A stretch of DNA of 64,000 bases. Origin: Promethearchaeia archaeon. GTDB lineage: Archaea > Asgardarchaeota > Lokiarchaeia > Sigyniarchaeales > SOKP01. The position numbers and the translations under genes were made by a program. Positions 1-64,000 of the stretch are shown piece by piece. The stretch covers positions 160,001 to 224,000 of the forward strand of contig JAHQWG010000016.1 of the NCBI GenBank assembly GCA_029856045.1, given 5' to 3'. Below the pieces are notes generated by a model that saw nothing but the letters and a program-made list of their open reading frames with translations, had not been told where the DNA came from and did not search any database. Positions within the stretch are counted from its first letter, which is position 1, and every line of letters starts with the position of its first letter.

Positions 1-1
1 T

Positions 2-1195
2 TATATTGAGGATCAACTAAAAAAATCTACTTTATTCATAGATGAAAGCAAATTAGATATAAATTTTATTCCCGAAGATTTACCTCACAGAGATAAAGAA
101 TTAATTCTTCTCTCGCAATTATTTCTCATATTAATAACACAACCAAATTCAGTTTCGAGAAAAGTTTTAATAACAGGTGGAATTGGTGTCGGGAAGACGG
201 TTACAATAAAACGATTTGGCCAAATAATTACGAACACAGCAGAAAAAAGAAATATTCCAATTGAATATTTCCATATTAATTGTAGAAAAGAAAGAACAGG
301 ATATAAAATATTAGTAAAAATTATGAAACATTTTAATAAAAACTTTCCTTCTAGAGGTTTTTCATCTCAAGATTTACTCGATTTGTTGAAGGATAATTTA
401 AATCGACAAAATAAGCATTTAATTTTGGTTTTAGATGAATTAAGTTATATAATTATGAAAAATGATGACATAATCTATGCATTAACAAGAATTAATGAGG
501 AGATGTTAAATGCTTCTCAAAGACTATCACTTATCGGAATTATTAAAGATATTTCAACTTTAAACAATTTAGATGAAAGTACATTAAGCACACTTCAAAG
601 TAACATTATTCATTTTAATAAATATAGTAAAAGTCAAATAATTGATATCCTAAAGTCTAGAGCAAAAATAGCAATAAAACATAATGTAATTGATGATAAT
701 ATCATTGATATGATCTCTAATTTAGTATATAAAAGGGGAGATATGAGAAAAGCGCTAGATTTATTATGGACAGCTATAAAGATTGCAGAGGAAAGAAATT
801 TAAAAAAAGTTTCACCAGAATTTGTTCGGTTAGCAAATAATAAAACAATATCAAATTTTTCACAAGATCTTCTAATCTCTATTGAATCTCATAAATTACT
901 CCTTCTTTTTTCAATCTTAAATCTCTTAGAAAAAAATAAACAATCTTATGTACTTATTTCAAAAATAAAAGAAGAATTTGATCAAATATGCGAATATTTA
1001 AAACTATCAATTATCTCCTATTCACAAATAATGAATTATCTTCATGAACTGGAAAAATATGGGATTATATCGATAAAAATTAAAAGTAAAAATATTAGAG
1101 GAAGACATGCCCAAGTAAGTATAAATGAATTTTCTCTCGAAATATTAAAAAATAAATTACTATCAATTTTTGAAAGTCGAGGGTTAAATATATGA
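2..1195 (+). CDS. cdc6: Orc1/Cdc6 replication initiator (5' end outside window)
   Basis: The frame stays open upstream of the listed 323 start: FIPEDLPHRDKE, Walker A ITGGIGVGKT, Walker B LILVLDE, sensor GDMRKALDLL, C-terminal winged helix ending in RGRH. Confidence 0.95.
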   Translation, partial: YIEDQLKKSTLFIDESKLDINFIPEDLPHRDKELILLSQLFLILITQPNSVSRKVLITGGIGVGKTVTIKRFGQIITNTAEKRNIPIEYFHINCRKERTGYKILVKIMKHFNKNFPSRGFSSQDLLDLLKDNLNRQNKHLILVLDELSYIIMKNDDIIYALTRINEEMLNASQRLSLIGIIKDISTLNNLDESTLSTLQSNIIHFNKYSKSQIIDILKSRAKIAIKHNVIDDNIIDMISNLVYKRGDMRKALDLLWTAIKIAEERNLKKVSPEFVRLANNKTISNFSQDLLISIESHKLLLLFSILNLLEKNKQSYVLISKIKEEFDQICEYLKLSIISYSQIMNYLHELEKYGIISIKIKSKNIRGRHAQVSINEFSLEILKNKLLSIFESRGLNI

Positions 1196-1482
1196 AAAAT
1201 ATAATTCAAAATAATTATACTATTGAAAATCTTTTCTGTTCAAGGGCGAGAGCCAAAATAATAAAAACTTTAGCTCTAAATAATGAACTAAATATATCCA
1301 AAATAATAAAAAATACAAATTTGAATCATTCTAATGTTGTAAATCATTTAAACTTCTTAAAAAAAATTAATTTTATTCAAGAAAAGAATTTTGGCCGAAT
1401 TAAAATTTATAGATATAAAGAAGAAAATTTGAAAGCCCATTGTGTTAAAAAGTTAATAGAATTGATAGAAAATATTGATTAA
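1192..1482 (+). CDS. Small winged-helix (ArsR-like) DNA-binding protein
   Basis: LFCSRARAKIIKTL...LNISKIIKNTNLNHSNVVNHLNFL...FGRIKIY wHTH pattern; overlaps the cdc6 stop (ATGA). Confidence 0.8.
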   Translation: MKNIIQNNYTIENLFCSRARAKIIKTLALNNELNISKIIKNTNLNHSNVVNHLNFLKKINFIQEKNFGRIKIYRYKEENLKAHCVKKLIELIENID

Positions 1483-1583
1483 CTTTAAATATAAGAATAT
1501 TACTCGAATATAATAAAATTCCTAAAACTAAATCCCTATAAATTATCTAGGTTAAAATATTTTAATATCAACTAATATTTGAA

Positions 1584-2225
1584 ATGATTTTTTTTATAAT
1601 TCTGTTAATAGTTTCTATTTACTTTTCAATTTTAGATCTTCGAAATCGAAGAATTCCAATAAAAAATTATAAAATTTTATTTCTAATCAGTTTATTTTTT
1701 ATTTTTTTTACATTTAATTCTCTTGATTCTGCCTTAATCCTTCTTTTTTTATTACAGATGATTTTTTTGTTTTTTTTTTGTTTTATTTTTTATGTGTTAA
1801 ATTTTATTGGGGGTGGAGATGCAAAATACATCTTTTTTATTTCAATTTATAATTTTTGTTACTCATTTGAAATAGTTAATTTAATCGATTTCTTTTCTAT
1901 TTTCATTTTAATTTATTTTTCATTACTCATACCAAATTTAGCAAAAAATCAATTTTATTCTCGTTCATTATATGAGCAATTTTTAATATTTTTTAATAGA
2001 AAGTGTTTCTTTATAGATTTTTATCTGAAATTGTGTTTCAAATTTTTTCCTTTAAAATCCATAAACAAAATTGATGATATTAAATATAAAATAAAATCAT
2101 TCTTAATTTTATTTGATTTTAAAACGGGTAATTTTTATTTTATTTCTCAGTATAAAATGCCTGTTATAATTGTGTGTTTTTTAGCGTATCTTTTCTATTT
2201 GACTCTGAATTTTTGTGTATTTTAA
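1584..2225 (+). CDS. Prepilin peptidase, A24 family (TadV/PibD-like)
   Basis: Multi-pass membrane protein with both catalytic Asp motifs, SILDLRNRRIP and IGGGDAK. Confidence 0.85.
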   Translation: MIFFIILLIVSIYFSILDLRNRRIPIKNYKILFLISLFFIFFTFNSLDSALILLFLLQMIFLFFFCFIFYVLNFIGGGDAKYIFFISIYNFCYSFEIVNLIDFFSIFILIYFSLLIPNLAKNQFYSRSLYEQFLIFFNRKCFFIDFYLKLCFKFFPLKSINKIDDIKYKIKSFLILFDFKTGNFYFISQYKMPVIIVCFLAYLFYLTLNFCVF

Positions 2226-2249
2226 ATAGATCAATTTATAATATAAAAT

Positions 2250-2558
2250 ATGTTATTGAAAAAAAAAACATTAGAAAAAGCTATAGATTTTATTTCCAAT
2301 ATTAATTTTGATGATTCAGAACAATTGAAGATTTTTAATAAAGTTAAAAAAATTATCTTAAATCTAAGGGATCCTGAAATATCAAAAAAAATAGAAGAAT
2401 TAAATGAATTATCTTCAGACTTACCTTTTATTGAGTTATTTAAACAAATTTTGGAGAAATTAACTATCGAACAATTGAATTCAATTTTTAAGCAGTTTAT
2501 AAATAATGAGGATCTCATTGATTATTTACAAGATATGCTTTTAGAAAAGATAATTTAA
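2250..2558 (+). CDS. Hypothetical helical protein
   Basis: ORF co-oriented with its neighbours and with typical composition; no recognisable motif. Confidence 0.6.
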   Translation: MLLKKKTLEKAIDFISNINFDDSEQLKIFNKVKKIILNLRDPEISKKIEELNELSSDLPFIELFKQILEKLTIEQLNSIFKQFINNEDLIDYLQDMLLEKII

Positions 2559-2646
2559 TCTTTTTAGGCAAAGAACTGTCTATCCAAATTATTGTAAGAT
2601 TTATTTTTTCGTTTTTTTTATAAATCATCTAATTTTTATATACATA

Positions 2647-3396
2647 ATGTCCATCTTAATCGATATTATTCTCGTTATGTGTGCATATCTTTATGTTTTA
2701 ACTGTGATATTAATCCCAAAGTATTTAAAAGAAAAGGGAAAGATTTCAAAATTTGCTGCACGCAAAACAGTTCACTTACTTGCTGGTCTTTCAATATTTG
2801 TAACTCCCTTTTTAGAATTTTATTGGTATTCACTTATAATTTCTGGCTCCATGATGCTCCTTACCTATTTAAGTTCTAAAGAGAGTAAAGTGAAACAATT
2901 AAAGAGTTTATTTGACGCAATTGGTGAGGAAGCTGAAGAGAAAGCTGGATATTTACAAGGACCATTTAATTACTGCCTTTCAATTTTTATTCTTATGTTA
3001 TTTTTTTCAATATTTGCTCCAACAATGTTTTATTTTCCAATTTCAGGAATTTTAATTATGATTATATCAGATACTCTTGCGAGTGTGGTAGGGAAAAAAT
3101 ATGGAAAAATTAAAATTAAAATTAAATGGACTCATACAGAAAGGACGATTATTGGCTCATTAACTCTTTTCTTAACAGCTTTTTTCTTATCATTTTTTTC
3201 TTATCTTTTATTCGGTGTCATTATTCCAACTTCTCAGCAGGTTATTAATATTGCTCAAGTTATCATTTTCTCATTTTTAACAAGCATTGTTGCAACAATT
3301 ACAGAACTATTATCACCAAGTACTTATGATGATTTAACTGTACCGATAATTACTACACTAATTATCTTTCTTCTTTCTTCGATTTTAATTGCTTAA
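2647..3396 (+). CDS. CTP-dependent polyprenol/dolichol/phytol kinase family membrane protein
   Basis: ARKTVHL, SDTLASVVGKKYG, RTIIGS and DDLTVP motifs of the SEC59/VTE5/Dgk1 family. Confidence 0.85.
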   Translation: MSILIDIILVMCAYLYVLTVILIPKYLKEKGKISKFAARKTVHLLAGLSIFVTPFLEFYWYSLIISGSMMLLTYLSSKESKVKQLKSLFDAIGEEAEEKAGYLQGPFNYCLSIFILMLFFSIFAPTMFYFPISGILIMIISDTLASVVGKKYGKIKIKIKWTHTERTIIGSLTLFLTAFFLSFFSYLLFGVIIPTSQQVINIAQVIIFSFLTSIVATITELLSPSTYDDLTVPIITTLIIFLLSSILIA

Positions 3397-3490
3397 CATA
3401 ACTTTAAATTATTGACTTGTCATTTTAAAATTAAAAGTGATAATTTAATAAAATTTGAAAAAGATAAATTTGATATAACTAGGGATTTAA

Positions 3491-3910
3491 ATGGAAATTG
3501 AAAAAAAAAGAGAAACAGTATGGAAATTAAAACAAAAAGAAAAACAAAAATATATTGAGTTAATTTCAGTTGAGGAATCTGGAGAAGTTAATCAAATTAA
3601 ATTGTCCTTAAAAAAAATGGAAGATGCAATAACAATTGAAATGAATAAAAGTGAATTTAATAATTTTTTATCAATATTATTAGCGTTTAAAGATGTAGTA
3701 ATTGGTTCAGAGATAAGTGTATTAACTCCAGATTTCAAAGATTTTGATGCAATAAAATCTCAAGAAAAAGAAGAATCTGTTTCTATTTCAGAAAAAAATG
3801 AGGTTATAGAAAAAGTTCCAGTACAAGAACTCACGGATGTTCAAGATAACGTTCCAAATGAAAAACTACATGAAGAGGAATTGAATCCTAAGGAATGGGA
3901 TCCCTGGTAA
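3491..3910 (+). CDS. Hypothetical protein with acidic tail ending EWDPW
   Basis: Clean ATG ORF; its last codons overlap the predicted SRP RNA 3' end antisense. Confidence 0.7.
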   Translation: MEIEKKRETVWKLKQKEKQKYIELISVEESGEVNQIKLSLKKMEDAITIEMNKSEFNNFLSILLAFKDVVIGSEISVLTPDFKDFDAIKSQEKEESVSISEKNEVIEKVPVQELTDVQDNVPNEKLHEEELNPKEWDPW

Positions 3911-4227
3911 TTAGAGTGATCTGATCCTTGAAAATAAAAAAGAAATTTTTATAGCATATTTCCATTCTTACCACCCGTCACCAATAAGCGTAAATTTTTT
4001 GATTTACGACTGCTCCATCCCTGACCTGGTCGGGTTCATCATCAATTGAGTATATTTCTCCTACAAGAAATATCTCAAAAATAACTTACCTAATTGGGCG
4101 AATGGATCATTGAAACATTAAATATGTATAAAAATCATTTTTAATTCCTCAGATCATTTCTCAATCCGTTATAGAGCATTTACGGTCCACCCAGTATAGG
4201 GTTTCAGGAATTGCCCTAGATTCCCAC
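3895..4227 (-). ncRNA. ffs: Signal recognition particle (7S) RNA
   Basis: Minus strand shows helix 8 GAACCCGACCAGGTCA-GGGA-TGGAGCAGTCG and helix 6 ATATTTCTT-GTAG-GAGAAATAT. Long-range pairings ATGATCTGA/TCAGATCAC and terminal GTGGGAATC/GATCCCAT; TTTATA about 30 nt upstream. Ends are approximate. Confidence 0.9.
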
Positions 4228-4335
4228 GATCAATAATAATATTTTTATTAACAAATATAAAGCTTATTATAAATGTAAAAAGGTTTTAAATAATTTATTT
4301 TGAAAAATCCAATGATAATCAATTAGAAAATGTAA

Positions 4336-4839
4336 TTAAGTTCTTTTTTTTTCAATTTTGAAAATACAACATCTCTTTTCCTTATCTGTTATCATACATT
4401 CTATCTCTGAAACAGAAGCACGATACAATGCAAATTCTCCAAAACCAGATAATATTCCAGACATGAAATAACAAATATATTTAAAATTATTCTCCATGTA
4501 TGATGAAATATTATGATATAATTTTAAAATTATAAGTTCCTCCGATATTTCTTGAGGTTCAATATTCCCCCATCCCATATTGCTAAACATTTCACAAAAT
4601 AGATCTGTTAAATCTTTAAGAGTTTTAGGTTTTAAATTTTCTTCCCAAATTTCTATTAAAACCCTACCCATTTTTTTACCTAACCATATTAATAAAGGTT
4701 TTACTCCCTCGCCATATATAGATGATAACAAATCTATAATCTGAGGAGGAAAAAACACAAATCTCTGATTAAATAATCTGTATATTCCATCAGAATATTC
4801 TAATCCCTTTAATTTTAAATCTTTCATCTTTTGATACAC
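4336..4839 (-). CDS. V4R (4-vinyl reductase)/Bet3-TRAPP-related domain protein
   Basis: GKKMGR, MGWG, CYFMSGILSG and EIEC...CIFKI match the V4R pattern. Confidence 0.85.
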   Translation of the reverse strand: MYQKMKDLKLKGLEYSDGIYRLFNQRFVFFPPQIIDLLSSIYGEGVKPLLIWLGKKMGRVLIEIWEENLKPKTLKDLTDLFCEMFSNMGWGNIEPQEISEELIILKLYHNISSYMENNFKYICYFMSGILSGFGEFALYRASVSEIECMITDKEKRCCIFKIEKKRT

Positions 4840-4915
4840 ATTGAGATCTTCTAAAATAATTAATATGTTTTTAAAATATTTTCACAAGTTTTTATAATTA
4901 TTTATATGATCTTTT

Positions 4916-5212
4916 TTGATTATGTTAAATTATAATCTGTCAATAATTATTGTTTTATTATCTTTTTTGTTTATTATATTTATTTTTTCAATATTTACGA
5001 CTAATATAGATGCATTGTTCATATTTATTTTCTACATGGTCTTAATAATCTATTTGAATCTAATTATTTTACAAAATTATATAGATTTAAAAAGTTCTAA
5101 TGATCTTCTTAATTTTAATTTTTTAACATTTCTGGCAAATCTTTCTTTTATTTGTGAATTTTTTATTGGAATCTTTATTTTAATTCAAGTAATATACAAA
5201 TTCATCACATAA
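4916..5212 (+). CDS. Possible small membrane protein
   Basis: Hydrophobic ORF filling the intergenic gap; could be an artefact of T-rich sequence. Confidence 0.35.
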   Translation: MIMLNYNLSIIIVLLSFLFIIFIFSIFTTNIDALFIFIFYMVLIIYLNLIILQNYIDLKSSNDLLNFNFLTFLANLSFICEFFIGIFILIQVIYKFIT

Positions 5213-6611
5213 AATTTAAGATATTTACAAAATTTAAACTAATTGAAAGAATAATTATAAAAATTAACACAAAAAATAAATTGGAAGTAAATATAATAAT
5301 TATTTTAGACTCTATGCCGATTATTTTAGAGAAATAATACCCACTTATAATGTTGCTTAATAAAAAGGATCCAAATATGAGTATCAGATCAAATGAATCA
5401 AAATTATTATAAAAAGGAATAGTTGTTGTAAATTCTGGATTATTTAAAAGATTAATATGATAAAAAAAAGATGGAAATACACCAGAAATGACCCCAAGAA
5501 TAAAAGGTAATAAAAAAATAAAGATTAAACTTTTAAATTTTTCACCTTTAATAATGATTCGTTTTCGCTTTTCTAATTTTTGATGCATTGATATTATTTC
5601 TAATAGATCCCAAATTTTATTTGCAGTATGATATGTATCTTCATGGATCATTTTTTTTACTACATTTAAAATCAGTTTGCAACGTGGTGATTTTAGATTA
5701 AAAATAAATGAATCAAGCATCTCTTTTATTGATATTGAATTTTTAATCAATAATGATATGGGATGTTCCAATTTTTTCTGAAAAAAAGTAGGTGTTTTTT
5801 TATACGCATAATATAATGCATCCTCGGGCGACGTTTTCCTTGATAACATAATTGCAAAATTTTTTAAAAATAATAAAAAACCATTAAACTCTCTTCTATT
5901 ATTTTTAGGCTCAGAGCTTAAAATCCCTAATAATTTTATATCCTCATTTAAAAATTTTGATGACAAATATCTAATAATAATGAAATAGAGAGGTATGATA
6001 AAGATTAATGAGAGAGATTTAATTTCTTGAAGTATTATGAGAAAACAGCTTCCTATCGGGAAAAATAAACCTATAAAGAAGATTATACTTAATTTTGATT
6101 CAACGCTTCGTATAAATGTTTCAAATAAATCTTCTGAATAGGAGTATTCATTTATTTTAACCAAATTAGTGTCTTCAAAATTATTAGAGATTAAGTCATT
6201 TACAAAACTTTGAAAATTTTTTGAAATGATATTTAAATTTTCTAACTCATTTTCTGGGTTTTTGCCAAATTGAATTTTTTTTATAATTGATTTAAAAAAA
6301 TTAGAAACTGGATAATTATATTTAGAAATAGATTCAATAAAATTAATACATTTATCGGAAATTGATGTAAAAAGGGAATTAATGAGAGCAAAATCTAAAA
6401 TTATTAATTTTAAGTAAGCATTAATATTTAACTCTTCATTTTTTAATCTTTTGTATAAATATATATTAAATATGTAAGTAATTATTATAGAAGAAATAAA
6501 AGAAAATAGGCAACTTATTTGAATTACAAACTGCATCTCCAAGATTTTAAAAATGATATTAAAATAAATTGAAAAAATAAAAAATAAGAAATAAAAAGTT
6601 AAAAAAACCAT
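5205..6611 (-). CDS. Type IV pilus membrane platform protein (T2SSF; TadB/TadC/ArlJ-like)
   Basis: Two cytoplasmic helical domains (IQFGKNPE; SRKTSPEDA), each followed by TM helices; downstream of the secretion ATPase. Confidence 0.8.
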   Translation of the reverse strand: MVFLTFYFLFFIFSIYFNIIFKILEMQFVIQISCLFSFISSIIITYIFNIYLYKRLKNEELNINAYLKLIILDFALINSLFTSISDKCINFIESISKYNYPVSNFFKSIIKKIQFGKNPENELENLNIISKNFQSFVNDLISNNFEDTNLVKINEYSYSEDLFETFIRSVESKLSIIFFIGLFFPIGSCFLIILQEIKSLSLIFIIPLYFIIIRYLSSKFLNEDIKLLGILSSEPKNNRREFNGFLLFLKNFAIMLSRKTSPEDALYYAYKKTPTFFQKKLEHPISLLIKNSISIKEMLDSFIFNLKSPRCKLILNVVKKMIHEDTYHTANKIWDLLEIISMHQKLEKRKRIIIKGEKFKSLIFIFLLPFILGVISGVFPSFFYHINLLNNPEFTTTIPFYNNFDSFDLILIFGSFLLSNIISGYYFSKIIGIESKIIIIFTSNLFFVLIFIIILSISLNFVNILNFM

Positions 6612-6783
6612 AGTAGTTGCTTTGTTTATATCGCTAATTAATAGATTATATTTAAGAAAAATTATTTTTGAATATCTTGAACTTGGCTTTTTAATTTTAA
6701 ATTGTGGAATTTTTTTATTTCGGAAGAAAAAACAGAAATTGCAATATAAATCAAGAAAACTAATAAAATAACACCTTTTATTT

Positions 6784-7185
6784 TTATAAAAAATTTAAGA
6801 AAATTACTTCTGAAATTATATATATTTTTAAAATGTGATAACCTGGGTTTTCATAAAAAAAATTTATAAATTGGTAAATAAATTCGTAAGTATATTCATG
6901 TTCAATATTATTTACAATAAATGTATACTTTATTCTATTTCCGGAAGCTAATAAACTAAAATTTTCTGGTATCTCAATAACGCAACTAAAATTTAAAGAG
7001 GGATTTTCAATTGTTCTTGTTATTCCAGAGTTAATAATAGATATACTTGTTAAATTATTTTTAATATCCGACTCAAGATTGTAATTCTCGATAAATTTAA
7101 AAAAGGGAGCAATTATAGAAAGAAAAATAACCAATATTGTAATTCCAAATCCAATCATAAGGGATTTCTCTAAAATTTCTGTCAT
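6784..7185 (-). CDS. Minor pilin-like protein
   Basis: N-terminal hydrophobic helix (EILEKSLMIGFGITILVIF) followed by a beta-rich domain; lies between the ATPase and platform genes. Confidence 0.6.
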   Translation of the reverse strand: MTEILEKSLMIGFGITILVIFLSIIAPFFKFIENYNLESDIKNNLTSISIINSGITRTIENPSLNFSCVIEIPENFSLLASGNRIKYTFIVNNIEHEYTYEFIYQFINFFYENPGYHILKIYIISEVIFLNFL

Positions 7186-9368
7186 AGCATATTTTTATTA
7201 TAATTTTTAAATTTAAAATCCCCTTTTTTTAAATTCTTCTTGATTTTCTCCCAAAATTGAATTAATTCCAAATAATTATTTTTTGATGCCAAAAATCCAA
7301 TAACATTAAAAATTGAAACTAAATCTGAGATTTTATTGGATCTAAATTTGGAAAGGAAATCAAAAATTTCTTTAAATAGGTTTATTATTAGATTAAAATC
7401 TTCTTCCGGTAGATGTTCATACTTTATTATTTTTTTTAATATATTCGTATGATAAAGGTTCTTTTTCCTCATCCAATTATTTGTCATTGGATTATAATCA
7501 AAAATCTTTTCAACAGAAATTCTGTTATTTACACTAATTTCTATAATCGCCACGATTTTTCGACCAATTGGTAATTTTTTCATTAAAATAATTAGATCTA
7601 AATCATTCAAACATATTTTTTCAATTTTAAAATGATATAGGAACCGATTAATTAATGCGGAAATATCTTTTGAATGAATTGTTTGAAACCCTCTTAATCC
7701 TGCGCTTAAACAATGAAATAAAGCTTTACACTCCTCCATTGTAAGAATCTCGCCCAAAAATATAACATCTGGAGTTCTATGTAATAAGGTTTGAATTAAA
7801 TTACTTTTTGTAAATTGAGAATTTTCAGTATTTTCTAATGATTGAGTTTTATATTTTACTTGATGCATATCAAATTTTAATTCATCTAATGATTCAACAG
7901 CATTTTCAACATAAATCTTTCGAAATTCTTTAGGTGTTAATAGATCAAATGCATTAATCAGAGTTGTTTTTCCTGTGTCTGTTTCTCCAGTCACTGTTAA
8001 ATTTATTCTCTTGATAATACAAAAGTATAAGAAGGAAGCAATTTCCGAGGATAAAGTTTGATAAAATATTAAATCAGGAATTGAAAAAATATTTTTATTC
8101 AATTTTCTTATATCTAAACAAAATCCATTCAATTGTAATGGGAAGATATCAATTGAAAATCTACAATAAAAATAATTATTTTTTATAACAGTTTTAACAC
8201 TAGGATGGTTTATATCAAGCCTTTCTCTACTATATAATCTCAAAAAGGTTTTAATTCTCTCAATTTCTTCCAAATCTAAGCTAATTTCTGTACGACATCG
8301 TCCATATATTTGATGATTAAGATAAATTTTATCATTTGGCTGATCTAAAAATATTTCTTCAATATAATCATCAATTAAAAGTGGTAATAATTTTTTAATG
8401 TTAAGTATATTAATAGATGAAAAAAAAGACAATTTATGCTTTTCACTGGTTGATAAATTTGGCATAATTTCATTCAAATAAATTAGTGAATGTTTTAAAA
8501 GTAAATCAACCAATTCTTGGAATGTGAGAATTTTATCAATTTTTAATGATTTTAAATAGCTACTAATTTTATTTATTATTTCTTTATAATAATCTGATTT
8601 ATTAGGATTTTCAAAAAAGATTTCAACTCGATATAATTTCTCAGTATGATATTTCCAATTATAAATTGATATTTGAAAGTATTTGCTTGATCCAATAAAA
8701 TATGTTTTTATAAGAATTTTATTTTCAATCAAATTTTCACAATTGAATAACTTACATTGAGTTTTTGCTTTTTCAGTAAATTTTTCTCTTGAATGATTCA
8801 AATCAAATGTTTTTTGGGTGCTTATTAGATTTTTAATAAGATTCAAAGAATCTAAGAGTAATAAGATTTTTTTAATATTTTCATTTAACTCATAAAACCA
8901 TTTTTGAAAAGAAAGATCATGACTATTTTTCTTTAAATTTAACTTGAGTTGTTTCCTTAATTTCTCATATAAAAAGAAAGGATCAATTTTTCTTAAATTT
9001 ATATCAAAATCTAACTCTAATTCAAAATATCGAAATTTTTTTCTGTCCCTATGGACTAACTTTTGAATCTTTTTAAATATTTTATTCAAATGCTTAAAAT
9101 ATTTAATATAATCTAAAAAATATGAAATATATTCATCTTCAATTATTTTATGATTTTGATGGTCAAATATTGTGCTTATTGTTTTATTTTGATATTTTAT
9201 TAAACAATTTATCAAACAAATACGACATTTACTATTAAATAAATGCGAACAATTATTAAGATGAAAATTAGAGCAGTTTAAACAATTTATTTTAATATTC
9301 CACAGTTTTTCATCATAGCTTTCTGAGAATACTGGGATTAGAAAGCAATTTTTAAGATTTTTATACAT
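7182..9368 (-). CDS. Type II/IV secretion ATPase (TadA/CpaF/ArlI-like) with Cys-rich N-terminus
   Basis: DDYIEEIF, LDIRK, Walker A TGETDTGKTT, PDVIFLGEI and His box QTIHS. Confidence 0.9.
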   Translation of the reverse strand: MYKNLKNCFLIPVFSESYDEKLWNIKINCLNCSNFHLNNCSHLFNSKCRICLINCLIKYQNKTISTIFDHQNHKIIEDEYISYFLDYIKYFKHLNKIFKKIQKLVHRDRKKFRYFELELDFDINLRKIDPFFLYEKLRKQLKLNLKKNSHDLSFQKWFYELNENIKKILLLLDSLNLIKNLISTQKTFDLNHSREKFTEKAKTQCKLFNCENLIENKILIKTYFIGSSKYFQISIYNWKYHTEKLYRVEIFFENPNKSDYYKEIINKISSYLKSLKIDKILTFQELVDLLLKHSLIYLNEIMPNLSTSEKHKLSFFSSINILNIKKLLPLLIDDYIEEIFLDQPNDKIYLNHQIYGRCRTEISLDLEEIERIKTFLRLYSRERLDINHPSVKTVIKNNYFYCRFSIDIFPLQLNGFCLDIRKLNKNIFSIPDLIFYQTLSSEIASFLYFCIIKRINLTVTGETDTGKTTLINAFDLLTPKEFRKIYVENAVESLDELKFDMHQVKYKTQSLENTENSQFTKSNLIQTLLHRTPDVIFLGEILTMEECKALFHCLSAGLRGFQTIHSKDISALINRFLYHFKIEKICLNDLDLIILMKKLPIGRKIVAIIEISVNNRISVEKIFDYNPMTNNWMRKKNLYHTNILKKIIKYEHLPEEDFNLIINLFKEIFDFLSKFRSNKISDLVSIFNVIGFLASKNNYLELIQFWEKIKKNLKKGDFKFKNYNKNML

Positions 9369-9455
9369 ATTAGAGTTTTCTACAAAAAATAATTTAAATT
9401 TCTACTTTTTTCGGAGTTTTTAAGTTTAAAATTTAAACAAAAAATGTGATATAAA

Positions 9456-9650
9456 ATGAAAATACAAATCAGAAATATAATTCTTAGATTGAAAAATTTT
9501 TTAAAAGATGAAAGCGCTGGCTCTCTATTAGAATATGGATTATTAATTGGATTTAGTATCTTAATTTTCATTATTATTATTGAAATAATCTTTTCAATGT
9601 TTGAATGGACAGGCACGCAGATCTCACAATTTTTTGATGTTATAGGATAA
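9456..9650 (+). CDS. Flp/Fap-type pilin
   Basis: 64 aa; basic leader FLKDESA, then GSLLEYGLL with E+5/Y+6 and a hydrophobic helix, which is the Flp motif. Confidence 0.85.
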   Translation: MKIQIRNIILRLKNFLKDESAGSLLEYGLLIGFSILIFIIIIEIIFSMFEWTGTQISQFFDVIG

Positions 9651-9688
9651 TTTGAGGTGCCAATCTTATTTCACAAAACTTAAAATCT

Positions 9689-9883
9689 ATGAATTTAGAT
9701 AAAAATCTTTTGGATGAAATAATAAATCGAATTAAAAATAAATTAGCAAATAAAAGGCAAATAATGTATTGTGATGTTATCAACTATATAGTTAGATCCA
9801 AATTAAAAGGGAAATCTTATGATAAGATAATAATTTGGTGTACTTATAATATCCGATTAGGACATTTATATATAAATTTTTAA
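9689..9883 (+). CDS. Small hypothetical protein
   Basis: ATG ORF directly after the pilin gene. Confidence 0.5.
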   Translation: MNLDKNLLDEIINRIKNKLANKRQIMYCDVINYIVRSKLKGKSYDKIIIWCTYNIRLGHLYINF

Positions 9884-10168
9884 AATCCTCATTATCAATG
9901 TATCACATATCAGATTTCTGATTCTCTATTGTTTTTTTAAAAAAATTTTATAGTTAGATTTGAAACTACTTTTGCAATGATTACAATCTAAACGAAATGA
10001 AGTTTAAACAAAAATTTAAAAAGTGAAAAACAATTCTTTTATTAATATCTAATCCATAATGAAATTATTGATAAAAAAATTAATATTAATGATTATATTT
10101 TTGTAATTTGATTAGAATTAGTTATTAACAAATATTTTGAGAAAACCTTTATTTTTGGCAGATATTAT

Positions 10169-10822
10169 ATGGTGAGAGTTACAGCAGATCATCGCATATA
10201 TATAAAAATTTTATACTGGGGAATGGCTAGCTCGGGTAAAACTACTATAGTGGATACTTTATATCGTCTTACAAAAGAACAAAAAAAAGACATAGAACCT
10301 ACAGGAAATTTAACGAAAATTGCTATGGCAAGTGGCTCTACTCTCTATTTTGATAGAGGAATTTTTCAATCTACAAAAGAACGAAAAGTCTATTATCATG
10401 TTTATACAGTTGCTGGACAAAGTCGATTTTCTCCTTTAAGAAAAAAAATATTTAAAGGAACAGATGGAGCAATATTTGTTGTAGATTCTCAAACTCATCT
10501 TTTCGAAGATAATATTGAATCATTAAAAGAATTAAAAAAAGTAGCTAAAGGGTCATTAATGAAAGAAATTCCTCTGTTGGTAATGTTAAATAAGAAAGAT
10601 TTAACAGAAACGATAAATGCAAGTGAATTTGAACAAATTTTAAAGGAAGAAGAATTATGGTATGAGGCACCTCATAAATTAACGCTCTGGAATCCTATAA
10701 TTTACGAATCTTGTGCATTATATAATAAAAAAAGAGAAGTATATCGAAGTTTTTATGAATGTGCTAGGAGAACAGCATTGTATCATATATATGGAAATGG
10801 AACAGCTCCATTAGATAATTAA
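10169..10822 (+). CDS. MglA-like small GTPase (lacks the intrinsic Arg finger)
   Basis: IKILYWGMASSGKTT, GSTLYFD, YTVAGQ, DGAIFVVDSQ, NKKD. Confidence 0.85.
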   Translation: MVRVTADHRIYIKILYWGMASSGKTTIVDTLYRLTKEQKKDIEPTGNLTKIAMASGSTLYFDRGIFQSTKERKVYYHVYTVAGQSRFSPLRKKIFKGTDGAIFVVDSQTHLFEDNIESLKELKKVAKGSLMKEIPLLVMLNKKDLTETINASEFEQILKEEELWYEAPHKLTLWNPIIYESCALYNKKREVYRSFYECARRTALYHIYGNGTAPLDN

Positions 10823-11090
10823 TCTTAAAAAAATAATGAGTAAACCTATCTTTTTTTCTCACGATTAAATTTTCTATGTTTTAAATTCATTATTTGATCA
10901 TAATTCCTTTAAAAATTACTCTAATTAAATTTAAAGCAACACATTTATTATCTCTCATAATCTGAACTACTCAATTTTTGCTTTAATTAAAAAATTTTAA
11001 TTTAATTTGTATTTTAATTAAAAATTATTTATGAAATCTTAATTTATTTTTTCAAGATTTTTTAAACTAATCTTTTAAGAAAAGATATCT

Positions 11091-11161
11091 AATTCTCAGC
11101 GTAACTATTAACTCATCACTCGTCCAATGACATCAGATTTGTCTAGTTTCATCATAGAATT
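11091..11161 (-). ncRNA. C/D-box methylation guide sRNA
   Basis: Minus strand: AATTC-T-ATGATGA(C)-AACTAGACAAAT-CTGA(D')-hairpin-GTGATGA(C')-GTTAATAGTTACG-CTGA(D)-GAATT. All four boxes match consensus, guides are 12-13 nt, and there is a terminal stem. Confidence 0.9.
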
Positions 11162-11480
11162 ATAAATAAATAAATTAATACAACTTAATAAAAAACTAGA
11201 ATTTCTAATAGTAATTGAAAATATCATCTTCAATTCTAAGATTTTACTAAAGGCTTAAAAAAAATAATTATTTTTTTAACAAAAAAAAGTTATCTTTTAA
11301 TTTCATTTAAAAATAAAATTACTTTTAATCAATTTGGGTTTTTTTTTTGATTCGGATAGGGAAAAAATTTCAATTTGCTATAATGAAATTGGGATCGCAA
11401 ATAACAATAACTTAAATATTAAAATAATTATAAATAAAATTAATTTGTTAAATATTGATAAAAATTATGTGATCTAATTT

Positions 11481-13073
11481 ATGGAAAAAATTATACCATT
11501 TATGATGGGAGATATAAAATATGTCCCCTCTAAAACTAGGAGAACATTTATTGAAGAAATAGCTTTGTCTTTATGTGTCTTATTTGAAGAAAATGGTAGT
11601 ATCATAAAAAAATGGGGTACAATTGAAACAATTTCCTTATGCTTTTGGCCGGTGAGATTAATCCCTTTGAGTGAAAATCGTACTTGTATAACTAGTTATT
11701 TATTTCAAAATGCTCCTAAAGTTCCTGTTGGTCCTTTTAAAAAAATTCCATTAAATCCTGAAGCAGTTATTAAGGCTTCTGATCCTGAATCTTTTGTTAA
11801 ATCTTTAATCTCATATGATTCTAAATATCTTTCTAGTAAGGCAAATTTTTCACGAAAAATAATTATTCAAGAAGCTTTATTTGGTATTGAAGAAATCAAT
11901 TTTTTTAAACCCTTTTTCAATAATAAATTTGATTTAAAGTCATTTGAAGAGAAGAATTTTATTCTGTCTGGAGATCCCATAACAAAGAGTGTCAATCAAA
12001 TCAATATTCGTAAAGAAATTTATGATTTTATAAATTTTACAGAAGTTAAAATATTAGATCAATATAATGAAAAAATCAATAAATTGTGTGACAAATGGAT
12101 TGAAAAAACTTCAAAAGATGTTGATAATTATAAAATTAAAACAATAGATCACCAAAAGGAAGAAGAACAGTTAGAAAGATTGAATAAAGAATTAAGGGAA
12201 GAAAAAGAGAGAGACCTGCATGATTCTGATGAAGAGTTATTAAATTCAGGAAAATTTAAGATTAATGATACTTCATCTGTTATAATTAATGAAATTGAAT
12301 CATTAAAAAAAGAAATATTAAAACTAGGTCAGTCAGCAAAAGGAAAAAATCTACTTCTAATTAAAGAAAACATTAAAAACTCATATAGAGAGTGTAAAAA
12401 AGTTGAAAATTCCATAACACAATTTGATAACGAATTAACTATATTAAAAAGAAACTTAATAAAAGAAAGAAATAATATTCAAAAAAACCATAACTCAATA
12501 ATTTCTAGTATAGAATCCAATATTAATTCAATACAAGCAAAAATGAACTCTGATGAGAAAGATTATAATAAAGAATTTGTAGATCTTCAAGATATATTAA
12601 AACAAATTCAAAAATTAAAACAAAAAGTCAATAATAATTTTTTAATCATTAAAGAAATGGAGTTGGATCAAGTACAAAAATTTTTACATGAATATACTCT
12701 AGAGATCAAAACAGAAAATGTGATTGTTGGAATACCAATCTTTATTTTCAATTTTCGAAGTCAAAAGGCGGAAAAAGTAGATAAATACATGCCTGTATTA
12801 CCTATTTTAATTAGTGAAGGGAAAAAAAAGGGGAATGTTGCAAATGTAAAATCTAAAATAAAAACAATTTTTACAGATCGTTTCATTAAAATATTTAATA
12901 AATATAAGGCAATGAAAGATTTAATCTCGGTAGAAAGTAAGAATAATAATATATTAGAAATTAATAATTTAACATCTTTATTATTAGAATCTATAGATGA
13001 GCTTAGAATGAAGGAGCTAATCTCAAATAAAATTGCAACAAATGTAAAAGATCTAATTGAATCTATAATTTAA
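11481..13073 (+). CDS. Long coiled-coil protein with globular N- and C-termini
   Basis: Heptad-rich central region of about 200 aa, flanked by segments containing CFWPVRLIP and GIPIFIFNF. Confidence 0.75.
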   Translation: MEKIIPFMMGDIKYVPSKTRRTFIEEIALSLCVLFEENGSIIKKWGTIETISLCFWPVRLIPLSENRTCITSYLFQNAPKVPVGPFKKIPLNPEAVIKASDPESFVKSLISYDSKYLSSKANFSRKIIIQEALFGIEEINFFKPFFNNKFDLKSFEEKNFILSGDPITKSVNQINIRKEIYDFINFTEVKILDQYNEKINKLCDKWIEKTSKDVDNYKIKTIDHQKEEEQLERLNKELREEKERDLHDSDEELLNSGKFKINDTSSVIINEIESLKKEILKLGQSAKGKNLLLIKENIKNSYRECKKVENSITQFDNELTILKRNLIKERNNIQKNHNSIISSIESNINSIQAKMNSDEKDYNKEFVDLQDILKQIQKLKQKVNNNFLIIKEMELDQVQKFLHEYTLEIKTENVIVGIPIFIFNFRSQKAEKVDKYMPVLPILISEGKKKGNVANVKSKIKTIFTDRFIKIFNKYKAMKDLISVESKNNNILEINNLTSLLLESIDELRMKELISNKIATNVKDLIESII

Positions 13074-13142
13074 CATATTCAAAAAAATATTTAACTAATC
13101 ATTAATTCTTTTATTTAATTAAGTTGATAGATCGCACTAATT

Positions 13143-13328
13143 ATGGGTCTTTATAGTAAGGTTAAAGAGAATATATCTGAAAAATTTTCAATTTTTCAGT
13201 TAATGTCTTTATTAGAGATGGATGAATCAGATATAAGAGAGTGTAGAAACATTTTGAAACAATGGTATTTACTGGGTTACATCAAAAGAATCTCTAAAAA
13301 TATGTATCAGAAAATAAAAAAATCTTAA
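13143..13328 (+). CDS. Small winged-helix-like protein
   Basis: 61 aa; helix-helix-wing pattern ending GYIKRISKNMYQK. Confidence 0.55.
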   Translation: MGLYSKVKENISEKFSIFQLMSLLEMDESDIRECRNILKQWYLLGYIKRISKNMYQKIKKS

Positions 13329-13380
13329 AAACATTATTCTCTATTTTAATTATTCCTTTTTGCTATATTAAAAAAAATAA

Positions 13381-13959
13381 TTAATTGATTACAATATTTA
13401 TTTGCGGAAAGATGAAATTAAGCATTTTTTTAAAAGACTCAAAAATTCCAATACCATCTGTTGCAATGGTATTAAGAATATCAACTTTTTCAAAAAGATT
13501 GAAATTAATTTCATTTAAAAATTCTGATTTTTCTATTTTATTTTGCAAATCCCATTTATTTAAACAAATAATAATAGGCATATCATAAAATTTATTTGAG
13601 AAAAAGGTATATAATTCATTCCAAGACCTCAAATTCTGTTTTATACATGTATTTTGTGAATCTACAATAAAAATTATTCCATCAACTCCTATTAATGTTG
13701 CTGGTCGTGTACTTGCATAAAAATCTTGCCCCGTAGCTGAATATAATAGCAATTTAATATTCCATTCAAAACCTTGAAAATTCAATACTCCAAAATCGAA
13801 AAATAATGTTCTTCCAGTTGTACTTTCTATTGATTTTAATATTTCTTGTTTTCCAAAATATTTAAATAAGCTTTTTAATGATGTAGTTTTTCCTGACATT
13901 GCAGGACCATAATATACAATTTTAATTTGAATTGTTTTGTTACAATAGTCAAATAGCAA
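13381..13959 (-). CDS. mglA: MglA-family small GTPase
   Basis: KIVYYGPAMSGKTT, GRTLFFDF, GQDFY, GVDGIIFIVDSQ, NKWDL and ATDGIGIF closely match MglA motifs. Confidence 0.88.
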   Translation of the reverse strand: MLFDYCNKTIQIKIVYYGPAMSGKTTSLKSLFKYFGKQEILKSIESTTGRTLFFDFGVLNFQGFEWNIKLLLYSATGQDFYASTRPATLIGVDGIIFIVDSQNTCIKQNLRSWNELYTFFSNKFYDMPIIICLNKWDLQNKIEKSEFLNEINFNLFEKVDILNTIATDGIGIFESFKKMLNFIFPQINIVIN

Positions 13960-13963
13960 AATA

Positions 13964-14863
13964 TTACCCCCATAAGGATTCTAAATGATCTCCAATTTTT
14001 ACATGCTTCCCATTTTTTAATAATGGATCAAACCCTTCACCCCATTCATAATATATAAATGAAAGTATCCTTTCTATTGGCGCGATTTGATAATCTATTG
14101 TATTTAAAAGGATTTTTCCACTAATTGTTGCATCTAAACCTAAAGTTGATAGTAAATTTAAACGATTTAAAATGAAAAAAGCTCTTTTTGATGCAGAAAA
14201 GAAATTTTGGATCTCTTTTTTAAAAATATTTTTTTGGATCTCTTCTTTTTCTATAGAAAAATCCAAAAGGCTAATCATTGTACCATCATCAATATTTGTT
14301 GTGTTTGTTTTTTGGGATAAAATCCTCTTCATTCTTATTATGGAATTTTCAGTATCTTGTGAACTTTTTCTAAGAATTCTCCTTTCTAATTTTAGATTAA
14401 TATCACTTGAGTTATCACCTTCTAACTGTACTGATATCGAGTTATTTATTAGCATAATAGAAAGAAATAGAAAATATTTTTCACGCATCAATTTTTTTAT
14501 TATTTTAATTTTCTGTTGATTTTTTATTTGGATCTCTATTCCAATAACCCAAGATTTAAAATTTTTAATATTATTTAAAGCTTTTAAAACAACACTTGAA
14601 GGGCATCTAATAATAATTCTTTGAGAATTATAATCAATTTCCTCATTTTTACATAGGTTTTGATATTCAATTTCTGATACAAAATCTGTATAATAGATTA
14701 ATTCTTTTCTAAAATGCATCAGATCACATAATTCTGCCGAATAATTATCAACATCAATTTCATTTTCTCCAAATATCATTATCGGTATTCTATTAAGAAG
14801 ACTATATAAGATAAGGGATATTTTTTTTTCACCTATCTTATCTATTGAATGAATAATTTGCAA
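13964..14863 (-). CDS. Putative DENN-core (folliculin-like) protein
   Basis: LYSLLNRIPIMIFGE...ELCDLMHFRKELIY...SWVIGI resembles the cDENN pattern; lies between roadblock and GTPase genes. Fold assignment is by eye. Confidence 0.5.
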   Translation of the reverse strand: MQIIHSIDKIGEKKISLILYSLLNRIPIMIFGENEIDVDNYSAELCDLMHFRKELIYYTDFVSEIEYQNLCKNEEIDYNSQRIIIRCPSSVVLKALNNIKNFKSWVIGIEIQIKNQQKIKIIKKLMREKYFLFLSIMLINNSISVQLEGDNSSDINLKLERRILRKSSQDTENSIIRMKRILSQKTNTTNIDDGTMISLLDFSIEKEEIQKNIFKKEIQNFFSASKRAFFILNRLNLLSTLGLDATISGKILLNTIDYQIAPIERILSFIYYEWGEGFDPLLKNGKHVKIGDHLESLWG

Positions 14864-14886
14864 GTTCCTAATCCCTCCTTAATTAT

Positions 14887-15921
14887 TTACTTTATAATTA
14901 ACTCTCCTAAAAGCTTTTTAATATCAAAATGTTTTTTGTAATCTTCAATAACTAATGCTTTTTTAATAATTTGGTTTAATTTATTTGCATACTGAGGTAT
15001 TATCAACCTGAGTAGGCCTAATTTATATTTTCCTTTATCAATAAGAGAACTAAAAATTCCTTTATCAAGACCATAAATAAATTGAAAATTGGTTTCACAA
15101 TCTAAAAGAATTGTATTAATTTGCATTTTCTTCAACAACCAAGCGCATCTATTTGATGTTTGAAATAATGAGGAACTCATAGCTGCAGTTGTTTCAAGTG
15201 GATTATACCGAAAAATTTCTTTTTTTATAATTTTTGAAGCGATAAAACCTCCTTCCAGCGTTAGAAAAGAACATCTTAAATCAGGTATCGAAAAAGAAAA
15301 AGTTTTTAAAATTTCATCTAATTGATAAGAATCCTTTTCAGAAAACCCTAATGAATAGGCTGATAATTTAAAATTTCTTGAAAAATCTTCTTTTACATCG
15401 AATTCTTCCATCATCTTCTTTATTTGTTCGTTGTTAAACTCAATCAAAGGTGGTTTGAAAGATTCACCTGATGTAATCAATGTTCGTTTAATTTTCATAA
15501 GACTATCTCCTGTTTGTAAAAAAATACTTCCAAGATTTACTGTTGGGAGTGTAGTAATTGCTATAAAAAACTCATTATCATTTTCAAAAATACCTTGTTC
15601 TTCTAAAATTTTATTAAGTGGAGAATCATATGAGTTTTTAAGTGGAGCGATTAAAATTTTTGCCTTTTTCCCCTCAATTAATATATATTTTAGTTCTTTT
15701 GGATGTAAATGAATACCGATATTATAAATTGCACTTGTGGCTGCAGAAACACCAAAGATTTCATCTTTTGAAAACCAAACCCCACTTGATTGAATGGGAT
15801 TACCATCTCTCTGAGTTAAGACAACATTTTCTACTCCTTTTAGATTTTTAATTTGATCCAAATGTTTTCCTATTCTTTCTCTAATTGTCATTAAATAACC
15901 TAAAAATTGGAATTTAACCAT
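14887..15921 (-). CDS. Tandem roadblock/LC7 (MglB/LAMTOR-like) protein
   Basis: Two repeats: VVLTQRDGNPI...SAATSAIYNIG...ILIEG...NLGSI and FLTLEGGFIAS...AAMSSSLF...ILLDC...KLGLLR. Confidence 0.85.
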   Translation of the reverse strand: MVKFQFLGYLMTIRERIGKHLDQIKNLKGVENVVLTQRDGNPIQSSGVWFSKDEIFGVSAATSAIYNIGIHLHPKELKYILIEGKKAKILIAPLKNSYDSPLNKILEEQGIFENDNEFFIAITTLPTVNLGSIFLQTGDSLMKIKRTLITSGESFKPPLIEFNNEQIKKMMEEFDVKEDFSRNFKLSAYSLGFSEKDSYQLDEILKTFSFSIPDLRCSFLTLEGGFIASKIIKKEIFRYNPLETTAAMSSSLFQTSNRCAWLLKKMQINTILLDCETNFQFIYGLDKGIFSSLIDKGKYKLGLLRLIIPQYANKLNQIIKKALVIEDYKKHFDIKKLLGELIIK

Positions 15922-16240
15922 TTTTTTAAAAATAGATTTTTAAACTCCATTATTTTTTAAAACTCGTAATTTCTGGTCTCAAAACGTAAGTAAAATTTGC
16001 GATTAAAAGCAAAAATTTAAAATATATAGATTGATTATTAATAATGTATTTAAATCGTAAATTAATCGGCGTGAGCTCGGATGACGGTATAACTTCCAAA
16101 AAATGATGGGTTCCTTTCAAATTACGATAAAAAAAATGTGGTTTTAATTTTAAATTAAAACTGAAAAAAGTACAATTAAAAAAATAAAAATATCCGCCAA
16201 AGTAATTTAAATTAGTCTTCAAAAACCGATTCCACTTAAT

Positions 16241-17738
<1,498 letters not shown>

Positions 17739-17865
17739 TTAACTTTTCTTAATTTTTTTTATATTCTTTTAGAGAAATTTAATTCAAATTTTCTTGTTAA
17801 AATAAAAAAACTCTTTAAAATTAATTTTAAATAATAAAAACATTTTAATATAATATGAAATATAT

Positions 17866-18003
17866 GGGCCTGTAGATCAGTGGAAGATCATTGGGTTCGG
17901 TCTCGTATCCAAACTTAGGCTTGACTTGCACACCAGCTTGATTGATTTTCATTCAAGAGGTCAAGAGTTCAAGAGGTCACGGGTTCAATTCCCGTCAGGT
18001 CCA
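17866..18003 (+). tRNA. tRNA-Ala(UGC) with two introns (25/26: 17890-17918; 37/38: 17931-17967)
   Basis: Acceptor GGGCCTG/CAGGTCC-A with G3:U70, anticodon arm CTTGA-CT-TGC-A|T-TCAAG, T-arm ACGGG-TTCAATT-CCCGT. BHB CTTG/CAAG at the canonical intron; relaxed BHB at 25/26. Confidence 0.9.
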
Positions 18004-18397
18004 TTTTTTTTATTGAATTTATATAAAATAGATCTTTTATTTTTTTGATTATATTTTCTGCTTTAATCATACATTTCCTGCTTGAGAATCCTTTCGGAAA
18101 CTCAATCCAAACAATATATTTTTCAACATTAATGTTTAAAGGAAGTATTATTGAATACAGATTATTCGTTTGAATTATTAATTTTTTCAATAAATATAAT
18201 TGTTTATAGTTAATAGAATAAAAAATATCTAAAATTTTTTTAAAAGATGCAATTAATTTTTCTCCCGTTTTTATGTTTGAAAAAAAAATTAAACCTTCCT
18301 CTGTTCCTAAAATAATTTTAAATTTTGTGCTTTGAGGGTTAAATAAATGTTCTAAAATTTTATAAATTTCATCATAATTTGTGATTTTATTATACAT
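17969..18397 (-). CDS. Divergent roadblock/longin-like small protein
   Basis: helix-IILGTEEGLIFFSN-helix-beta strands-helix topology; the last 35 nt overlap tRNA-Ala antisense. Confidence 0.55.
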   Translation of the reverse strand: MYNKITNYDEIYKILEHLFNPQSTKFKIILGTEEGLIFFSNIKTGEKLIASFKKILDIFYSINYKQLYLLKKLIIQTNNLYSIILPLNINVEKYIVWIEFPKGFSSRKCMIKAENIIKKIKDLFYINSIKKMDLTGIEPVTS

Positions 18398-18554
18398 TTT
18401 TTGTTAAACACCATTTTCCAAATAAGAGTTGTTAGAAAAATGTTATTTTTCTTTTCTATTAAATTAAAATAGAAATATATAAACTTCACTTAAAAAGATT
18501 TTAATAAAATATAACATTAAAATTATAAATTGTATTAGAATTTGGCATTATATT

Positions 18555-18674
18555 ATGTTAATTCAAATTCCTGGGATCGATGGAACTAATTATGAATTCA
18601 TTATAAATCTAATAGGTGTTATTTTATTAATTTTTATTTTAATATACATTGCCTTAACATCTCGTTCAGAATAG
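18555..18674 (+). CDS. Possible 39-aa single-pass membrane microprotein
   Basis: ATG ORF MLIQIPGIDGTNYEFIINLIGVILLIFILIYIALTSRSE, below the track cutoff; fills the gap before the ychF stop. Confidence 0.4.
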   Translation: MLIQIPGIDGTNYEFIINLIGVILLIFILIYIALTSRSE

Positions 18675-18683
18675 ATATTCTAA

Positions 18684-19934
18684 TCATTTTGCTGAAAAAA
18701 TTTTTATCACATCATTATCTTTTAAAATATAATTCTCTCCTAATTTCATTTTCGATTTTACCTCCATCCCGTAAATAAAATGTTTTGCTAAGTCAGTGTG
18801 AATTTTTTCTCTAATAAATTCCCGTAATTTTGTTCCTTTTCTAATTAAAAAAACATCAGGGAGTACATTTCCATCTTTATCTGTTAAAGTATTTAAATTT
18901 GCAACAGGATATACAGTAATTTGGTCTAATAAAGAATATACTGCGTAATTTAATGTTTTTTGAACTCCTGTACCTCCAATTCCTCGTAATAATTTTTCTC
19001 TAACCTTTTCTAGAGCTTCCAATTCATTTTTTTTTAGATTCTCTTTTTTTATTATAATAAAATCAGTATCACCAGGCATATATTTGATAATACCTTCCTT
19101 ACTATATTCCCTAAGAATGAATTCTGCTAAGGCACTGCATGGAATAATTTTCTTCTTATATTTTTTCTTTAATTCATCCAGTTTTCTCATACCAATCTCT
19201 TTATCAATTTTATTAGCAATTATTATTATCGGTTTAGAGATTTCTCTTAGGTTTTTTGAAAAAAAATTTAGTTCTGCTTTATCCCATTTTGATATTGGCT
19301 TTCCATCTAAATTGGATTTTTCAATTGATTTCTCTATATCGTCCTTTTTAATTGATAATCCTGATAATCTTTGATATAATGCTTCAATAAGCTCATTCCC
19401 CCCCTTAATAACTCTCATTGAAAATTTTCTCCAATCCTCTCTTTCAATAATTCCTTTAAACCATAAATTTATTTCATCTTCTAAAAACATTATATCTTCG
19501 TAAGGATCATGGGACCCTGACTCTACTGTATTTCCATTTGCATCCAAAGAACCTGTAATATCAATAATATGTAATAGTACATCTGCTCGGCTTAAATCAC
19601 TCAAAAATCTATTCCCAAGCCCCTTCCCCTCATGAGCTCCCGGTACTAAACCAGCTACATCTAATAATTGAATAGGAATAAAACGAATTTGTTCTATACA
19701 TTTTGAATTCTTAGGATTATCCTTAACATTCAATTCTTTACATACGCACGGTTTTTTAACATATGCTATTCCTTTATTGGGATCGATAGTTGTAAAGGGA
19801 TAATCTCCAACTTTAGCATGAGTTAAACAAGCACTATTTAAGAATGTACTTTTACCGGAAGAAGGTTTAGGGTTAAATTAGAATCTTTATATATAAATAA
19901 TCTAAAATAATTTCCCTACCACACCGATTAGCAC
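18684..19934 (-). CDS. ychF: YchF/Obg-family ATPase; spliced CDS join(19934..19912,19866..18684), about 401 aa
   Basis: After removing 45 nt the frame reads MLIGVVGKPSSGKSTFLN...DYPFTTIDPNKG...CVC...DVAGLVPGAHEGKGLGNRFL...ANKID, with a C-terminal TGS domain (IHTDLAK). Confidence 0.93.
19867..19911 (-). other. Putative BHB-type mRNA intron in ychF (45 nt)
   Basis: Insert inside the Walker A codons with in-frame TAG/TAA/TAA. Junctions AGGG-AA|A...CCCT-AA|A form a 4-bp helix with two AAA bulges; inner stems TTA/TAA and TTAGA/TCTAA. Confidence 0.8.
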
Positions 19935-20241
19935 ATATTTTCACTTATAACTTAATTTATTTATATTTAATTTATTGCATTTTAGTTAATTTAAAAAAAT
20001 ATAATTATTAAAGTTCTATTTTTCTTTTTAATAAGATTGCATGATAATAACATTTTAATGAATTTATTAAAATTAATTTTTTCTTAATAATTTAAATTTT
20101 TTTAGTTATCATTATTTATGTTTTAATGACCATTTATTATAATCTATTCAGTTCTTAATAAAATATTGATACCCAAATTTCTTGAAATCGTTTTTTCTTC
20201 GTTTTAAAGAAATATTAGTAAAGAAATTAAAGAATCTTATT

Positions 20242-23001
20242 TTAAGAAACTATTTTTTCTTTAGTTAAAGTATTTTGGTTTTTTGGGTTAATTAAATTTT
20301 CAATTAATTGCTTTAAAAGTTGAAAATCTTGTTCCTTTTTGGAAGAAAATTCAAGATTTTTAAATGATATAAAAAAGGATTTTATTTTTTTGTCTAATTT
20401 AATAAAAATTTTTTTTAGAATTTTATAATTTTCAAGTATTTCCTTTTGATTAACTGATATTTTGGAAAAATAACTCGTTCTGTTTTGAAAATAAAACCCT
20501 TTAAAAATCAGTTTAATTTTTTTAATCTCTTTAATTGAAGCCTTTAATATATTAAAAATTTTTGCATCATCAACTTCTTTTGAAATTTCTGTTTCTTTAA
20601 AGATTAAAGATAATAATAAATTCTCTTTAAATTCTCTACTCCATTTAGATGAGATTTGAAATAATTGATTATAGATATTATATCCTTCTTGAGCAAAAAT
20701 CTTACTTTCAATATTGTTATTAAAAGAAGAAAAGATAATTGACTGAAGTTTATCTGGTAATTTCAAAGTTGAAATTTTCAAGAACAGATTAGGTCCTTTT
20801 GTGCTGTCAAAAATTGACAATAATAATATATAATTTGGAATTTTTTTTTTATCTGTTTCTCCTTTCATCTCAACGTTGATAAGTTCATTTGAATCGATGT
20901 TCTCTATTAATTCTTTAAAATAATATTCATGCGCATTATGAAATTTTTTGCTTTTACTATTAAAGTTTTTTCTTAAATTATTTAATTTTAAAAATACTCT
21001 TTTGGTATATTTTAAAAGGAGATTCGCATCCTCTGCAGAAATTTTTCCTGTAGAATCGGTTATTTCAATAATTTTACTGAGTTTCTTCAATTCTGAATAT
21101 ATAATAAAACTCTTTTGTAATTGATTTTTTTCAATATTCGCTAGAAAATCATTAATATTATAGAATTTGAAATTTAGTCGACATGCTATTTGTTCTAAAA
21201 GCTCCTCAATGATGTTTTTACATTCTAGTCTACAATATTCAAAAGATTTACTCAAATAATATTTTTGAGCACTTTTAATTCGCTCTTTTAAATTTTTAAT
21301 TGTTATTTTCCTTTTCTCATAAAAATTTTTCATATTTTTTTTTTCAGCGTTATTTGAAAACTTATCCTCCGTATCTTTTTTAAACTCAACTAAATTTTTA
21401 TTATTCCTATTAAAGGGTTTCAAAACATCTTTTTTATTATTTCTAAATGACTTTTTAAAATTAATTGATTTGAATTTTAATCTTTGTTTTCTCGAATTTA
21501 ATACTTTTTTCATTGGGTTGATCCTATTTTTCAATAAAATAGAATTACGATTTTCTAGCTTTGATTCTAATTTTCTTTTTTTTTCTGCCATAAAAGGAAT
21601 TTGAAGAACAAATGGGTCTTTAATTGAATTCACTCTTACAATACATTGACCTTCATTCAAATAAGATAAATAATCATAATGATCTTTTGGTAATGACAAT
21701 AATTCTCCTAATATTTCCTTTTCATAATAATTTTTAAAACTTACAACGACACCTGAATTTGCTAAAATCTCTTCACTTATATCAGGTCGAGTTGCAATAC
21801 ATATAAGACATTCACCAGTTCCCCTTTGTAATAAGGCAATATCCTCTAAATATGTACTTAATTTACTTTTTTTAACTATACTTCTTGGTACAAAATATTG
21901 TGCGTCTTCTATAATAGTGATGTGTTTAATCCCTTGATGTTCTCCAGATTCTAAGTTATAATCCCATAAATATTTAAGTATAACATTTAAAAAGAAAAAT
22001 AAATCCTCTTTATCCCCACCAAGACGAATAATCGAACTTAAATCCAAAATACAATCTCTTTGTAAAATTTCTTTTATTGAAATTGATGTATTATTTTCAA
22101 AAACTTTTTTTAAAGGTCCTTCAGAAAACCTTCGAATCCTATTCTTTATACTTATTATCGTTTGTTTTAATTGAGGGATTTGATTTTCATATTTCAGTAA
22201 ATATTCTTCACAAAAGTTATGAAAACTTTGCCAACTTCTTGTATTTTCTTTATAACAAACATTTGTCATGATCTCTACCAAAACTTTTTCCATCTGTGGT
22301 GTGTATTCAACATTAGATTCGAGAAATTGAGAGCTTTTTAAGATCTCAAATATTCTTTCAGCATGAATAGATGGATTTGTAAATTCCGGATTGAAAATAT
22401 TAATTGAAAAATTTTCTCCAGGGGATAAAAGTAAAATATTCTTTAACCTTTTACATAGAAACTTATATTCTCCCTTAAATTCTACTAAAAAAAATGGAAT
22501 ATTTTCTCTTTTTTTAAAATTTATTAAAAAATTTTGTACAAAATTGCTTTTACCTGTTCCCGTAAATCCACAAATAAATATGTGTCTTTCTAAGTCTTTT
22601 TTTGTTAAATAAAAATTAAATTTTTTCCTCCTTTTTCTGACCAACCGACCAATTTTTATTTTACCTTTTTTTGAATCCTTTCTGGCAGGAATCGGTAAAT
22701 CTATAATTTTACTATTAGCTGGATAAAAAGATGACAAAATTAGTAATGTAAATGAAAGAATTATACCAATTAATATAAGAGAAATAAATAAATTTAGCGA
22801 AATTGATTCAGATTTTATATTATTTTGAAATATAAAATAAAGAATTAAAAAAAATATATTGGCTGCATTAAGAATTATTATCGATTTCTTATGGTTGGGC
22901 ATGCTAAATCCTTTTTTTCTTAAAAGGAAAAATAAAAAATTAATGAAAATTAGAAAAAAAAAAAATCCGTAATAAAGTAAATGCCAAAAAATATTAACCA
23001 T
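20242..23001 (-). CDS. Membrane-anchored HerA/VirB4-like (DUF87) ATPase with C-terminal uDENN/longin-like domain
   Basis: Three N-terminal TM helices, HIFICGFTGTGKS, LVEFKGEY, IIEDAQ, ATRPDIS; C-terminal LLSIFDSTKGP...FQISSKWSR...LLLSLIF. Confidence 0.8.
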   Translation of the reverse strand: MVNIFWHLLYYGFFFFLIFINFLFFLLRKKGFSMPNHKKSIIILNAANIFFLILYFIFQNNIKSESISLNLFISLILIGIILSFTLLILSSFYPANSKIIDLPIPARKDSKKGKIKIGRLVRKRRKKFNFYLTKKDLERHIFICGFTGTGKSNFVQNFLINFKKRENIPFFLVEFKGEYKFLCKRLKNILLLSPGENFSINIFNPEFTNPSIHAERIFEILKSSQFLESNVEYTPQMEKVLVEIMTNVCYKENTRSWQSFHNFCEEYLLKYENQIPQLKQTIISIKNRIRRFSEGPLKKVFENNTSISIKEILQRDCILDLSSIIRLGGDKEDLFFFLNVILKYLWDYNLESGEHQGIKHITIIEDAQYFVPRSIVKKSKLSTYLEDIALLQRGTGECLICIATRPDISEEILANSGVVVSFKNYYEKEILGELLSLPKDHYDYLSYLNEGQCIVRVNSIKDPFVLQIPFMAEKKRKLESKLENRNSILLKNRINPMKKVLNSRKQRLKFKSINFKKSFRNNKKDVLKPFNRNNKNLVEFKKDTEDKFSNNAEKKNMKNFYEKRKITIKNLKERIKSAQKYYLSKSFEYCRLECKNIIEELLEQIACRLNFKFYNINDFLANIEKNQLQKSFIIYSELKKLSKIIEITDSTGKISAEDANLLLKYTKRVFLKLNNLRKNFNSKSKKFHNAHEYYFKELIENIDSNELINVEMKGETDKKKIPNYILLLSIFDSTKGPNLFLKISTLKLPDKLQSIIFSSFNNNIESKIFAQEGYNIYNQLFQISSKWSREFKENLLLSLIFKETEISKEVDDAKIFNILKASIKEIKKIKLIFKGFYFQNRTSYFSKISVNQKEILENYKILKKIFIKLDKKIKSFFISFKNLEFSSKKEQDFQLLKQLIENLINPKNQNTLTKEKIVS

Positions 23002-23427
23002 TTCAAGAAAAAATTTGGATATTACATTTAAATACTAAACCATAAATTCTAATATCTTTTAATTTAACCTTGCCTTAGAAAAACTATAATTTTCTATTTT
23101 TATTTCGTCTTTGAACTTTTACAACTGGATTACTAATCATTTAAAATCTTTTTTTTAAAAAGACTTATCTTTTAATTAGTAGAGATGCGTCAGAACTGAT
23201 TCTTCTTTAAGACCAATCCTAAATAGATTAAAGAATGATAAGTTAATGTTAAATCAATCAAAAATTTTGATTAATTACCGCAAAAACATTTTTATAACAT
23301 TGCTTTTATAAAATTTTCTAAATAATCTCACAAACATTTTAAAATCTTTAAAAAAAGGAAATATTTTTATGACATAGAGTTCTATAAATATAAAATATCA
23401 AAATTAATACTTTTAAAGGGAAAAAAA

Positions 23428-25059
23428 ATGGTACAATTCTCAGGAGTTCCAGTAATTGTTTTAAAAGAAGGTACTGAAAGAAAACAGGGAAGAAATGCAC
23501 AGAAGAATAACATAACTGCTTCTATAGCTGTATCTGAAGCAATAAGAACGACATTAGGTCCAAAGGGAATGGATAAAATGTTAGTTGATTCTTTAGGAGA
23601 TGTAACAATCACTAATGATGGGGCTACCATACTCAATGAAATAGATGTTCAGCATCCAGCAGCTAAAATGATGATAGAAATTGCAAAAACTCAAGATTTA
23701 AGAGTCGGAGATGGAACAACAACAAGTGTTATAATAGGAGGATCACTTTTAAAATCAGCACAAGAATTGATTGATCAATCCGTTCATCCAACAATTATTT
23801 TGAGAGGATATAGAAAAGCTCTAATCAAAAGTAAAGATATTTTAAAAGAAATTGCTGAGAAAGTAGATAGTTCCGATAAAAAAATATTAAAACAGGCTGC
23901 AATAACAGCGATGAATAGTAAATCAATAGCGGGGATGAGGGAGCATTTTGCAGAAATTGCTGTGGAATCCATACTCCAAATTACTGATCTTAGAGGAGAT
24001 TTAAAAATAATTGACATAGACCAAATTCAAATAATTAAAAAAGAAGGGGGAAGTCTGTCAGATACTGAATTAATCAATGGATTGATCATTGATAAAGAAA
24101 TAGTACACCCAATGATGCCTAAGATCTTAAAAAATGTAAAAATAGCTCTAATCGATGCTCCTTTAGAAATTGAAAAGACTGAGTTCGATGCTGAAATTAA
24201 AATTCAATCACCAGATCAAATAACTCGTTTTCTTGAGGAAGAAGAAAATATGTTAAAAAGAAAAACTTCTGCAATTATTAATTCAGGAGCAAAGGCAATC
24301 TTTTGTCAAAAAGGAATTGATGATAAAGCTCAGAATCTTTTGGCAAGAGAAAATATAATCGCAATTAGAAGAGTAAAACGTTCAGATATGGAAAAATTAT
24401 CAAGAGCTACAAAAGCTAAGATTATAACCAATCTTGTTGAACTTACTCCCGAAGATCTTGGAACATCTGGATTGGTAGAAGAAAAAAAAGTTGGTACTGA
24501 CAATATGATTTTTGTTTCAGAATGTTCAGATCCAAAAGCTGTAAGCATCTTGATTCGAGGTGGTGTTGAACATGTTGTGGATGAAGCAGAAAGAACATTA
24601 AATGATGCCTTATGCGTTGTAAGAAATATAGTAGATAATCCATATATTTTAGGAGGTGGTGGATCTTCAGAAATAGAATTATCAAAACAATTAAAAGATT
24701 TTGCCACAACTATTGGTGGTCGAGAGCAATTAGCAATAGAAGCATATGCTTATTCTCTAGAGGTTGTTCCAACTACTTTAGCAGAAAATGCAGGATTTGA
24801 TCCAGTTGATTTATTAGTCGAATTAAGGGCGAAACATGATACCCCTGATGGTAAAGCAATAGGTATAAATATTCAAACTGGAAAACCAAGCAATATGATC
24901 CAAGAAGGTGTAATTGAACCTTTAGTGGTTTTAATGCAAGCTATCCAATCTGCGACAGAAGTCTCATCAATGATTTTAAAAATAGATGATGTAATAGCTG
25001 CCTCAGGTGGAATGAAAGCAGGAGCAGGTGGTCCACAAATGCCACCGGATATGGATTAA
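23428..25059 (+). CDS. ths: Thermosome (group II chaperonin) subunit
   Basis: [34 protein letters not shown] and a Gly/Met-rich tail. Confidence 0.98.
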
Positions 25060-25115
25060 ATATATTTTTTTAATTTTTTATTTTTTTATAATAAAAATCT
25101 CAACTTTTTTTACAT

Positions 25116-25571
25116 ATGAACAAAATCAAACTCTTTGCATTACATTTTAATGAATGCGACCCCACAAAATGTACTTCAATAAAATTGAAAAAGTTCAATT
25201 TGATAACAGTCTCAAATAAAATTCTGAATAAAATGAAAAATACTATTCTTTTAGACCCCTTTACAGAAAAATTATTATCAGAAAAAGATACTAATTTGGC
25301 GATTAAATATGGAATTACAGTAATTGATTGCTCCTGGAAAAATATTTTAAATATTGCAAATTTAAAATTTAAAAATAAAAGAAAACTACCCCCGCAAATC
25401 GCAACAAATCCGGTAAATTATGGTAAATGGGAGAAATTGAGTTCTGTTGAAGCATTAGCTGCAGCTTTATACATTATGGGATTTAAACCATTCGCAAAAT
25501 TACTTCTCTCGAAATTTTCTTGGGGAACTGAATTTTTGAAATTAAATTTTGAAGGTATAACTAAAAATTAA
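25116..25571 (+). CDS. tsr3: rRNA aminocarboxypropyltransferase Tsr3
   Basis: ECDPTKCTS, IDCSW, ATNPVNYG, LSSVEALAAALYI, FSWG. Confidence 0.93.
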   Translation: MNKIKLFALHFNECDPTKCTSIKLKKFNLITVSNKILNKMKNTILLDPFTEKLLSEKDTNLAIKYGITVIDCSWKNILNIANLKFKNKRKLPPQIATNPVNYGKWEKLSSVEALAAALYIMGFKPFAKLLLSKFSWGTEFLKLNFEGITKN

Positions 25572-25573
25572 GT

Positions 25574-26587
25574 TTATTCGAATTTTGAGCCTGTAATGAT
25601 ATTTATAGAATTTATTAATTGTTCTGTGATATCATTAGTTCCTATTATTTCTAATATCGAAAATATTATGTTTCGTGCTTCCCCCATTGCTGGAATTCCA
25701 CCAAATGTTAAAGGAAATAAAGCAACAAAAGAAATATTTTGCATATTTGATTCTTTTGTAATTTCATTAGAAAACTGTAATGTTCCTGAATGACATGCTA
25801 AAATTCCGTAAAAAGATTCAGAATCTTGACCAGAAATACATATATATGATAAAAGGCGTCCCAAAGCAATATTTTGAGCTTCCTCTAACATTTTTTGGAA
25901 ACCAACATTTGCATTTGCTGAGAAAGCTTCCATTGTTAAGGGTAAAGATTGGTCAGATACATCTCTTGCATCTAAAGTTAAACCAGAAAGATTCACCAAA
26001 CAGTATCTAGAAAAAACCGGATTTTTAATTGAATCTAAAATCTTTCCAATTGCTTGTAACTTCTCTAAGTCCTTGTAATTATCACTATTATATGAAGTAA
26101 AAGAGATTTCTGTTCCCATTGAAAATAAATAAATTGCACTGCGCACTTTATTAGAAAATTCTTCTAAATCCTTTTCTGAATTGGGATATCCGCCAAAAAA
26201 ATTCCCAATTTCTCTTTTTAAGTGATAAGTACTACTTGCAAGATTATCAGGATCTAAAGGCCATTCGCCTTTATAATTATGCACTATAGTTAATAGTGTT
26301 TGATTTATTCTAATTGTAATTAAACAAACTTTTTCAAAAAAAGAAAAGGAAATTATCTGGTCTTTAATTCTCAAATCATTCCAATTTTCTTCACTTGCAG
26401 AAAAAGCTATTGAAGCAAGTCCAGTAATTATATTAGTATCTAAATTAAGGTCACTTTTTCTGCCTATGTGTGCGATTGATAATCCATTTTCATCACACAA
26501 TATTACCATTAAAGTCTCTTTTGAAGATCTTAAAATCGCAGTTAAATATTTAATAAATGACTCCCTAATACTCATTAATATAACCAC
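25574..26587 (-). CDS. Tandem roadblock-like domain protein
   Basis: Two roadblock-like segments: VILCDENGLSIA...GLASIAFSASE and CLVNLSGLTLD...AFSANANVGF. Confidence 0.65.
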   Translation of the reverse strand: MVILMSIRESFIKYLTAILRSSKETLMVILCDENGLSIAHIGRKSDLNLDTNIITGLASIAFSASEENWNDLRIKDQIISFSFFEKVCLITIRINQTLLTIVHNYKGEWPLDPDNLASSTYHLKREIGNFFGGYPNSEKDLEEFSNKVRSAIYLFSMGTEISFTSYNSDNYKDLEKLQAIGKILDSIKNPVFSRYCLVNLSGLTLDARDVSDQSLPLTMEAFSANANVGFQKMLEEAQNIALGRLLSYICISGQDSESFYGILACHSGTLQFSNEITKESNMQNISFVALFPLTFGGIPAMGEARNIIFSILEIIGTNDITEQLINSINIITGSKFE

Positions 26588-26721
26588 ACAAACTATTTCT
26601 CTGTTTTTTTAATTCTCGTGGATTATTTTATTAAAATTATATTGATTTTTATAAAATTTAAAGTTATTTTAATTTCAATAATGCTTTTAGATAAATCTTT
26701 GCAATACTTCTTTCCTTAATT

Positions 26722-26823
26722 TGCAGGGAGGGGGATTTGAACCCCCGTACTCCTATGAGAGTGAATCCTAAGTCCACCGCCTTTAATCAATACTATTTTT
26801 TGACCGGGCTTGGCGATCCCTGC
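26722..26823 (-). tRNA. tRNA-Leu(UAG) with 17-nt D-loop intron (26783-26799)
   Basis: GCAGGGA/TCCCTGC-A, anticodon arm GTGGA-CT-TAG-GA-TTCAC, long variable arm; BHB GGTC-AA|A...GATT-AA|A restores GGTCAAAGGCG. Confidence 0.92.
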
Positions 26824-26999
26824 ATTTTTCAAATTATTATTATCCTCCTATGATATTATATAGAAAATAATTTTTTCATTAAAATATTAATATTATAATA
26901 ATTTTTATTCTATTTTTTTTTATTTAAGAAAAAACCTCATGAATAAATTTTAATTTTATTATTAATATTTCTCAATAAATTAATTTAAAAAAAAAATTT

Positions 27000-27093
27000 G
27001 CTCTCGTAGTGTAGCTCGGCCAAACTTTAAAATTGAGGCTAAGCATGCTAGGCTTTCACCCTGGTGACCCGGGTTCGAATCCCGGCGAGAGCA
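27000..27093 (+). tRNA. tRNA-Glu(UUC) with 19-nt D-arm intron (27024-27042)
   Basis: GCTCTCG/CGAGAGC-A, CTAGG-CT-TTC-AC-CCTGG; BHB GGCC-AA|A...GGCT-AA|G restores GGCCAAGCAT. Confidence 0.92.
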
Positions 27094-27366
27094 TAAAAAT
27101 ATTATTTTTTAATCCTTATTATTTAAAAAAATCGAAAAATATTGCAGCTTTTGGGTACTTACAAATGTTAGTGATATAATTTTGATTTTATCAAAGAACT
27201 ATGGAGATTCTTTATTTAAAGTTATAACTTAATTAAAAAATTATTTTCTATCATTGAATTTTGTACCCAACCCTCTTTTTTCATTTAAATAGTTTCAATT
27301 TATAATTTTTTTAATTCAAGTTATTCAATAAAATAAAATTTGTAAAAATTGACATATTGAAGTAAA

Positions 27367-29799
27367 ATGAGTGAAATTAGCGGAAATATATTTAGAGATA
27401 CTAAAAGTGATAAAAAACGTGAAAAAAAATCAGACACTTTGAAAGAAGTTAGTGATAACTATGTTTCATATGAGGAATTTATGAAAACCGTTAAAAAAAC
27501 GAGAATTTTGCCTTACTCTTATAAAAAGTTTCCACATTTTGATGAAAGATCTCCAGAACAACTAATAGAAGATATAGAAGCAGGTAAAAAGAAAGTTGAG
27601 ATTGAAACTGAGCAGATTTTTGATAGGCACTCTGGTGTTCTTAATGTAGATAAGGCTGAAGAAAGTAACAAACACGTTTCTTATGAGGATTTTTTAAGAA
27701 GGGTTAAAAAAACCAGAGTCACACCTCTCTCTACAGGAAGTTTGCCAAATTTTGAAATGAAACCTCAAGAACAAACCATAAAAGATAGTACTGGTGCTAA
27801 AAAGAAAGTTGAAGATGATAACGAAAATATATTGGTATTTAAATCTAAAAATGATTCAGAAAAAATTGATAAGACCTCAGAAAAAGTAGAAAATAAAACA
27901 AAAAAAGAGCCTATTAAAAATAGTGATGTAAAAGTAAAAGTGGAAAAATCAAAAGTTGAAGAGGAGAAGAGAAAAGAGACTTCAAAATCTTCAGAAGAAA
28001 TTTTAGAAGAAAAGAAAAAATCCAAAGATATTAACCGAGAACAAAAAGAACAAAAAAAAGTTAAGGAAAAGGATAGTAAAGAAAGTGAAAAAAAAAAGGA
28101 AAAAAAATCAAAAAATATAGATACAAAAAATAAGCGAGATATTTCAAGCGAAAAAAACAAAATTAATGAACCCAAGAAAGAGAAGGAGAAAGAGATTGAG
28201 AAAAAGAAAGTGACAAAGGAACATTTAGAAAAGCACAAAGAAATTAAAGATATTACAAGCAATATTAATGATTTAGAAAAAAGACGAAACAACAATAACA
28301 ATTTAATTGATCATAGTAAAAAGAAATTACAAGAGGGAATTTTTAACGGAATTATAACGCGTGAAGGATACGAAAATAAATTAAAAGAATTAACAAAAGA
28401 AAACCAACAAATTGAGAAACAATTAAGAGAATTTAACGATAAATCTTATCACTCTGAAAGATTAAACAATGAAAAATTAAGAGCGAAAAAAGGAGAGGTA
28501 TTAGAAAAGAAAATTACTGAGCTAAAACAAAAACAAAAAAACGAAGAATTGAAAGAACAAGAGCAAATTTCAAAGGAAAAGGCTAAAGAATTAAAAAACT
28601 TACTTTCTAACCAAGAGAAACAAGAGCAAAAAAAGCAAGAATTGAATGGAAGCGAAAACATATCAAATAAAGATAACTCGGATTTTAAAAAGGTAAAAAA
28701 TAATGAAAAAATAGAGAATAAGATGACTTCGGAAACGATTGAAAAAAGGATAGATGTAAATATAAAGCAAGAGGAAAACAAGAAAGAAACCCTTACAGAT
28801 AAGGTTTCAAATGAATTTTTAGAACCAAAGAAAGAATTTGAACAGTCTTATGGATATATTTATAAAGCAACAAACACAGTAAATGGAAAAGTATATATTG
28901 GACAAACTACAAGAAAAAAATGGGAAAAAAGATGGAAAGAACATATAAAAGAGGCTAAAGATAAGAGTTATAGTTCTACACATTTGCTAAATAGTATTAG
29001 AAAATATGGGGAAAAGGCATTTTCTATTAAAAAAATTGATACTGCAAATAATCAAAAAGAATTAGATGGGAAAGAAAAGGATTGGATTAAGAAATATAAT
29101 TCAATGAATCCCAAAAAAGGTCATAATATGAGAGATGGTGGAGAAGGCGGCAAATTACGACCAGAAGTAAAAGAAAAAATAAAAAAATCTATGGAAGAGA
29201 AGTGGAAAGACCCAGAACATCAACGAAAAGTAAGTAAAGAAGTGAGTAAAGCAATGAAAAAGAAGTGGAAACACCCAGAACATCGAGAAACAGTAATCAA
29301 CGGAGTGAGTAAAGGAATGAAAAAGAAGTGGAAAGATAAAAAATATCAAAAAGATCAGAGAAAAGTAAGAGAATCTCCCGAATTTAAAGAAAAACATAGT
29401 ACATCAATGAAAAATAAGTGGAAAGATCCAGAACATCGAGAAAATGTGAGTAAAGGGGTGGAAAAGAGGTGGAAAGATAAAGAATATCAAAAAAAGCAGA
29501 AAAAAGTAAGAGAATCTCCCGAATTTAAAGAAAAGATGCGTAAAGCAGCGGAAAAAAGGTGGAAAGATAAGGAAATATCTAATATAAAAGAGTTTCTAAC
29601 TGATATAAAAAATAAGATCCTAAAGAAGGATTTAGAAAAAAAATATAACATCACTGGTCCAACAATAAACAGTAAAATAAAAGATATATTAGGTTCAAAT
29701 GGTCCAAAAAATTATAGAGAAGCAAAACAATTTCTTAAAGATAGAGATATTGATAACATTTTAAAGATTAAAAAAAACAAAAAACAAAAAACAAAATAA
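27367..29799 (+). CDS. GIY-YIG endonuclease with long Lys/Glu-rich N-terminus and NUMOD3-like repeats
   Basis: YGYIYKATNTVNGKVYIGQT...KRWKEH...KEKDWI...GHNMRDGGEG, followed by KKWKDPEHRE-type repeats. Confidence 0.88.
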   Translation: MSEISGNIFRDTKSDKKREKKSDTLKEVSDNYVSYEEFMKTVKKTRILPYSYKKFPHFDERSPEQLIEDIEAGKKKVEIETEQIFDRHSGVLNVDKAEESNKHVSYEDFLRRVKKTRVTPLSTGSLPNFEMKPQEQTIKDSTGAKKKVEDDNENILVFKSKNDSEKIDKTSEKVENKTKKEPIKNSDVKVKVEKSKVEEEKRKETSKSSEEILEEKKKSKDINREQKEQKKVKEKDSKESEKKKEKKSKNIDTKNKRDISSEKNKINEPKKEKEKEIEKKKVTKEHLEKHKEIKDITSNINDLEKRRNNNNNLIDHSKKKLQEGIFNGIITREGYENKLKELTKENQQIEKQLREFNDKSYHSERLNNEKLRAKKGEVLEKKITELKQKQKNEELKEQEQISKEKAKELKNLLSNQEKQEQKKQELNGSENISNKDNSDFKKVKNNEKIENKMTSETIEKRIDVNIKQEENKKETLTDKVSNEFLEPKKEFEQSYGYIYKATNTVNGKVYIGQTTRKKWEKRWKEHIKEAKDKSYSSTHLLNSIRKYGEKAFSIKKIDTANNQKELDGKEKDWIKKYNSMNPKKGHNMRDGGEGGKLRPEVKEKIKKSMEEKWKDPEHQRKVSKEVSKAMKKKWKHPEHRETVINGVSKGMKKKWKDKKYQKDQRKVRESPEFKEKHSTSMKNKWKDPEHRENVSKGVEKRWKDKEYQKKQKKVRESPEFKEKMRKAAEKRWKDKEISNIKEFLTDIKNKILKKDLEKKYNITGPTINSKIKDILGSNGPKNYREAKQFLKDRDIDNILKIKKNKKQKTK
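29191..29571 (+). repeat. Intragenic imperfect tandem repeats (six WK[D/H] units) in the GIY-YIG gene
   Basis: Recurring (A/G)GTGGAAA...; the block AAAAGTAAGAGAATCTCCCGAATTTAAAGAAAA occurs twice. Confidence 0.85.
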
Positions 29800-29806
29800 A
29801 AAAAAG

Positions 29807-29929
29807 CGCCCCAGACATGGATCGAACATGTGACCGCTCGGTGTCTTTACAATCTGTTTGATTGTTTAACAGCCGAGTGCTTTTAGCACACCATATTTAA
29901 CGGTGCCTACCAAACTGAGCTACTGAGGC
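29807..29929 (-). tRNA. tRNA-Asn(GUU) with two introns (22/23: 29882-29906; 37/38: 29843-29866)
   Basis: GCCTCAG/CTGGGGC-G, CTCGG-CT-GTT-A|A-CCGAG, T-arm ACATG-TTCGATC-CATGT; intron hairpins GCACC/GGTGT and ACAATC/GATTGT. Confidence 0.9.
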
Positions 29930-30047
29930 CTGTATGAAATTATTATTTTTAATGATATCTTAAATATATCTTCAATTTTAAAATTTTATTTTTATATTTT
30001 TAAAGCTCAATTTCTACGTCAAAATAGATGAATAGGTAAGATTTGAA

Positions 30048-30575
30048 TTATTTTTCAAGAGAAGCATAGTAAATCAACCATTTTGCCATTGCTTGAAATG
30101 TTTCATTGATGTTTAATTCCATCTTTGCAGAAGTAAAAACAGATTGATTACATTTGGCTTGTTCAGAGTATTTTTGAGCAGTTTCAATATCAATTTCATG
30201 ATTAGGTAGATCCCATTTCATTCCTAATAAAATAATTGGAATAAAACCAGCAACTTTTCTAATGATTGTTAACCATTCAGGTAGCTGTCTAAATGTATCA
30301 TAATCAGTGATATCAAAACAAATAAAAGCACCACTTGTTCCCTTGCAATAATCAGGTAAAATGGTTCTAAACCTTTCTTCTCCTGCAAAATCCCAGAGCT
30401 GCATTTTACATTTTTCACCTGTATCTAATTTCTCTTCCTTAGTATAAAATGCAGCTCCGATTGTCATCTTATGATCTTCAATAAATTTTCCGGTACAATA
30501 TCTTGTAACCAGTGCTGTTTTTCCCACACCACCAGCACCAGCTACTATTACTTTAAATATCCACGAACTTGACAT
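30048..30575 (-). CDS. Rab-like small GTPase
   Basis: GAGGVGKT, TIGAAF, QLWDFAGEERFR, MKWD, TSAK; no C-terminal prenylation Cys. Confidence 0.92.
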   Translation of the reverse strand: MSSSWIFKVIVAGAGGVGKTALVTRYCTGKFIEDHKMTIGAAFYTKEEKLDTGEKCKMQLWDFAGEERFRTILPDYCKGTSGAFICFDITDYDTFRQLPEWLTIIRKVAGFIPIILLGMKWDLPNHEIDIETAQKYSEQAKCNQSVFTSAKMELNINETFQAMAKWLIYYASLEK

Positions 30576-30753
30576 TTGATATCACTTTTATCAATTTTTT
30601 CTATAAATTTAAAAAAATTCTACTTATTTTATTTTATTTATTTTTGCCTAACATCATATAAATAGATCCTTAATTTGGAGTGAAAGATTTTTATAAGATT
30701 TAATTCTAATAATAATTATATTTTAAAAGTACCTTTTTAAAAAAAGTAAGGTA

Positions 30754-31116
30754 GTGTATAGAACAATACCTAATGACCAAAATATCTGTCCAAAATGCTC
30801 TTTTCCTAAGGATTTATGTATTTGTGAATCGTTAGGTCAAGAGGAACAACGTGTTGATATTTATACTGAAAGAAGGAAATGGGGTCGAGAAGTTACTGTT
30901 GTTTCTTTTCTAGGAAATATTGATATAAATTTAAATGATTTCTCAAAAAAGGCAAAAAAATTTTGCGCTTCTGGTGGAACAGTAAAAAACAATACAATCG
31001 AGCTCCAAGGTGATCATCGACTTAAAATAAAAAAATTTTTAATAGATAATGGTTTTCCAGAAGAAAATATAGAAATTCGGAATGTTGCCAAAAAAAAATA
31101 TAAAAAACGATACTAG
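30754..31116 (+). CDS. sui1: Translation initiation factor SUI1/aIF1
   Basis: CPKC...LCICE, RKWGREVT, CASGGTVKNNTIELQGDHR. Confidence 0.95.
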   Translation: MYRTIPNDQNICPKCSFPKDLCICESLGQEEQRVDIYTERRKWGREVTVVSFLGNIDINLNDFSKKAKKFCASGGTVKNNTIELQGDHRLKIKKFLIDNGFPEENIEIRNVAKKKYKKRY

Positions 31117-31549
31117 AAAGTTTTATAAAATTCTATTTAAAGGAATTTTAGATTCGGAGGAAAATATTTTAAATTTAACTTTTGAAGTGTTGTCTTTAAA
31201 AGAACCAGTAAAGATTGAACCTACCTCTATAAATAAAATAAAAGAATTAGCAATAAAGAGAGAAAACATTTTCTTTTTTCAAAATATTAAGGAAGTTCTC
31301 CAATTAGGAAAAGACTTTCAATTTAGTAATTGCCCTTATTATTTTATTCTTCTCTATAAGTTGAAATCAAATAGCATGAAAAAGGGAATATTAATAGGTA
31401 ATGTAAAATCAATTGGAGATGTCATTATTGGAATTTGGCCAATTGAATTCAATTTAAAAAAGAGCTTTAATTTAAATCAATTAATCTCTGAAATAAATCA
31501 TATGATTAATAATCCAGATGATTTCATAAATATAACTTTAATCAATTAA
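31082..31549 (+). CDS. Hypothetical protein
   Basis: Co-oriented ORF overlapping the sui1 end; start uncertain. Confidence 0.6.
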   Translation: MLPKKNIKNDTRKFYKILFKGILDSEENILNLTFEVLSLKEPVKIEPTSINKIKELAIKRENIFFFQNIKEVLQLGKDFQFSNCPYYFILLYKLKSNSMKKGILIGNVKSIGDVIIGIWPIEFNLKKSFNLNQLISEINHMINNPDDFINITLIN

Positions 31550-31597
31550 ACTTTTAGAAGTTAACATTTAACGTATATTACAAAATATATAAATAAA

Positions 31598-32275
31598 CTA
31601 CTCAGAAAACGAGTAACGTCCTAGCAATGGTACGAAACGAACACTACATACCTTGTCGACCTTAAATTTATCTTCTTTTATTTTGGTATATAAATATAAG
31701 TCTTGGGAGAAATTCTTTGATCCAGCAGGGATACACATAATTCCTCCGACTTTTAATTGATCTTTAAATGGTTGAGGTATAGGGAGTGATGAGGCGGCTG
31801 TTACAAGAATTCTTTCATAGGGTGCTTCTTTCTCATATCCTAAGGTTCCATCAGAATGTATAACATCAATTTTTTTACTAAACCCTGCTTTTTCAATATT
31901 TTTTCTAGCATTATCAACCAGTTCTTTAATTCTCTCAACTGTATATACATGACCTGGGTTTTTTGAATGTTCAGGAGCAATGATATAAGCACATAACGCT
32001 GCATGATATCCAGAACCAGTTCCAATTTCAAGTAAATTGTTACCTTCTTTTAGATCTAAATATTCACACATCATAGCATTCATATGGGGGGCACTTATTG
32101 TTTGTCCATAACCAATTGTTAAAGGGGTATCAATATAAGCCATTTTTTTATTATCCTCTGAAAGAAATAATTCTCGAGGAACATTTAACATCGCGTTTAT
32201 TACCGATTTCTTATTTAAATACCTTCCTTTTTTTAATCCTTCGATTAATTCATACTTTTTCTGAATAATATCCAT
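31598..32275 (-). CDS. pcm: Protein-L-isoaspartate O-methyltransferase
   Basis: VPRELF, GQTISAPHM, LEIGTGSGY, APYERILVTA, VRFVPL. Confidence 0.96.
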   Translation of the reverse strand: MDIIQKKYELIEGLKKGRYLNKKSVINAMLNVPRELFLSEDNKKMAYIDTPLTIGYGQTISAPHMNAMMCEYLDLKEGNNLLEIGTGSGYHAALCAYIIAPEHSKNPGHVYTVERIKELVDNARKNIEKAGFSKKIDVIHSDGTLGYEKEAPYERILVTAASSLPIPQPFKDQLKVGGIMCIPAGSKNFSQDLYLYTKIKEDKFKVDKVCSVRFVPLLGRYSFSE

Positions 32276-32292
32276 TTTTTTTACCCTTTATT

Positions 32293-33234
32293 TTAAAATA
32301 AATTCTCATTCCTCTCTTCTAAAAAAGCTAAAATTTCTTTATGTGTTGGCATACCTGTTCGAGCCCCAAGCTTACCAATTTTAATTCCCGCTGCGGCATT
32401 TGCATATTTACATGCTTTAACCAAATCCCATCCCTTAATCCAATAGGCAACTGAAAATGCACCGATAAAAGTATCACCAGCACCAGTAGTATCTATTACT
32501 TTATTTATGTTATAGGATGAAATTACTTTTTGAAAATTCTCTGTCGATATTAATGCACCTTGACTCCCAAGTGTAATTATCACGAGAGGTATTCCTTTTT
32601 TTGTAAGAAAACTCGCAGCTTCCTTGGGAGAATTTGTTTTTGTTATTGACATTGCCCCTTCTTTATTAGGTAATAAAACATCTACATTTTGAATTATTTT
32701 TTTTAATTTGTTCCATCCCCTTACAGCAATCTGTGACTCAAGATCAAGAGAAATCTTTACGTTATTTTTCTTTGCAATTTTGATTGCTTCCTCTGTTAGT
32801 TCATGATAAATTGCTGTAGTATGTAATAATTTTGAAGAAGCGATATAATCATTATCTAGATCCTTTATTGAGAGAGAATATTGCATATAAGGAGATTGAA
32901 TTATTATTTTTTCTCCACTATTTGAAGCTACAATGATGAAATTAACTGGTGTTTTAAGATCTCCCTTTTTATAAGTATATTTTGTATCTACACCTTCATT
33001 TTTAAGATCTTTAATTAAAAACTCACCATTCTCATCTTGTCCTACAGCTCCAATAAATCCAGAAAATACACCTAATCTTGTTGTAGCAACTAAAAAGTTT
33101 GCCGTTACTCCACCACCAAATATTTCTTGGTGAAAAGAATCAATTTTCTCGTCTGGCTTAGGAAAATGAGGAATTTGGGCTACCCAGTCTACTACAATTT
33201 CTCCTAATCCTAATATTTCTGGTGAATTTAGCAT
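32293..33234 (-). CDS. PfkB/ribokinase-family sugar kinase
   Basis: GGGVTAN, PNKEG, ITLGSQG, DTTGAGDTF. Confidence 0.93.
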   Translation of the reverse strand: MLNSPEILGLGEIVVDWVAQIPHFPKPDEKIDSFHQEIFGGGVTANFLVATTRLGVFSGFIGAVGQDENGEFLIKDLKNEGVDTKYTYKKGDLKTPVNFIIVASNSGEKIIIQSPYMQYSLSIKDLDNDYIASSKLLHTTAIYHELTEEAIKIAKKNNVKISLDLESQIAVRGWNKLKKIIQNVDVLLPNKEGAMSITKTNSPKEAASFLTKKGIPLVIITLGSQGALISTENFQKVISSYNINKVIDTTGAGDTFIGAFSVAYWIKGWDLVKACKYANAAAGIKIGKLGARTGMPTHKEILAFLEERNENLF

Positions 33235-33376
33235 ATTATTTAATTTAATGAACTATTGAATTACAATTAAATTGATTAGCTTAATTAGATTTTTATTTTA
33301 ATCTAATTATGTTTTCATTTATATTATTTGTGGAAAAAAAAAATCCAATTAATGAATTAAAATATAGATTATTGAA

Positions 33377-35098
33377 TTAACTTTCAATTTCTTTAACGAT
33401 GTGTTTCAATTCAAGTATTGGATCTACTTCTTTAAAATCATATACGTTTATTTCATAATTATTACTAAAATCATTAAACTTGCATTTTCCATTAATAATA
33501 ATTTCTTTACCTAATAATTTTTCAGAGATTTTTTTTAAATAATCTTCAAACTCAGGAGTTTCTTTTATAAGAACTAAATCAGAAGTTTTCACTCCTAAAA
33601 TTTTTTCTGCCAGATCTCCAATAAAACTCCCTCTTATTGTCCCAGATTCATCATCTAATATTAAATTCAAAATCATTCTGGGAATAAAATCTTTTTTTAT
33701 ATCACAGGTACAATTCTCAACTTTTTTGAAACAATCAGGACAAGAATTATAAACAGTAATATTAGAAATTTCTTTAGCAATAAAGCCCTTCACTTCGAAT
33801 CTCCCAGAAGAATTTATTTCTGAAATTTTTGTATATTTTCCCGAAAATTTAGTCTTATCTGTTCGTTGAGCTGAATAATCTTGGGAAATATTTTTAACAT
33901 CTTGAATTTCTAAATCAATTTTATCAATCTCTGATGTTGTCGTAAATGAAACCTCATTTCTTGAAGAAAATGAATTAAATTTAACTAAAACATTTTTTAA
34001 TGATACACCATCACCTAATTTAAGAATATCTGAAAATTTATCTGCTGTATCTCTCCATAATGATACTCTAATTGCGTCAGTATCATCACTCACGAAAAAA
34101 TTTAAAAGGGATATTTCTTCATTATTTTTTAATTTAACTTTTTTTAGATTATCAATTTGAGTAATAATTCCTTGAAAATTAACAAAACCTTGACTTTTTT
34201 GGAGCAGGTTAATTTTTAAAAATTTTTTCTCCATTTTTGTAATTTTCTCTTTTCTTATTTGTGAAGTTTTTCCAAAATATAAATCAATTTTTTCTGGATT
34301 TCTATTATTTTGTTTAGGATATAAATTTGAAATATTAACAAAATCTCCCATATTGTAATCAGATAATTTCTCCTCATCTTGATTCCAAAAAGTAACTGTG
34401 ATTATACCCGTAGAATCACCAATGATTAGAGAACGAACTTTTCCAATTTCACCATCATTCCTCTTAAATTCATGTTTTGGATATATTTGCGAGATTTCTC
34501 CAGCGATAGTAATTGATCTTAAATTTAAATTAATATCTTTAATAGAAATTACTTGTTCTTTAATTTCTGGATATTTCTTATAATCAACATCATCAGGAGA
34601 TAGAATAATTCTACTATTTCTACCTATATGGACTTCTTTTTCATTATATCTCCCTATTTTAACATTCGCATTAATGATTTTGACTAATTCATTTTTCTGA
34701 AAATAATCATTTTCAATTATTTTTGTTTTCTCATCCCAAAGAACAATACGTATATCTCCGGTTGGGTCATGAAGTAAAAAAGAACCAACCAAGCCTAAAG
34801 TTCCATCCTTTCTTGTAAAATTATTAACTGGATAAATTTCTCTTATTCTTCCGATCAATGAGAGATTTTTCAGATTTAACGAAATATCACTGATATTTAT
34901 TTCTATTTTCTCTGAAGTAATTTTATTTTTATTTTGTATTTCCACCCCCAATTCCTTGGCGACAATAAAAAGAGCTCCTTCATCAGAAATTAACCCCTTT
35001 AAGGCTATTTTTTTTTCTTCCATTCGTTTTTGTATTTCTTTCTTACTTAAACCCGTTTTTTGGATAATTTTATTTATATATTCTTCGTTTTCGCTCAT
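33377..35098 (-). CDS. rpa1: Replication protein A large subunit (multiple OB folds + Zn finger)
   Basis: Repeated D-x-T-G-x-I-x-V-x-x-W OB motifs; CPDC...CTC; LDDESG. Confidence 0.9.
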   Translation of the reverse strand: MSENEEYINKIIQKTGLSKKEIQKRMEEKKIALKGLISDEGALFIVAKELGVEIQNKNKITSEKIEINISDISLNLKNLSLIGRIREIYPVNNFTRKDGTLGLVGSFLLHDPTGDIRIVLWDEKTKIIENDYFQKNELVKIINANVKIGRYNEKEVHIGRNSRIILSPDDVDYKKYPEIKEQVISIKDINLNLRSITIAGEISQIYPKHEFKRNDGEIGKVRSLIIGDSTGIITVTFWNQDEEKLSDYNMGDFVNISNLYPKQNNRNPEKIDLYFGKTSQIRKEKITKMEKKFLKINLLQKSQGFVNFQGIITQIDNLKKVKLKNNEEISLLNFFVSDDTDAIRVSLWRDTADKFSDILKLGDGVSLKNVLVKFNSFSSRNEVSFTTTSEIDKIDLEIQDVKNISQDYSAQRTDKTKFSGKYTKISEINSSGRFEVKGFIAKEISNITVYNSCPDCFKKVENCTCDIKKDFIPRMILNLILDDESGTIRGSFIGDLAEKILGVKTSDLVLIKETPEFEDYLKKISEKLLGKEIIINGKCKFNDFSNNYEINVYDFKEVDPILELKHIVKEIES

Positions 35099-35349
35099 AT
35101 CTCTTAAACATCCTTTTGATTATTATTTTCATTAAAAAAATGTATGATTTTAATAAAATTTCATTATTACAAATCTTTTAAAAGGTATTACTTCTGTAAA
35201 TTAATAATTTATTATTATTATCATAATAAGTAAAAAAATAACTTGAAAAAATTTAAAAAATAAAAAAAAATTGTCAATTTTTTTTTCCTACGATTTTATT
35301 AATTTTTCATTATTGATCTTTTTAAATTAAAAAGAGCTTTTTATTTCTA

Positions 35350-36105
35350 ATGAGAATTATACCTGTCATTGATCTCTTAAATTCAATGGTTGTACATGCC
35401 GTTGCTGGCAAAAGGGAAACTTATACTCCATTATTTTCAGTTTTAATAAAGGATTCTTCAGATCCCATTAAATTAATTGAAGCGTATATTGAAAAATTAT
35501 CAGTGTCCGAGATCTACATTGCAGATTTGGATTCTATAATAAAAAATACTCCAAATCTTGATATAATAAAAAATATCATTAATACTTTTGATGTAGATGT
35601 ATTATTAGATCCTGGAATAAAATCTGAGCAAGATATTTGGAAATTCTATGAATTAGGAATAAAAAAGTTAATTCTTGGAACGGAAACAATTCTATGTATG
35701 AAAATTATTGAAAATGCTCTTGATATATTCAAACAGAGAGATATTATTGTAAGTATTGATTTAAAAAATAATCTACTTTTAACAAATAGTCAAGAAATCA
35801 AAAATCTTAGCCCTTTTCAATTTATTAAGCAAATTCAAAAATTTGGGGTTTCAGAAGCTATTCTTTTAGATTTATCAAGAGTAGGCAAAAAAACAGGAAA
35901 TATTCCCAGAGAATTTCTCGAAATCCGTAATAACACAGAGATTTCTCTTTTAATAGGAGGGGGTATTAAAGATTTTGATGATATTCTTAAAATTGAAAAA
36001 TATAATTTTTCAGGAGTCTTACTTGCTACGGCAATTCATGAAGGATTAATTAAGCCTCAACAAATTAAAAATTATATATTATCTTCTCTAAGGTCGATTA
36101 AATAA
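35350..36105 (+). CDS. HisA/HisF-related TIM-barrel protein (C1-cofactor biosynthesis-associated)
   Basis: MRIIPVIDL...VVHAVAGKRETY, YIADLD, LDLSRVG, GGGI. Confidence 0.85.
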   Translation: MRIIPVIDLLNSMVVHAVAGKRETYTPLFSVLIKDSSDPIKLIEAYIEKLSVSEIYIADLDSIIKNTPNLDIIKNIINTFDVDVLLDPGIKSEQDIWKFYELGIKKLILGTETILCMKIIENALDIFKQRDIIVSIDLKNNLLLTNSQEIKNLSPFQFIKQIQKFGVSEAILLDLSRVGKKTGNIPREFLEIRNNTEISLLIGGGIKDFDDILKIEKYNFSGVLLATAIHEGLIKPQQIKNYILSSLRSIK

Positions 36106-36639
36106 TTATTCTGTTATATAAATCTGGTTATCTTCAGATATTTCTAGTGCTTTTTTACATACTGGACAGGATTTTTTCATCTTTACCCATTCAAAGAAAT
36201 GATTTTTATGAGCCTTTGCACCACAAATTGGACAAATCACCTGTTCATCGAAGATTTCTATACTTTTTTCACAAACTGGGCATTTAATCCTGGATGTAGT
36301 TGATATTTTTATTAAATTTTTTCTTGGATCTAAAATTACCTTTTCTGTATTATCAGGTGTTGGAGTAATTGTTCTCATCTGACTACCTGTATCAAAACAA
36401 AATATACTACCCTCACTGGAATCTTTTCTGTTTCCCAACCACACAAGTTTTCCCTTTGCGAAAATATTACCATTTCGTTCTAATGCTAAATTTATATTTT
36501 GATTTTCTATAACATAGGTTTGAATAACTTTCGTAAACGTTATACTATCAAAATTCTCAGTCATTTGCTTTATTATTTCTAATGGCTCTTTAAATACTTC
36601 CTTTGATATTTCTAAAACTGCTTTTTCTTTTCCAGGCAT
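36106..36639 (-). CDS. RING-finger protein (putative E3-like)
   Basis: C-terminal CPVC...CPICGAKAHKNHFFEWVKMKKSCPVC. Confidence 0.75.
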   Translation of the reverse strand: MPGKEKAVLEISKEVFKEPLEIIKQMTENFDSITFTKVIQTYVIENQNINLALERNGNIFAKGKLVWLGNRKDSSEGSIFCFDTGSQMRTITPTPDNTEKVILDPRKNLIKISTTSRIKCPVCEKSIEIFDEQVICPICGAKAHKNHFFEWVKMKKSCPVCKKALEISEDNQIYITE

Positions 36640-36903
36640 AAAATTAAATCACATTTCTTTTTTATAATAAGATAATCTAAATTTGGGTTTTTAATTATTT
36701 TTAATTTTTATTAATCTCTATTGATTTTTTTTAATGTTATTTAAGGGTTTTAAAAATAATGAAGTAAATAAGAAATAAAAAAATTTTATATTATTTTCAA
36801 TAAATTTTAAAATTAAGTAATAAAACAAAAATTAAATTAAGATTTTTATTATATTAATATTAAGTTGTAATTTATATTATAGATTCCTCTAACGGATTAA
36901 AAA

Positions 36904-37635
36904 ATGAAGAGTAATCGAATATTACTACTCGTGAGTCCACGGAATATTGAAGAAGCATTAGAAGTAATTAATTCCAATGCAGAATTTATTGATTGTAAAA
37001 ATCCATCTGAAGGATCTTTAGGAGCTAACACTCCAAAAATGATTCAGAGTATGAAAAGCATAATTCCTAAAAATAGTAACAAAATATTAAGTGCAACAAT
37101 TGGTGATTTTCCAAATTTACCTTGTTCAGCAGCATTAGCGGCACTAGGTGCTGCTTATTCTGGTGCAGATGTAATTAAGGTCGGAATAATGGGACCTAAA
37201 AACCTGCAAGAAGCAATTCTATTAATGAAAAGTGTTGTTAATGCAGTAAAAACTTATGATAAGAGAATTTTAGTGGTGGCTGCCGGATATGCTGATCAAA
37301 AAAGAATAAACACATCTCCTGATCCCATGTTAATTCCAGAAATTGCTGTAAGAACCGGGTGTGATATTGCAATGCTTGATACTGCTATAAAAGATGGAAA
37401 AGGATTATTTGATTTTTTAAGTATCGAATCTTTAATTAAATTTAAAAAAGAAGTAAAAAAGCATAATCTGTCTGTTGCTTTAGCAGGAAACCTAAAAATG
37501 AAAGATATTGATGATATTAAAAAAATCAAACCAGATATTATTGGGGTCCGTTCACTTGTGTGTACAAATAATGATCGTAATAATGGAAGTATTAAGAAAG
37601 ATCTTATCGAAAAATTGTGGAAAACATTAAATTAA
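36904..37635 (+). CDS. mfnB: (5-formylfuran-3-yl)methyl phosphate synthase (methanofuran synthesis)
   Basis: LLVSP...DCKNPSEGSLGA, SATIGD, AAGYAD, MLDTAIKDG, ALAG, GVRS. Confidence 0.93.
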   Translation: MKSNRILLLVSPRNIEEALEVINSNAEFIDCKNPSEGSLGANTPKMIQSMKSIIPKNSNKILSATIGDFPNLPCSAALAALGAAYSGADVIKVGIMGPKNLQEAILLMKSVVNAVKTYDKRILVVAAGYADQKRINTSPDPMLIPEIAVRTGCDIAMLDTAIKDGKGLFDFLSIESLIKFKKEVKKHNLSVALAGNLKMKDIDDIKKIKPDIIGVRSLVCTNNDRNNGSIKKDLIEKLWKTLN

Positions 37636-38144
37636 TGAAGATAACAATGAATAATAACAGAACACATAAAAAAATCAAAGTAGCGGAAACTAGTGACTAT
37701 TTTTTTATAGAACTTTGTGCCAAAGAATATATTGATCTAATAAAGAATTTTAAGAAAAAATTTGAAAATAATGACTTTTTTATTCTAATTGGCTATTATG
37801 AAAATAATGTTGCAGGAGTTCTAGTAAGTGAAAGAAATAATGTAGTTAAATCTATTAAAGATATTTTACCGGCTATACAAATTCATTTTGTATATGTTAA
37901 TCCAGCATTTAGAGGGAAGAAAATAGGTCATAATTTACTAAATGAATTTGTTAATATTAAAAAAAGAAATAATATTGCTTTAATATTTGTAGAACTCTTT
38001 AAAAATAATAAAAAAGGAATGAAATTTTTTGAAAAATTTGGTTTTCAAAAAGTAAAAATTGATGCTGCTAAAGTTATTCTTACAAAGAATATTTGGGACG
38101 ACCTAGGAATAAGTTCTCAAGAATTCTTTGACATTTTTACATAA
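37617..38144 (+). CDS. GNAT acetyltransferase (start possibly 37636)
   Basis: VYVNPAFRGKKIG and N...FFEKFGF. Confidence 0.88.
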   Translation: MENIKLMKITMNNNRTHKKIKVAETSDYFFIELCAKEYIDLIKNFKKKFENNDFFILIGYYENNVAGVLVSERNNVVKSIKDILPAIQIHFVYVNPAFRGKKIGHNLLNEFVNIKKRNNIALIFVELFKNNKKGMKFFEKFGFQKVKIDAAKVILTKNIWDDLGISSQEFFDIFT

Positions 38145-38267
38145 AATTCTCATTTTTCTTTGTACTTTTTCTAAAATCTTATTTTTATATCACTAAAAAT
38201 GGATAGAAAACCTTTTTTTGGATATTCCACTTAAATCAATTAAAAAAATATTTTATTCAAATTATAA

Positions 38268-39095
38268 TTGATATTGGATATGTTTAAAAAAGAATTGGGA
38301 ATTATTGGTACTGGCAATATTGGATTATCCTTATTAAATGGTATAATTAAATCAAAAATTATTGAAAAACAAAAAATTATAATATATGATATTAAAAAAG
38401 ATATTCTAAATCAATGTTCCAACCAGTTTAATGTAGAAATTGCACAAAATAATACCGATTTAGCTCATAAGAGTAAATATATATTAATCGCAGTTAAACC
38501 ACAAGTAATAAATACGGTTCTAGAAGAAATTGGATCTGTAGTTGATGAACAACAAATAATAATCTCTATTGTAGCAGGAATCCCAATTAAATATCTTTCT
38601 ACGTTTTTTAAAAAAGATGTAGGTTTATCAAGAGTAATGACTAATACACCTGCTTTAATTGGTTGTGGGGCATCTGCAATCTCTAATAATGGAAAAATGC
38701 ATGAAGAAAATCTTAATTTTGTAAAAAAAATTTTTAATGCAGTAGGGATAGTTGTAGAATTAGATGAAAGACATCTTGATGCTGTAACAGGATTATCAGG
38801 TAGCGGTCCTGCATATATATTTTTGATCATTGAGGCTTTAGCTGATGGTGGAGTTAAAATGGGGTTATCACGTGATGTATCTTTACAATTAGCTGCCCAG
38901 ACTGTTTTAGGTGCAGCAAAATTGGTTATAAAAACTGGAAAACACCCGGCACTTCTAAAAGACATGGTAGCTACTCCTGGAGGTACGACAATTGATGCAT
39001 TGCACATGTTAGAAATTGGAAATATTAGATCTATTTTAATTGATGCAGTCGAAACTGCAACCATCAAATCCCGAAAACTTGGTTCAAAGGAGTAA
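38268..39095 (+). CDS. proC: Pyrroline-5-carboxylate reductase
   Basis: IIGTGNIG, AVKPQ, RVMTNTP, TGLSGSGPAY, ATPGGTTI. Confidence 0.96.
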   Translation: MILDMFKKELGIIGTGNIGLSLLNGIIKSKIIEKQKIIIYDIKKDILNQCSNQFNVEIAQNNTDLAHKSKYILIAVKPQVINTVLEEIGSVVDEQQIIISIVAGIPIKYLSTFFKKDVGLSRVMTNTPALIGCGASAISNNGKMHEENLNFVKKIFNAVGIVVELDERHLDAVTGLSGSGPAYIFLIIEALADGGVKMGLSRDVSLQLAAQTVLGAAKLVIKTGKHPALLKDMVATPGGTTIDALHMLEIGNIRSILIDAVETATIKSRKLGSKE

Positions 39096-39388
39096 TTATA
39101 ATTTGATTGTAAATTGCAATCTTAAGCCCAATAATAAAATAAAAATATAGTTATTATCACTAATTTTCACATTATTTTATCTTCTTCATAAAAAATTTAA
39201 GATATAACAGATTAATATTTAAAAATATAACGGGAAAAAAATGGGCGTTAGTTCCCAAATACTAAAAGAAAAATTTATTAAGATTGTTATTCTAATCATA
39301 TTGTTATTTATTTTGTTCAGAAATGGTAAAAATTCACGTTCTTAATGCAATTAAAAAGTAAATTTAAAAGAAAAATTTAAATATTTAG

Positions 39389-41320
39389 TTGATAGTGATG
39401 GGAGGCACTTTAACAGAAAAGATTTTAAAAAAACACCTTGTTAATGGTAAATTAGAAAAAGGTAGTAATATTGGTATAAGGATCGACCAAACCCTAACTC
39501 AAGATGCTACCGGTACTATGGCTTATTTGCAATTCGAAGCTATGGGAGTACCTCACGTTCGAACAAAATTATCTGTTAGTTATGTGGATCACAACACTTT
39601 ACAAATAGACTTCAGAAATGCAGATGATCACAGATATCTACAAAGTATTGCAGCAAAATATGGAATCTACTTTTCTCGTCCAGGAAATGGTATATGTCAT
39701 CAGCTCCATCTCGAACGTTTTGCAGTACCTGGAAAGACTTTATTAGGAAGCGATAGTCATACACCAACTGGTGGTGGGGTGGGTATGATAGCAATAGGAG
39801 CAGGTGGTCTTGATGTTGCCGCTGCTATGGCTGGAGAACCTTTTTTTTTAAAGATGCCAAAGATCGTAAATGTTCATCTTACAGGGAAACTCCCTGATTT
39901 TGTATCAGCAAAAGATGTTATTTTGGAAGTTTTACGTAGAATTGGTATTAAAGGGGCTGTTAATAAAGTTTTGGAATATACAGGTCCGGGAATAAAAACT
40001 TTATCAGTTCCTGAAAGAGGAACCATTACAAACATGGGAACAGAAACAGGAGCGACAACTTCAATATTCCCTTCTGATGAAACGACGAAAAAGTTCTTAG
40101 AAGCCCAAGAGAGAGGAGATCAATGGAATCCTTTAAAACCCGATGATGATGCTACTTATGATGAGATTATTGAAATAAATTTGAATGAGATTGAACCACT
40201 TATTGCTTTACCGCATAGTCCGGGAAATGTAAAACTAGTAAAAGAATTTGAGGGGAAGTCTGTTGATCAAATTTGTATAGGAAGCTGTACCAACTCCTCA
40301 TTAAGAGATCTTAAAATAGTTGCCAATATTTTAAAAGGAAAAACAATCAATAATCATGTTAGCTTAACAATTTCGCCAGGATCTAGACAAGTCGTAGATC
40401 ATCTCGTGAACTCTGGTGAAATATCCAATTTAGTAAAAGCAGGAGCAAGGATACTTGAGAACACGTGCGGTCCTTGCATAGGAATGGGACAGGCACCATC
40501 AACTGATGCAATATCTCTTAGGACCTTTAATAGAAACTTCCTTGGAAGATCAGGAACAAAAAGTGCCAATGTTTATTTAGTTAGTCCTGAAACTGCTGCA
40601 GTGTCGAGTATATTTGGAAAAATAACAGATCCGAGAAAGTTTGGTGAGTATCCCAAAATAGAAATGCCAGATAAATTTATAGTTAACGATAATATGATTA
40701 TATCGCCTTTAGAGGATAGTGATTCAATTGAAATCATCCGAGGACCTAATATCAAACCTCTACCTGCATTCGAACCTTTACAAGATAAACTAACAGGAGA
40801 AGTTCTATTAAAAGTAGAGGATGACATAACTACTGATCATATTATGCCAGCAGGTGCAAAAATACTCCCATTACGAAGTAATATTCCTGAAATAAGCAAA
40901 TATGTTTTTAATATTATAGATCCCACATTTCCAGATAGATCTCTACAAAAAGAAGGGGGTTTTGTTATCGGAGGTGATAATTATGGACAGGGTTCAAGTA
41001 GAGAACATGCGGCTATCGCTCCTAAATACCTAGGGCTCAAAGCTGTGATAACAAAATCATTTGCTCGTATTCATCTAGCTAACCTTGTTAATTTTGGGAT
41101 TGCACCTTTTACTTTTATAAATAAGGAAGATTATAATAAGATTGATCAAGGTGATCAACTTGATATTAATTTAAAAACCCTGGAAAGTAAAAAGATCATC
41201 ATGAAAAATCTGACAAAGAATTTAGAAATCCCTCTTACCCATTCTCTTAGTGAGATGGAAATAATTGTATTAAAGGCTGGGGGAAAATTGCCATTTATAA
41301 AAAAAAGATATGCGAGTTAA
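39389..41320 (+). CDS. acn: Aconitate hydratase (short, single-chain type)
   Basis: QDATG, DHN, GSDSHT, IGSCTN, CGPCIGMG, NRNF, TTDHI, GSSREHA. Confidence 0.92.
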   Translation: MIVMGGTLTEKILKKHLVNGKLEKGSNIGIRIDQTLTQDATGTMAYLQFEAMGVPHVRTKLSVSYVDHNTLQIDFRNADDHRYLQSIAAKYGIYFSRPGNGICHQLHLERFAVPGKTLLGSDSHTPTGGGVGMIAIGAGGLDVAAAMAGEPFFLKMPKIVNVHLTGKLPDFVSAKDVILEVLRRIGIKGAVNKVLEYTGPGIKTLSVPERGTITNMGTETGATTSIFPSDETTKKFLEAQERGDQWNPLKPDDDATYDEIIEINLNEIEPLIALPHSPGNVKLVKEFEGKSVDQICIGSCTNSSLRDLKIVANILKGKTINNHVSLTISPGSRQVVDHLVNSGEISNLVKAGARILENTCGPCIGMGQAPSTDAISLRTFNRNFLGRSGTKSANVYLVSPETAAVSSIFGKITDPRKFGEYPKIEMPDKFIVNDNMIISPLEDSDSIEIIRGPNIKPLPAFEPLQDKLTGEVLLKVEDDITTDHIMPAGAKILPLRSNIPEISKYVFNIIDPTFPDRSLQKEGGFVIGGDNYGQGSSREHAAIAPKYLGLKAVITKSFARIHLANLVNFGIAPFTFINKEDYNKIDQGDQLDINLKTLESKKIIMKNLTKNLEIPLTHSLSEMEIIVLKAGGKLPFIKKRYAS

Positions 41321-42622
41321 TTGGATATGGCACAAAAAAATATATATGAATATGATGCAAAAAAACTTATAGCGAGTCAATTACCTAATTATTTTCCCGA
41401 ATTTAATTACCATGAAAAATTAGCGGTAATTACTCCTGAGAAATTGGCTAATTTTGATAGATTTGTAGCAGAAAATCCATGGTTAAAAACAGATAAATTA
41501 GTGGCAAAACCAGACCAACTTTTTGGAAAGAGGGGTAAAGCTAATCTAATATTACTAGACGCTAATTTAGAACAATTAAAGAAATTTGCTGAAGAAAAAT
41601 TAGATCAGCAAATCATAATAGGAAATGTTAAAGGTGTTCTCAATCGTTTATTAATAGAACCATACATTCCCCATGAAGCTGAATACTATATATCAATAAC
41701 ATCTGATCGGTATAATGATATAATTCATTTTAGTTTTGAAGGAGGTATTTTTGTAGAAGAAAACTGGGATAAAGTAATTCATATTTCAATTCCATTTGAG
41801 AAAAATATCGAATCTTTCGATTTGGAAACAAAACTTCCTAATTTAGGAAAATTTAATGATGTATTAATTCCTTTTATTAAAGGTCTTTTTCAAGTTTATT
41901 GTGCTCAAGATTTTGCTTTTTTAGAAATTAATCCTTTTGCAATTACTGAGGATAAAAAAATTGTTCCGCTAGATTTAAAAGCTAGATTAGATGATACTGC
42001 TGCATTCTTACATATGGATACTTGGGGGAATCCAAATAACCCAATTGAATTTCCAATTGGTATTGGGCAAAAATTGGCAAAAGAAGAAGCTCTTATTAAG
42101 GATTTAGATGAAAAAACAGGTGCTTCTCTTAAATTTCAGATTTTAAATAGAGATGGACAAATTTGGACTATGGTGGCAGGTGGGGGTGCATCAGTTGTAT
42201 ATACGGATACTATAGTTGATCTAGGATATGGAGATGATTTAGGTAATTATGGTGAATATTCTGGCAATCCTTCTCGTGAGCACACTGAAATTTATGCTCA
42301 AAATATAATTGATCTTATTTCAACCAACCCAGATCCCCAAGGAAGAGAGAAATATCTTATTATTGGTGGTGGAATTGCTAATTTTACAGATGTTAAGGCA
42401 ACCTTTACTGGAATTGTTAGCGCAATTAGAAAATCTGCTAATAAATTAAAAAATGCAAAAGTTAAAATATTTGTTCGTAGGGGTGGTCCTAATGAAAAAC
42501 AAGGTCTAGAACTCATGAAGCAAGTGGGAAAAGAAACTGGCGTTCCGATTGAAGTTTACGACCGATACACACATATGACTCGAGTTGTATCAATTGCACT
42601 TAATAAAAATTTGAAGAGGTAA
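41321..42622 (+). CDS. aclB: ATP-citrate lyase, ATP-grasp (beta) subunit
   Basis: KPDQLFGKRGK, LEINP, WTMVAGGGASVVYTD, NYGEYSG, GGGIANFT, RRGGPN. Confidence 0.95.
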   Translation: MDMAQKNIYEYDAKKLIASQLPNYFPEFNYHEKLAVITPEKLANFDRFVAENPWLKTDKLVAKPDQLFGKRGKANLILLDANLEQLKKFAEEKLDQQIIIGNVKGVLNRLLIEPYIPHEAEYYISITSDRYNDIIHFSFEGGIFVEENWDKVIHISIPFEKNIESFDLETKLPNLGKFNDVLIPFIKGLFQVYCAQDFAFLEINPFAITEDKKIVPLDLKARLDDTAAFLHMDTWGNPNNPIEFPIGIGQKLAKEEALIKDLDEKTGASLKFQILNRDGQIWTMVAGGGASVVYTDTIVDLGYGDDLGNYGEYSGNPSREHTEIYAQNIIDLISTNPDPQGREKYLIIGGGIANFTDVKATFTGIVSAIRKSANKLKNAKVKIFVRRGGPNEKQGLELMKQVGKETGVPIEVYDRYTHMTRVVSIALNKNLKR

Positions 42623-42626
42623 TAAA

Positions 42627-44462
42627 ATGGAAAGTTATAAACTTTTTAATAAAAATACTCAAGCAATTATTTATGGTTTTCAAACAAGACCCGTCCAGCG
42701 CATGCTTGATTTTGATTTTGTTTGTAAAAGAAAAAAACCATCAGTTGCCGCAATAATTAGACCAACTCAGACGACAGCCATAGACTATCATAAAGTCTTT
42801 TGGGGCAATAAAGAAATTGTTATCCCCATTTATAAAACACTAGCATTAGCAACTAAAAAGCATCCAATAGCCGATGTGATGATCAATTTCTCTTCTTTTA
42901 GATCATCTTATCCCACTAGCAAGGAAGCTCTTGAGTCAGATACAATAAGAACAGTTGTTATAATTGCTGAAGGTATTCCAGAAAGACAAAGCCGCGATTT
43001 AATTAGAATCGCACGTGAAAGAAGTAAATTTATTATAGGTCCTGCAACAGTAGGTGGAATAGTAGCTGGTAATTTCAAAATTGGAAATACTGCTGGGACC
43101 CTTGAAAATATAATTCTTTCAAAACTCTATCGCCCAGGTTCAATTGGTTTTGTTTCTAAATCAGGTGGTATGAGTAATGAAATGAATTTTATGATTTCTC
43201 AATGCACTGATGGTATCTATGAAGGTATAGCTATAGGTGGTGACCGTTATCCGGGTTCGCGTTTAATAGATCACCTTTTACGTTATGAAACCAATCCCAA
43301 AATTAAAATGTTGGTAGCACTAGGAGAAATAGGAGGAACAGATGAGTATGCAATTGTAGAAGCATTGAAAAATGGATCTATTAAGAAACCATTGGTCATA
43401 TGGGTAACTGGGACCGCTGCAAAAATTTTACCTCAAGGATTACAATTTGGTCATGCCGGTGCTATGGCTGGAAGCGAGAAAGAAACTGCTGACGCGAAAA
43501 ACCAAGCTCTTAGAGAAGCTGGAGCAATTGTTCCTGATTCTTATGAAGATTTAGATAAAAAAATTAAAGAAACATTTGAAAAATTAAAAAAAGAAGGAAA
43601 AATCGTGCCGTTTGATGAATTTGAACCACCTAAAGTTCCAATGGACTTTTCCGAAGCCCAGCGTTTAGGCTTAGTAAGAAGACCTACAAACGTTATTGTT
43701 ACAATTTCGGACGATCGGGGTGATGTTCCCACTTTTGCTGGTGTAGGATTAGATAAAATTATTAGAGAAAATAAATCAATTGGATATGTAATTGGTCTTT
43801 TATGGTTTAAAAGAGAATTACCAGAATTTGCTCAACAATTTATTGAAATAGTAATTAAATTAACTGCAGATCACGGTCCAGCTGTAAGTGGGGCACATAA
43901 TGCGATTATCACTGCTCGAGCGGGTAAGGATCTTATGTCTTCACTTGCTTCTGGTATATTAACGATTGGACCTCGCTTCGGCGGTGCTATCTCGAACGCA
44001 GCGAAATATTTTAGAGAAGCTTTACAGAAAAGAATGTCTCCCTTAGAATTTATTAATTATATGAAAAATACGGCAAAAATAAATATACCAGGGATAGGTC
44101 ATAGAATTAAATCCGTTCAAAATCCCGATGTACGTGTTCAACTACTTAAAGAATTTGTATTTAAAAATTTCTCTAAACACCCACATCTTGATTATGCTTT
44201 AGATGTAGAAAAAATTACCACTTCAAAGAAAAATAATCTCATTTTAAATGTTGATGGATGTATTGGTATCTGTTTCTTAGACCTTCTTGAAAATTTAGAT
44301 TTTACTACTGAAGAAATTGAGGATGTAATATATAGTGAGACTTTAAATGGTCTTTTTGTCCTTGGAAGATCTATTGGTATGATGGGACATGTTTTCGATC
44401 AGAAACGTCAGCGAGCTGGGCTTTTTAGGGAACCTTGGGACCAAATATTATTCACAGATTAG
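42627..44462 (+). CDS. aclA: ATP-citrate lyase alpha subunit (with citryl-CoA lyase domain)
   Basis: QRMLDFD, GPATVGG, phospho-His QFGHAGA, ADHGPAVSGAHN, GIGHRIKS, LNVDG. Confidence 0.95.
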   Translation: MESYKLFNKNTQAIIYGFQTRPVQRMLDFDFVCKRKKPSVAAIIRPTQTTAIDYHKVFWGNKEIVIPIYKTLALATKKHPIADVMINFSSFRSSYPTSKEALESDTIRTVVIIAEGIPERQSRDLIRIARERSKFIIGPATVGGIVAGNFKIGNTAGTLENIILSKLYRPGSIGFVSKSGGMSNEMNFMISQCTDGIYEGIAIGGDRYPGSRLIDHLLRYETNPKIKMLVALGEIGGTDEYAIVEALKNGSIKKPLVIWVTGTAAKILPQGLQFGHAGAMAGSEKETADAKNQALREAGAIVPDSYEDLDKKIKETFEKLKKEGKIVPFDEFEPPKVPMDFSEAQRLGLVRRPTNVIVTISDDRGDVPTFAGVGLDKIIRENKSIGYVIGLLWFKRELPEFAQQFIEIVIKLTADHGPAVSGAHNAIITARAGKDLMSSLASGILTIGPRFGGAISNAAKYFREALQKRMSPLEFINYMKNTAKINIPGIGHRIKSVQNPDVRVQLLKEFVFKNFSKHPHLDYALDVEKITTSKKNNLILNVDGCIGICFLDLLENLDFTTEEIEDVIYSETLNGLFVLGRSIGMMGHVFDQKRQRAGLFREPWDQILFTD

Positions 44463-44578
44463 AATTATATTTTTATATATTTAATGCAAAGTTATTAAAA
44501 TTTCATTAAAATTGGAAATATCTTAAGTAAAAAATAAAAAAAAATATTAAATAAAATGATATCTGAGGTTTAAAGATA

Positions 44579-45769
44579 ATGGATGAAATTATAGAAAAAG
44601 CAAAAGAACATTTCGCAAAAATCGTAAAAGAGCAGTTAGAAAGAGTAGAAAAGTTAAAAAGTGAAAAAGATTGGATTGATTATTCAAAGTTAAAACCCAT
44701 TATTATAGGGATTGTTGGTGGAGATGGTATTGGTCCTGAAATTTCAAAGCATGCTAAAAAAATATTTGAATTTCTTTTACAAGACGAATTAAAAGAAGGA
44801 AAAGTTGAATTGAGAGAAATTGAAGGATTAACCATTGAAAATAGAGCAAAAGTAATGAAGGCAATACCAGAAGATATTCTTGAAGAAATTAAAAAATGTC
44901 ATGTTCTGTTAAAAGGTCCTACAACGACTCCTAGAAAGGGTGATAAATGGCCTAACATCGAAAGTGCTAATGTATCAATGCGCCGTGAATTAGATCTTTT
45001 TGCAAATGTACGCCCCGTGAAAGTTCCCGAACTTGGTATTGATTGGATGTTTTTCCGAGAAAATACTGAAGGAGCTTATGTTTTGGGCTCCAAAGGGGTA
45101 AACATTACTGAAGATCTCTCATTTGATTTTAAAGTAATTACAACACAAGGAGCAGATCGTATAATCAGGCTAGCTTTTGATTATGCTAAGAAGAATAATA
45201 TTAATAGAGTCACAGTTGTAACTAAAGCTAATGTAGTAAAAGCAACTGACGGGAAATTTCTTGACATAGCTGAAAAAATTGCTAAGGAATATCCCGAAAT
45301 TGAATGGGACGATTGGTATATTGACATTATGACTGCAAAATTAATAGACCCCGCTCGTCAATCTCAATTTAAGATTTTAGTAGCTCCTAATCTATATGGG
45401 GACATTATTACCGATGAGGCTGCACAAATCCAGGGTGGCGTTGGAACGGCAGGTAGTGCTAATATAGGTAAGAGATATTCCATGTTCGAAGCAATTCATG
45501 GATCAGCTCCACGTATGGTTGAAGAAGGTCGCTTAAAATATGCTGATCCCTCAAGTCTAATAAAAGCTTCAGCATTATTACTTAATCATATAGGTTTCAT
45601 AGAAAAGGCGAAAAAATTAGAAATGGCACTTGATATATGCGCAACATATGAGAAGAAGTTAGAAATAACGGGAAGATCAAATGGTGCAACTGGGGAAGAT
45701 TTCTCAAAATATATAATGGAAACTCTCCAACATCCAAATTTAGAGGAAAAATGGAAAAGTTATCAATAG
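44579..45769 (+). CDS. Isocitrate/isopropylmalate dehydrogenase family (probably IDH)
   Basis: GDGIGPEI, KGPTTTP, RENTEG, KANV, PNLYGDI, EAIHGSAP; context is aconitase and ACL. Confidence 0.88.
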   Translation: MDEIIEKAKEHFAKIVKEQLERVEKLKSEKDWIDYSKLKPIIIGIVGGDGIGPEISKHAKKIFEFLLQDELKEGKVELREIEGLTIENRAKVMKAIPEDILEEIKKCHVLLKGPTTTPRKGDKWPNIESANVSMRRELDLFANVRPVKVPELGIDWMFFRENTEGAYVLGSKGVNITEDLSFDFKVITTQGADRIIRLAFDYAKKNNINRVTVVTKANVVKATDGKFLDIAEKIAKEYPEIEWDDWYIDIMTAKLIDPARQSQFKILVAPNLYGDIITDEAAQIQGGVGTAGSANIGKRYSMFEAIHGSAPRMVEEGRLKYADPSSLIKASALLLNHIGFIEKAKKLEMALDICATYEKKLEITGRSNGATGEDFSKYIMETLQHPNLEEKWKSYQ

Positions 45770-45879
45770 ATTAAGAAATATTTCAAGAATTATTATATTT
45801 TAAAAAATGTTTTTTTAATGAAAGTACTCTCTATTTAAAAATTTAAATATTTACGATAAGAAGAACAAGGAAAACAAAA

Positions 45880-47238
45880 ATGCCTAAAAAAAAAATAATT
45901 ATAATAGGAGCACTTGGAATGGATTTTCATGTTTTTAACACTATCTTTAAAGATAATGAGGAATATGAGGTGATTGCATTTACAATTGCGGGAGAACAGA
46001 ATATTGGAACAATTGAAGATGCAGAGAGAAAATATCCAGCTGAACTTGCAGGGAAATTATATCCTAATGGAATTCTAATGGTAACAGAGGCAAAATTGGA
46101 AGAATTAATTAAAAAACATAAAGTAGATGAGGTGGTTTTTGCATATTCTGATGTCTCACATGAAGAAGTCATGCATAAAGCTTCACGAGTTCTTGCTTCA
46201 GGAGGAGATTATCGTTTAATTTCAGGTAGAAATACTATGATTAAAGCTAATAAACCAATTATTTCAATTTGTGCAGTAAGGACTGGATGTGGAAAAAGTC
46301 AAGTATCTAGGGCTGTATATCGCTATTTAAAAAATAGAGGTTATAAAGTTGTTGCGATCCGCGAACCAATGCCTTATGGAAATTTAATTGAACAAAATGT
46401 AATGCGTTTTGAAACTTATGAGGACTTGGATAAATTTAAATGCACTATTGAAGAGCGAGAAGAATATGAACCGTATATTAAACAAAGTTTGGTAATTTAT
46501 TCTGGTGTTGATTATGAGAAAATTGTTCGGGAAGCAGAAAAAGAAGCAGATATAATTATTTTCGATGGAGGTAATAACGAAATATCTTTCTATATTCCAG
46601 ATTTACTTTTTGTTGTTGTAGATCCGCTAAGACCCGGCCATGAAACGAAATATTATCCAGGGGAAGTAAACGCACGGATGGCAGATGCATTTGTTATTAA
46701 CAAAATGAATAGTGCAAAAATAGAAGATGTTAAAAAAGTTGAGAAAAATCTCCAAGATTTAAATCCTGATGCGAAAAAGATTTTTACAAATTCTGTTGTT
46801 ATATTAGAAAATTCTTATAACTTAAAAGGTAAAAAAGTTATTGTAGTCGAAGATGGTCCCACTCTGACTCATGGAGGTATGTCTTATGGAGCAGGGTATG
46901 TCGCGGCAAAAAATAAAGGAGCTGTTATTATTGACCCAAAACCTTATCTCACGGGTACATTGATAGAAATTTTTAAAGAATTCCCCCAAATTAAAGAAAT
47001 TGTGCCTGCAATGGGATATAATGATCAACAAATAAAAGATATGGAAGAAACGCTTAATAAATCAAAATGTGATCTTATTATTAATGGGAGCCCAATTGAT
47101 CTTGCGAAGTTAATTAATAGTAACAAACCAATAGTTAGAGTCACTTATGATATAGAAGCGTTAAGTAGTCCTACAATTGAGGAAGTTCTTGATGAATTCA
47201 TTCAAAAGTTATTAAAAAAACAAAACGGTAAAAATTAA
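45880..47238 (+). CDS. COG2403 P-loop protein, probable arginine synthetase (ArcE-like)
   Basis: DFHVFN, AVRTGCGKSQ, EEREEYE, DGGNNE, EDGPTLTHGGM; clustered with OTC and carbamate kinase. Confidence 0.8.
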   Translation: MPKKKIIIIGALGMDFHVFNTIFKDNEEYEVIAFTIAGEQNIGTIEDAERKYPAELAGKLYPNGILMVTEAKLEELIKKHKVDEVVFAYSDVSHEEVMHKASRVLASGGDYRLISGRNTMIKANKPIISICAVRTGCGKSQVSRAVYRYLKNRGYKVVAIREPMPYGNLIEQNVMRFETYEDLDKFKCTIEEREEYEPYIKQSLVIYSGVDYEKIVREAEKEADIIIFDGGNNEISFYIPDLLFVVVDPLRPGHETKYYPGEVNARMADAFVINKMNSAKIEDVKKVEKNLQDLNPDAKKIFTNSVVILENSYNLKGKKVIVVEDGPTLTHGGMSYGAGYVAAKNKGAVIIDPKPYLTGTLIEIFKEFPQIKEIVPAMGYNDQQIKDMEETLNKSKCDLIINGSPIDLAKLINSNKPIVRVTYDIEALSSPTIEEVLDEFIQKLLKKQNGKN

Positions 47239-47337
47239 AAAAAAAGAGAAAGAACAGAATTCAAATAGAAGTCCTATTGTTAATTAATAATTATTATTTT
47301 ATATTTTTTATAAGACAAATTTGAAGAAAATAATAGA

Positions 47338-49527
47338 ATGAAAATGTTGAATTTAGCAGAAAAAAAATATGAATTAAAAAAAATAGCAAGAGGTTATACA
47401 AATCGGACCCTTTATATCAATTTAACAAAAAATGAAATCTTAATTAAACCAGTTACCAATGAAATGAAAGATAAATTTATTGGTGGCAAAGGATTCGATC
47501 TCTGGCTTATGTGGAATGCTCTACCTAAAGATCGAATTGTAAAATGGGATGATCCAGAAAATGAAATTTGTATCTCATCTGGTCCGCTTGGAGGTAATAC
47601 ATTTTACCCAGGTTCTGGAAAATCAATAGTCACAACAATATCTCCATTAACAGGAATAATAATTGATAGTAATGTTGGTGGTTATTTTGGGCCATATTTG
47701 AAATTTTCTGGATTTGATGCACTGGAAATTCATGGAAAAGCAAAACAAGAAATTATAATTTTTATTGATGGAATAAATGGAATTATTCGCATTGAAGAAA
47801 TAAATGATTTTGAAAATCTTTCAAATGACTCTCATTTACTCACGCAACAATTAACGGAAAAATATGCAAAAGATGAAAATGAAAAAATTCAAATTTCTGT
47901 TGTAAGTACAGGTTCAGCTTCTAAACATACTAAATGGGGAATGTTAAATTTCTCTTGGTATAGTCGCAAACGTAAATGGGCTTCATGCAAACAAGCAGGA
48001 CGCGGTGGAGTTGGAACTGTCTTTGCTGATAAAAATCTCAAAGCTTTAATTTGTCGGTCTCCCAAAGTTGATTTAGAAATAAATAACCCAGCAGATTTTG
48101 ATACAGCTCGTAAGATCGGTAAAAAACATAACCAAGAGATTATTAAATATGATCCAATACAAAATGAAATGAGATCTGTGGGAACAGGACATCTCCCAGA
48201 GATCATGAATGTATATGATCTTCTCCCAACTGAAAATTTTCGTTTTGGGTCTCATAAGGTAATAAAAGATAATAAAATTCCTCTCAATCGAGAAGCATGG
48301 CGTAAAATTTTTTCTGGGGAATCTGGTAGTGATGGTTGTTGGTTTGGTTGTACACTCAGTTGTTCTCACTATTGTAGGGAACATAAAGTAATAACTGGTC
48401 CTTATAAAGATCAAAAAGTTATTGTAGATGGTCCGGATTATGAAACTATTGCAGGTTGTGGTCCAAATTGGGGTGTTTGGGACCCCAAATGGTTATTAGA
48501 AACAAATTTCTACTGTGATACATACGGTCTCGATACAATCTCTGTAGGAACAGGAATTGCTTTTGTTATGGAATGTTATGAAGCTGGAATTTTAAATAAA
48601 GAAATCACTAGTGGACTAGAACTTAATTTTGGTAATGCTTTTGCTGCTTTAGAACTAATCCATCAAATGGCTGAAGGGAAAGGGTTTGGTTTAATTGTAG
48701 GACAAGGTATTCATATAATGAAAAACATTTTTGCTGAGAAATATGGAGCAGATCCTAAATTTCTTCATGATATTGGTATGGAACATAAAGGTTTAGAATT
48801 CTCTGAATATGTTACCAAAGAATCATTGGCTCAACAAGGAGGATATGGACTTACTCTAAAAGGACCGCAACATGATGAGGCATGGTTAATATTTGAAGAT
48901 ATGGTTAGAAAATCTATTCCAACATTTGAAGACAAGGCTAAAGCATTATGTTGGTTTCCTTTCTGGAGAACATGGTTCTCATTAAATGGACTCTGTAAAT
49001 TACCATGGAATGATGTTCAACCTCCAAATAATGTTGAATATCCTGTTAGAGACCCAAAAACTAAAGAACTTCTCCGTGCAAGGATTCCAAACCATGTAGA
49101 GTGGTATTCACAATATTTCTCAGCTGTAACTGGTCGCAAATCTACTCCTAAGGATCTTATTAGAATGTCTGAGCGAGTGTATAACTTTCAAAGAATTTTT
49201 AATATCCGACAAGGTAAGGGTCTTCGAGAACATGATTCCAATTTACCCTATAGAGCTGTTGGTCCTGTAACGCCTACTGAATATGAGAGTCGTTTAGAGA
49301 GATATGATGATCAAATTAAAGATATTGGAATTAATATTAAGGGAAAAACAACAGAGGAAAAAATTAGGATTCTACGGGAGTATCGAGAAAAACAATATGA
49401 AATGCTTCAAGATGCTGTTTATAAACATCGTGGCTGGAATAATAAGGGTTGTCCAACGATTGAAAAAGCCAAAGAATTAGGAATTGCATTTGATGATGTT
49501 ATTTCTGTGATTCTTCCCTACCAATAA
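47338..49527 (+). CDS. aor: Tungsten aldehyde:ferredoxin oxidoreductase family
   Basis: SPLTG...DSNVGGYFG, QAGRGGVG, CWFGCTLSC, GPDYET, DTYGLDTIS, GLCKLPW. Confidence 0.92.
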   Translation: MKMLNLAEKKYELKKIARGYTNRTLYINLTKNEILIKPVTNEMKDKFIGGKGFDLWLMWNALPKDRIVKWDDPENEICISSGPLGGNTFYPGSGKSIVTTISPLTGIIIDSNVGGYFGPYLKFSGFDALEIHGKAKQEIIIFIDGINGIIRIEEINDFENLSNDSHLLTQQLTEKYAKDENEKIQISVVSTGSASKHTKWGMLNFSWYSRKRKWASCKQAGRGGVGTVFADKNLKALICRSPKVDLEINNPADFDTARKIGKKHNQEIIKYDPIQNEMRSVGTGHLPEIMNVYDLLPTENFRFGSHKVIKDNKIPLNREAWRKIFSGESGSDGCWFGCTLSCSHYCREHKVITGPYKDQKVIVDGPDYETIAGCGPNWGVWDPKWLLETNFYCDTYGLDTISVGTGIAFVMECYEAGILNKEITSGLELNFGNAFAALELIHQMAEGKGFGLIVGQGIHIMKNIFAEKYGADPKFLHDIGMEHKGLEFSEYVTKESLAQQGGYGLTLKGPQHDEAWLIFEDMVRKSIPTFEDKAKALCWFPFWRTWFSLNGLCKLPWNDVQPPNNVEYPVRDPKTKELLRARIPNHVEWYSQYFSAVTGRKSTPKDLIRMSERVYNFQRIFNIRQGKGLREHDSNLPYRAVGPVTPTEYESRLERYDDQIKDIGINIKGKTTEEKIRILREYREKQYEMLQDAVYKHRGWNNKGCPTIEKAKELGIAFDDVISVILPYQ

Positions 49528-49565
49528 AATATATAGAATAAAAAATCTTATTAGAAAATTGAGTT

Positions 49566-51656
49566 TTGATGGAAAATATAACTAATCATCCCATCCTTAA
49601 GATACCTAAAAGAAAATTAGTTAATTTTAGTTTTAATGGAAAAAAAATAACGGGGTTTGAAGGAATGGTGATTTCCTCAGCTCTTTTTATGAATAAAATC
49701 AAAATTTTTGGTCATCATGCAAAAGATAACAGCCCTCAAGGTATTTTTTGTTCTAATGGGCAGTGTGCTCAATGCACAGTTATTGTCAATGGTAAACCTG
49801 TAAAATCTTGTATGACTCCACTTAATGATGGTATGATAATAGAAAGCTGTGAGGGTTTGCCGGAATTACCAGATGATGATAAACTGGTCTCAGTGGGAGA
49901 CCCACCAATAATAGAAACTCAATTGTTAATAATAGGTGCTGGACCTGCTGGTCTTTCAGCTTGTCAAATCCTTGGAGAAAAAGGGATTCAAGTAATTATA
50001 ATTGATGATAAAGACAGACCTGGTGGAAAATTAGTCCTTCAAACTCATAAATTTTTTGGCTCTCAAGAAGATGTATATGCAGGTAAACGAGGCATAGATA
50101 TTGCAGAAATTCTCAGTGAGGCAGTTCGCTCCTTATCTAATGTGGATATTTGGCTTAACAGTACTGCTTTAGCTGTTTTTAGCGATGGTTTAATTGGTAT
50201 CTTAAAAAATAATGAAGAATATGTTATAGTAAAACCAAAATATCTCTTAATTGCTACAGGAGCAAGAGAACAAATGCTAATATTTCCAGGTAATACCCTT
50301 CCAGGAGTATATGGTGCTGGTGCATTTCAGACCTTAGTTAATCGGGATTTAATTAAAGCTGCAGAACGTATCTTCATCGTAGGTGGCGGTAATGTGGGAT
50401 TAATTGCAGGATATCATGCACTCCAAGCTGGTATTGAAGTTATTGGTTTGATTGAAGCACTACCCCAATGTAGTGGATACAAGGTCCATGAAGATAAACT
50501 TAGATTTTTGGATGTTCCGATTTATACAAGTCATACTGTTTTATCAGCAAATGGAGATAATAAAGTAGAATCTATTACTATTGGACAAGTAGATAAAAAT
50601 TTTAATATACTTCCTGGAACCGAAATAACTTTTGCTGTTGATGCTATTTTAATTGCAGTTGGCTTAAACCCAGTAGATGAATTTTATCATAAAGCTAAGG
50701 AATATAAATTGAAAGTTTGGGTGGCTGGTGATGCTCAAGAGATAGCAGAGGCATCTGCAGCAATTTTTACGGGCAAAATTGAAGGAATTAAAATATTAAA
50801 GGAAATGGGACTTAATACAATAGATAATGTTGATGAACTTGAAGAAAAAGCAAGTATTATGAAATCAAAACCCCTTCCTCCTGTTCAATTAGATGTTCCA
50901 GATATAGAAGAAGGAATCTTTCCTGTTTTCCATTGCATTCAAGAAATCCCATGCAATCCTTGCACTTCTGTATGCCCTCAAAAGCAGATTGAAACGATTG
51001 ACGGTTCAATAATGCAATTACCATATTTTAAAGGGGAGAAAGAATGCACTGGTTGTGGACGATGTATAGCTGTATGCCCTGGTTTAGCAGTGACTTTAAT
51101 TGATTATCGTAAGGATAAAAACAATCCAATTGTTACTTTTCCATTTGAAATGACTACTGAAAAGTTAAAGATGGATCAAATAATTACAATAGTTGGTAAT
51201 CATGGCGAATTAGGCCAATTTAAAGTAATTAAATCTAGAATTATTAAAGATTTTCCACTCACTCAACTTGTATCCATCAAATTACCATCTAAAATTGCTA
51301 AACGTGCCGTGGGTATTAGATTACAACCATCAATTGTTAGAGAACCTTTAGAACTTTACTATAAACACCCTCTTGCTAATGATACCATTGTATGTCGATG
51401 TGAACGAGTAACGGTTGGTGAAATCAGAAAATGGATACGTAAAGGAATAACTGATTTTAATGAGCTTAAAGCTTTAACTCAAGTTGGAATGGGAGCATGT
51501 GGAGGCAAAACATGCACTCCTCTTATTTATCGCATCTTCAGTGAAGAAGGAGTATCTCTTGATGAAATTACCCCCGGAACATTACGTCCTTTATTAATAG
51601 AAGTCCCCATGGGTCTTTTTGCTCGAACAAAGGAGGAGGATAAATATCGAATATGA
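49566..51656 (+). CDS. Proline-dehydrogenase/sarcosine-oxidase alpha-like fusion (2Fe-2S, FAD/NAD domain, 2x4Fe-4S, BFD-like 2Fe-2S)
   Basis: FCSNGQCAQC, GAGPAG, GGGNVG, CNPCTSVCP, CTGCGRCIAVCP, CRCE...GMGACGG...C...RP. Confidence 0.85.
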   Translation: MMENITNHPILKIPKRKLVNFSFNGKKITGFEGMVISSALFMNKIKIFGHHAKDNSPQGIFCSNGQCAQCTVIVNGKPVKSCMTPLNDGMIIESCEGLPELPDDDKLVSVGDPPIIETQLLIIGAGPAGLSACQILGEKGIQVIIIDDKDRPGGKLVLQTHKFFGSQEDVYAGKRGIDIAEILSEAVRSLSNVDIWLNSTALAVFSDGLIGILKNNEEYVIVKPKYLLIATGAREQMLIFPGNTLPGVYGAGAFQTLVNRDLIKAAERIFIVGGGNVGLIAGYHALQAGIEVIGLIEALPQCSGYKVHEDKLRFLDVPIYTSHTVLSANGDNKVESITIGQVDKNFNILPGTEITFAVDAILIAVGLNPVDEFYHKAKEYKLKVWVAGDAQEIAEASAAIFTGKIEGIKILKEMGLNTIDNVDELEEKASIMKSKPLPPVQLDVPDIEEGIFPVFHCIQEIPCNPCTSVCPQKQIETIDGSIMQLPYFKGEKECTGCGRCIAVCPGLAVTLIDYRKDKNNPIVTFPFEMTTEKLKMDQIITIVGNHGELGQFKVIKSRIIKDFPLTQLVSIKLPSKIAKRAVGIRLQPSIVREPLELYYKHPLANDTIVCRCERVTVGEIRKWIRKGITDFNELKALTQVGMGACGGKTCTPLIYRIFSEEGVSLDEITPGTLRPLLIEVPMGLFARTKEEDKYRI

Positions 51657-52809
51657 TGTAATCATAATCGGTTCGGGAAGTATTGGAGTTCCAACTGCAT
51701 TAGCCACAGCTCATGATGGACTTAAAACACTCGTTATTGAAGTATTACCTTCTCTTGCTCAAGGCGACAATAAACATGCAATTGGTGGAATTCGAGCAAC
51801 TCATTCACAAAAAAGTAAAATCTGGATTTGCCAAAGATCCATAGAAATCTTTTCTACTTGGAAAAAGAAGTACGGGGATGATATTTGGTGGGTTGAAGGG
51901 GGTTATGTTTTTATAGCAATTACAGAAGAACAAGAGAAATTGCTAAAAGACACTGTTGATCTTCAAAAGAAATATGGCTTAAACATTGAATATGTTGATG
52001 CGGAAAAAATTAAGGTACTTATACCTGGTATTAATGATCAAGGGTTATTGGGAGGAACTTTTAGCCCTAAAGATGGAAATGCTTCCCCTTTATTAGCCTT
52101 ACATTCCTTTTATCAGCAGTCAATAAATTGGGGGGCAGAATATAAATTTAAAGAAAAAGTTATTGATATTTTAATATATAATAAGAAAGTAACTGCTGTT
52201 AAAACTACAAAGGGCACCTATAAAACAAAAAATATAATTAATGCAGCTGGGGCTCTTGCAAAAAATATTGGTCAAATGGCTGGAATCGATATACCCGTGC
52301 AACCTGATTCTCACGAAGCTGGAATTACTGAACCTATTAAAAATTTTTTTTCACCTATGGTTGTTGATACACATCCCTGCTTAGATCCAAAATTTGGGAA
52401 TTCAAAAAATTATTATTTCTATCAGAATAAAGAAGGACAAATTATTTTCTGCCTTACTCCTGATCCAAGCAAATTTGGCACAGATCGAAGAGAAACAAGT
52501 TCCTTTTTACCGCAAATTTCAAAGAGGATGATTAAACTTTTACCTCGTTTGCGCAATATAAAAATAAGACGAACATGGCGAGGGTTATACCCAATGACTC
52601 TTGATGGAAATCCTATTATTGGACCTGTTAATAACCTTAAAGGATATATTAATGCTGTTGGGATGTGTGGACAAGGTTTTATGCTTGGTCCCGGGGTGGG
52701 GGAACTTCTAAGTCGTCTTTTAACTGGGAGAATTAACTCTCAAGATAATGAAATTTTTGAAGATCTTTCATTATATCGAAATTTTTATCAAGCAGAAGAT
52801 TTAAAGTAA
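51619..52809 (+). CDS. FAD-dependent amino-acid dehydrogenase beta subunit (DAO family)
   Basis: YDVIIIGSGSIG, GGIR, RTWRGLYPMTLDGNPIIG, GMCGQGFMLGP. Confidence 0.88.
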   Translation: MLEQRRRINIEYDVIIIGSGSIGVPTALATAHDGLKTLVIEVLPSLAQGDNKHAIGGIRATHSQKSKIWICQRSIEIFSTWKKKYGDDIWWVEGGYVFIAITEEQEKLLKDTVDLQKKYGLNIEYVDAEKIKVLIPGINDQGLLGGTFSPKDGNASPLLALHSFYQQSINWGAEYKFKEKVIDILIYNKKVTAVKTTKGTYKTKNIINAAGALAKNIGQMAGIDIPVQPDSHEAGITEPIKNFFSPMVVDTHPCLDPKFGNSKNYYFYQNKEGQIIFCLTPDPSKFGTDRRETSSFLPQISKRMIKLLPRLRNIKIRRTWRGLYPMTLDGNPIIGPVNNLKGYINAVGMCGQGFMLGPGVGELLSRLLTGRINSQDNEIFEDLSLYRNFYQAEDLK

Positions 52810-52889
52810 AAATTTAAATAAAGAAATTATGGTATAAATCAAGTTAATAATCAAAGTGGAAAAATTATGATAATAAACATTCAAGATTA

Positions 52890-53843
52890 ATGAAATTAGA
52901 GGTGGATAAAATGATAAGACATTTATTAAAGATATCTGATTTCACAAAAGAGGAGTCCGAGAGAATTATTAACAAAGCAATTGAAATCAAGGCAAAGATG
53001 GAAAATTATAATACTATTTTGAAAAATAAAACCCTTTTAATGCTTTTTGAGAAACCATCTTTAAGAACTCGTGTTTCTTTTGAAACAGGAATGGAACAAC
53101 TTGGTGGTCATGCAATTTTTTATTCAATAAAAGATTCTCCTCTTGGAAAGAAAGAGAATATACATGATACAGCAAAAGTTACCTCAAGGTTTGTTGATTT
53201 GATTGCTGCTAGGGTTTTTAAAAGGGAGGATCTTCGAGAACTGGCAAAACACTCAGATGTTCCCGTTATAAATATGTTAGATGATTTTGCCCACCCTTGT
53301 CAAATCCTTAGCGATTTTCAAACTATTAAAGAGAAAAAAAATCGTCTTAAAAACTTGAAGATCTCATATTTTGGAGATGCTCATAATAACGTTACCTATG
53401 ACCTTATGAGGATGACTGCAATATTTGGTTTAAGAATGGATGTTGCATGTCCCAAGGGTGTAGAGTATTCCCCTGAGCAAGAAGTACTAGATGAGGTTGC
53501 AGAACTTTCAAGGAATACTGGAGCTGTAGTTAGGGTAATTGATAATGCCATAGAAGCCGCAAAGGAATCTGATATTGTATATACCGATTCATGGATGTCT
53601 TATGGAATTCCAGAAGAGCAAGAAGAAGAAAGAAAGAAAGATTTTATGCCCTATCAAGTAACCTCCATTATTATGTCAGCAGCAAAACCTGAAGCAATTT
53701 TCATGAATTGTCTACCTGCTATGCGAGGATATGAACAGACCGCCGAAATTATTGACGGTCCTCAATCTATAGTCTTTGATCAGGCAGAAAATCGCTTGCA
53801 TGCACAAAAAGCAATAATATTATTTTTACTTGACAAATTTTAA
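52890..53843 (+). CDS. arcB: Ornithine carbamoyltransferase
   Basis: PSLRTRVSFE, HPCQ, TDSWMSYG, NCLPA, QAENRLH. Confidence 0.95.
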   Translation: MKLEVDKMIRHLLKISDFTKEESERIINKAIEIKAKMENYNTILKNKTLLMLFEKPSLRTRVSFETGMEQLGGHAIFYSIKDSPLGKKENIHDTAKVTSRFVDLIAARVFKREDLRELAKHSDVPVINMLDDFAHPCQILSDFQTIKEKKNRLKNLKISYFGDAHNNVTYDLMRMTAIFGLRMDVACPKGVEYSPEQEVLDEVAELSRNTGAVVRVIDNAIEAAKESDIVYTDSWMSYGIPEEQEEERKKDFMPYQVTSIIMSAAKPEAIFMNCLPAMRGYEQTAEIIDGPQSIVFDQAENRLHAQKAIILFLLDKF

Positions 53844-53875
53844 AAAAAAATGCCTAGTTTTGGAGAAAAATTATT

Positions 53876-54781
53876 ATGAAAACTTTAATCGTTGCGCTTG
53901 GTGGAAACGCGCTAATTAAGTTTGGAGAAGAAGGAACTACTGAAGAACAATTTAGAAATTTACGAACTCCAATCAGACAAATTGCCGAATTATCAAAGGA
54001 ATATAATATCATTATAACACATGGAAATGGACCTCAAGTTGGAAACCTTCTACTGCAACAAGAGGCAACTAATGAAGTCACAAAAAGACCCTTGGGGATT
54101 TTAGTAGCTGAAACCCAAGGACAAATTGGATATATGATCGAATCAACCTTGGATGAGGAACTTATGCGCCTTAATATTGATGTTGAAAAACTATTTCTTA
54201 CTGTGTTGACATATGTACAAGTTGATCCTGAAGATCCAGCATTTAAACACCCAACTAAACCAATCGGACCTGCTTATTCAGAACCAGAACCTGGGTTTGT
54301 AAAAACTCCAAAAGGATGGCGACGAGTTGTTCCCTCTCCAAAACCCATCAAAATCTATCAATGGCGTGAAATTGAAAAATTAATCCAAGAAAATTTTATT
54401 GTAATTGCTTGCGGTGGTGGAGGAATTCCTGTGATAAAAGATGGTAGACGATTGCAAGGGGTTGAAGCTGTTATTGATAAAGATCTTGCTAGTGCAAAAT
54501 TGGGCCAACAAGTTGGTGCAGACATTCTGTTAATTGCAACTGATGTTGAATATGTTGCCTTGAATTATAAAAAACCAAATCAAAGGAATCTATTAAACCT
54601 TTCAATTTCAGATGTAAAAAAATATCTAAAGGAAGGACAGTTCCCAACTGGAAATATGGGCCCAAAAATGGAAGCTGTTATAAACTTTTTGGAATCTGGT
54701 GGAGAAAAAGCAATTATAACATCAATTGAAAATATCAAAGTAGCATTGCACGGAAAAACAGGAACTCAAATATATAAATAA
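53876..54781 (+). CDS. arcC: Carbamate kinase
   Basis: VALGGNAL, THGNGPQVG, PTKPIG, RRVVPSP, EAVIDKD, GNMGPK. Confidence 0.97.
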   Translation: MKTLIVALGGNALIKFGEEGTTEEQFRNLRTPIRQIAELSKEYNIIITHGNGPQVGNLLLQQEATNEVTKRPLGILVAETQGQIGYMIESTLDEELMRLNIDVEKLFLTVLTYVQVDPEDPAFKHPTKPIGPAYSEPEPGFVKTPKGWRRVVPSPKPIKIYQWREIEKLIQENFIVIACGGGGIPVIKDGRRLQGVEAVIDKDLASAKLGQQVGADILLIATDVEYVALNYKKPNQRNLLNLSISDVKKYLKEGQFPTGNMGPKMEAVINFLESGGEKAIITSIENIKVALHGKTGTQIYK

Positions 54782-54842
54782 GTAATTAAATTTAATTATT
54801 ATTATCTATTGAAAAGAGAAAAATGATTGTATTATAGGACAT

Positions 54843-56102
54843 TTAATCAACAATTACATTTTCAATTATCTTCAAAGCCCAATCAATTTCTTTCTTGGTA
54901 ATTATTAAAGGTGGAGCGAAACGAATAGTTGTTGAATGAGTATCTTTGGCTAGAATTCCCTGTTCTTTTAGTTTCTCTACGAAATGTCTTGCCTCTCCCT
55001 CAAACTCAATGGCGATTAATAAACCCTTTCCCCTTACTTCTTTAACCGGGACTTTTGTTTTCTTATTTGTGATCTTTTTTAATCCATCAATAAAATAAGC
55101 ACCAATTTCTCTTGCTCGTTCTGCGAGATTTTCATTAATATGAACATCCAATGATTTCATAGCAACTGCAGCTGCTAGAGGGTTACCACCAAAGGTACTT
55201 CCATGGGTTCCTGGAGTTATTATCTCTGGACCAATTATCTCAGCTGTTGTTACAACTGCTGAAACTGGATATACTCCTCCTCCAAGCGCTTTACCAAGTA
55301 GAAACATATCTGGTTTGACATTTTCATGATCACACGCGAAAAGTTTTCCAGTCCTACAAAAACCCGTCTGTATTTCATCAACCATTAACAAAATATTATA
55401 TTTAGAACAAATCTTTCTTATCTTTCTTAAATATCCCTCTGGAGGGACTTTCACTCCCGCCTCTCCTTGGATTGGTTCAACTAAAAATGCTGCCACTTTT
55501 CCTGGACCAATTTCTAAGATTGTATTTTCCAATTTTTCTGCATCTCCATAAGGGATAATTGTAAACCCAGGCGTAAAAGGACCAAAATTATCGAAATATC
55601 TTGCATGTTGAATATCTGTACTTAATCCTACTAAAGTAATCGTTCTTCCGTGAAAATTATCATTACATACAATAATATTTGCCTCTCCTTTTGGTATCTT
55701 TTTCTTTATATAACTCCATGCTCTTGCTACTTTTAAACCTGTCTCCACTGCTTCTGCCCCCGTATTCATTGGCAAAGCCATTATCCCTGTTTTTTTTGGA
55801 TTATTCACATGTGGCCCAACAATATCACATAACTGTTTTAAATATGGTCCCATCATGTCATTATGGAATGCTCGAGAAGTTAGAGTTACTTTATCAGCTT
55901 GGTCTTTCAATGCTTTTATTATTTCAGGATGACAATGTCCAGTATTTTGACTTGAATATGCTGATAAACAGTCAAGATATTTTTTTCCTTCTGGATCATA
56001 TACCCAACACCCTTCTGCTTTTGATATAACTACAGAGATGGGATGATAATTATGAGCACCGTATTTTAAATCCATTTCAATGAATTCTTTTGAAGTTGGC
56101 AT
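54843..56102 (-). CDS. rocD: Ornithine aminotransferase
   Basis: GAHNYHP, LSAYS, LTSRAF, PMNTGAEAVET, EPIQGEAG, DEIQTG, PLP-Lys LGKALGGG. Confidence 0.95.
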   Translation of the reverse strand: MPTSKEFIEMDLKYGAHNYHPISVVISKAEGCWVYDPEGKKYLDCLSAYSSQNTGHCHPEIIKALKDQADKVTLTSRAFHNDMMGPYLKQLCDIVGPHVNNPKKTGIMALPMNTGAEAVETGLKVARAWSYIKKKIPKGEANIIVCNDNFHGRTITLVGLSTDIQHARYFDNFGPFTPGFTIIPYGDAEKLENTILEIGPGKVAAFLVEPIQGEAGVKVPPEGYLRKIRKICSKYNILLMVDEIQTGFCRTGKLFACDHENVKPDMFLLGKALGGGVYPVSAVVTTAEIIGPEIITPGTHGSTFGGNPLAAAVAMKSLDVHINENLAERAREIGAYFIDGLKKITNKKTKVPVKEVRGKGLLIAIEFEGEARHFVEKLKEQGILAKDTHSTTIRFAPPLIITKKEIDWALKIIENVIVD

Positions 56103-56382
56103 AAGATTTCAACTTTTGACAAGAGTTTTTTATATCTATTTTTTTCTAATATAATTATTCTATTTTTATAAAATAATTAAATTTTATTATGATTTTATTG
56201 CTTATATAAACTTGAAGATTATATTTATCATTTTACAATCAGATTTTGAGTAATTTGAGAGGAAAAACCAAATAATAAATAAAAATGTACTCTTTAAATA
56301 CTTAAAACTAAGAAATATGGCATAGGTGGAATTTATTTATTGATCCATCTTTGGAATTATATTTTTAATTGGTGTTTTTATA

Positions 56383-57354
56383 TTGAATAAAGATCTAAAA
56401 TCTCTTCTGAAATCTGCCAAACTCCTCTTTATCGGAGGTAAAGGTGGCGTTGGTAAAACCACACTAGCATCTGCTTCAGCTATCTGGGCTGCAGAACATG
56501 GTAGAAAAACATTAATAATTAGTACTGATCCAGCACATTCTTTAGGTGATTCTTTAGATCAAAAATTACCACAAGGAGAAACCACTCAAGTGGAAAATGT
56601 TATCAATTTATTTGCTTTAGAAATTAATCCAAAAATCAATCTGGAAGAATATCAATCAGCTATGAATGTAAATCCACTTGATTCTATGCCTTTTGGAGAT
56701 TCTTTGCCTTTTATGGAAGATATTGGGAGTTTTGCGAGCATGAATCCTCCAGGAATAGATGAGGCAATGGCTTTTGGAAAAGTTTTGGAATTTATTGAGA
56801 CGGAATCAGATTTTGATTTGGTAGTTTTTGATACAGCTCCAACAGGGCATACTTTACGTCTTCTTTCGTTACCAGATCTTTTATCTGGCTGGATTGGAAA
56901 ATTAATATCTCTTCGTTTAAAATTAGGGAAAGTATTTGGTATGTTTAAAAAAATGTTCTCAAAAACTGAAGTGAAGGAGGAAGATCCATTTGAAATGTTT
57001 AAAAAATTAAAAAATTCAATAGTAAATGCTAAGGATGAATTAAAGGATCCGTCAAAAACATCATTTATAGTCGTCATGATCTCGGAAGCTATGGCTCTTT
57101 ATGAAACCGAGCGATTATTAAGGGGTCTTTATCAATATGAAATCCCTGTATCCAATATAATTATTAACCAATTATTTCCAGAATCTGTTGATTGTAAATT
57201 CTGCCAATCTCGACGTAATATGCAAATGAAAAACCTAAAAGAGATTAGATATATTTATGAGGAAGATTTTAATTTAATAGAAATCCCTTTATTTGATAAT
57301 GAAATTAAGGGCTATGAACAGTTAAAAAAATTAAGTAAATATTTATTTCAATAA
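56383..57354 (+). CDS. ArsA/Get3 (TRC40)-family ATPase
   Basis: GGKGGVGKTT, STDPAHSL, PGIDE, DTAPTGHTLRLL, Met-rich insert and CKFC motif (Get3-like). Confidence 0.92.
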   Translation: MNKDLKSLLKSAKLLFIGGKGGVGKTTLASASAIWAAEHGRKTLIISTDPAHSLGDSLDQKLPQGETTQVENVINLFALEINPKINLEEYQSAMNVNPLDSMPFGDSLPFMEDIGSFASMNPPGIDEAMAFGKVLEFIETESDFDLVVFDTAPTGHTLRLLSLPDLLSGWIGKLISLRLKLGKVFGMFKKMFSKTEVKEEDPFEMFKKLKNSIVNAKDELKDPSKTSFIVVMISEAMALYETERLLRGLYQYEIPVSNIIINQLFPESVDCKFCQSRRNMQMKNLKEIRYIYEEDFNLIEIPLFDNEIKGYEQLKKLSKYLFQ

Positions 57355-58307
57355 GGAGCAATATTCTCCTTTATCTCACAAAAAAGGCAAATTTCTCTAT
57401 TTTTTCCACAAGGTTGATTACATATTTTACAAGTATTAAAATCCGATTCTTTGTCCTTTAATTGTTGATTATATCCCCATAAAATATCAGATAATTCTAT
57501 AAAACCTTTGAAGAGGTTGAATTTTATTTCAGGACTATATTCTTCACAATTATTTAGAAACGATTGCACTCTTTTACGTAAAATCGGATATTTTATTTTA
57601 TAAGGGCAAGGAACATTAACAAAATTTAATCCTTTGTTTTGCGCATACAGAAGAATTTCCTTTTCGGGAATTTTCATTAAAGGTTTTTCCTTTTTCATGT
57701 ATATTATATTATTTTCTTCAAGAAATGGATTCATTCTCGAAATTTTGTTAAAATCTTTTCTTAAAAAATTCATTAAGAATGTTTGAGAAACATCATCCAA
57801 GTTATGTCCTAGAACCAAAACGGTTCCACCTAATCTCTTTCCTTCGTCATTAAGCAATCGGCGTCTAATTGTTGCACATATATTACACGGATAAATTTCT
57901 CCATAATTATTTTTATAAATTTCCAAAATTTCTTCCATACTTTTTCCCAATTTCTCTTTAAATGAAATAATTTTATGCTCAACCTTATTTATTTTACAAT
58001 ATTCTTTAGATTTTATTATACACTTCTCTCTATATTCTGAAATACCTTCATTAATTGTTAATGCAATAATCGAAGGAGAATTAGGAATTTTTTTTTGTAT
58101 CGTAATTAAATTGCATAAAAGTACCATCGAATCCTTCCCACCAGATAAACCTAGGATTATTTTATCTTGTGGTTTCAACATTTTAAATTTAGAAATCGTT
58201 TTATAGATTTGGTGCTCAATAGATTTATTAAAACAATTACCGCATAAATTTTCACCAGAATGTTTTCTGTGATATATACTATTATTTTCGCAATAACTAC
58301 ATTTCAT
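57348..58307 (-). CDS. ncsA: tRNA 2-thiolation protein (NcsA/TtuA/Ncs6 family)
   Basis: N- and C-terminal Zn fingers, PP-loop SGGKDS, CNIC, GHNLDD, CPY. Confidence 0.9.
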   Translation of the reverse strand: MKCSYCENNSIYHRKHSGENLCGNCFNKSIEHQIYKTISKFKMLKPQDKIILGLSGGKDSMVLLCNLITIQKKIPNSPSIIALTINEGISEYREKCIIKSKEYCKINKVEHKIISFKEKLGKSMEEILEIYKNNYGEIYPCNICATIRRRLLNDEGKRLGGTVLVLGHNLDDVSQTFLMNFLRKDFNKISRMNPFLEENNIIYMKKEKPLMKIPEKEILLYAQNKGLNFVNVPCPYKIKYPILRKRVQSFLNNCEEYSPEIKFNLFKGFIELSDILWGYNQQLKDKESDFNTCKICNQPCGKNREICLFCEIKENIAPY

Positions 58308-58324
58308 ATTTTACTTATTTTACA

Positions 58325-60433
58325 TCAAAAATTAAATATACTTGAAATATCCCCAAATCTCATAAATGATAAAATAATATTAGCTAAAAAAGCTAATGTA
58401 ATAATCAACCTGATCGAATTTATTATTTTTTTCTTGATTGGACTCTTACTATCAAATTGATATTCATAATTAACTTCAAAAATTGACTTTTCTTTAATTT
58501 TTGATGTCTCTGGAAATGTTAAAGCCAAAACATCCTTAAAACCATCTCCAGTTCCATCAATTAAATGATAGTTATCTAAGCCAATAATTATTTCTCCTTC
58601 TTCAGATTTTAATTTTAATGAATTTATTTTGTTTATTCTATATTGATTTAATGGATACTCTTTTTTCTCTCTTTTATAGTAAAATTCTTCTATCTTCTTT
58701 TCTATAGAATCATATTTTTCACCAATTATTTTATTAATAATCTCGTTAATTATTCGATCTCCATCAAAAATTGGAATAGGCAACATATTAAATATGGTAA
58801 CACTAAAAGAAACCACAAAAAACCATAAAAGTTGTCTTAATAAATAAAAAGGAAAGTTGCCTGATAACCAAATTGATAAAAAATTTTTTGGTATCCAATA
58901 ATTCTTATTACTAAATATGCCAATTTTAACTGACTTAGTAGGAATTTCTAACGTATTTGTATTAATTTCTAAAATTTCTTGGTCTCGTTTAATTTTAAAA
59001 TTGATAGGTTCACTAGGATTTAAAGTTAAATTATCAATTATATTCTTAAAACTATGTTCGTTCGATTGTATACCAATCCCTTCTACCTCAAGGATTTGAT
59101 CACCTTCCTTAAGTATCCCCTCATTTATACCAGATTCAGTTAAATTATTAAAAACCTTTGAAATATGTATATCATTATTACCTAGATCTTCATAAAGGAT
59201 TCCCATATACAAATTTTCAAAAATAAATGCCCCGGGAACTAAAGGTACAGCATCAACATCCAATAAATAGGATACTCCGCTATCTGCTGTAAGATTTAGA
59301 TAATCACCTGGTTGGACTTGAGTTAAAATATAATCTATTGTTATGTTATTGGATACATCAACTTGAGTTCCATTAATCTTAGTAATGAGAGTCCCAATAG
59401 TTAGATTTTTATCGTAATTATTTCCTCCTTGAAGGGCGGAATATACTTGGTTTATTTTTAATTCTCCATTTGAAATATTCTCATAAGAAATTCCAATAAA
59501 ATTGTAGATCCCCAAATTAACAGACTTATATAAATATGAATTGGAATTTGCATTATAAATCGTAAAATTAAGAGAATCTCCAACTGAACATTTAATTTGA
59601 GTTTTATTTACTAATATATTGTCTAAATCAACACCATTGTCAACATCAATTAAAGTCTCGTTTATCGCTACTACAACATCTCCCTCGATTAAATTATTAT
59701 AATTATACCCTCCTTCATATGGCTGAGAAACGTAATCAATTTGAAACACTCTAGGTCCATAAGAAGGAGTAATTAAACCTGTAAAATTTAATATGAGTAA
59801 AATACCAATACCAGCCATTATTGCATTTGAATATGTGCCTGCTGCTGCAATTCTCAGACGGGTTTTCCATAAACTTGGTTTTGAATTTAAAGTGTGTTCA
59901 TCAACTTCACAATAGGCTCCAAAACCTAACAAATAAAATAACCCTCCTGCAAAAACTCCTGTTGATAAAACATTAATATTATCTGATCCTGCAGCCATTG
60001 CATGAGAAAATTCATGAATGGTAACAACGAATAGTATTGGAATTATTAAGTACGCAAATGTTGGAAGATCAATTGTTAACCCAGGAACCAATGGAATAAG
60101 AGCATTTTCAATCGATGGACTAATTAGTAATGATACTAGATTATAAAATATGAGCCAAATTCCATAAATCATAAAAAAAAAAGAAACAAAAAATCCACAA
60201 CTCCAAAATATACGCCAAAATTTTGGGTGCCATTGAGATACTCTCTTCAAAAATTTATTTAAACGTTTTGTTCCAACCATTGCAAATAATGGAATAAAAA
60301 TATACATCAATCCTTTTCTTTTTTTTCCGAATACTATGATAATGATGAGCATAATTATCCAAAATATTGAGGATATTATAAAAAAAGGATTTAACACTAT
60401 TTCTAATACAATTTCAATTAAATTTATTGACAT
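58325..60433 (-). CDS. Site-2 protease (M50) with multiple PDZ-like domains
   Basis: HEFSH, AAAGTYSN, NMLPIPIFDG; three GD-x-(V/I)-x-x-I-(N/E)-G-like PDZ segments. Confidence 0.92.
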   Translation of the reverse strand: MSINLIEIVLEIVLNPFFIISSIFWIIMLIIIIVFGKKRKGLMYIFIPLFAMVGTKRLNKFLKRVSQWHPKFWRIFWSCGFFVSFFFMIYGIWLIFYNLVSLLISPSIENALIPLVPGLTIDLPTFAYLIIPILFVVTIHEFSHAMAAGSDNINVLSTGVFAGGLFYLLGFGAYCEVDEHTLNSKPSLWKTRLRIAAAGTYSNAIMAGIGILLILNFTGLITPSYGPRVFQIDYVSQPYEGGYNYNNLIEGDVVVAINETLIDVDNGVDLDNILVNKTQIKCSVGDSLNFTIYNANSNSYLYKSVNLGIYNFIGISYENISNGELKINQVYSALQGGNNYDKNLTIGTLITKINGTQVDVSNNITIDYILTQVQPGDYLNLTADSGVSYLLDVDAVPLVPGAFIFENLYMGILYEDLGNNDIHISKVFNNLTESGINEGILKEGDQILEVEGIGIQSNEHSFKNIIDNLTLNPSEPINFKIKRDQEILEINTNTLEIPTKSVKIGIFSNKNYWIPKNFLSIWLSGNFPFYLLRQLLWFFVVSFSVTIFNMLPIPIFDGDRIINEIINKIIGEKYDSIEKKIEEFYYKREKKEYPLNQYRINKINSLKLKSEEGEIIIGLDNYHLIDGTGDGFKDVLALTFPETSKIKEKSIFEVNYEYQFDSKSPIKKKIINSIRLIITLAFLANIILSFMRFGDISSIFNF

Positions 60434-60556
60434 AATTTAAATTTATTTTAAAGCCTGTTGAAAAAACTAAATTAGTATATTTAAATATTAATTTCAAAAA
60501 AAGGCTTTTGTTAATATTTTTTTTTTCTCTCTTTTTTCATGAAAAATTGAAAATAA

Positions 60557-60656
60557 TGGTAGAGGGGGTTGGATTTGAACCAACGATCTCAGGGTTTCTT
60601 AATGGCAGATACCAATTATGAGCCCTGCAGCATAAACCAGGCTAGCCCACCCCTCT
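60557..60656 (-). tRNA. Initiator tRNA-Met(CAU) with 21-nt canonical intron (60596-60616), CCA encoded
   Basis: A1:U72 (AGAGGGG/CCCCTCT-ACCA); anticodon stem CAGGG/CCCTG with three G-C pairs. Confidence 0.93.
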
Positions 60657-61023
60657 ATTCTTAACTCTTTACTAATCTTCTCGTATTTATTTATATTAAA
60701 AATTATATTAATTTATGATTAAATGTTAATAAAGATAAATATTATATTAATTTTAATATTCGCTTTTTTATTTAAATAATCTCCTTGAAGCAGACCCCAA
60801 TATTGAGTAATGTATATTTTAAATCCAAATTAAATAGAAATCTTTTTGTTTTTTTCATGATTGAAATAAATTGAATCAAGAAAAAATTTTTAATATTAGT
60901 AATTTTAAAGTAAAATATTATGTTATTAATGGGGAAAATATATATTTGAAACTTCCAAAAAAAATAATAAAAATTAGGATTTTTTCTAAATATTAATAAT
61001 ATTTATTAAATTTAAGAATTAAG

Positions 61024-61749
61024 ATGAGTAATAATACTCAAAGATTAATAAGGTACCCGGCATTAAGATGCTGGATAAAACATATTCTTGAAGGAACATA
61101 CTTACCCAACGAGAAAATACTATTTACAATTTTTGGAAAATATAAACGAGTTAGGATCTACGCAACGGTTTTGGATAAGAAGGAAATTATTAGTCAAAAA
61201 ATTGAAGAAAAATCAGATTTAGACAAAACCGATTTTAATTCAAGGTTAGAATTCGATTTGGATGATGGAACTGGCATAATAAGGGCGATTCTTTGGGGTG
61301 TTGTTGCTGAACAGTATTCCCATATTGTGAAAGGAGATTTGGTTGATGTAATGGGCATTATAAGACAGTGGAAAAATTATTTTTCTATTTCTCCCGAAAT
61401 GATTAAGCATATTGAAAATCCCAATTTTGTACTGTTAAGAGACGCAGAAATAATCAAAAAACTTAAAACCACTGTTCTAATGGAAATTCCAAAGAAAATT
61501 GAAGATGATTTTCCTATTGATGAGCTTTCTGAAGAATATGAAATGAATCATTTATTTAAAAGTGATGATGAAAAAGAACAAGTTCTAGAAAAAATTAAAG
61601 AATTAGGCGGTGAAATTAAAGGGATTCCGTTTGAAGAATTACAGAAATCATTAGTTTTTAATGAAAATGATTTAAAAAAATATCTTAAAGAATTGGAAAT
61701 TGAATCAAGAATATATCAAGTTGAAGAAAATAATTATCAATTGATATAA
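61024..61749 (+). CDS. rpa2: RPA32-like subunit (OB fold + C-terminal winged helix)
   Basis: RVRIYATV...LDDGTGII; C-terminal LKELEIESRIYQ. Confidence 0.85.
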   Translation: MSNNTQRLIRYPALRCWIKHILEGTYLPNEKILFTIFGKYKRVRIYATVLDKKEIISQKIEEKSDLDKTDFNSRLEFDLDDGTGIIRAILWGVVAEQYSHIVKGDLVDVMGIIRQWKNYFSISPEMIKHIENPNFVLLRDAEIIKKLKTTVLMEIPKKIEDDFPIDELSEEYEMNHLFKSDDEKEQVLEKIKELGGEIKGIPFEELQKSLVFNENDLKKYLKELEIESRIYQVEENNYQLI

Positions 61750-61896
61750 TAGACATTTTAGACATATTTTATATCAAGTTGTAAAAACTACAAAATTGAG
61801 AGCAAATCGAAAAATTTTTTTTTTTCTGAGAATTAAAATATTTAAGGAGTATTTAAAGAATTAAAAAAAAAAAAATAATGTAAGGGAAATATAAAG

Positions 61897-62307
61897 TTGG
61901 AGTTTGAACAATATAAAAAATATTTAAAACAAGCAATGGATCAAATTCCCGATGGGGCTAAACAAAAAGAGCGATTTATCATTCCAGATGTTGAAATAAG
62001 GCCTGAAGGAAAAAATACTATAATTTTAAATTTTTCTAAAATTATTCAAAAGATAAATAGAGATGCAAAACAGTTTCTACCAATTTTTTTGAAAAATATT
62101 GGCATGATGGGCGAAGATCGAGGAGGTCAATTGTTTTTAAAAGGACGACCTAAAAAAGATGTTCTAAATCGTCAAATAAATGAATATATTAATAGATATG
62201 TTTTATGCAAAATATGTAATAAACCTGATACTAGTATAGCTAAAGAGGATAAGAAATTGTATTTAGTCTGCCAAGCATGTGGAGCACGAACTCCAATTAT
62301 TGAATAA
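61897..62307 (+). CDS. eif2b: Translation initiation factor 2 beta subunit
   Basis: ERFIIP, TIILNF, YVLCKICNKPDT, CQACGA. Confidence 0.95.
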   Translation: MEFEQYKKYLKQAMDQIPDGAKQKERFIIPDVEIRPEGKNTIILNFSKIIQKINRDAKQFLPIFLKNIGMMGEDRGGQLFLKGRPKKDVLNRQINEYINRYVLCKICNKPDTSIAKEDKKLYLVCQACGARTPIIE

Positions 62308-62324
62308 AATTAGGTGTACTATAG

Positions 62325-62621
62325 TTGCAAGTTTATCTTAAAGTTCATACTCAGGGAACTACTGAGATCATTGCAGTTTGTGACGACGATCTTCTTAATA
62401 AAGAGTTATATGAAGATAATTTTAAATTAAAGATTTCTAATGACTTCTATGGAGGAAAACTAATTGATATAGATGAAGCGATAAATAGATTATCTATAAC
62501 TTCGAATTTTAATATTATTGGTAATAATATCATTAGAAAAGCAATTAAAAGTGGAATTATTCTTGAATCAAGTATTAAAAAAATTGATAATATACCTATG
62601 GCATTAAAGATGATATTTTAA
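62325..62621 (+). CDS. DUF424 family protein
   Basis: IIAVCDDDLL, FYGG, NIIGN; usual eif2b/nmd3 gene context. Confidence 0.88.
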   Translation: MQVYLKVHTQGTTEIIAVCDDDLLNKELYEDNFKLKISNDFYGGKLIDIDEAINRLSITSNFNIIGNNIIRKAIKSGIILESSIKKIDNIPMALKMIF

Positions 62622-62622
62622 T

Positions 62623-63564
62623 ATGCCACTAACCCATCCAACCCGTTTTTGCTCCCTTTGTGGAAAAGAATTTTCTACAAATGAAAAAATTTACGAAAAA
62701 TTTACTTGTCTGCGATGTTATCTTAAAAATAAGCCATTATTTCAATTTCAAGATATATTTTATTTAAATATATGTTTAGAGTGTGGTAGTTTTTCTAAGG
62801 ACTCTAAAGTAAAAATTTGGTTACCTACTTCTACAGAAAATGTATTAGAGATTGTTAAATCAGCTATTAAATATTATTTATTAGAGCCATATGGGAAAAA
62901 GGATAATATTAAATTCATTATTAAAATTTTGGAAGAAAAAATTTCTCCAAGTGCTAAAGTTATCGAGGATATTTATCTTTTAATCACAGGAGTTCATAGA
63001 TATGATAAAAATTTAATTTATACTCAAGAAATCAAAATAAAATTAAAATATGGTCACTGTGACAACTGTATTAGTATAAAACAAAAAAAAATTAATGCAA
63101 TTATTCAGTTAAGGGTGATTTTCGTCGAACAATTGGATCTAATTGAAATTGTAAAAGAAAAGATTAAAAATTATATTGAACAAGCATCAAAAAAAGATTC
63201 TACTGAATATATTACTAAAATCGATTATGTTAAAAATGGTGTTGATATTTTTTTAAGCACACAAAATCAAACCAATAAAATCATTCGATTATTAAAACCA
63301 GAATATAATTTTTTAATAAAATCTTCTAAAAAGTTGATGAGTAGAGATGTTCAACGCGGTAAAAACATATATAGAATAAAAACTTTAATAAAATTTTTAC
63401 CTATTGAAAAGGAAGATGAAGTAATTACCAAAAACATTAAATATATAGTAGATAAAATAGGCAAAAATAAAATACATTTAATAGATATCCATGGAAATAG
63501 AATAATAAAGAACTATCAATTTTTTTTCAGCAAAAAAGTTAAAATACAAAAAAAAGATTCATAA
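62623..63564 (+). CDS. nmd3: Nmd3 ribosome biogenesis factor
   Basis: CSLCG...CLRC, CLECG, CDNC...AIIQLR, GVDIFL, SSKKLMSRD...GKNIYR. Confidence 0.92.
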   Translation: MPLTHPTRFCSLCGKEFSTNEKIYEKFTCLRCYLKNKPLFQFQDIFYLNICLECGSFSKDSKVKIWLPTSTENVLEIVKSAIKYYLLEPYGKKDNIKFIIKILEEKISPSAKVIEDIYLLITGVHRYDKNLIYTQEIKIKLKYGHCDNCISIKQKKINAIIQLRVIFVEQLDLIEIVKEKIKNYIEQASKKDSTEYITKIDYVKNGVDIFLSTQNQTNKIIRLLKPEYNFLIKSSKKLMSRDVQRGKNIYRIKTLIKFLPIEKEDEVITKNIKYIVDKIGKNKIHLIDIHGNRIIKNYQFFFSKKVKIQKKDS

Positions 63565-63574
63565 ATTTTTAGAC

Positions 63575-64000
63575 ATGGAAGAAAATAACACAGATTTTGA
63601 AGAAATAGAAGATGATTTTATCGAAGAATATGATATGGAAGAATCAAAAGATTTGGAAATAAAAAAAATCGATAAAAGACGAATTAAAAAGAAAAACCAA
63701 TCAGCAATTAGGTTAGCGGTGGATAGTGTTTTTGATGAGAGAACTGTCTTTTTATTAAGAAAATTATTAGATAAACAGATAATAGGGGAATTTGTTGGAA
63801 TTATAAATGCAGGTAAAGAGGCAAATGTTTATTTAGCTTATGATAAAGAAGGAAAGGAAATCGCAATAAAAATTTATAAAATTGATAGTAATACTTCTCG
63901 GTGGATGAAAAATTATATTATTGGGGATCCGCGTTTTAAGAAAGTGGGTAAAAATCCTTCCCAGATTATATTTTTATGGGCTCAAAAAGAATTTAAAAAT
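63575..64000 (+). CDS. rio1: RIO1 serine kinase (3' end outside window)
   Basis: My translation: SVFDERT...INAGKEANVYLA...AIKIY...YIIGDPRF...WAQKEFKN. Confidence 0.93.
   Translation, partial: MEENNTDFEEIEDDFIEEYDMEESKDLEIKKIDKRRIKKKNQSAIRLAVDSVFDERTVFLLRKLLDKQIIGEFVGIINAGKEANVYLAYDKEGKEIAIKIYKIDSNTSRWMKNYIIGDPRFKKVGKNPSQIIFLWAQKEFKN

Follow-up and report, generated by a model that had tools for sequence, protein, structure and literature searches.

A conserved Asgard operon coding for a double roadblock protein, a predicted DENN-fold protein and an MglA-type GTPase

Layout of the gene cluster

A cluster of three genes was identified on the reverse strand of contig JAHQWG010000016.1 (assembly GCA_029856045.1) from Promethearchaeia archaeon, an Asgard archaeon of the order Sigyniarchaeales. 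The stretch of DNA analysed (the window) comprises 64,000 nucleotides, and positions are counted from its first letter. The three genes encode a double roadblock protein, a protein with a predicted DENN fold and a small GTPase, respectively. The features of the cluster, in the direction of transcription, are as follows.

15936..15945, (-) strand: TATA-like box GTTTAAAAAT, about 15-25 nt upstream of the ATG at 15921
14887..15921, (-) strand: gene 1, tandem (double) roadblock protein, 344 aa as the listed ORF
15634..15867, (-) strand: N-terminal roadblock/LC7 domain of gene 1, residues 19-96 (Pfam PF03259, Robl_LC7)
14950..15360, (-) strand: C-terminal roadblock domain of gene 1, residues 188-324, MglB-like by fold
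14864..14886, (-) strand: spacer between genes 1 and 2, 23 nt, holding a Shine-Dalgarno-like GGAGG
13964..14863, (-) strand: gene 2, predicted longin-less DENN-fold protein (cDENN + dDENN), 299 aa, TTG start
14414..14863, (-) strand: cDENN-like alpha/beta domain of gene 2, residues about 1-150
14039..14392, (-) strand: dDENN-like helical domain of gene 2, residues about 158-275
13381..13959, (-) strand: gene 3, MglA-type small GTPase by sequence, 192 aa, TTG start

An earlier note, made from the letters of this DNA, had described three tightly packed, co-oriented genes with gaps of 23 and 4 nt, and the ORF coordinates agree with this description (14864-14886 between genes 1 and 2, 13960-13963 between genes 2 and 3). 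In the sequence itself, the GGAGG motif occupies positions 14874-14878, 10 nt ahead of the TTG start of gene 2, and a GGGGG run at 13967-13971, also Shine-Dalgarno-like, stands immediately ahead of the TTG start of gene 3.

A 16S rRNA gene adjoins the operon divergently throughout the host order; this linkage is a new detail of the present analysis. The TATA-like box GTTTAAAAAT stands out as conserved when 16 spacers of this order are aligned, and is a candidate operon promoter within the spacer that the operon has in common with the 16S rRNA gene.

Two further observations concern the surroundings of the cluster. At a distance of 4-12 kb from the operon there is a type IV pilus-like locus that encodes an A24 peptidase and a T2SSE ATPase. 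At positions 17700-18200 no tRNA was found by ARAGORN, though Rfam reports one there.

The three encoded proteins

Gene 1 encodes a fused double roadblock protein. Its 399 homologues are, among the matches listed, mostly 333 aa long and at least 61% identical, and the orthologues align from about residue 7-13 of the listed ORF; for these reasons the true start is probably the second ATG (15891), which gives a protein of 334 aa. The N-terminal domain matches Robl_LC7 with an E-value of 4e-7 (30.1 bits, cut-off 23), and this copy is longer than the C-terminal one by an insertion of about 20 residues. The AF2 model of the 344-aa protein has an overall pLDDT of 44.8 and is usable over about residues 190-325 (pLDDT about 70-80), the N half lying below 50. 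In the model of the C-terminal domain, the order of secondary-structure elements fits the roadblock fold (a-b-b-a-b-b-b-a). VIA-align matched this domain with MglB from M. xanthus (6hjm_A; Z 13.6, rmsd 2.5, 119 aligned) and from T. thermophilus (3t1r_A; Z 13.3), with Asgard roadblocks (Z 12-13) and with LAMTOR/MP1-p14 (Z 10.5-11). The N and C halves align with each other by hhalign over 141 collinear columns (E 2.1e-5), which marks an internal duplication. Two homologous roadblock domains are thus present in one chain, and the Pfam match, the MglB fold and the alignment of the halves together bear out the tandem roadblock proposed in the note.

The product of gene 3 is, on the strength of its sequence, an MglA-type GTPase, which upholds the MglA call made previously. 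Its match to MglA (3t12_A) has a phmmer E-value of 3.6e-27, the next PDB matches being Arf1 (1.4e-6) and Rab (about 1e-4), and its score with the Pfam family Gtr1_RagA is 20.1 bits, under the cut-off of 22. The motifs include the P-loop GPAMSGKT, the switch-I sequence GRTLFFDF and NKWD. The switch-I arginine finger of M. xanthus MglA is R53; R50 of the gene 3 product aligns with the intrinsic arginine of MglA, and GRTLFFDF corresponds to (E/D)RTLFFDF. The G3 motif, S74-A-T-G-Q78, follows the pattern Ser-x-x-Gly-Gln and is without the canonical Asp of DxxGQ (TVPGQ in MglA). Neither R50 nor Q78 varies among 30 orthologues, and the first position of G3 is Ser, with Thr in one orthologue. The protein consists of the G domain alone (192 aa), without a C-terminal roadblock domain.

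Gene 2 has 277 homologues, all of about 300 aa among the matches listed, and wherever a source is named the label is Asgard. No longer fused form was found among 97 representative clusters, the orthologues again being about 300 aa. Searches of Pfam and NCBIfam gave no match to the 299-aa protein of the window, which did not reach the Pfam gathering threshold for DENN or Folliculin_C. Sub-threshold Folliculin_C matches were found in three of 45 family members (best 4.8e-4). When 20 members were scanned singly, one sub-threshold match to Folliculin_C (0.015) and one to DENN (0.093) were located, both in the N-terminal, cDENN-like segment. Neither phmmer nor the family profile returned anything above chance level from the PDB sequences (a designed repeat protein, ferritin).

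The AF2 model of the gene 2 product (pLDDT 80.5, pTM 0.79) was compared with known structures. By VIA-align, five DENN-family structures stood within the top 11 matches, at ranks 1, 2, 3, 5, 8 and 11: DENND10 (Z 12.2), folliculin (Z 11.6/11.4), SMCR8 (Z 10.1), C9orf72 (Z 9.6) and DENND1A (Z 9.4). All of these alignments cover residues 1 to about 275-285 of the model, and include the dDENN-like domain. The predicted secondary structure of the cDENN-like domain is b-a-b-a-b-a-b-a-b-b, and after its first strand G32 alone is invariant; no Walker A motif (GK[ST]) was found there. The helices of the dDENN-like domain span residues 158-186, 193-199, 203-240, 249-256 and 263-274. The protein has no longin/uDENN domain, its residue 1 aligning to residue 345 of FLCN and residue 157 of DENND10. 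The gene 2 product is, in its predicted structure, DENN-like at the level of fold. The DENN-like call, which the note had made from pattern recognition, gains support from these five structures matching the full-length model; the comparison by VIA-align came out in favour of DENN, whereas Foldseek, which the note had proposed as a check, found nothing in the PDB at E <= 0.001. The DENN matches emerged with VIA-align only, and secretion ATPases score Z 9.5-9.8 across a large part of the model, which leaves DENN a Z margin of about 2 over non-DENN folds.

These scores raise the alternative of a degenerate P-loop/ASCE ATPase-like domain, capped by a helical lid, whose likeness to DENN is a generic one (a three-layer alpha/beta sandwich with a helical bundle) and not homology. 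A RuvB-like helicase (Z 10.2), HP0525 (9.8), GspE (9.8) and FlaI (9.5) are compatible with such a reading, as are the P-loop/Rossmann-like top rows of Foldseek, at non-significant E-values, and the failure of the family profile to retrieve a DENN protein from the PDB. Most of the ATPase matches, however, are confined to residues 1 to about 150, whereas all of the DENN matches reach through the helical domain, and the Walker A lysine/threonine is absent. Folliculin_C is moreover the sole Pfam family matched by more than two members, collinear at the domain start, and the neighbours in the operon code for a GTPase and a roadblock protein. An ATPase-like identity is accordingly considered improbable.

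A further candidate, gene C46 of genome G000 (286 aa), was considered as a second DENN-like gene on an hmmsearch E-value of 0.0076 and was rejected (hhalign probability 8.9%, no Pfam match).

Conservation and relation to known systems

The synteny check proposed in the note was carried out across Asgard genomes. The order roadblock-DENN-MglA on one strand is kept in 124 of 130 sampled related loci, from at least 12 Asgard families, at protein identities of 24-50% across these families. All three genes are real, as shown by their homologues, which run to hundreds for each gene, and by the recurrence of order and strand in these loci. The DENN-fold gene was found in 231 of 400 genomes and in 66 of the 90 high-quality ones, and the tandem roadblock family is likewise absent in five genomes from families that lack the DENN-fold gene. 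Conservation across families does not extend to any further gene of the operon beyond the three. That the three genes are mere neighbours without a functional link is very hard to reconcile with the retention of order and strand at such low identities, with the short gaps and Shine-Dalgarno-like motifs, and with the joint absence of the roadblock and DENN families in the genomes sampled.

A natural variant occurs in one genus. In genome G167 (99% complete) the roadblock and MglA genes are directly adjacent, with a 25-nt gap, and the DENN-fold gene is located elsewhere, beside a pyruvate-formate-lyase-like gene. This displacement of the DENN gene, with the roadblock-MglA pair kept adjacent, is a new detail, and it indicates that the pair can be organised without the DENN gene. 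The DENN-fold protein also diverges faster than its partners, for example with 50% identity against 60-63% within the family and 29% against 34-46% in distant families.

Both observations would suit an alternative in which an MglB/MglA-like switch is already complete with the roadblock protein and MglA, and the DENN-fold protein is a downstream effector or adaptor that binds the GTP form and not a regulator of the nucleotide state. It might link this form to the cytoskeleton, to the membrane or to the type IV pilus-like machinery nearby. The intrinsic arginine finger of MglA and the pilus-like locus 4-12 kb away fit this alternative as well. Against it, the DENN-fold gene stands between both partners in 124 of the 130 loci, and every characterised DENN-fold protein acts on the nucleotide state of a GTPase or within a complex that does so (e.g., PMC3521125, PMC12290439). 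The effector role is judged possible, though rather unlikely.

[quoted passage not shown] (bioRxiv 10.1101/2020.10.19.343400, Fig. 5b; later in Nature 2021), with an analogy to folliculin/Ragulator and a candidate GEF role. The operon and the folliculin analogy were therefore already known from 2020/21 and, judging from the description in that paper, the window operon is almost certainly an orthologue of the published one. The GTPase is described there as 'Rab-like' and distinct from Rag, whereas that of the window is specifically MglA-type; the roadblock protein is described as 'LAMTOR1-like', whereas that of the window is a fused double with MglB as its best fold match. Literature searches found no biochemical or bench study of the roadblock-DENN-MglA operon.

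The MglA/MglB switch of M. xanthus and T. thermophilus (PDB 3t12, 3t1q, 6hjm), in which MglB works as a dimer, taking up one MglA and serving as its GAP (Miertzschke 2011, as cited in PMC10933270), resembles the window operon in several respects. Both have the switch-I arginine and the catalytic Gln, a GTPase without the G3 Asp and a roadblock-fold partner in the same operon, and MglB is the top structural match of the C-terminal roadblock domain. MglB, however, is a single-domain homodimer, whereas the window protein carries two roadblock domains in one chain, and the window operon differs further in its archaeal host and in the DENN-fold gene between the partners.

The likeness to folliculin-FNIP2/RagA/C-Ragulator (6nzd; FLCN C-terminal domain 3v42) consists in the DENN fold (Z 11.4-11.6, residues 1-275) and in its combination with roadblock/longin platforms and a small GTPase. 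Folliculin, however, has an N-terminal longin domain with an arginine finger and pairs with FNIP, and Rag GTPases have a C-terminal roadblock domain and form heterodimers; none of these is present in the window operon, nor are the five subunits, including LAMTOR1, of Ragulator. Of the proto Rag/Ragulator/folliculin module that the note had proposed, the conservation and the folds hold, whereas the features of membership are absent. The relation is one of analogy and not of membership, because the GTPase is MglA-type, without a roadblock domain and below the Gtr1_RagA cut-off, because the longin domain, seat of the catalytic arginine in folliculin, is missing from the DENN-fold protein, and because no LAMTOR1-like scaffold was seen.

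DENND1A/B (the Rab35 GEF), DENND10 and C9orf72-SMCR8 (6ekk, 8p0v, 6lt0, 7o2w) share with the gene 2 product a cDENN alpha/beta domain followed by a helical dDENN domain (Z 9.4-12.2). In eukaryotes these proteins are built of three parts (uDENN/longin + cDENN + dDENN) and have Rab/Arf GTPases as their targets, whereas the archaeal DENN-fold protein starts at cDENN and has no above-threshold Pfam DENN match.

A putative three-component GTPase switch

The operon is read, with a probability of roughly 0.55, as a three-component small-GTPase switch of Asgard archaea with roadblock and DENN regulators. From the folds, GTPase motifs, operon structure and conservation observed above, we infer the following interactions and activities. 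The three genes would be transcribed as one operon. The MglA-type GTPase, which brings an arginine and a glutamine of its own for catalysis, would cycle between its GTP and GDP forms. In MglB and LAMTOR the platform for the GTPase is a dimer of roadblock domains. The double roadblock protein would be the fused, pseudo-dimeric counterpart of the MglB homodimer, a two-roadblock platform that seats one GTPase and most likely stimulates hydrolysis by positioning the catalytic residues of the GTPase itself. The catalytic arginine of folliculin and SMCR8 lies in the longin domain, and in the roadblock protein no counterpart of this residue was found. The longin-less cDENN + dDENN protein would be a second regulatory subunit, most likely a nucleotide exchange factor or a co-regulator/scaffold, that works with the roadblock platform in trans. 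The roadblock and DENN-fold pair would thereby reproduce the 'longin/roadblock + DENN' layout of the DENN, folliculin and C9orf72-SMCR8 regulators. Complex prediction of the three chains gave an ipSAE of 0.00 with the DENN-fold protein as partner, a value that counts neither for nor against binding.

A stronger form of the three-component switch, regarded as tentative and on balance doubtful, is that the operon represents the tripartite DENN module of eukaryotes in split form. The roadblock pair would here provide the uDENN/longin role in trans, and the cDENN + dDENN protein would dock as an exchange factor or co-GAP for the MglA-type GTPase. If this were true, an MglA/MglB-type polarity switch would be the ancestral client of DENN/folliculin, before Rab, Arf and Rag. 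The fixed divergent site by the 16S rRNA promoter could in turn tie expression of the operon to ribosome synthesis in the host order, which would be a growth link reminiscent of Rag/folliculin signalling.

Among prokaryotic settings, the operon shows most clearly a DENN-fold protein encoded together with a roadblock platform and their probable client GTPase, and it thereby names the partners to be tested. Since it is small, soluble-looking and conserved, GAP/GEF assays and a structure of the complex are feasible. The MglA-type client, the fused double roadblock, the longin-less DENN protein, the 16S linkage and the natural DENN-displaced variant are refinements useful for the design of such experiments. 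Membrane traffic and nutrient signalling in eukaryotes have DENN, folliculin and roadblock/longin platforms among their core regulators, and the operon bears on the origin of eukaryotic GTPase regulators.

Gene layout and the adjoining 16S rRNA gene

The three genes encode a double roadblock protein (gene 1), a predicted DENN-fold protein (gene 2) and an MglA-type GTPase (gene 3), and the operon directly adjoins an archaeal 16S rRNA gene.

15921..14887, minus strand: gene 1 open reading frame, 344 aa
14863..13964, minus strand: gene 2 open reading frame, 299 aa, TTG start
13959..13381, minus strand: gene 3 open reading frame, 192 aa, TTG start
16242-17736, plus strand: archaeal 16S rRNA gene

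The earlier note had described three tightly packed, co-oriented genes, and the open reading frame listing agrees exactly, with gaps of 23 nt between genes 1 and 2 and 4 nt between genes 2 and 3. A GGAGG is read in the first gap, 10 nt ahead of the gene 2 TTG, and a GGGGG run lies within the final codons of gene 2, just ahead of the gene 3 TTG. Judged from the sequence, this is the layout typical for a translationally coupled operon. The true start of gene 1 is probably the second ATG (15891), because its orthologues are mostly 333 aa long and the alignment begins at about residue 7-13.

The window is very AT-rich (G+C of 22-26% around the locus) and belongs to a genome of 3.34 Mb in 55 contigs with a completeness score of 100%. 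The closest named contigs with the same genes are metagenome-assembled genomes of 'Promethearchaeota archaeon', in which the 299-aa protein is 93-95% identical. The host is a Lokiarchaeon-type Asgard archaeon.

The linkage of the operon to the 16S gene was noted at window positions 15922-17736 and in loci L006-L131. In 94 of 130 compared loci, the roadblock gene and the 16S gene are divergent, with the 16S 5' end upstream of the roadblock gene. Closed genomes of the same order (L044-L046, L051) are among these 94, and the linkage was not seen in genomes of other Asgard classes. This divergent arrangement explains the frequent location of the operon at a distance of 0.2-1.5 kb from contig ends, and why binning of genomes may miss it. 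The spacer of about 300-650 nt contains conserved blocks, one of which, about 15-25 nt ahead of ATG 15921, is a GTTTAAAAAT box. An alignment of spacers (window 15922-16241) contains several blocks conserved across the order, among them a hairpin-like block (TTCAGT-TATAA...TTATAAC) and a GC-rich segment at about 16066-16100 (...CCGTCATCCGAGCTCACGCCGA... on the minus strand), which may be part of the pre-16S leader or processing stem. TATA-like boxes are present in both orientations.

Just past the 16S gene, Rfam detects a tRNA of 138 nt (17866-18003, plus strand) where ARAGORN finds none; this tRNA probably contains an intron. The window contains no 23S rRNA gene after the 16S gene, and the two therefore appear to be unlinked. 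Three loci with the Asgard operon (L083, L091 and L120) were deposited as 'Patescibacteria group bacterium' or 'Candidatus Nanopelagicaceae bacterium'. L091 and L120 are probably mis-binned, since their 16S fragments are 89-92% identical to the archaeal 16S of the window. Loki-type 16S fragments (87-91% identity) also occur in one deposit series on several contigs with Odin-, Hod-, Hermod- or Thorarchaeota labels.

The three encoded proteins

Gene 1 matches Pfam Roadblock/LC7 over residues 19-96 with a score above the curated cut-off. Its AlphaFold2 model is poor as a whole (pLDDT 44.8), and residues ~190-325 are modelled with pLDDT 70-80 in the order a-b-b-a-b-b-b-a. In structure comparison of the model, this C-terminal part matches MglB of Myxococcus xanthus (Z 13.6, rmsd 2.5 Å, 119 residues) and Thermus thermophilus (Z 13.3), solved Asgard roadblock proteins (Z 12-13) and LAMTOR/MP1-p14 (Z ~10.5-11). 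When 40 non-redundant orthologues from related loci were aligned and the N half was compared with the C half by hhalign, the halves were collinear over 141 columns (E 2.1e-5, probability 77%), with an insertion of about 20 residues in the N-terminal copy. The tandem roadblock proposed previously is confirmed by the Pfam match, the MglB fold match and this alignment taken together.

The best matches of gene 3 among all PDB sequences are the solved MglA proteins of T. thermophilus and M. xanthus (E 3.6e-27 to 2e-26), followed by the Arf family (E 1.4e-6). Residue-by-residue alignment to MglA and 30 orthologues gives the P-loop GPAMSGKT, the switch-I sequence GRTLFFDF with R50 aligned to the intrinsic arginine finger of MglA, S74-A-T-G-Q78 (TVPGQ in MglA) in place of the DxxGQ of other Ras-like proteins, and an NKWD motif. 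These hallmarks bear out the MglA assignment of the earlier note at the level of sequence. Pfam Gtr1_RagA scores below its cut-off, and a Rag-type identity is ruled out because the protein has 192 aa without an extra domain.

The gene 2 protein has no match in Pfam, NCBIfam or PDB sequences. It has 277 close homologues; those listed are all about 300 aa long, and the source names given for them are exclusively Asgard labels. Searched with a profile, 1.84 billion representative proteins yielded only 97 clusters, nearly all of about 300 aa or fragments, and the family is therefore narrow. The AlphaFold2 model from a 40-sequence alignment (pLDDT 80.5, pTM 0.79) comprises an alpha/beta domain of five parallel-type b-a units and a hairpin (residues ~1-150) followed by a helical bundle (residues ~158-275). 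Foldseek, one of the checks suggested for this protein, found nothing significant in the PDB, whereas an exhaustive VIA-align search gave DENN-family matches spanning model residues 1 to ~275-285: DENND10 (rank 1, Z 12.2), folliculin (ranks 2 and 3, Z 11.6 and 11.4), SMCR8 (rank 5, Z 10.1), C9orf72 (rank 8, Z 9.6) and DENND1A (rank 11, Z 9.4). The DENN-like call, made initially by pattern recognition only, is thus upheld for the fold. The target range of each match is the cDENN+dDENN part (e.g., folliculin 345-558), and the protein has no uDENN/longin domain because it starts at the cDENN domain.

P-loop ATPases reach Z 10.2 in the same search, most of them over the alpha/beta domain only, and a few secretion ATPases extend to residue ~263 (Z 9.5-9.8), so that the modelled DENN match exceeds non-DENN folds by a genuine, though modest, margin. 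The gene 2 family has no Walker A motif, and after strand 1 the sole invariant residue is G32. In Pfam searches with each of 45 diverse members, Folliculin_C was the only family matched by more than two (3 members, best 4.8e-4). One located match aligns residues 5-54 with profile positions 6-55, and another member matches Pfam DENN at 0.093 over the same segment. The absence of Walker A and these matches favour DENN.

Conservation, neighbouring genes and proposed roles

Of 400 genomes of the phylum, 231 contain gene 2; for high-quality genomes the count is 66 of 90. The 130 loci comprise 80 on named contigs, 30 from the 400-genome search and 20 selected to represent distant families. In 124 of them the roadblock-DENN-MglA order on one strand, for which a synteny check had been proposed, is intact. 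Identities in the most distant families fall to 24-37% (roadblock), 24-33% (DENN) and 42-50% (MglA). Five genomes from families that lack the DENN-fold gene, including a closed contig with 93% completeness, lack the tandem roadblock family as well; in this small sample, the joint absence would fit gain or loss as a single unit.

Other genes and loci lie near the operon.

323-1195, plus strand: Orc1/Cdc6-type gene (Cdc6 lid and winged-helix domains), near the window start
1584-9368: type IV pilus-like locus, 4-12 kb from the operon
1584-2225: A24 prepilin peptidase of this locus
7182-9368: T2SSE-type ATPase of this locus, 728 aa
10169-10822, plus strand: second small GTPase, 217 aa
11481-13073: coiled-coil-like protein, 530 aa
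13143-13328, plus strand: 61-aa protein without a Pfam match

The Orc1/Cdc6-type gene implies that a replication origin may be close. Bacterial MglA controls type IV pilus polarity, and the closeness of the pilus-like locus may or may not be meaningful. The second GTPase is about 35% identical to gene 3 and has an MglA-like G3 motif (YTVAGQ), with Ser replacing the switch-I arginine (GSTLYFD). In genera g11 and g12, its orthologue (~67% identical) is convergent just downstream of the operon, while in the window the 530-aa and 61-aa proteins lie between. The 61-aa protein is conserved in several genera (L016, L023, L025, L132), where its gene lies just downstream of that for MglA and identity is 50-67%.

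A single MglA is bound by a dimer of MglB, whose GAP effect comes from positioning the arginine and glutamine of MglA itself (Miertzschke et al. 2011, as summarized in PMC10933270). Eukaryotic DENN modules consist of a longin domain, cDENN and dDENN, and act as GEFs (DENND1-Rab35) or within longin-based GAP complexes (folliculin-FNIP, C9orf72-SMCR8) (PMC3521125, PMC12290439). We infer that the fused roadblock pair would form a GTPase platform and probable GAP, and that the longin-less DENN-fold protein could be a second regulatory subunit in trans, as an exchange factor, co-GAP or scaffold.

The main alternative, with the DENN-fold protein as an adaptor or effector of the GTP-bound GTPase, carries some weight: this protein diverges faster, and a variant in genus g10 of the same family has the DENN-fold gene displaced with roadblock and MglA genes adjacent. 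In genome G167 (99% complete; L132, G167:C76, 1510-3130), a gap of 25 nt separates the roadblock gene from the MglA gene downstream, and the DENN-fold gene, whose product is ~51% identical to that of the window, is on another contig. In L064 (2501-3397), which has the same displacement, the relocated gene is flanked by a DUF998-like gene and a gene for a pyruvate-formate-lyase-like glycyl-radical enzyme. Loci L017, L019, L063 and L068 also belong to this variant, and the sister genome G169 (L133) of genus g10 retains the canonical operon.

Relation to the published Asgard operon

The roadblock-DENN-MglA module is already known. Liu et al. (bioRxiv 10.1101/2020.10.19.343400) describe an operon, 'conserved in most Asgard archaea', whose products are a member of the roadblock superfamily, a small GTPase that they set apart from Rag, and a protein with a DENN domain; they liken it to folliculin/Ragulator and propose a GEF role, and the idea of the earlier note was thus in print. 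Literature searches found no experimental study of the operon. The proposal of a proto Rag/Ragulator/folliculin-type module finds partial support, in that the folds and the module stand. Its relation to Rag/Ragulator/folliculin is one of analogy, not of membership.

Tran et al. 2024 (PMC10933270) noted MglA-like GTPases in an Asgard genome, with GTPase genes generally outside operons with roadblock genes, which makes the operon of the window a useful exception. In comparison with the operon as described by Liu et al., three points refine the published module: the GTPase is MglA-type and not 'Rab-like', the roadblock protein has two fused domains and resembles MglB most closely, and the putative DENN-fold protein lacks a longin domain.

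What the first reader, a model, noticed from the sequence alone, without database searches (positions are those of the whole stretch)
19867..19911. tRNA-type (BHB) intron splitting the Walker A motif of the protein-coding gene ychF
Seen: the minus strand reads GTG CTA ATC GGT GTG GTA GGG AA|A-ttattttagattatttatatataaagattctaatttaaccctaa|A CCT TCT TCC GGT AAA AGT. The 45-nt insert carries three in-frame stops, which is why the ORF track reports a truncated 349-aa protein with no P-loop. Removing it restores MLIGVVGKPSSGKST and a full-length 401-aa YchF with otherwise intact motifs. The junctions fold as AGGG/CCCT (4-bp helix) with an AAA bulge on each strand and an inner TTA/TAA stem; the outer helix is imperfect. 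Cutting after the 2nd bulge nucleotide (the EndA rule) gives exactly the in-frame product, the same geometry as the tRNA-Leu intron in this window. Known: EndA-spliced mRNA introns in archaea are established mainly for crenarchaeal cbf5. Inference: this Asgard archaeon splices a translation-factor mRNA with the tRNA machinery, possibly as a regulatory switch (conceptually like HAC1/XBP1 splicing). More such introns may be hidden as 'truncated' genes.
Basis: partly seen in the sequence, partly recalled or inferred. Interest (0 to 1): 0.95.

Follow-up and report, generated by a model that had tools for sequence, protein, structure and literature searches.

The report
tRNA-type intron splitting Asgard ychF gene
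The only YchF-related GTPase gene of this Asgard (Loki-type) archaeon is broken inside its nucleotide-binding loop by a 45-base insert shaped like a tRNA intron; the insert is kept across a whole genus while the gene stays under strong selection, so the mRNA is very probably cut and rejoined by the tRNA-splicing enzymes, which published work shows for only one other archaeal protein gene (cbf5).

Summary
On the minus strand, GTG(19934)-LIGVVGK is followed by 45 nt (19911-19867) carrying TAG, TAA and TAA in frame, then PSSGKST... runs open to the stop at 18684. Removing the insert gives a 401-aa YchF-related GTPase (NF007171).

The insert is not an error or a dead gene:
- It sits at the same codon in all 5 genomes of the genus and in further metagenome contigs, as 9 distinct variants of 44, 45 or 47 nt.
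- The gene is single-copy. The stretch upstream of the annotated start has dN 0.02-0.10 against dS 0.4-1.8.
- The RNA forms a central helix AGGG/CCCU flanked by AAA bulges, plus a 10-bp inner stem with four compensatory pairs. The outer helix is weak, so this is a relaxed bulge-helix-bulge (BHB) motif.
- The genome encodes a two-subunit EndA whose catalytic subunit keeps the broad-specificity loop lysine, and RtcB.

A different 31-32 nt, textbook BHB intron lies 5 nt downstream in sister genera. A third insert occurs in a distant family.

The proposed regulatory role has no support. This scan had already reported ychF P-loop introns in other genomes. I found no paper describing them.

The parts
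19912..19934 (-). Exon 1 of the YchF-related GTPase gene. It holds the GTG start (19934-19932), codons L I G V V G, and the first two bases of the Walker A lysine codon.
   Evidence: Across 9 variants the only changes are synonymous (CTA/CTG, ATC/ATT, GGT/GGA, GTG/GTA) or swaps between start codons (GTG/ATG/TTG).
19867..19911 (-). 45-nt BHB-type intron in the EndA register, cut after the 2nd nucleotide of each AAA bulge. It contains TAG, TAA and TAA in the exon frame.
   Evidence: Homologous inserts of 44, 45 or 47 nt lie at the same codon in all relatives of the clade.
18684..19866 (-). Exon 2. It holds the last base of the Lys codon, then PSSGKST... for 393 codons, plus the stop codon (18686-18684). 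Domains are MMR_HSR1, YGR210-like G4 and TGS.
   Evidence: NCBIfam NF007171 'YchF-related putative GTPase' scores 485.7 bits against a cut-off of 387. Exon 2 is exactly 393 codons in all 9 variants.
19914..19917 (-). 5' strand of the central 4-bp helix H (AGGG), lying in exon 1.
   Evidence: It pairs with CCCU at 19872-19869. The pairing is kept in 9/9 variants, with one G-C to G-U change in L001.
19869..19872 (-). 3' strand of the central helix H (CCCU), at the 3' end of the intron.
19911..19913 (-). 5' bulge AAA. The predicted cut lies between 19912 and 19911.
   Evidence: It is unpaired in both the MFE and the centroid fold and is invariant in 9/9 variants.
19866..19868 (-). 3' bulge AAA. 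The predicted cut lies between 19867 and 19866.
   Evidence: In the centroid it is a 3-nt loop opposite one unpaired U. In the MFE it is a 2-nt bulge with an extra U-A pair. The outer helix is only GG(U)/(A)CC and is broken in G001.
19901..19910 (-). 5' arm of the inner helix h' (UUAUUUUAGA).
   Evidence: It pairs with 19882-19873. Four of the 10 pairs show changes on both sides across variants, for example U-A to C-G.
19873..19882 (-). 3' arm of the inner helix h' (UCUAAUUUAA).
19941..19946 (-). AAGTGA, a possible Shine-Dalgarno-like element 6 nt upstream of the exon-1 start codon (inference).
   Evidence: This is read directly from the sequence. Relatives have GGTGG, GTGAGG or GGTGA at the same place. 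It was not tested further.

Best explanation
The 45 nt at 19911-19867 are an archaeal bulge-helix-bulge intron inside the coding sequence of the single YchF-related GTPase gene. In the pre-mRNA, the last exon-1 bases (AGGG) pair with the last intron bases (CCCU) to form the 4-bp central helix. An AAA bulge follows this helix on each strand, and the rest of the intron forms a 10-bp hairpin. The host's two-subunit, crenarchaeal-type splicing endonuclease cuts after the second nucleotide of each bulge. RtcB then joins the exons and rebuilds the codons GGG-AAA-CCU, which restores the Walker A loop GVVGKPSSGKST of a 401-aa protein. The intron is released, probably as a small circle. Unspliced mRNA can yield only a 10-residue peptide, or a P-loop-less fragment from an internal start. 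Shown here: the anatomy, its conservation and covariation, purifying selection on both exons, single copy, and the presence of the enzymes. Inferred: the cleavage and ligation themselves, and that splicing is constitutive.
For: - Same insertion point in every member of the clade: 5/5 genomes of genus g1 plus metagenome contigs from at least seven samples, giving 9 distinct intron sequences.
- Intron lengths are 44, 45 and 47 nt, so in most lineages the insert also shifts the frame and cannot be translated through.
- All 32 members of the nearest 90% protein cluster, seen on more than 40 contigs, are truncated calls of 306-349 aa, with no 401-aa form.
- No contig with the joined junction exists in the JGI metagenome collection.
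- The gene is single-copy in a genome estimated 100% complete.
- For exon-1 codons 2-8 plus the first 44 codons of exon 2, all upstream of the annotated start, dN is 0.02-0.10 and dS 0.40-1.77. Exon 2 is exactly 393 codons in all 9 variants.
- Structure: 91% of pair cells are kept against 24-56% for slid controls, with 4 compensatory pairs, and H is kept in 9/9. The centroid fold has the BHB shape.
- Cutting after the 2nd bulge nucleotide gives the exact consensus P-loop.
- Enzymes: there are two EndA-domain genes. The catalytic one is most similar to the A. pernix alpha subunit (3p1z_B, E 2e-38) and aligns without gaps through the Crenarchaea-specific loop, keeping K-P-R at K44/R46. K44 is the residue needed for relaxed substrates (PMC3241643). 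RtcB is present.
- Published analysis states that Asgard archaea have (alpha-beta)2 EndA with this L1 loop (PMC5829648).
- Independent parallel: genera g6 and g3 and an NCBI MAG carry a different 31-32 nt intron 5 nt downstream. It has a textbook hBHBh' motif, with a 7-bp exon-exon helix, H AGCC/GGCU, bulges AAG/AGG, 97.9% pairing and 4 compensatory pairs.
Against:
- The 3' cut site is not a clean 3-nt bulge. The outer helix is only GG(U)/(A)CC and is weakened further in G001, so cleavage depends on the enzyme accepting a relaxed motif.
- The fold is not more stable than shuffled sequence (z -0.42).
- The identical AAA triplets at both borders would also suit a ribosome hop.
- The variants are related to each other, so the covariation counts are not independent events.
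Confidence: 0.85

Rival explanations
1. Programmed translational bypassing (a ribosome hop, as in phage T4 gene 60). The peptidyl-tRNA-Lys takes off at the first AAA and lands on the second AAA 44-47 nt downstream, skipping the hairpin.
For: Identical AAA triplets border the insert in all 9 variants, and a hairpin starts right after the take-off codon.
Against: The codon after the take-off AAA is UUA or CUA, not a stop. Only 8 residues have been made at that point, too few for a nascent-peptide signal in the exit tunnel. The conserved helix AGGG/CCCU uses the two codons before the take-off site, which would be inside the ribosome and unable to pair. The sister intron at site B has no matching take-off and landing codons yet has a perfect BHB. 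Bypassing is not known in archaea; that last point is my own knowledge.
Confidence: 0.03
2. The gene is a pseudogene, or it now makes only the P-loop-less 349-aa protein from the internal TTG at 19733, and the insert is tolerated junk.
For: Gene callers report only truncated products of 306-353 aa in every assembly.
Against: The region upstream of the internal start is at least as constrained as the rest of the gene, with dN/dS about 0.04-0.14 while synonymous sites are near saturation. Exon 1 shows only synonymous changes and keeps a start codon. There are no indels in 393 codons across 9 lineages. The insert's structure, not its sequence, is what is conserved. The gene is single-copy, and a match was found in 336 of 400 genomes of the phylum.
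Confidence: 0.03
3. The insert is removed from the RNA, but by something other than EndA/RtcB, such as another endonuclease, or by cuts at other positions in the hairpin.
For: The 3' bulge is poorly framed. A third insert in a distant family (G275) needs productive cuts one nucleotide off the strict rule on each side.
Against: The 4-bp helix with 3-nt bulges is exactly the EndA ruler. The rule gives the correct product at sites A and B. No ribozyme or other RNA family was detected here. 45 nt is too small for a self-splicing intron.
Confidence: 0.05
4. Assembly or sequencing artefact.
For: None was found.
Against: The insert is present in independent assemblies from JGI, ENA, NCBI and Logan, on dozens of contigs and in diverged variants.
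Confidence: 0.005

Closest known systems
BHB intron in the cbf5 (pseudouridine synthase) pre-mRNA of Crenarchaeota (Watanabe 2002; Yoshinari 2006; Yokobori 2009, PMC2738675)
   Same: Both are short introns inside a protein-coding sequence, bounded by a bulge-helix-bulge motif. The host in each case has a hetero-oligomeric (alpha-beta)2 EndA. Both have a patchy distribution that implies gain and precise loss.
   Different: The gene differs (a YchF-related GTPase, with the intron inside Walker A at codon 8) and so does the phylum (Asgard/Promethearchaeota rather than TACK). cbf5 in this genome is uninterrupted. Splicing of cbf5 is shown experimentally, whereas here it is inferred. The 3' half of this motif is relaxed.
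Archaeal tRNA introns at canonical and non-canonical positions (hBHBh', HBh', BHL motifs)
   Same: The ruler is the same: a 4-bp helix and 3-nt bulges, with the cut after the second bulge nucleotide. The sizes are similar. This genome has many intron-bearing tRNAs, for example tRNA-Met at 60656-60557 with bulges UA|A and AA|A.
   Different: The exons here are mRNA, not a tRNA body, so the helix partners are codons. The intron sequence has no paralogue elsewhere in the genome.
BHB intron in the 5' UTR of Haloferax volcanii HVO_1309 (PMC7714728)
   Same: Both are EndA substrates in an mRNA, of similar size (46 nt in HVO_1309).
   Different: The Haloferax intron lies in the untranslated leader and does not interrupt codons. 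The ychF intron must be removed for any functional protein to be made.
IRE1/RtcB splicing of HAC1/XBP1 mRNA in eukaryotes
   Same: Both are non-spliceosomal: endonuclease cuts at stem-loops are followed by tRNA-ligase or RtcB joining, and the reading frame of an mRNA changes.
   Different: The endonuclease and the motif are different. HAC1/XBP1 splicing is stress-regulated, and no sign of regulation was found or tested here.

Membership tests
Archaeal BHB (splicing-endonuclease) intron | Central 4-bp helix flanked by a 3-nt bulge on each strand | tested here: met
   AGGG/CCCU with AAA on both strands appears in the centroid fold. H is paired in 9/9 variants.
Archaeal BHB (splicing-endonuclease) intron | Flanking helices h (exon-exon) and h' (intron-internal) that frame the bulges | tested here: inconclusive
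   h' is strong: 10 bp, 87% of cells paired, 4 compensatory pairs. h is only GG(U)/(A)CC, gives a 1x3 loop or a 2-nt bulge, and is broken in G001. The motif is therefore a relaxed HBh'-like form.
Archaeal BHB (splicing-endonuclease) intron | Cutting after the 2nd bulge nucleotide yields the functional product | tested here: met
   GGGAA|A...CCCUAA|A gives GGG AAA CCU, which restores GVVGKPSSGKST, the family consensus.
Archaeal BHB (splicing-endonuclease) intron | Host encodes an EndA able to cut relaxed motifs, plus an RNA ligase | tested here: met
   There are two EndA subunits, and the alpha subunit keeps the CSL K-P-R. RtcB is present. PMC5829648 reports (alpha-beta)2 EndA with the L1 loop in Asgard archaea.
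Archaeal BHB (splicing-endonuclease) intron | Spliced RNA junction and/or circular intron observed | not testable with these tools
No joined junction was found in JGI contigs, and there is no 401-aa product in the protein collection.
YchF-related putative GTPase (NCBIfam NF007171; Pfam MMR_HSR1 + YGR210-like_G4 + TGS) | Score above the curated cut-off, with the domain order | tested here: met
   It scores 485.7 bits against a cut-off of 387. The Pfam domains are found.
Programmed translational bypass (T4 gene 60 type) | Matched take-off and landing codons, a stop codon right after take-off, and a nascent-peptide signal | tested here: not met
   The AAA/AAA codons match, but the next codon is UUA or CUA, and only 8 residues precede the gap.
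Group I / group II self-splicing intron | Ribozyme core detectable and size over about 200 nt | tested here: not met
   The insert is 44-47 nt. The Rfam scan of the window finds only 16S rRNA and tRNAs.

The most novel reading that the evidence does not exclude
The Walker A codons of the Asgard YchF-related GTPase are a hot spot where tRNA-type introns have been gained repeatedly, at three different positions within about 16 nt: site A in genus g1, site B in g6/g3, and site C in a distant family. On this reading BHB introns are, or were, mobile in Asgard mRNAs. They would target sequences that can form an exon-exon helix, and a set of essential Asgard genes would depend on tRNA-splicing enzymes for expression, perhaps with splicing acting as a gate on translation. 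That would be a protein-gene intron system in the closest prokaryotic relatives of eukaryotes that does not use the spliceosome.
Probability: 0.3. Interest if true: 0.85.

Novelty: new member of a known kind. Interest (0 to 1): 0.72.

Why it matters
- **Rarity in the literature.** EndA-spliced introns inside protein-coding sequence are documented for a single archaeal gene, cbf5, in Crenarchaeota. As late as 2020-2025, papers cite only that case plus one 5' UTR.
- **What this case adds.** A conserved single-copy GTPase in Asgard archaea needs the same machinery to rebuild its catalytic loop. Sister lineages carry a second, independent and textbook intron a few bases away.
- **Link to intron origins.** Intron-interrupted protein genes and their RNA-level repair therefore exist in the lineage closest to eukaryotes. 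This bears on how intron-tolerant gene expression arose.
- **Effect on annotation.** Pipelines report these genes as truncated, or with nonsense N-termini such as the 409-aa NCBI product P0104. Asgard proteomes and marker-gene sets contain systematic errors as a result.
- **Testability.** The claim can be tested directly with existing sediment metatranscriptomes or with recombinant EndA.

Tried and rejected
- **Joined junction in contigs.** A search for the joined junction in JGI metagenome contigs gave 0 hits. This says only that no intron-less allele or assembled transcript is held there.
- **Genome-wide scan.** My own scan of G000 looked for BHB geometry that fuses two long open frames. It gave 1107 hits dominated by AT-rich chance pairings between neighbouring genes. 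The best-looking hit, C51:157738-157778, is just an ABC ATPase next to an ABC-2 permease. The scan has no discriminating power without homology, and I drew nothing from it.
- **Intron paralogues.** blastn-short of the intron against the genome found no paralogue, so there is no evidence of a mobile intron family in this genome.
- **Possible fourth intron site.** Proteins starting 'MGKPSS' (395 aa) looked like another intron site, but the DNA shows an uninterrupted ATT-GTT-ATT-ATA-GGC-ATT-GTG-GGT run after a GGAGG box. That points to an unusual start codon, not an intron.
- **Short upstream open frames.** Five genomes with short open frames upstream (G178, G179, G182, G224, G236) turned out to be normal.
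- **C/D-box guide RNA in the intron.** I saw no UGAUGA/CUGA boxes when reading the sequence by eye.
- **Other mechanisms.** Intein, group I/II intron and assembly error were all rejected; see the rival explanations and the membership test.

Full report
**What is there.** On the minus strand the window reads GTG(19934) CTA ATC GGT GTG GTA GGG AAA, then 45 nt, then CCT TCT TCC GGT AAA AGT, and stays open to the stop at 18684. Translated straight through, the insert gives LF*IIYI*RF*FNPK, so it carries three in-frame stops. The mechanical ORF list therefore shows only a 349-aa ORF from TTG 19733 with no P-loop. The part after the insert (P0001, 393 aa) has MMR_HSR1, YGR210-like G4 and TGS domains. 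It scores 485.7 bits on NCBIfam NF007171 'YchF-related putative GTPase', whose cut-off is 387. Joining the exons gives MLIGVVGKPSSGKSTFLN, which is the consensus N-terminus of intron-less relatives such as MTIIIGIVGKPSSGKSTFLN. The window also holds an archaeal 16S rRNA gene and several intron-bearing tRNAs. Near relatives are deposited as 'Promethearchaeota archaeon', the Asgard phylum.

**Not an artefact and not a dead gene.**
- The closest database homologues (71-91% identity) are all N-terminally truncated gene calls. Relatives at 60-63% identity are full length.
- I fetched the DNA behind these truncated calls. The same codon is interrupted in every case.
- With the genus-level genomes and a pattern scan of JGI contigs, this gives 9 distinct intron sequences of 44, 45 or 47 nt. 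In most lineages the insert also shifts the frame.
- All 32 members of the nearest 90% cluster, seen on more than 40 contigs, are 306-349 aa.
- No contig in the JGI collection carries the joined junction.
- The genome (3.34 Mb, estimated 100% complete) has a single copy of the gene.
- Exon 1 differs among lineages only by synonymous changes and by GTG/ATG/TTG start codons.
- For exon-1 codons 2-8 plus the first 44 codons of exon 2, all upstream of the annotated start, dN is 0.02-0.10 and dS 0.40-1.77. This is at least as constrained as the rest of the gene (dN 0.13-0.20, dS 0.8-2.5). Exon 2 is exactly 393 codons in all nine.
- A maximum-likelihood tree of the protein puts all carriers in one clade (100/98) with two deep sub-branches. 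The intron has therefore persisted while synonymous sites approached saturation.

**Structure.**
- The RNAfold centroid of window:19857-19925(-) is GG. AGGG ... [inner stem] ... CCCU ... CC. This is a 4-bp helix between the end of exon 1 and the end of the intron, an AAA bulge after it on each strand, and an inner hairpin.
- The energy is not better than shuffles (z -0.42), so the single-sequence fold proves nothing.
- On the alignment of nine variants (A1), the named structure keeps 91% of pair cells, against 24-56% when the partners are slid by 1-3 columns. Four inner-stem pairs change on both sides, for example U-A to C-G. The central helix is kept in 9/9, with one G-C to G-U change.
- The outer exon-exon helix is weak. 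It is GG(U)/(A)CC, which gives a 1x3 loop or a 2-nt bulge, and it is broken in G001. The motif is therefore a relaxed BHB, well formed at the 5' site and less so at the 3' site.
- Cutting after the second nucleotide of each bulge (19912|19911 and 19867|19866) gives GGG-AAA-CCU. Because AAA flanks both sides, the product is the same in any symmetric register.

**Machinery.**
- The genome has two separate EndA-domain genes, with ORFs of 197 and 203 aa.
- The first is most similar to the catalytic alpha subunit of the Aeropyrum pernix heterotetramer (3p1z_B, E 1.8e-38). It aligns without gaps through the Crenarchaea-specific loop and keeps K-P-R at the positions of K44-P-R46.
- K44 is the residue shown to be needed for cutting relaxed and non-canonical motifs (PMC3241643).
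- The second gene is a divergent EndA-like protein with weak similarity to beta subunits.
- Published analysis states that Asgard archaea carry the (alpha-beta)2 type with this L1 loop (PMC5829648).
- RtcB is present on the same contig.
- Together these make cleavage of a relaxed 3' site plausible. That step is still inference.

**An independent parallel (site B).** While checking relatives I found a different insert 5 nt downstream, CCAA|G...|GTTCN GGN. It is 31-32 nt long.
- Carriers are four genomes of genus g6, one genome of g3 and an NCBI MAG.
- It is a textbook hBHBh' motif. It has a 7-bp exon-exon helix GUCGGAA/UUCUGGC, a central helix AGCC/GGCU or AACC/GGUU, bulges AAG/AGG and an 8-9 bp inner stem. 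Pairing is 97.9% against 33-53% for slid controls, with four compensatory pairs.
- The strict cutting rule gives AAG CCA AGU UCU GGC, which encodes K P S S G.
- Two g6 genomes and one g3 genome lack it. This implies either gain followed by precise loss, or transfer.
- The loop TTGGTAAAT.ATTTTAT is shared between the G009 (g6) and g3 copies, which argues for a common origin.
- Five database proteins have the tell-tale garbage N-terminus ...(K/R)RL(S/G)SGKST. One of them, P0104, is annotated by NCBI as a 409-aa GTPase.
- Site A and site B introns share no sequence. The site A intron has no paralogue in its own genome.

**A third insert (site C).** A pattern search prompted by an earlier scan note found a 31-nt insert in the Lys codon of GK(T) in a distant family (G275). 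It folds well (z -2.5). However, the strict rule would remove 33 nt and give the wrong frame, so its geometry is unresolved.

**Distribution.** Among 400 genomes of the phylum, 336 gave a match. The site A signature (open frame stopping 4 codons upstream) was seen only in genus g1, in 5 of 5 genomes. Only the best 150 matches were listed, so rarer carriers may have been missed. cbf5 in this genome is uninterrupted.

**Rival explanations.**
- Ribosome hop from AAA to AAA. The repeated triplet fits. Against it, there is no stop after the take-off codon, only 8 residues of nascent chain exist at that point, the conserved helix uses codons that would sit inside the ribosome, and site B has no matched codons.
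- Pseudogene or P-loop-less protein. The selection data contradict this.
- Self-splicing intron or intein. Size, the stop codons and the Rfam result exclude these.
- Assembly error. Dozens of independent contigs exclude it.

**What is known.** The papers I could search name cbf5 of Crenarchaeota as the only BHB intron in an archaeal coding sequence, plus one 5' UTR intron in Haloferax (PMC2738675, PMC7714728, PMC12397907). Six searches found nothing on BHB introns in Asgard protein genes. A 2026 preprint on Asgard tRNA introns does not treat mRNAs. Subscription-only papers are not covered by the library.

**Earlier notes of this scan.** These are unchecked AI notes. They had already reported ychF P-loop introns of 45, 47 and 31 nt in other genomes. 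They also report candidate mRNA introns in dnaG, mevalonate kinase and a B12 mutase subunit of this same genome. I did not verify the last three.

**Limits.** No RNA data could be obtained, so splicing is inferred from comparative evidence. My own genome-wide scan for further mRNA introns was uninformative.

Noticed in passing
L029, L035, L051-L053, L068 (G009, G027, G065, G066, G025; NCBI JBHLNH010000017.1): A second, canonical 31-32 nt BHB intron lies 5 nt downstream of the window's site in the same Walker A motif of ychF. It occurs in genera g6 and g3. Close relatives (G020, G033, G006) lack it. NCBI annotates one carrier as a 409-aa protein with a nonsense N-terminus.
   Followed up: yes
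L071:1501-1569 (-) = G275:C1:2191671-2191739: A third 31-nt hairpin insert splits the lysine codon of GK(T) in ychF of a distant Asgard family. The fold is UCGG-GAA-stem-CCGA-UAA (z -2.5). The strict 'cut after the 2nd bulge nucleotide' rule would remove 33 nt and give the wrong frame, so the productive cuts are one nucleotide off on each side.
   Followed up: partly
window 17865-18004 (+): A tRNA directly downstream of the 16S rRNA gene spans about 140 nt. ARAGORN models it as tRNA-Pro(CGG) with a 65-nt intron. The real intron number and positions were not resolved.
   Followed up: partly
window 26999-27094 (+): This tRNA is called Ser(TGA) without an intron in default mode and Leu(GAG) with a 14-nt intron in intron mode. 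Its identity is ambiguous.
   Followed up: partly
L066:560-640 and L067:80-160: ychF genes of another Loki-type lineage have no ATG, GTG or TTG before the conserved IVIIGIVGK run. After a GGAGG box the frame opens with ATT, suggesting a non-canonical start codon. Gene callers start them at the internal GTG, giving 'MGKPSS...'.
   Followed up: partly
G008, G021, G082, G083, G085 (family f1): Several genomes estimated 94-97% complete gave no ychF match at all with P0001 or its first 120 residues. The gene may be unassembled, or split in a way the search misses.
   Followed up: no
window 20242-23001 (-): A 919-aa DUF87/HerA-like ATPase gene lies immediately upstream of ychF. It is syntenic in the relatives L001-L003 and L068.
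   Followed up: no
L002:4904-5737: A LAGLIDADG_3 homing-endonuclease-like gene lies about 1 kb downstream of the intron-bearing ychF in one relative.
   Followed up: no
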